From: Macrostomum lignano
Lineage: Eukaryota
Assembly (NCBI GenBank): GCA_002269645.1
Contig: NIVC01005143.1
Span: 1 to 24,918 of the forward strand
Reading direction: 5' to 3'
DNA length: 24,918 bases
A program made the translations under genes and the position numbers. How positions within the stretch are numbered: the first letter of the stretch is position 1; every line of letters begins with the position of its first letter. Positions 1 through 24,918 of the stretch are shown here, one piece after another. A model generated the notes under the pieces. The model had not been told where the DNA came from. It did no database searches and saw nothing but the letters and a program-made list of their open reading frames with translations.

Positions 1-19
1 TTACTTGTATACACCAATA

Positions 20-140
20 GTGTATGCCAACAAAGTTTGCAGGGGTTGTGTATGCCAATTATGTATGCCAAGGACTTAGGGTAGCTGTTTTGTATGCTAG
101 AAAAGTTCTGGCATACATGCATACCATCCACAACCTGGTA
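20..140. repeat. Cluster of degenerate (T)GTATGCCAA motifs, probably the decayed end of a repeat cut by the window edge
   Basis: GTATGCCAA occurs three times in 20-72, with variants GTATGCTAG and inverted GGCATACA/GCATACCA up to about 140. It resembles a CG-to-TG version of the GGTACGCCAA motif at 1290-1842. Confidence 0.5.
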
Positions 141-1267
141 TATTTGATATATATTTGTATATAGCAAAGCTGTTGGAAAAAAGATTTTCTATTTAGGTAC
201 AGCTTCCTTTATCTGCTTTTGTATTTAATGGAAACAATAGCAAACAGTGAAGTAACATAACATTTTGCTATAAGAATAGTATTTTTCTAGATATAATTAG
301 CTTTTTCCTATTTCTATCTATTATTTTATTGCTATTTTTGTTAAGATAAATGTGGACATAGCTCGTAGACAGTCCAGAGTTAGAATTTTTAAAGTACATT
401 TTGAGAAACAAAAAAGTTCTATAGAAAGAGTTCATAATAAACAAAATTAAAAGAAGGAAAAACTACATTGAAATATGCTCAGAAATTATAGTTTAAAATT
501 CAAAATTCAAAATTGCTGTCATTCAAAATTCAAATTCAATTTGCTTCAAAATTCTAGCTCATTTAATTATGCTAATCTATAAAAAACATTTAATTTTTTT
601 TTAATTTGTTAATTTTAAATTTTTATATAATAATTATAAAAAAACATTCTTTGAAAACAAAACATTTTTTTAATAATGCCAATTTAGAAATTATGAAATA
701 TATGTTTGATTTGTATTGGCCTTGTTCCAATTGTTTTAAATAAGTATTTGTCTTCATAGGCTTATTGTATTGTACATTGATCATCTTTGCTCATTTTGCA
801 TAATGACTATTTTCTAATGGCTATAGATCTAATAGGAACAGTCTTTTATAGGCAATTATCTAGACCTATTAATAAAGTCTTTGAACATTATCATTAGAAG
901 TATCTTGTTTTGAATCTTATCATTTCATTTTGATCTTATCTTAAACAAAATCTTAATATTACTATTAATTACCCATTAAAAAGTAATTTTTTCTGCTATA
1001 TTATACCTATAAACTGCACTGCTAGAATATCATTCATTGCTAGATCCATAGCCTTTAGAAATGGGTTTTGGTGCCAGAACTCTAGCCATTGCTATTATTT
1101 TTGTTATTATACATAATATCAAAATTTAATGACTACAGTATATTTTGTTATTATTATATAATTTGGCATTTATTTGTTTTTAAAAATTTAGACTTTTTTC
1201 TATAGCAATAGACAGAAATAGGAATATGAATTTCAAGGTGCTTGTGCTGATCAGTGATCACATTGGC

Positions 1268-1862
1268 ACCATAGTCCGGATGGTGTAATGTGGTACGCCG
1301 GAAGGAAAAAGGAGGATTCCCAAGTGGTACGCCAGTGGTACGCCAAAAGAAAGACGTGGGGGTCCCTCAGTGTTTAACGTTGCGGCACTAAAAATTTCGA
1401 CTTTGAAAACGGTAAAAATGTGGCGGACAAACTTTAACAATTATTAAAAAATAACAGATATAATCAGCGCTCAGAAATTTATTTACCAATAATACTAGGC
1501 TAAATTATTTTATTAATATATTTATGAAATGATTATTCAAGTTATACAATTATGCAGGAAAAAATATATGCAATTTTTTACGTAAAATACATTGTCGTGT
1601 GATGTAGTCGTATCTTGTATGTCGTAATTTACGCAAAATTACAAAAATTTTTTACTCTGGCAACGATTTTTTTGCCTGGTGGTGCCAATGGTACGCTAAA
1701 AGTGGTACGCCAATTCAACTTCAGCCTGGTGGTACGCCAAAGGTGGTACGCCAAATGCTTTTTTGAATCGGTGGTACGCCAATGATGGTACGCCAATTTT
1801 TCGGAAAACTCATTTGGTACGCCGGAAATCTCCGGCGTACCAGTCACCTTCCGGAGCATGGC
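1268..1862. mobile_element. MITE-like non-autonomous DNA element with subterminal TGGTACGCC repeats
   Basis: Imperfect terminal inverted repeats: left CCATAGTCCGGATGGTG..TGGTACGCCGGA versus reverse complement of right end CCATGCTCCGGAAGGTG..TGGTACGCCGGA. About ten TGGTACGC(C/T) copies cluster near both ends around an AT-rich core. I could not identify a TSD. Confidence 0.6.
1815..1842. other. Perfect hairpin, 12-bp stem and 4-nt loop
   Basis: TGGTACGCCGGA-AATC-TCCGGCGTACCA, read directly. Confidence 0.9.
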
Positions 1863-1958
1863 ATTGGCATTAGACATTTTTGCCTTTTTGCTTCAAATCA
1901 AAAGCAATTTGCTTCAATAATCTCAATTCACTGATTTTAGATTTAGTTAGGGCCTAGG

Positions 1959-2378
1959 GGTGTAGGACCAAGACTGCCACACACCAAGACCACCACACTT
2001 GGGGGAGATAGGAGGGAGGAATTTGGCTCGCCATGTTATTGGATAGGGCTGAGGAGGGGTGAGATGGGGAGAGCCAGCAAGACAAGGCCACGAGAGAGGA
2101 ACTGGTAAGCAGGCTAGCCTGGCTAGGTAGGTGAGTGAGCCAGGCTCCTTGTTTTTTTCATTTAATTTGAATTGTTAAAATTGCCCTGGTTGACGTGCAA
2201 TCATTTTGGGCCACTTATTCATCTTATTAGTGACCAATCTTAGGACACTTCCTCCTCATCTAACTCCACAACCCATCATAACCAATTGCAATGCTGGAAG
2301 ATTGGTAGCTTCCCCTCAATTCCAATAGTCAGTAAGAGCTGTGGCGGTCTTGGTATGTGGCGGTCTTGGTCATGCGCC
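1959..2378. mobile_element. 420-bp MITE with 9-bp TSD, Mutator(MULE)-like non-autonomous element
   Basis: Direct repeat GGGCCTAGG at 1950-1958 and 2379-2387. TIR of about 38 bp: left GGTGTAGGACCAAGACTGCCACACACCAAGACCACCAC versus reverse complement of right GGCGCATGACCAAGACCGCCACATACCAAGACCGCCAC. A 9-bp TSD with G-starting TIRs is typical of MULEs. Confidence 0.8.
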
Positions 2379-2957
2379 GGGCCTAGGGGCCTATGCTCCC
2401 TGGTAAATAATCAAGAAATTTATACAATATTTAAATATTAGGCCCCGCCGCCCCTATACCAAAGTGTAGACCTAGGCTAGGCTAAACTGTATAGCAGAAA
2501 ATATTATCCATTTAAATTTAAGTCGGACCACATATTGATAATATATTAATATAATTATAAATGTTGCAACTTGCAAGTCTTGCAACTGATTATAGAAATT
2601 AATTATCCATAGGCCTAATAACATAGGTGATATTACAATATCACTAATCACAGTTTTATCTATGTGTATGAGCAGGCCTATGACTATAGAGTAGTCATGC
2701 CAATCATGTCGGTTGCAGCAAGTGAAGCCAGCAATTTTAACAACAAGGGCAAGGGGTTCTATTCTATGTAAAAAATCACATTTAGTAGTTGTTTAAAATC
2801 GTGATTGTAAGAAACTATCAGTATAAACAAAGTGTTATTAATATAGTTAAATTATATTGTTTTTAGTTGTATGCCTTCGTAAGAAAATATTAAAAAGGCT
2901 TTCAATAAATTAAAAAATAAGAGCCTCTTTACTGCACATAGAGTTTTCGCGTTCCAG

Positions 2958-3360
2958 GACATTCGGTCAACCGGCAGTAGGTCAACCAGAGACATTACAG
3001 CGGCAACTCGGCAAATTGATTATAGCTGCATCTGCATCAGTGAGAGAAGTCGTTATCTGATGTCAAATTTGTTTAAAACGTGTACACTCAGAAAACTTTT
3101 CGTAACTTTTGTAGCACCTGTAACAACTTTTAGCATTTCTATGGAAGGCGCCATCTTACGATGACGGCCTTAAGTCTGGGACTGATGTCCGTTTCTCTGT
3201 TTATTTCAATTTTAAAACTGCTTCAATTTTTCTAGCAAAAGTAACGTGACGTTAATGTTAGCGGCTAACATGCCCGACAAAGATCGAATTTTGGCTTAAA
3301 ATAAATGTCGGTGGTCGAAATGTCGGTTGACGAAATGCCGGTAGAAGAAATCGGTTTACC
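2958..3360. mobile_element. Possible degenerate MITE with inverted ~15-bp subterminal motifs
   Basis: GACATTCGGTCAACC and GGCAGTAGGTCAACC on the left; three inverted relatives (reverse complement CATTTCGTCAACC, GACATTTCGACCACC) at 3303-3345. Termini and TSD are not defined. Confidence 0.35.
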
Positions 3361-3972
3361 AGTTTTTATGATGAGCCATTGATACGAATGAATTGGGTGT
3401 AAATTATTCTTCAATTTGTTGCTAGGCCGGGTCCTTTTGCAGGCTTTGGGTCTTTTTGTCCGTTCTTGGGTAGGTGGGAGTAGTCCTTAGGAGCATATTT
3501 TTCTGTTGAAGGCAGTTGATCTTCCTAATTTTAGGATGCAATCAGACTAGAAATAAGACATACTATACATGTAAGAACTGTACGTAAGCATAAGGGAACT
3601 AGCGAGACTAGGCTGTAGCAGTCGTTTTTCCTGATCAGTTTCGAGAAGTTCATCAGCCTTCTTGCAAGGTGCAACCCTCACAGCACTTCTGAATTCCATA
3701 ATCTAATTAAAACAAAGTAAGCTAAGGATACTGTACCAAAATCTTGCTCCGGATTGCTATTCTGGCTCACATATTCTACTTAGACAAGGTTAGATAGACA
3801 CATGGGCATTAGGAAAGTTGCTACGCTCGTATCAAGCGGTCGTTTTCAGGTAAAGTCTGCGCAAAAAATTCGGCAAAAACAATGGCATTTCAATCAACAT
3901 GTATCGATGTGTACGATGTGTATCGCCTTAACCGCAAGTGTAAAGTCTTATTGAATTCTTTGGGTGAAAAAA

Positions 3973-4339
3973 TAGGGGGCCGTAGCCCAGCGGTAGCGCA
4001 GCTGCTCTGGTGTGCCAGCGACCCAGGCTCGATTCCAAGTGCAGTCACATTAATTTGGGGCTGAATTGGAATCTCGGCTTGGCTCTGCTCGTGCAATTAA
4101 CGGCCTTGAGAGCCAACCGCCCAAGGCGCAGTGAAGTGTACATGCCTAACGATAATATAAAGTTAGGGCCGCTGTACACTCCTGTGTGAGTGTGTGCCTG
4201 CGTACGTATCCGCGCGCTTGTGTGCCTGCTCAGGGGAGTCGGCGGAATGGGCAGTAATGCCTCTCGCCGGATGTGTGCCTATGTCACTTAAAGTGCGCCA
4301 GGGTGCACACAACCCCCCCTGCCTCTAATAAATAAAAAA
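3973..4339 (+). mobile_element. tRNA-derived SINE
   Basis: tRNA-like head GGGGGCCGTAGCCCAGCGGTAG with Pol III A-box (3983-3993) and B-box GGCTCGATTCC (4026-4036). A-rich tail CTAATAAATAAAAAA. 12-bp TSD TTGGGTGAAAAA at 3960-3971 and 4340-4351. Confidence 0.85.
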
Positions 4340-5999
4340 TTGGGTGAAAAATGCCTTTGATAAAGCCCGAACGAAAGGCGCGCCTGGTCTGGATCACTGC
4401 ACCCCGGTGGATGAACTAATTTTACTCCCTTCAAATTTACGCGTGTTGTGGCCGTATCGGCGCTCGCAGTAAAATTCCCCGGCCTTCTTCGCTTCCAATT
4501 TCAGAATTTCCTATGCATGACTTTGGATAAAGCCACGTGGGGGTAGACGAATTTCTCGATTTTTTGACATGTCGATCTGGACATTCGCGCTGGGGACGGT
4601 GCGGGAGCGCTGTAGGGTGCGAGTGGTTTTGAACGTGCACGCCTGGTCAACACTCTTCTTCACTTCATTTATCTATTCTCTCCTATCTCTAAAAGTTGAA
4701 GCGTCCCCCCCCTGACAGAAAAACACGCAAGTCAACCAAGCAAAGCAGCTGCTTCTTGTCGTCCGCGGCAGCAGCAGCCTTGCATCCAAGCGTCGATCTT
4801 ACGAGCCTTCCCGGCACCAAAAAATCTACTGCCGAGTGGGAAGCGTAGCGTCATGAAATGCAGTTGTTTTTTAACTAAAAAAATTTAAATTTAATTTTCT
4901 GTTTCTGCGCCGAAACTTTGCAGTAACAAAATGAGCTGGAAGCAACGAGGCTCTTGCGTCATCATTCTCAAGGAGCGAGTGGATCATCAACTAAGCAGCT
5001 TTGAGCTGCGGTAGAAATGTTGTCGAAGATGCACCCCGTTCCGCTGACTCGTCAGCTCGCACACGAACGCTACTGTAGTATAACTGCACGCGAAAACTCA
5101 AAGATCGTGTCCAGGATATTAGCCTCCCAAAAATTCGAATTTTATATCCTGTTACGCTAAAGTGGTCCTTGGCAATCACACGCTCACACAGGGTGTTACA
5201 GCGGTCCTGACTTTCTAATCGTAAGGCATGTACACTCTCTGCGTCTTGGTGGTTGGCACTCGTTGGCGAGAAACTCACGACAACCCCCAAGCCAGTTTTT
5301 TGGTCCCTTTGAGTAATAAAAAAATATTGTTTTCATTCGTTTCAATATTTTCACCTTCTTTCCATAGACAGATTTAATCAAGAAAAATGCCAATTTTTTC
5401 AGAGCATGCTCTATGTTTAAAGTAAATGTACTAGCCAGCATCCGTTCCTAACCGACCTCCAGTCGATCCCATCACTAAAACCGACAATGAGGGCGGAAAA
5501 AAAATCTCAGAAATCCTTCCATTATTTGTGATCTTCCTCAAAGTTCACGCGCTCATTCAAAGTGGTACGCACTCTCCAAAAAACACTCTCCTTGATTCGG
5601 ATCCAAATCCTCGAAAATACCGCAAACAACTTGATTGACTATACGGTAGGTAGAATGGCAAGCGCAGAAGAACCATGCTGAAGAAATGCCGATATGATCT
5701 CGGGGCGATCTTCGTTGGCAGCAAGTTACACCAGCCATGCACTCGATGGATCTCTATCTGCGCCTGTTCCTGTCAGTTACCTGTGCGTGCTCTTGGCAAC
5801 ACTGCACCCTCACTGCATGGCACAGCGGGGGTCCTGTTTGGGCTATACTATAGATAGATCTCCCACCCTCCCACTTTAGATCGTAGTGTAGCACTCGGCC
5901 AAGTGCGCCAACTATTTGGCCATTTGACTGGCATAGCCGCATAAAGCTAAACTCGTTTCTCCTCCCCCCACTGCATGGTCGTTTAATCCCTCTGTGTAT

Positions 6000-6000
<1 letters not shown>

Positions 6001-6048
<48 letters not shown>
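6001..6048. repeat. (CT)24 microsatellite
   Basis: Read directly. Confidence 0.97.
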
Positions 6049-6050
<2 letters not shown>

Positions 6051-6528
6051 GACTTGCATGGCGACTGCTTGAAAACCGCCAGCTACAGATCTGATTGGCT
6101 GGGAGGGCGCCACTCCTGCTCGCTTGATCTCACCCTTCTCTCTCCCCCTATAAGCTGCTATCTTCTTTAAAAGCCTGACAACATAAAGTTGCATTAAGGA
6201 AACGCGATTGCGTATTGAAGTCCCGTCTTGAGTCGCGTCCTGTTTCTATAGACAGCTCAGGGCAGCCCGCAAAAAAGGACAGCAAAAAGTCGTTCTCTTG
6301 AGAGAACGGGTAGGCAGGAGATAGAGAAGTCTGAGCCAAAGAAGCTCGAAAGTCTCCCGGGCATCATAATAACAAATTTCTATTTGGCTTCCTACCAACC
6401 CCGAACCAGAGGGCCGGACACGGTTTAATAGCATTCTCATATCTGTTTTATGCGAGCTTCCAGGCCGCCCTCAGTCATCGTTTTGCATAGCCATAGGAAA
6501 TAACTGAACTTAGTGGCAACGACAAGAA

Positions 6529-6658
6529 ATGGGCTGCGAGATGGCCAAGCTGAGGCGGCTGGACATCTCGCTTGAGAACGGATTGGGAATCTACAACCCT
6601 GGCGATCTGGTCAACGGCCTCGTCTGCGTGGACGTTACTGACAGCACGGAAGTTCACG
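6529..6658 (+). CDS. Alpha-arrestin (ARRDC/TXNIP-like) coding exon 1
   Basis: MGCEMAKLRRLDISLENGLGIYNPGDLVNGLVCVDV matches the arrestin-N start (Y-x-P-G-D/E-x-V-x-G-x-V). Phase-1 donor G|GTGAGA at 6659. Start could be ATG 6529 or 6541. Confidence 0.85.
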
Positions 6659-6709
6659 GTGAGAGTTTTAACGTGGCTATTTATTTCCCTGATCGTGTTT
6701 CAGATGGAA

Positions 6710-7230
6710 AATCTAGCCAACACATCCCGGATGAAGGAATTGAATGGATTGCTAATCTAGCCAGCATCACTGATGAAGGAATAGAATGGATTGCTAATCT
6801 AGCCAGCATCACTGATGCAGGAATAGAATGGATTGCTAATCTAGCCAACACATCACGGATGAAGGAATATAATGGATTGCTAATCTAGCCAGCATCACTG
6901 ATGCAGGAATAGAATGGATTGCTAATCTAGCCAGCATCACTGATGCAGGAATAGAATGGATTGCTAATCTAGCCAACACATCACGGATGAAGGAATATAA
7001 TGGATTGCTAATCTAGCCAGCATCACTGATGCAGGAATAGAATGGATTGCTAATCTAGCCAGCATCACTGATGCAGGAATAGAATGGATTGCTAATCTAG
7101 CCAGCATCACTGATGCAGGAATAGAATGGATTGCTAATCTAGCCAACACATCACGGATGAAGGAATATAATGGATTGCTAATCTAGCCAGCATCACTGAT
7201 GAAGAAATAGAATGGATTGCTAATCTAGCC
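6710..7230. repeat. Intronic minisatellite, 12 units of 42-bp (A) and 44-bp (B) variants
   Basis: A=AATCTAGCCAGCATCACTGATGCAGGAATAGAATGGATTGCT; B=AATCTAGCCAACACATCACGGATGAAGGAATATAATGGATTGCT. Order is B A A B A A B A A A B A plus a 9-bp partial unit. Confidence 0.95.
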
Positions 7231-7677
7231 AATTATCAAGCGCACTGAGTAACCCGGATGAAAAGCTGCTGCAGTCCTTAGCTGATCCAATAATCTGCAG
7301 GGAATTACAAGCTGATGCCATCATCCTTATGCCACGGATGGGGTAAAAAGTAGAAAAGTACACAGTAGTAGAAGCTTCAAACTTTGGGAGGGGGAACCCA
7401 GATCGTTAACCTATTAGTCAAGGCATTTGGCTTTGACATTTGAAATCCAGCAGCACGTAGTAAACGGCGAATCAGGGCTGCGCTCACTCGCAAATGATCC
7501 ATCAATCATGGATGGCCAATCTAGCTGGTTCGAGTTTAAAAGACAACTATTTAGAATAATATTAGATATATAAACGGTTTAACAGAGGCGCAAAATACAT
7601 TTTAATTTCCACTACCAACAGTTGGTATCGTGTGTGGTCCAGCAGAGTATAGAAAAAGCCTTGGGAAGATGGGAAAA

Positions 7678-7878
7678 GACGAGAGAGAGAGAGAGGGGGT
7701 CGAATGGGGGAGATAGAGGCAGTAGGGGATTCCCTGATCGGACCAAAGGAAGGGGGGCGAAGCGTGCAGCGAGAAGTGGATCGCGCTCGGACGGGGGAGC
7801 CCGGGCAAGAGAAGAGCCAGAGAGAGAGAGAGAGACGAGAGAGAGAGAGAGAGAGAGAGACGAGAGAGCGCGAGAAAG
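7678..7878. repeat. GA-rich purine tract with interrupted (GA)n microsatellites
   Basis: (GA)n at about 7678-7696 and 7819-7877; a further (GA)(GT) run at about 8109-8131. Confidence 0.85.
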
Positions 7879-9331
7879 ATAGCAAAATGGCTTAGTTGCC
7901 AGGGTTTTTCGAAACGAATGACGGAGTTTATCCAGCCTGGCGCATTGCCCAGTTCTGCATTGCCCTGAAAGTGGGGGAGGGAGCTGGGGGAGCTAAAAGA
8001 GGGGGCAGGGCAGGGCCGGTGCTGCACTCGAGTGTCTCTGCAGCTTGGCTGCAAAGAATGCCGCATAATTCAAGCTATACGGTGATGCTGCACCATGCCT
8101 AACCGAATCGAGAGAGAGAGTGTGTGTGTGCGTGGCTTCAGCCCACCGCATCGCCTGCATGGGAGAGTCTAAAAAAGCGCAACACCCACCCCGCCTCTGA
8201 GCCATCGAAATGGGATGTCACCCTGCTAACGGGGGACGATTTATGCTAGAGAGGTTTTGGGTTTTGTATGGGGCGCGACCCGCCTACCAGGAGTTTATGC
8301 ACGTTTCGGTTGAAACCGAAGCGCGGTCACTGCATGAGTTCGGCCATGTATTTTTCATAGGCCGGCAGAATGGGATGGGGAGGGAGGGTTGCTTGATTTC
8401 CCAGCAACTGCAGGCTGCTGCAGTGTAGCAACAAATTTATGGCAGCATACCGAGCCGCTGAGTCAATTAACCACAACAGCATGCATGAGTTCTTAGAGCA
8501 AAAACGCATCAAAGTATCTTATAGTATTTTCTGCCTGCCTCTAATGTTTTACTCTATTTACATGAAAATCATATAGAAAACTGGACGAAAATGCATCAGT
8601 AGCGACAGCTTAAATACAAAAACAGCGAAAAAACTACAACTGGTTCTTAATTGAAGAATCTTTTTGTAAGGAAGCTCAGAAATTGTTATGCTGAAAATGA
8701 CGATTTACATTTTTTGCAGCTCATGTATACTCAGCAACATCGAAAAGTCGCCATCACAGAACATTCCGTCTGTGGTCGCCACTTTTAAGAGAGCAAGTAA
8801 AGTCTCAATCTTTGCAGTGACGCAACTCAGCTACGCAGACTTGAGTTGAGGAATGAAGTGGGGAGCGGTGTGCGAGGGTTGGGCGGATTAAAGCTATTAA
8901 AGATATTTCAGAATAGTTTATGAGAAAGCGCTCACTGGCTCATAGAGTGGCGAATTTTCAATGTTGCTGAGCATATACTCTCGAAATATACATTTATCTT
9001 GCTTCAAAAATCTGACATACTCGCACCTGTATAATAAACAAAATCGATTGCTTTCAAATCTGCTTTGAGCAAAATAATTTGCATGCGAGGCCATTTGTCG
9101 TTGTGGGAACCGAGACATTTAAACAAAATGATAAACATTCTTTGTCTGAGACACCCGTTTCCACTTTTCAGTCCCCATCTTCTAAAAACTTTAGATTTAG
9201 TTTAAATTTTGCAAATGAAAATAGCCTCGCATGATGAGAATAATTTGCAGATACCAGTAAAAGCAAAACGCTAATGTATAATGTACAGCATCTGAATGAA
9301 TACTTAAAGCAGGAGCTGAAGGACGGATTTG

Positions 9332-12327
9332 TTATATCATAATTTTCCGGTTCAATAAGCAAACGGCCGCGCTACTGTCATGGTGCAGTCTCGGTTGTCC
9401 AAGCTGATCCACCCTAACAGAGCATTTCGTCAAGATGTGCCTGATAACTTCATCGGTCTTCACATGGCGCTTATCGTAGCGCTTGAGCATCTCCTTGAGC
9501 ATCTGCCTGGCCTCAGTTGTACTATCTGTAATCAACGCTACCGCGTGAAGCTCTTCAAAGTCGGCACTCCGCCAATCGCCGCGGACATCATCCAGAAAGG
9601 CTTTGGTAGCAGATCCAGCTTGATCAGGGCTATCAGAGAAACTCATTCGCAGAAGATACAGCAAAACAACAAAGTTCAAGTAGACTCTCCTCTCGTGAAA
9701 CGGCAACACGCTGGGGAAGCACGCCCGGCAGACCAGGTTGATCGACTGATCTCGATCTGGAGCGAACCGGATGCAGTCCACTGTTCCGTGGCCCATGCGA
9801 CAGCAGATTCGCCACAGAGTGTCGTGGCCAGTCAGCTGACTCCAGATCGCCTCTCTGGTTTTAGTTTTACTCAGTCCTTCCTTGATAGTCAAGTTTCGCA
9901 GAACGCGGCTGCTTTGATTGTCCAACAAAACCTTCCGTGCTGCTTCCTCATCGCCCAGTCTCATTAAGGCTAAGACTCTAAGGCAAATCTTGGCCGTATT
10001 AGCAAAGCTTGGAATCTTGTCTAGTTCGAGCATAAAATTCTGGGAAAGAGGCCTGTCTAACTTAATTAGCTCCATCAAGATCCGCTTGATTCGAATGTAA
10101 GCATTATGGTAGGCATCAGTCGATTCCTGGTCGCAAATTAACGAGAAGCCGAACGGGAACAACGCAAACGGGTGCACTGATAAATATCCAGGATCTTCCA
10201 GCGGCTTCAGTTGATCTCGGAATTCAGTTATGTATCTGTCAATATTTCCAATCACATGGTTAATGTGCTCCACAATCTTGCATTTTGGGTAATGATCCTT
10301 TTTAAAAAACAAAATGGTATCTTTTAGGAAGAAATGCGGCATGCAGTACTCTTCAATGTTGGACTTTTCTGTCATATAGTTTCGCAGCATGCGTAGAGCT
10401 GTAATCAATAGGGTTCGAAAATTCTCCGTCTTCCAAGCTTCTTTCGGCGTCTTCTTCAACATAAACAGCTGTATGGACTTGGCGTGGTAAGACTTTAAAC
10501 CGAAACTTTCGTGTTCTGCAGTGCGAATACCGAGCACTTTCTTGACAATGTACTTGAGAATAATATAGAACTGACCCTGCTCAGTGGTCAGTGAGCGGAG
10601 AACAATCCTCTCCAGAATTGATGTGCTCACTCTCAATTGAGTTCCTTCCTTGTTCGGCGTTCCCGCGCGGATCAGATGGCAAGGATACTTTGGTGACTTT
10701 ACTGCGTTACAGAGCTTCTGAAGCACTTCATCTGGAAAGTGTTCCTTGTCTTCTACCGAAGCAAGCATGCTGATTTCCGGATAGCCACACGCTGCATATG
10801 AGTAAACAATATCCATGCTGGGTGTCACATGCGATGCCTGGGTTGTCATCGCTGGCTGCGACACTACAATTATTAACAAGAGGCACGGGAGTCTGTAGAT
10901 GCCAATTATATTTCAAAGATTCAAATAGCAACAGCCATGCCAAACTTACCAACAGAGCGTTTAATTCTAATGTGCCCATTCTTGTAGATGTATTTCATGC
11001 CCTCGTCAATAGCGCACTGGCAAGCACCTTGGATGTGATAGCTCTGTCCCAGCATTATCTCGGTGAAGTCTATGTCCGACTCTCTGCTGACCGAGCCATC
11101 CACTGAGCTCAGATTGCAGCCCCAGCCGTCGCCGAAGCTGCCCAGGATGAAAATGGTTCTAGAATCCTTCTCCAGGTTATTTCCTTGCTTCTTTTGGAAG
11201 AAAGACCTATAGACGCCCTGCACTACGTCGGCGGCAGCGGTTTGCACTCGCGATCGTTCCCTGGTGAAGCCTGCTTCAGACATCCTTTTGCTCAGCTCGT
11301 TCATATCGACAGGCTGCCTGAAAAACAAAAATTTGTAGACATTTCCGCTTAACTTAAAAATACGAGTAAACGCATTCACATGAGCATCAAGCTACAATCA
11401 ATAGTAAGAAGCTTACAAAGAGCTACAGGCGGGTTTTTGTTCAGAACGCAAAGACGCTTCTGGATGAAGCAAATCGGCCAGCTCTTCGTTACCAAGGCTT
11501 TTGCAAATCTCAATGGCATGACGCCTCTGCTGCTCAGACACTCGGTCCCAAAGCAGGCGAGCGGTGGAACGGCGGTCGTAGGCGCAGCTCTGCGCCAGAG
11601 GGCACACTGTTGAACTGTCGGATTCATCGATATCCGGATTGTCACCCGAGCTCAGCAACAGCTTCACTACCGAATCGTGTCCGTTGCATGCAGCCAGCGA
11701 TAGAGCTGTTTGTCCATCAGTACAGCGAGCCTCAATATTGGCTTGATAGTCGATGAGGATCTTCACAATATCAACAAAGCCGCCTTCGGCAGCCGCCATG
11801 AGAGGTGTGTGACCGTCATCTCTGGCCAGCTCCGAGTCTGCACCAAGCCCGATTAGGAGTTCAACAATTTGCCGAAAGTTTGACTGGCACGCCACCCACA
11901 GGCAGGATTCTCCGTTGCTTCTGGTCGCGTTGTAATTGCAGCGAGAGTCAATCAGCAGTTTCACAATTTCGTAGAATCCGTAAGAAGTGGCCGTCCACAG
12001 GGCCGTCACGCCCCGAGAATCGGGAATCTCGGGATCGGCTCCCCCGTCGAGCAGAGTCTGAATGACTTCAATGTGCCCGTTGGCCGCTGCAATCCACAGT
12101 CCCGTCACATTGCCGTTTCGCAACTGAGCGTCGAGGTTAGCCTTCTTCTCGATGAGAACTCTGAGACAGTCTAAACAGACGTTCCTAGACGCGAACCAAA
12201 CTGCAGTCTCGCCGTTTTTATTTTCGTAGTTGGGATCTACTCCAGTGTCGATCAAGTCGCGTAGCCGTCTCGACAGGTTTTCTTTCGCACATTTCAGCAG
12301 CTCTTCGCCAGAGTCTGCCGATGCCAT
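9332..12327 (-). CDS. Ankyrin-repeat + Mab-21/cGAS-like nucleotidyltransferase (cGLR-type) protein, copy B, 936 aa, intact
   Basis: join(complement 11417-12327, 10950-11317, 9332-10863) = 2811 nt, open throughout. Intron 11318-11416 (GTAAGC..TTTCAG, phase 2) and intron 10864-10949 (GTAAGT..TTGTAG, phase 1). About 7-8 ANK repeats (e.g. GHTPLMAAAEGGFVDIVKILID). NTase motif LGS..DIDF, third Asp in SMDIVY, Mab-21 motifs QLRVSTSILER, LKSYHAKS (cf. cGAS SSYHVKT) and MPHFF. Confidence 0.92.
11479..12204 (-). repeat. Segmental direct repeat copy 1 (726 bp) within the ANK exon of copy B
   Basis: Base-by-base comparison with 15599-16322 gives 5 substitutions and 2 single-base indels. Confidence 0.95.
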
Positions 12328-12777
12328 TCAGGCAGATCTGAGTGGCATTGCTGCTGCAGAGGAGTGGCTTCTTCAGTTCTTTGTTTTAGTACCTTTTAAT
12401 TGGCACCAGGTATGAATTGGTTGAAACAAGTGTTATAAGCGGCTACGAGCTATATGCTTGTGTTTATGATATAATAGCTGAATATAGAGTAGCTTACTAT
12501 AAATGAATGAGCATCGCAGCTATATAAACAGAACAATTAAACTGTACAGTGTACCGTGCAAAATGTACAGCGCTGCCTTGTACGGGCGCACTGTTATGGA
12601 GAAAGCCTAAAAAAGGTACTTCATGCCCGCATACGCTCGTACTCATGCACGAGTACACTTAGCCTGACAAATTCAAAAAGGAACATAAGTTCCTCTCTAC
12701 CAATCTACTATGGATGACTCACACTCACCGGCCAACCATTCTCTGTCTGTGTCTGGCTGCTGAAATGCGCGCTCACC

Positions 12778-13295
<518 letters not shown>

Positions 13296-13435
13296 GACAG
13301 ACTGTAGGGCAAGATAAAAACCAAAAGGCAACAATTTACCTCGTACTTTTTAAACTGAAACAATGCCAATTCAAAGTGCGCCATGCGATATTTACTATGG
13401 GGTTAGAATGGTTTGGCATGCGGAATAAAAAATTC

Positions 13436-16400
13436 CTATATGAAAAAAATTCCTGCCGATCTACAGTAGATACATGTTAGGTTAAACATCGCAAGTCTAT
13501 TGAAACAGGCTTTTGCGTCAGAGTCGTGACGGACAGCCGAACAGTCAACTTTCCGACCAAGAATTTGATTGATGAGGACGTCCGTCTTCTCGTGACGCAA
13601 ATTGAAAAGTCTGCGCATCGCCTGCAAGGCCACTCGCTTTTTGTCCCGATCAGTGGCGAGCTGAGCGGCTGCAAACAACTCCTCGAAATCAGCGCCTCTG
13701 CAGCTGTCATCAATGACAAGTTGCGACCAAGCGAGGCCGCGGTCTGTATCAGAGGGATTTAGAAGTCGCAGTCTGAGGAGCTGCAGCAGCACTTCAAAGT
13801 TCAGGTACAGCCGCCTGTCGTGGTTTGGTATCCGGCTGGGGAAGCACGCCCGGCAGACAACGGGAGAGAAGCTCTCGTTGTCTTCAAAATCGATCCGGCA
13901 GCACATTCGCCACATTGAATCGCAGCTTTTCAACTGCTCCAAGATGTTCAGCTTGATACTCTCGAAGCTGCTTTCTTTGTCTGCACTGACAGACAGGTAT
14001 CGACAGGCAGTAAACTCGCTGTGCTCGAGTAGTAGGCGTCTGGCATCTTCGTTTTCACCTTGACGAATGAGCATCAACACTTTTAGACAGAGCTTGGCAG
14101 TGCGAGCGAACTCTGGAGACAGTCAATACCCGAGCCAATGTCCTCCGGCAGCGCGCTGTCCTTGGCTATTCCAAGTGTAAGCTTCAGGTACTTCTTGATG
14201 CGAATGTAGGCATTGTGAAACACATTCTCCGACTCTGTCGAATCGTCAAACAGAGAAAAGCCGAATGGAAAAAGCGTAAAAACATGCAGCGAAAGATGAT
14301 CGTTGCATTCAAGTGGCTTCAGTTGATTTTTAAATTCGACCAAGTATCGATCGATATTTTCAATCACGTGACTAATGAGCTGTATGATCCTAGATTTTGG
14401 GAGATGGTCTCTCTTCAAATACAACACCGCATCCTTCAGAAAGAAATGCGGCATGCAGTACTTCTCATCGTCTGGTAGTTGTTCATAAAAGACTTTAGCA
14501 TAGCGAGCGCTGAGATCAGCAGCTGGCGAAGATTATCGACTGACCACGCGTCGCTGTCAGTTTCCTTCAGCATGAAGAGCAGCAGCGATTTCGCGTGATA
14601 CGATTTGAGGCCAACGCATTGGTACTCTTCTCTTCTAGTACCAAGCACTCTCTTGATGATGAACTTCAGTAGAATGTAAAACTGACCCTGCTCGGTGCTC
14701 AGTGAGCGTAGAACTATGCTCTCCAGGATTGAAGTGCTCAATCTCAGCTGAGTGCCCTCTTCGTCTGGCGTTCCAGCGCGTATTAGCTGAACCAGGTGCG
14801 TCACCAGTGCGACTTCTTTTTTCAGCAGTGCCGTGATTTGCTTTGGAAAGTGCTTGCAGTCCTCTTCACTATCGGTTACAATGCTCAGTGCTGGATAGCA
14901 GCAGGCGGAATAGGCGTAAACAACGTCCATGCTGGGCGTTACAGGAGACGCCTGAGTTGTCATGGCTGGACGCGAACCTAAATTTATTGGTTTATTGCGA
15001 GAAATGTATTGGTAATTTTTTGGATAATATTCTTTTAAGTTCGACACTGGAAGAAAAACTAACCAACAGTAAGTTTTCCGGCAAGCATAACGTGCCCAGC
15101 TTTGTAGACAACCTTTTCCTCTTCAGACACGTCTTTGCACTTGCAAAAGTTCTTCAGGTGAAACTTTTGGCCACGCATGATCTCTGCGAAATCAATATCG
15201 GAGTCAAGGCCTATGGAACCGTCCGCTGTGCTGAGATTGCAGCCCAAGCCATCGCAGAAGCTTCCAAGAACATAGAAGTTGTCGATATGAAAATAACACC
15301 TGAAAATGACTTGCACAATATCAGCTGCGGCGGCGATGACTAGCGACCTTTCCTTTGTAAATCCTGACCGCTTCATCTCTGCCGATAATTCACTAAAATA
15401 TTTAAGGAATTTAGCTCCGATTTTTCATATATGTCCATCATGTGTGGGGCAAAATGTTCTCGTCGTTTTAAATAATCTACTTAAGAATTTAAAATCGAAA
15501 GAAAATATTCCGGGCATTTACCCCATATCTAGACAATATGCCGACGATTCTTGACCATGAAGATCTTGAAGATCTTCAAGAACTTGAAGAAGCGCTTTCA
15601 GCTCTTTGTTACCAAGGCTTTTGCAAATCTCAATGGCATGACGCCTCTGCTGCTCAGACACTTGGTCCCAAAGCAGGCGAGCGGTGGAACGGCGGTCGTA
15701 GGCGCAGCTCTGCGCCAGAGGGCACACGGTTGAACTGTCGGATTCATCGATATCCGGATTGGCACCCGAGCTCAGCAACAGCTTCACTACCGAATCGTGT
15801 CCGTTGCATGCAGCCAGCGATAGAGCTGTTTGTCCATCAGTACAGCGAGCTCAATATTGGCTTGATAGTCGATGAGGATCTTCACAATATCAACAAAGCC
15901 GCCTTCGGCAGCCGCCATGAGAGGTGTGTGACCGTCATCTCTGGCCAGCTCCGAGTCTGCACCATGCCCGATTAGGAGTTCAACAATTTGCCGAAAGTTT
16001 GATGGCACGCCACCCACAGGCAGGATTCTCCGTTGCTTCTGGTCGCGTTGTAATTGCAGCGAGAGTCAATCAGCAGTTTCACAATTTCGTAGAATCCGTA
16101 AGAAGTGGCCGTCCACAGGGCCGTCACGCCCCGAGAATCGGGAATCTCGGGATCGGCTCCCCCGTCGAGCAGAGTCTGAATGACTTCAATGTGCCCGTTG
16201 GCCGCTGCAATCCACAGTCCCGTCACATTGCCGTTTCGCAACTGAGCGTCGAGGTTAGCCTTCTTCTCGATGAGAACTCTGAGACAGTCTAAACAGACGT
16301 TCCTAGACGCGAACCAAACTGCCGTCTGGCCGTCTTTATCAGCATGGTTTACTGAGGCGCCTGCGTCGATGAGTCTCTTTAATTCCTTGTAATCATTTTT

Positions 16401-16487
16401 TTCAGCTACTCGAAGTAGTTGTTCGCCTTCAGCCGATATAAGGTTTTGATCGGGGATATGCTGCTCCAGACTCGCACGTGTAATCAT
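13436..16487 (-). pseudogene. Ankyrin-repeat + Mab-21/cGAS-like protein, copy A; four -1 frameshifts, so either a young pseudogene or an intact 946-aa gene with consensus errors
   Basis: Exons complement 15522-16487, 15064-15392, 13436-14977. Introns 15393-15521 (GTAAAT..TTTTAG, phase 2) and 14978-15063 (GTTAGT..TTTAG, phase 1) match copy B in position and phase. Single-base deletions lie near 16003, 15850, 14470 and 14111; adding 2 nt to exon 1 and 2 nt to exon 3 restores frame. No in-frame stops. LGS..DIDF, SMDVVY and LKSYHAKS are intact. Identity as a paralogue is high confidence; pseudogene status is uncertain. Confidence 0.6.
15599..16322 (-). repeat. Segmental direct repeat copy 2 (724 bp) within the ANK exon of copy A
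   Basis: About 99% identical to 11479-12204, offset about 4120 bp. Confidence 0.95.
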
Positions 16488-17325
16488 GGTCGTGAAAGCT
16501 TTTCTACCAGACGTACGAGCGTAAAGATTAGATCGAAAACTCTAAGTGGAACTTGCTGTCATGCGTATTTACGTTTCACTCTGAGCACCCGAATTTTCTT
16601 TCCCTTGCTGCAAAATTCAGTGTACACGCTGCACATGCGCTGTACGCGAGACTGTACTTTGTGCGTACACTGGTGTGGAAGTCAATTACCCTGTCTTTTA
16701 AAATTCGAAAATCAATTTTATTAATAAATAGTGAATTCTATCAAGACCATTGTTTACTTATTAAGGCTTTGAATATAGCATGCCGCATTTCAAACCGAAG
16801 CGGCTAAAGTAAACTTGTAAGCTTGTAACTTGTATGTAAAATCATATTAAAAGTAAATATTATTGGAAGTATGAGGTCCAACTTGGATTTTGATTTATTG
16901 AAGCAAAAGCCATTGTACAGCAAATTATAACTTCAAACTCTCGACCACCCAGGAAGAAAATCTACTTAGCGAATAGAAAAATATCTGAAAGTTATGAAGA
17001 TTCACAACACCGTTGCAGATAATTTTGATGAGAAGTTCAGGCCAGACCCTCACAGTCCTCGTCATCTCTAGCAGATCTGGGAAAGTGCAGGACGTAATTA
17101 GCTGCTAAAAGTCATTGCTGATAGTTTACTCTCATCAAAGTTTGGCACGATTGGCCCCAATGGGACCCATTGCCTTGGAGAGATGGCCTGGGCAGCCGCC
17201 TACGATATCAGGCCTAGTTGTTAGTTCGTAGTTGGTGTCGACACGCCAAGCGACACGCTAAAAATCCCTTGTGGGCATCATTTCCTGCTCAGTTTACGGT
17301 CTGCCATCTAATTTCTGCATTGCAG

Positions 17326-17451
17326 GCGGCCGCATGTGGTTCTACGGAAGTGCGGAGACATCGTGGATCGAGATGACACGCTCCGACGGTCCCGAAACCA
17401 TATCCGGGCATCAGGTCTTCTTTCAGACGTGCTGCAAACTATTCGGCAAGG
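17326..17451 (+). CDS. Alpha-arrestin coding exon 2
   Basis: Acceptor TTGCAG| and donor G|GTCAGT, phase 1/1. Encodes GRMWFYGSAETSWIEMTRSDGPETISGHQVFFQTCCKLFGK, the arrestin-N G-x-A-x-x-x-W segment, in frame with exons 1 and 3. Confidence 0.85.
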
Positions 17452-18040
17452 GTCAGTTAATGTGCAGCTTTGATGTGGAAATTTCTAGATTTTCTTCTCA
17501 TAAAGTTTTAAATTGGTTCTAATTTTAGACGGATAGAAAATCCTGCCCAAGTGCCTTAGCTTACTTCTTACTGGAAAAATCTACCATAAAAAGTCCGGCA
17601 ATGTGCTAACTATAAGAGCAGGAGCACAGTTTGCCTCATTTGAGTGGCTTACTGGACTCCGTGCTCATTTAGATTATTTTAGACAAAGCGCGTCCATGTC
17701 TCCCCAATGGTACTTTTACCCCCACTGTGCAAGGACTTGATCCCGCCTGGTTCCGTTTCTTGAGTGTTTTTAAGTGACACGTTAATCGATTAGGCTGAGG
17801 GCTCGGTCTCAATAACTGTGTGGTCTGTTTTCTTCGATTGAGAGCTCCGGCTTGAGTATTGCTAGTAGCAATTTCGGAGCAAGGGAAGCTTCAGGAAATC
17901 GGGACAGAAAAACCATCCAATATAGGCAGACAAATACGCCAAACTAGAACTACAGCACACAGTGGAGCTGAACTAGATGCCGTCGAAGTATATGTTGTAT
18001 TTTGTTTATTGAAGCATAAATTTTGCTTTATTTCTTCCAG

Positions 18041-18294
18041 ACTTTGACGAAAATAGCGACGGATCCTGCTACACAATCAGTCCCGGTTTCCACCAGTTTC
18101 CATTCAAGTTTCAACTGCCAGAAAGGCTGCCTTCATCATTCGAATATTACTCAGAGACAGGCCGAATCAAGGCGCGCATTACATTCAACGTCAAGGCGGA
18201 AGTTGAAAACGCGAAGCGCTCGGCCAGTCATAGTCGGGAGCGAACGATACTAGTTGTGAATTACTATGACTTGAACGCTCACCGTCATCTTATT
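18041..18294 (+). CDS. Alpha-arrestin coding exon 3
   Basis: TTCTTCCAG| ... |GTAAGT. Encodes PGFHQFPFKFQLPERLPSSFEYYSETGRIKARITFNVKA, the hallmark arrestin-N GxHxFPFxFxLPxxLPSSFE motif. Confidence 0.93.
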
Positions 18295-18450
18295 GTAAGT
18301 GATTCGCCATAATCAGTAATGAGTACGAGTATGAGCATGATGAAGGAATAGAGCAGATGCTTAGTAGAAAACGCCGTCGAAATCTCTAGAGCGTTAAAAA
18401 CTGTCGTCATAACCAATGACGCGACATTTCGAATCAAAATTATCATCCAG

Positions 18451-18813
18451 GATCGGGTCTGCTTGAAAAAGGAGATCTCCCTAGCCTATTGCTGCGTGAG
18501 CAAAGGACGGATAATCTGCGAATTATCGCTGGCAAAAACTGGCTACGTGCCTGGCGAGACAATGGACATTAGCGTGCACCTGTTCAACAGTTCCTCCGCC
18601 TGCGTCCGCAGCACCCACATCACCTTCCAGCAGCGCGTGTTCCTGTCGGCAGGCAGTCATAGGAAAGTGGCCTCGGCGCTGATATTCAGCATCTCTGGCC
18701 AACGCGTCAAACCCGGCGCTTCGGGTTATTACCACGACGTGATCCACATCCCACCTCTGCCGCCAACTGGAATGCCGCACTGCGAGATTATCGATCTGGA
18801 ATATGTGGTGCAG
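18451..18813 (+). CDS. Alpha-arrestin coding exon 4 (arrestin-C domain)
   Basis: CATCCAG| ... CAG|GTGAGT, 121 codons, phase 0/0. Encodes KGRIICELSLAKTGYVPGE..IPPLPPTGMPHCEIIDLEYVVQ. Confidence 0.93.
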
Positions 18814-19579
18814 GTGAGTACTGAAGTTTTTATGCATTTGAAGACGCAAGACAGTTTCTTATAGCAAGATTTGAATCATTTTTCTTGCATCAGTATAACT
18901 CAGAAGAAGCTAGCCGTTGACGGGACTAGCCGCACATAGTCACGAGCGGGAACTTACCAGGTTTTGATCGAATTCGCGATAAACCAATTCAGACACGCGA
19001 GCTAAATTAGCTAGCTTAGGACAGTAAACAGCTATAAAATGCAAGTATCAATAGAAAGGCGTCAACGCTAAAACCCCAAATCAAGCCGAGACCAGTTCTG
19101 CCTAATAAAACTGCTTCTGAGCGAGTCTGGCACACGAGACGGAACTCAATTAATCCCATGCTGCCGAATGTAACGAATTTCGATTTCGATTCCGCACCAA
19201 GCCAGCTTTAACTTCGGCAGCCTCTCTCGGTCCTCTGCACCCGACTCAATCTTGCCGAGTTTTTCTTCTTCTGGTTTCTTAGTTAAGACTCCTTAGCTAG
19301 GGAATAGCATGCTTGAGCATTGCTTTAGTACAAATCATTGCTATTATTGATCCGATCCGCGATGCCACAGAACATGCCGTTGCTTGAAAAAATCGAATGC
19401 CAACGGAGCGGATGAAGGCAAGATGTACCCCCGAGAACAGAGAGCACTTTATTACATCGCGTTTTAGAAGTTGGGAAAAGTATTACCCAAAGTGGTGCTC
19501 AGATAGGGTTTTTTCGGTGCATGACATGGCTGTCACATGGCTACCACAAAAAGTTACTTACGCAATTGAACTGGATTAG

Positions 19580-19584
<5 letters not shown>

Positions 19585-19644
<60 letters not shown>
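19585..19644. repeat. (CA)30 microsatellite about 40 nt upstream of the exon 5 acceptor
   Basis: Read directly. Confidence 0.97.
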
Positions 19645-19645
<1 letters not shown>

Positions 19646-19684
19646 CTGATTACACACTCCCCCATCCCGTTTTGCATCCTACAG

Positions 19685-19796
19685 ATTCAAATCGAGGCCT
19701 CGGGAGCTTTCGGGCAAACGCAGGTGCTTGAGCTGAGCCTGCCAGTCATCATAGGTAACGTGCCGCTTCGCGAATCTTTCATGGACAACAAGCAAG
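19685..19796 (+). CDS. Alpha-arrestin coding exon 5
   Basis: CCTACAG| ... G|GTGAGT. Encodes IQIEASGAFGQTQVLELSLPVIIGNVPLRESFMDNKQ, the end of arrestin-C (LPVxIGxVP). Confidence 0.9.
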
Positions 19797-19977
19797 GTGA
19801 GTGTTTGTTCACCTTAGGCTTCTGATGCACCGCTGGTACTCCTGTCTCTCCAATGAGATTTTTCTAAACGGAAAAGTTAATGTAGAGTTATAACTACGAG
19901 CGTACAAGGTCTTAAAAGGCTACCAAAATGCACACAAAAACACGCATATTCGCAATAGCCTATGCCACGCTTTGCAG

Positions 19978-20390
19978 TTGTCCCCTGCTTTGCCCACTTC
20001 GATTTCGGCACCGGAGACATTATCGAGCACAGTCCCAGCGAGCTGTCAACGGAAACGCCTCGGCCTGTGTACACCTACTACAAAACCGAGCGGCGACCTC
20101 TTGCCGGTACCGACTATGGCGACGGCGCAGGCACGGATTCCGTTATTGGCGTTGGCTACGGCAGCAGCAGTCAGGTGAGTCTCGACCGCGGACGTCAGCA
20201 GCAGCAGCAGCAACAGCAGCAAAATTTACGACCAATTATGGCTGCATCTTCCCTGGATACCAATGCATCATCCAGCCTGATGGCTAGCGGCGGAGGCGGA
20301 GGAGGCGGAGGTGGAGGCGGCGGCGGCGGAGGCAGGTGTTCCAGCCGGTCCAGTTACGGTGGACGAAACGGCACCATCACAGCCATCTGA
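19978..20390 (+). CDS. Alpha-arrestin terminal coding exon 6 with Q9 and G15 runs
   Basis: TTTGCAG| phase 1. Encodes VVPCFAHFDFGTGD..PRPVYTYY.. to TGA at 20388-20390. A consensus internal donor CAG|GTGAGT at 20174/20175 makes the true 3' end uncertain. Confidence 0.7.
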
Positions 20391-21277
20391 TGATTGAGAA
20401 AGGACCGATACTTTCCAGCTGATGACGTGAATTATTGCAGCATAAACACTGAGGACCGCTTACCGTTAGTTCGCCTTCCGACAAGATTTGCTAGATTTTA
20501 TCAATTCATCTTTCAGAGAAGGATCCCCTCAGTCTTTGACGATTAATCACGATAATACGATCCGTCGTCCACGGATGACCACGCAGTCAGCGCCTCTGAT
20601 ACCTGGACTGTCTCGCAGATGTCTATCGGTCTTTCTCGGCATCTTTCTCAATCAGATTGGGCTTCCCCATCTCAGACTGCCTGCCTGTTTGCAGAATTAT
20701 TCTGTTTATTTATTTGCAATTGCTTCAACCGTGCGTCAGTCCAGTCCGCGCTCCGAATTCTTTGCGTCTCTGACTGCTAGCGAATGCTTTGTTTAATTCC
20801 TTTTTTCTTGTCGCTTGCAGTTGCTTCCAAGCGGTTTTGCGGATATTCTAACGAATTAACAATAATTGATTACGTAAACTCGTATTTATAAATTCCTTCC
20901 TTACTTTCCTGTGCTACTACTGCGCTAAGATACAAGAAAAAGCAATGATAACTTGTTAATGATGCTGTTTCCCGTGAACATTCGACTGAGCAATGATCTA
21001 AATATATTGTCAAATGGAAGCCATCTTGTTATTTAAAAATCTTGAGAGAAAATTATGACACTCAGATGCAAAAATATTTAATAGTTTTTGCTAATTTTCT
21101 ACTATTTTTATTTTACCTACAAACGAGTATTATCCAGCAGATTGTTCTGGCGTAAAAAAAACATTTAGATGACTTTGATTTTCAAAGTGAATGGAGATAG
21201 CAATTAATGATATCGAAATGACAAGCTGATGAAAAGTTTTAGTATAGAGGATTGGGTGAATTAATGTTTATAAAGTG

Positions 21278-21696
21278 TGTCAATGGTAAAGGTTAATTTG
21301 TCGATGGCTACGTCCCCACACCCCCGTTTTGTTTATTGCTCAAGTATGTGGAGCTTCGCCCCCACACCTGGCCCAGTTTTGTCTATGGTTCAAGTTCACT
21401 CGTGCGGCATCATTTCTTTTTTATTTTGGTATGAATTTAATGAGTTCAGGTATATAATCTTTGTCTGTTCTTTTGGTTCCTATGGCAGAGAAAGGCCGAG
21501 GACGCTGTTCTCAGGCCGAGGCGAAGCCGAGGCCTTAGAATTGCGTCCGAGGTCTTTCTGCCATAGACACCAAAAGAACAGACGAAGATCGTACTTAATC
21601 TACAGATATTGGAAACGACTGGGAGTGGGAGTGAGGTATTCGTCAAAAGCGGGGGTGTGGGGGGCGCAGCCCCCCCCCCACATTTAACCATAGACA
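21278..21696. mobile_element. Fold-back (nested inverted repeat) element next to the Crypton-like remnant
   Basis: Inner imperfect palindrome about 21456-21592 centred on GGC-GAA-GCC (21520-21528). Outer arms CCCCACACCCCCG / CGGGGGTGTGGGG and TGTCTATGGTT (21380) / AACCATAGACA (21686-21696). Confidence 0.7.
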
Positions 21697-21785
21697 AAAA
21701 TTAAAGTAAAAGATTCGATGCTTAAATTAAAAGCGAGAAAGATAAGGTTTGGGCAGCTAGAGGAAATCAGAGAGAACTGAGAATC

Positions 21786-22378
21786 ATGAAACACGACTTG
21801 GAACTCGCTTTCGACTGGTTGAATGACATTGAACTGAGAGAAAACGAGGCTTCTAGATTTGCTTTACTGTCCGATAACGAGGTTGCTGAAAGGATTGACG
21901 CTGCTGTGCCGGAATCGACACGCCGGAAGGAACGATGGGCACTAAAGCAATTTGACGACTGGTTTCAGGAGAGGCAAACCAAACTGCTTCATGGAGACGC
22001 CTGCGGTCTATCTGTGTCTACCTATCGGCCGGCTTACTCTCGACTCCAATTGTGGCGAATATCACCAAACCCGTGTCTACGGATGGTAAATTTTCAAACC
22101 AGTCTCTAAGGAAGACTTGTGCCAGCAGGTTGCATCGGGCTGGACTGGCTAGGGACGATATAGCCCGCGTCACTGGACATTCGTCCAACGCAATAGAGAG
22201 GTACATACGGCTAGACGTCAAGGACCATTCGCGTATGACCTACGCTCTACACGCCAGAGGAGCCGTGGAGTCCAATGGGCGGACCAATGAGCAAGATGTC
22301 GTGTCTGAGGGTACTACCAAGAAGATGCGCATGACTGTCCATGGTGACACCAACAGCGTAGAAATCATGTTCGAGTAA
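21786..22378 (+). mobile_element. Internally deleted Crypton-like (DUF3504 / tyrosine recombinase) ORF remnant
   Basis: The N-terminal piece SRFALLSDNEV..PESTRRKERWALKQFDDW resembles the N-terminus of Crypton/KCTD1/ZMYM-like proteins. In another frame, about 50-80 nt later, KFSNQSLRKTCASRLHRAG..IARVTGHSSNAIERYIR matches the YR C-terminal (H)xxR..H..Y signature with H changed to Q. The middle of the protein is absent. Confidence 0.8.
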
Positions 22379-22546
22379 ATCGGCAAGAATGAATCGGTCT
22401 TTACTGCTGTTGATAGTTTATACTTCTAATGGACTAACTGACAAATTATAGTCGTTCTAAAATATTCTCAGGCCTTGTTCTTAGGCCTGTTAACCGGTTA
22501 ACAGGACTCGTTTTGAGTTCTCAGGCTTCGTTTTTTAGTGAGGTTT

Positions 22547-23041
22547 GGCCATAGACTATCGTTCCACTAGAAAAGAGGAGCCTAGGAATTTAGTGTGAAC
22601 TGTCATATCTGTAGGTTAACCTGTATTCATTTGGCCCTCGAAATGGAGTGAGTTCTAGTCGGTTATGTCTATGGTTCCGACGGTCAAAACAATATGAGAG
22701 CTGTGCGGCTGTATACATAGAAAAATTCAAGTTTAGTACATGCAGAAAATTACACGTTAAATTAGGCCTGAGAAGTTCGCATTAGTAGAAAAAATTAAAC
22801 GCATAAACGAGTCGTTCAAAGCGTTTTTAAAGTCCAGACAAGATAAAGTGTTCGGTCAGAGTTGAAAAACAGCAAATTCCTATCCCGCTAATACATTTCT
22901 AAGCAAACTTTGAACTCCAAAGAACGCCTACTCTCACTATGGAAAACCTTTCTACGTTATCTGAGGTGCTTTAGTTTGATTAAAATTTATTTAAAGTTGA
23001 AGTGTTGAAGAATGAACTCAGCTAGTAATTAGTCTATGGCC
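22547..23041. mobile_element. ~495-bp MITE-like element with 12-bp perfect TIR
   Basis: GGCCATAGACTA (22547-22558) and TAGTCTATGGCC (23030-23041); non-coding interior. The TIR/TSD boundary is ambiguous. Confidence 0.55.
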
Positions 23042-23148
23042 TCTGCTGGCAGCTAGCATGGAATGAAGTTAAAGTCAGCTATATTGGGAAAAAAGTTGAT
23101 AACTTTCTCACAGGCATAAGCCTGAATATAATTAACTGGACTTTGAGA

Positions 23149-23402
23149 ATGCCGCGTCACTCCAAACATCTCGTAACGACGGGTCGTCTGTCCTCGATGG
23201 ATCGGCAGGCTCGAGTCCGCGGCGGCAACAATGAACTTCTCGACGAACTCCGATGTCAGAGGCATCGGAGACAGCAGCAGAAGGAGCCGGAGCGAATCAG
23301 CTTGGCTGACGACTACCTGGCTTCCATGAGCAACGAGGATGAAGGTCTGTACGAAGCCCGGATGCGGTATCTGCGGAAGGACAGGCGACCCAGTCAGAGC
23401 AG
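23149..23402 (+). CDS. Unidentified gene, probable first coding exon
   Basis: ATG 23149, open frame MPRHSKHL..RRPSQS in a GC-rich island, donor AG|GTGAGA (phase 2) compatible with the next exon. Confidence 0.65.
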
Positions 23403-24108
23403 GTGAGATTTAATCACCGATATTTAGTAGGCTACCAGCGAAGGTTTCTTAGCATTGTTGTGATCATGCAGAGAAGCGTGGCTGAGTCTCTTGATTCCTG
23501 AGACGGACTCATCACCAGACTAAAACGCAACGGGGCGTTTTGGCTCCGCCGCTAATTATCAAGACGACGCCAATGTTAAAAATTAATATAAAGCAGTTAT
23601 GCAAGCAGTTATATTCATTCCGTTGAGCTCTGAGCACGTAACACGCGTTCACGAATACGCATACACATACAGTGTACATGTATACCCACTGGGCCTTGCG
23701 GGTCGGTACTTCAGGTTGTGAATTGTTTGACAAGCTCTACCTAAGCTGCAGGTGGACTCGACCCCCTGGACTCTTCCGCACTGCTCCTGGTTCCCTTCTA
23801 TTTTAGACCAGACCAAACTGTTTGTGCTCTGTAAAATCGATGAAAGCAATCGATGCAAGAGCTATTTTTTTAGTCTACAACTCGACAAAAGCTTACTAAA
23901 AATGCCCTGAACTCACTGCTTCTGTAGCGTCCATGAGGTCAAGCAAATGAAGATATCGTAGGCTCCTCGTTCTTAAACCCTAATAATGGCTCCATCATTT
24001 GCGGTCCACAGAGTACCCTGTACATGTACACCCTGCGCCAGGGAGTGACTGTTTATCCGCACAAATCGGTTTTTGTCATGCAATACTGATTCATTCAAAT
24101 TCCCGCAG

Positions 24109-24391
24109 ACAGCATCGCCGTCCGCCGCCAGCGGAGAAGCACGGCCTGATCAACTTCGCCAACACAAGCCAGCCAAAGGTCGGCCAGAAGACCATACTGA
24201 GCTACAGCAAAGAGAGCAAAGAGCCGACCAAAGACCTGAAGATGCTGGTGCTGGCGCTCGTAAGACGTCAGCTACGCGACGAGGTGCTGCACATGAGCGA
24301 AATCGCCATCGAGCAGAACCCGTTCGAGATGGGCAACATGCGGCTGAACAGCTTCATTGCCAACACACCGGATCTCATGGACCATTGGAAG
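24109..24391 (+). CDS. Unidentified gene, exon 2
   Basis: TCCCGCAG| ... AAG|GTAAAC, phase 2/0. Encodes QHRRPPPAEKHGLINFANT..NSFIANTPDLMDHWK with strongly C/G-ending codons. Confidence 0.75.
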
Positions 24392-24589
24392 GTAAACAGG
24401 AGTCTCGCGGCTTAACATCGCGGTTTATTGGACTCACTATAGCACAATTTCGTTGACTTTTTAGAAACTTTTTATTACAAACGATCTTATCGTTTTAAAG
24501 TACCGTGTTACTTTGTAAATTGTCAATTGCACTACTTTAAGTAATAATAAACGAACTACTAAAGTGCAAAAATTAATCTTTTTTTCCAG

Positions 24590-24800
24590 GTGATGATGCT
24601 CTCAAGAGGGTATGCGGCTGATCGACAGAGAGCTTCGACGTTGATAATTTATCCTGGGTGGCTCCAGGCCCTTGTCAGCAGCGGCAGCACCGACTGGCGC
24701 AAGCAGTTCTCAATGCCGATTGACGAGCTCACCCTGGTGTCGCTGCCGCCGGATAAACCCGAGATTAGCCGGTCTCAAGTGGCCACGGAGTACATTCAGT
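24590..24800 (+). CDS. Unidentified gene, exon 3 (3' end uncertain)
   Basis: Acceptor TTTTTTTCCAG| phase 0. Encodes VMMLSRGYAADRQRASTLIIYPGWLQALVSSG..; I could not assign a convincing donor. Confidence 0.6.
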
Positions 24801-24918
24801 TGAGTCCAAAAGCTTCTGCTTTATGTTTCTGTTCCTAGATTTCATGAGAGACAAACTTCATCGTAAAAGTGTCCTTTTCTCCTCTACGTCTCGTATTATA
24901 TCATCTCAAGCAATCGTC

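Follow-up and report, generated by a model that had tools for sequence, protein, structure and literature searches.

A probable ankyrin-fused cGLR and its old tandem paralogue, frameshifted as assembled, in Macrostomum lignano

Gene structures at the locus

The window analysed here, 24,918 bp in length, is the entire contig bearing the gene for PAA45980.1 of Macrostomum lignano, a protein identical to the product of gene A over 936/936 residues. Gene A (9332-12327, minus strand) comprises three exons that, by splice model and translation, join into a single 936-aa ORF. Gene B (about 13482-16487, minus strand) is unannotated and is frameshifted as assembled. The features of both genes and of the spacer between them are as follows.

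11417..12327, minus strand: gene A exon 1, with start codon, N-terminal cap, seven ankyrin (ANK) repeats and the start of the linker (aa 1-304); splice model, Pfam ANK, PAA45980.1 identity
11479..12221, minus strand: gene-conversion tract in A, 743 bp of ANK repeats, about 98.6% identical at the DNA level to B 15599-16339
11318..11416, minus strand: gene A intron 1, 99 bp, GTAAGC..CAG, phase 2; splice model
10950..11317, minus strand: gene A exon 2, NTase N-lobe, with G363-S364 at 11142-11137 and D385-I-D387 at 11076-11068
10864..10949, minus strand: gene A intron 2, 86 bp, GTAAGT..TAG, phase 1; splice model
9332..10863, minus strand: gene A exon 3, with D444 (10813-10811), Mab-21_C (about 10292-10561), helical tail (aa about 700-936) and stop
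12778..13295, no strand: perfect (TACT)n microsatellite between genes A and B, 129.5 copies
15522..16487, minus strand: gene B exon 1, ANK array, with 1-bp gaps at about 16003 and 15851
15599..16339, minus strand: gene-conversion tract in B, partner of 11479-12221
15393..15521, minus strand: gene B intron 1, 129 bp, GTAAAT..TAG, phase 2
15064..15392, minus strand: gene B exon 2, N-lobe of the NTase with LGSFCDG and SDIDF, unbroken in the window copy
14978..15063, minus strand: gene B intron 2, 86 bp, GTTAGT..TAG, phase 1
13482..14977, minus strand: gene B exon 3, with SMDVV, KSYHAK, CMPHFF and the tail; 1-bp gaps at about 14475, 14117 and 13491

The common architecture proposed in the first-pass annotation, namely 7-8 ANK repeats, a linker, a cGAS/Mab-21 NTase core and a tail, is recovered in both genes, with the tail helical in each. 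The matching introns it described are likewise confirmed: both positions and phases are the same in A and B, and intron 2 measures 86 bp in each. Its view that both genes are intact stands for gene A, which is one 936-aa ORF, but not for gene B, which is not open as assembled. Within gene A, the ANK repeats span residues ~10-290 (Pfam Ank_2, E 1.7e-48), and the full-length model resolves an N-terminal capping pair of helices and seven helix pairs of 33 residues each, in keeping with the first count of seven to eight repeats. The tail (aa about 700-936, roughly 240 residues) constitutes a conserved, family-specific helical C-terminal domain. Its description as Cys-rich applies to gene A's own sequence only, as the cysteines are not conserved among relatives. 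A zinc-binding module was rejected, because C780 is the sole cysteine of the gene A tail common to the majority of relatives (22/38).

Fold and active site of the core

The HMMER comparison proposed with the first-pass annotation gave a divided result for gene A. Mab-21_C is matched at residues 528-617 (28.0 bits against a Pfam cut-off of 24.1), as is Ank_2, but PF03281, the Pfam Mab-21 NTase model, finds no match in gene A or in the close paralogues tested. The missing match is attributed to sequence divergence of the N-lobe, a region that the fold search covers. At the profile level, the family matches cGLR1 (8gjy, E 1.2e-7) and cGAS (about 4e-7). The core of gene A, modelled with AlphaFold (pLDDT 81, pTM 0.84), returns cGAS for all of its top 50 Foldseek matches in the PDB (E from 2e-7, probability 1.00), with TM 0.48-0.59 on the target over 343-413 aligned columns, which supports the expected bilobed cGAS/Mab-21 fold, in which a Pol-beta-like NTase lobe is joined to the helical Mab-21_C lobe. 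This model was restricted to the core since Foldseek with the full-length model yielded only DARPin and ankyrin matches, with DARPins and ankyrin-B at the top.

Mammalian cGAS (PDB 4k97, 6ct9) and Drosophila cGLR1 (8gjy) are thus the best structural and sequence-profile matches of gene A, and its catalytic residues occupy corresponding secondary-structure elements. Nevertheless, identity to these enzymes is only 12-18% within the TM range given above, and gene A adds an N-terminal ANK array and the C-terminal domain; a zinc thumb is not in evidence.

The catalytic motifs listed in the first-pass annotation (GS, D-I-D, a third Asp and SYHxK) are present in gene A as G363-S364, D385-I-D387, M-D444-I-V and S551-Y-H-A-K555, and in the conceptual translation of gene B as LGSFCDG, SDIDF, SMDVV and KSYHAKS. 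The active-site set of cGLRs (G-S, [D/E]-h-[D/E] and a third acidic residue) is therefore found in A and, in conceptual translation, in B. Of 48 relatives, 43-46 carry each of the residues G363, S364, D385, D387 and D444. In the model, GS falls at a strand-to-helix turn, DxD starts the next strand and the third Asp lies on a later strand; the predicted convergence of the three Asp residues is assessed from this secondary-structure placement only. Together, the fold model and the residue conservation support an ANK-fused NTase core with a full catalytic triad. The gene A core is also mildly basic (pI about 8.8-9.0), which leaves room for a nucleic-acid ligand.

The paralogue, its frameshifts and gene conversion

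Measured against gene A, gene B in the window undergoes four changes of reading frame. Comparison with four other assembled copies identifies five private 1-bp gaps in the window copy (~16003, 15851, 14475/6, 14117 and 13491), of which four precede residue 702 and the fifth (13491) is close to the stop. That stop falls at 13484-13482 in the consensus frame, while the last ORF as assembled extends to 13436. The first-pass annotation had passed silently through these gaps. All five assembled copies carry different private gaps, none common to two copies, and a majority consensus of three copies is open for 931 codons. The private gaps fall at positions that vary between copies far more often than columns do generally (8/15 versus 2%, P about 1e-10), a coincidence that points to assembly artefacts. 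The frameshifts here are thus most likely consensus errors from the assembly of near-identical genomic copies, and gene B, judged by sequence, is probably also a real gene, a reading in whose favour the dN/dS of about 0.42 from substitutions among the B copies also counts.

That gene B is instead a decaying pseudogene in every genomic copy, leaving a locus with one working gene only, is somewhat unlikely, although several observations favour it. Frameshifts occur in 5/5 assembled copies, one copy carries a 2060-bp retroelement insertion, and an annotated gene for B is absent from the four other contigs compared. Across assembled copies, frameshifting gaps per kb are about seven times as frequent in B as in A. 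Gene B and its flanks also diverge by 0.5-1.5% between copies, against 0.03-0.1% for gene A, and dN/dS among the gene B copies, from substitutions, is not low (about 0.42). Yet decay would not readily account for a fully open consensus or for the lack of any lesion common to two copies, and gaps concentrated at inter-copy variable sites are the signature of a mixed read pile-up, not of mutation. In L002, moreover, the "extra" base at three gene B gap sites duplicates the one before it, which resembles a polishing correction, and two assembled copies of gene A are frameshifted as well. The case for a pseudogene built on the four frameshifts was accordingly downgraded, the gaps being private to each copy and located at inter-copy variable sites.

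The A/B pair itself is old. Outside the ANK exon, synonymous sites are saturated (pS 0.74-0.83), and beyond the conversion tract the two genes are too diverged for nucleotide BLAST alignment. A recent tandem duplication of A and B was rejected on the saturation of these sites, so that the expansion by tandem duplication put forward in the first-pass annotation is overstated for this pair. Only the 743-bp ANK tract is near-identical between the two genes, with a dS of 0.023 inside it and saturation elsewhere. This pattern indicates recent gene conversion between A and B, confined to the ANK exon. By its substitutions, the core shows long-term purifying selection (dN/dS between A and B about 0.11, dS saturated).

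Family, prior record and proposed function

An exhaustive HMMER search revealed the extent of the family, of which a word-indexed search had returned only 4 relatives. By sequence clustering, it is a Macrostomum-specific family of about 80 clusters at 50% identity, which bears out the multi-gene family anticipated in the first-pass annotation. ANK repeat number ranges from about 2 to more than 20 across paralogues, and in PAA59752.1 and PAA80948.1 a caspase domain is fused. The nearest relatives outside Macrostomum are Mab21 + TPR proteins of about 650-850 aa (P0099, P0104, P0113, P0122, P0134), retrieved by the exhaustive search at E about 1e-12 to 1e-16. These carry Mab-21 and Mab-21_C Pfam matches, with PF03281 above its cut-off in 4/5, and have C-terminal TPR-like repeats (weak, sub-threshold TPR matches in 2/5) in place of the N-terminal ANK array of gene A.

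The cGLR study of Li et al., reportedly published later in Cell in 2023, already includes gene A. Its preprint (Li et al. 2023, bioRxiv 2023.02.22.529553 / PMC9980059) lists PAA45980.1 in Table S2 as a cGLR with three Ank_2 matches, and Table S3 gives a purified construct of it, cloned from R323 onward and so lacking the ANK repeats, as sample 90 of 140. The Note field of sample 90 is empty, and the protein lies outside the 15 enzymes found active; the assay ligands were poly I:C and 45-bp dsDNA. Four more relatives from M. lignano appear under samples 89 and 91-93, and the Mab21 + TPR relatives correspond to the TPR-fused class of the same study. Gene A and its family are therefore not new: gene A is a published, already cloned cGLR, and the finding is real but already known. 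The outcome that the first-pass annotation had set against its own proposal, a family already characterised and single-copy, thus applies in its first half, through the published catalogue and screen, and fails in its second, as the family is not single-copy. The protein, fold and G-S / D-x-D / D active site coincide with the ANK-fused cGLRs of Li et al. 2023, whereas gene B, the ANK conversion tract and the conserved C-terminal helical domain are undiscussed there. The developmental proteins MAB21L1/2/3 share the superfamily and the Mab-21_C helical lobe with the window genes but, according to the same source (PMC9980059), have no predicted functional active site, which the window genes keep.

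The absence of a STING-like effector from the window, asserted in the first-pass annotation, agrees with a Pfam scan in which none of ten flanking ORFs of 102-154 aa matched STING. Querying with the C-terminal domain of human STING in an insensitive word-indexed search returned zero flatworm proteins, all named matches being deuterostome. In the planarian Schmidtea, cGAS and STING are both missing, and M. lignano is absent from Table S5 of Li et al. 2023 (PMC9980059). No functional study of Macrostomum with cGAS or STING was found in the literature.

Taken together, we consider it probable that gene A is a full-length ANK-fused cGLR of a Macrostomum-specific family and that gene B is its old tandem paralogue, with frameshifts that are likely artefacts. 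By analogy with other cGLRs, the enzyme would rest inactive and, on ligand binding, would make a nucleotide second messenger; the ANK array at the N-terminus and the helical domain at the C-terminus may serve as regulatory, partner-binding or ligand-binding modules. Telling against this account are the lack of a PF03281 match, the absence of an "active" note for the ANK-less PAA45980.1 construct in Table S3 of Li et al., the missing cGAS and STING of Schmidtea and, for gene B, its missing annotation on four other contigs, its retroelement in one copy and its ~7-fold excess of frameshift gaps per kb.

ANK arrays are protein-binding modules, and the array might itself be the sensor, binding a pathogen or danger protein in an NLR-like manner and relieving autoinhibition of the enzyme. 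The wide range of repeat number among paralogues fits such a role, and the pTM of the full-length model (0.86) suggests a fixed arrangement of ANK array and core; the ANK-less core, moreover, is outside the active enzymes when given nucleic acids (Li et al. 2023). We nonetheless regard this version as rather unlikely, in that the A and B ANK exons are being homogenised by gene conversion, which is unexpected for a diversifying recognition surface, and the basic core resembles that of nucleic-acid-binding cGLRs. Li et al. 2023 (PMC9980059) themselves term ANK and TPR only "predicted protein interaction domains". A non-enzymatic Mab-21 scaffold, signalling by protein-protein contacts and keeping its catalytic residues for nucleotide binding only, would have proposed analogues in MAB21L1/2, MiD51 and the shrimp Mab21 proteins that activate IKK-epsilon; the last are reported, in PMC12928593, to act outside the canonical paradigm. 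The screened gene A construct outside the 15 characterised enzymes, the caspase domain of some paralogues (a direct effector needing no second messenger) and the missing STING of another flatworm, Schmidtea, all lean the same way. This scaffold is quite improbable, however, given that at least 43/48 relatives, across an old, diverged family, retain GS, DxD and D. A functional active site is also the criterion by which Li et al. 2023 (PMC9980059) separate cGLRs from Mab21L1-3, and their Limitations state that, unless the ligand is supplied, many true cGLRs show no activity in vitro.

Beyond the probable cGLR identity of gene A, a bolder scenario can be drawn, to which we give little credence. 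Unlike planarians and parasitic flatworms, Macrostomum may have kept ANK-fused cGLRs and expanded them to about 80-100 genes, sensing non-nucleic-acid (protein) ligands via variable ANK arrays and signalling without canonical STING, through another receptor or through fused effectors such as the caspase in PAA59752.1 and PAA80948.1.

Among the innate immune sensors of animals, cGLRs make up a major family, and ligands are known for only a minority of them; members fused to ANK or TPR repeats are the obvious candidates for detecting something besides nucleic acid. To this picture the window adds local detail only: an unannotated paralogue, an old tandem pair, ongoing gene conversion limited to the ANK exon and a conserved C-terminal domain. 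It also carries a warning, as single-base frameshifts in this polyploid-like assembly concentrate at sites that vary between copies and are not to be taken as pseudogenisation. M. lignano is a flatworm tractable by transgenesis and RNAi, which makes the ligand, the product, the presence of STING and the function of the ANK array questions worth pursuing in this family.

Architecture and fold of gene A

Gene A, on the minus strand at 9332-12327, is spliced from three exons into a protein of 936 residues:

12327-11417, minus strand, exon 1
11317-10950, minus strand, exon 2
10863-9332, minus strand, exon 3
Intron 1, minus strand, 99 bp, phase 2 (splice model)
Intron 2, minus strand, 86 bp, phase 1 (splice model)

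Over all 936 residues the product is identical to PAA45980.1, which is annotated in the free-living flatworm M. lignano as ‘hypothetical protein BOX15_Mlig022265g3’. The profile check proposed in the first-pass annotation succeeded in part: Pfam recognizes ankyrin (ANK) repeats at residues ~10-290 and Mab-21_C at residues 528-617 (28.0 bits against a cut-off of 24.1), but the Mab-21 nucleotidyltransferase (NTase) model found no match in the protein. AlphaFold models the full-length protein with confidence (pLDDT 87.5, pTM 0.86), giving an ANK array made of an N-terminal capping pair followed by seven 33-residue helix pairs. A separate model of the core plus tail (pLDDT 81, pTM 0.84) supports the predicted likeness to cGAS, as each of its best 50 Foldseek matches is a cGAS structure (E from 2e-7, probability 1.00), with TM-scores of 0.48-0.59 on the target and 343-413 aligned columns that span essentially the whole cGAS catalytic domain. 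Among PDB sequences, a 10-sequence family profile retrieves Drosophila cGLR1 (8gjy, E 1.2e-7) and cGAS (E ~4e-7).

The active-site motifs are G363-S364, D385-I-D387, M-D444-I-V and S-Y-H-A-K555, and G363, S364, D385, D387 and D444 are each present in 43-46 of 48 aligned relatives. At the level of secondary structure, the model places G-S at a strand-helix turn, DxD on the following strand and D444 on a strand further along, in keeping with the fold. The tail (residues ~700-936) is a mostly helical, family-specific conserved domain in which some W, N and F residues are invariant; its description as cysteine-rich fits the sequence of A itself, but the cysteines lack conservation among relatives. 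The claimed intron pattern and catalytic motifs of gene A are present, and the locus was rightly recognized as a pair of ANK-containing cGAS-like receptors (cGLRs).

Family relationships and published record

An exhaustive search of 1.84 billion representative proteins with a profile of the non-ANK part yielded 784 matches at E<=1e-3, 81 of them at E<=1e-30. Among the 15 strong matches (E<=1e-30) looked up, every one with an organism name came from M. lignano, and ANK arrays varied widely in length. The next tier (E ~1e-12 to 1e-16) contains eukaryotic proteins of ~650-850 residues that match both Mab-21 and Mab-21_C, two of five with weak, sub-threshold C-terminal TPR matches. Two M. lignano paralogs outside the window, PAA59752.1 (P0011, 1099 residues) and PAA80948.1 (P0158, 1444 residues), combine the family core and ANK repeats with a C-terminal caspase domain (Peptidase_C14, E ~2.5e-25); this either joins a sensor or enzyme to a death protease or is a gene-model fusion.

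Li et al. 2023 (PMC9980059) describe cGLRs as a metazoan family of >3,000 pattern-recognition enzymes, some with tetratricopeptide- or ankyrin-repeat modules, and report Mab21-like proteins alone in nematodes and most platyhelminths. Their Table S2 lists PAA45980.1 with three Ank_2 domains, and Table S3 gives it as sample 90 of 140 proteins purified for a biochemical screen, starting at R323 and therefore lacking the ANK array. The visible 399 residues of sample 90 match window residues 323-721 exactly, including R584, distinctive of the window copy. Samples 89 and 91-93 are four more M. lignano relatives, and the ‘Note’ field naming the 15 active enzymes is blank for samples 89-93. Screening conditions comprised Mg/Mn, the four NTPs, poly I:C and 45-bp dsDNA, and the authors warn that an unidentified ligand makes many cGLRs seem inactive (PMC9980059). 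Family membership, the ANK fusion and protein A itself are therefore already published, while its activity, ligand and role are not. The first-pass annotation had counted an already characterized, single-copy family against its reading; PAA45980.1 is in the published catalog and screen, but the family is not single-copy.

Gene B and the history of the pair

Gene B (~13482-16487, minus strand) has the same intron positions and phases as A (intron 1, 129 bp; intron 2, 86 bp), and its conceptual product retains LGSFCDG, SDIDF, SMDVV and KSYHAK. The parallel drawn between the two genes holds for these features, the 86-bp intron 2 included, but not for the reading frame as assembled: tblastn with protein A shows four frame changes, and comparison with the other assembled copies reveals window-private 1-bp gaps at ~16003, 15851, 14475 and 14117, with a fifth at 13491 near the stop. 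B can be called ‘intact’ only if its frame is silently corrected.

All five assembled copies of B carry frameshifting gaps of their own, with none in common.

Gaps in gene B by assembled copy (L001-L004, other contigs of the same assembly)
Window: five
L001: one, plus an insertion
L002: one
L003: three
L004: one of 2 bp and one of 1 bp

The insertion (L001 6671-8726, corresponding to window ~13871 in exon 3) spans 2060 bp, encodes a reverse transcriptase with an in-frame YADD motif and resembles a non-LTR retroelement.

A majority consensus built from three copies stays open over 931 codons. Eight of 15 private single-base gaps fall at columns variable among the remaining copies, against 2.0% of ungapped columns (binomial P ~1e-10), and at three such sites the L002 base repeats the preceding one. 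This points to consensus calling on mixed reads of near-identical copies rather than to independent mutation. Copies of gene A differ by 1-3 bases in 2996 bp, introns included (window versus L001 and L002), and B with its flanks by 0.5-1.5%, with indels; the scarcity of variable sites explains why A is almost gap-free. Two A copies on other contigs, g4 (P0294, PAA79180.1, 372 residues) and g2 (P0296, PAA85414.1, 334 residues), are annotated as truncated proteins owing to a single exon 2 frameshift each, so frameshifted coding sequences are frequent where this assembly holds near-identical copies. A dN/dS of ~0.42 among B copies (27 non-synonymous, 19 synonymous substitutions) is compatible with some constraint, and we regard a true pseudogene in all copies as rather unlikely. 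The near-identity of A copies extends to introns and synonymous sites, for which purifying selection alone is insufficient; the copies were possibly homogenized among themselves, or the assembly may have collapsed.

Beyond the ANK exon, amino-acid identity between A and B is 56% for the core and 39% for the tail. Synonymous sites there have reached saturation (pS 0.74-0.83), with a core dN/dS of ~0.11. The duplication is thus old, with both copies long under purifying selection, and the proposed expansion by tandem duplication overstates the case for this pair. A 743-bp ANK-exon tract (A 11479-12221, B 15599-16339) retains ~98.6% DNA identity (dS 0.023) in all five assembled copies, a pattern that indicates gene conversion between A and B confined to the ANK repeats.

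Other features of the contig are as follows:

1-1000: G+C 25%, versus 36-51% per kilobase elsewhere
6710-7231: 42-bp tandem repeat, ~12 copies, 91% match, higher-order periods of 128 and 170 bp; overlapping ORFs have no Pfam match
12778-13295: perfect (TACT)n microsatellite between A and B, 129.5 units, read on the plus strand as an artefactual ‘LTYL’ repeat ORF
~18000-20390, plus strand: arrestin-domain gene (ORF 18463-18864, Arrestin_C E 8.9e-18), corresponding to a 403-residue gene called at L001 163-2554
22052-22378, plus strand: ORF with a weak tyrosine-recombinase match (Phage_integrase E 6.5e-4, under the Pfam cut-off), which may be a Crypton/DIRS-type transposon remnant

Putative function and alternatives

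A Pfam scan of ten flanking ORFs found no downstream receptor or STING in the window, in agreement with the first reading; Schmidtea lacks both cGAS and STING. For Macrostomum, a word-indexed protein search of low sensitivity with the human STING C-terminal domain retrieved no flatworm protein, its named matches all being deuterostome. The hypothesis that the ANK array senses proteins draws on the greatly varying repeat number among paralogs and the confident, fixed domain arrangement of the full-length model, but the ANK exons of the two genes are homogenized by gene conversion, and nucleic acid might still be bound by the basic core of A (pI ~8.8-9.0). A non-enzymatic scaffold is a real alternative, favored by the screen, in which sample 90 is outside the 15 active enzymes (PMC9980059), by the caspase-fused paralogs and by reported non-canonical Mab21 signaling in shrimp (PMC12928593). 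The best-supported reading is that protein A is a putative ligand-gated NTase of the cGLR type, whose ANK and C-terminal modules would regulate the enzyme or link it to partners.
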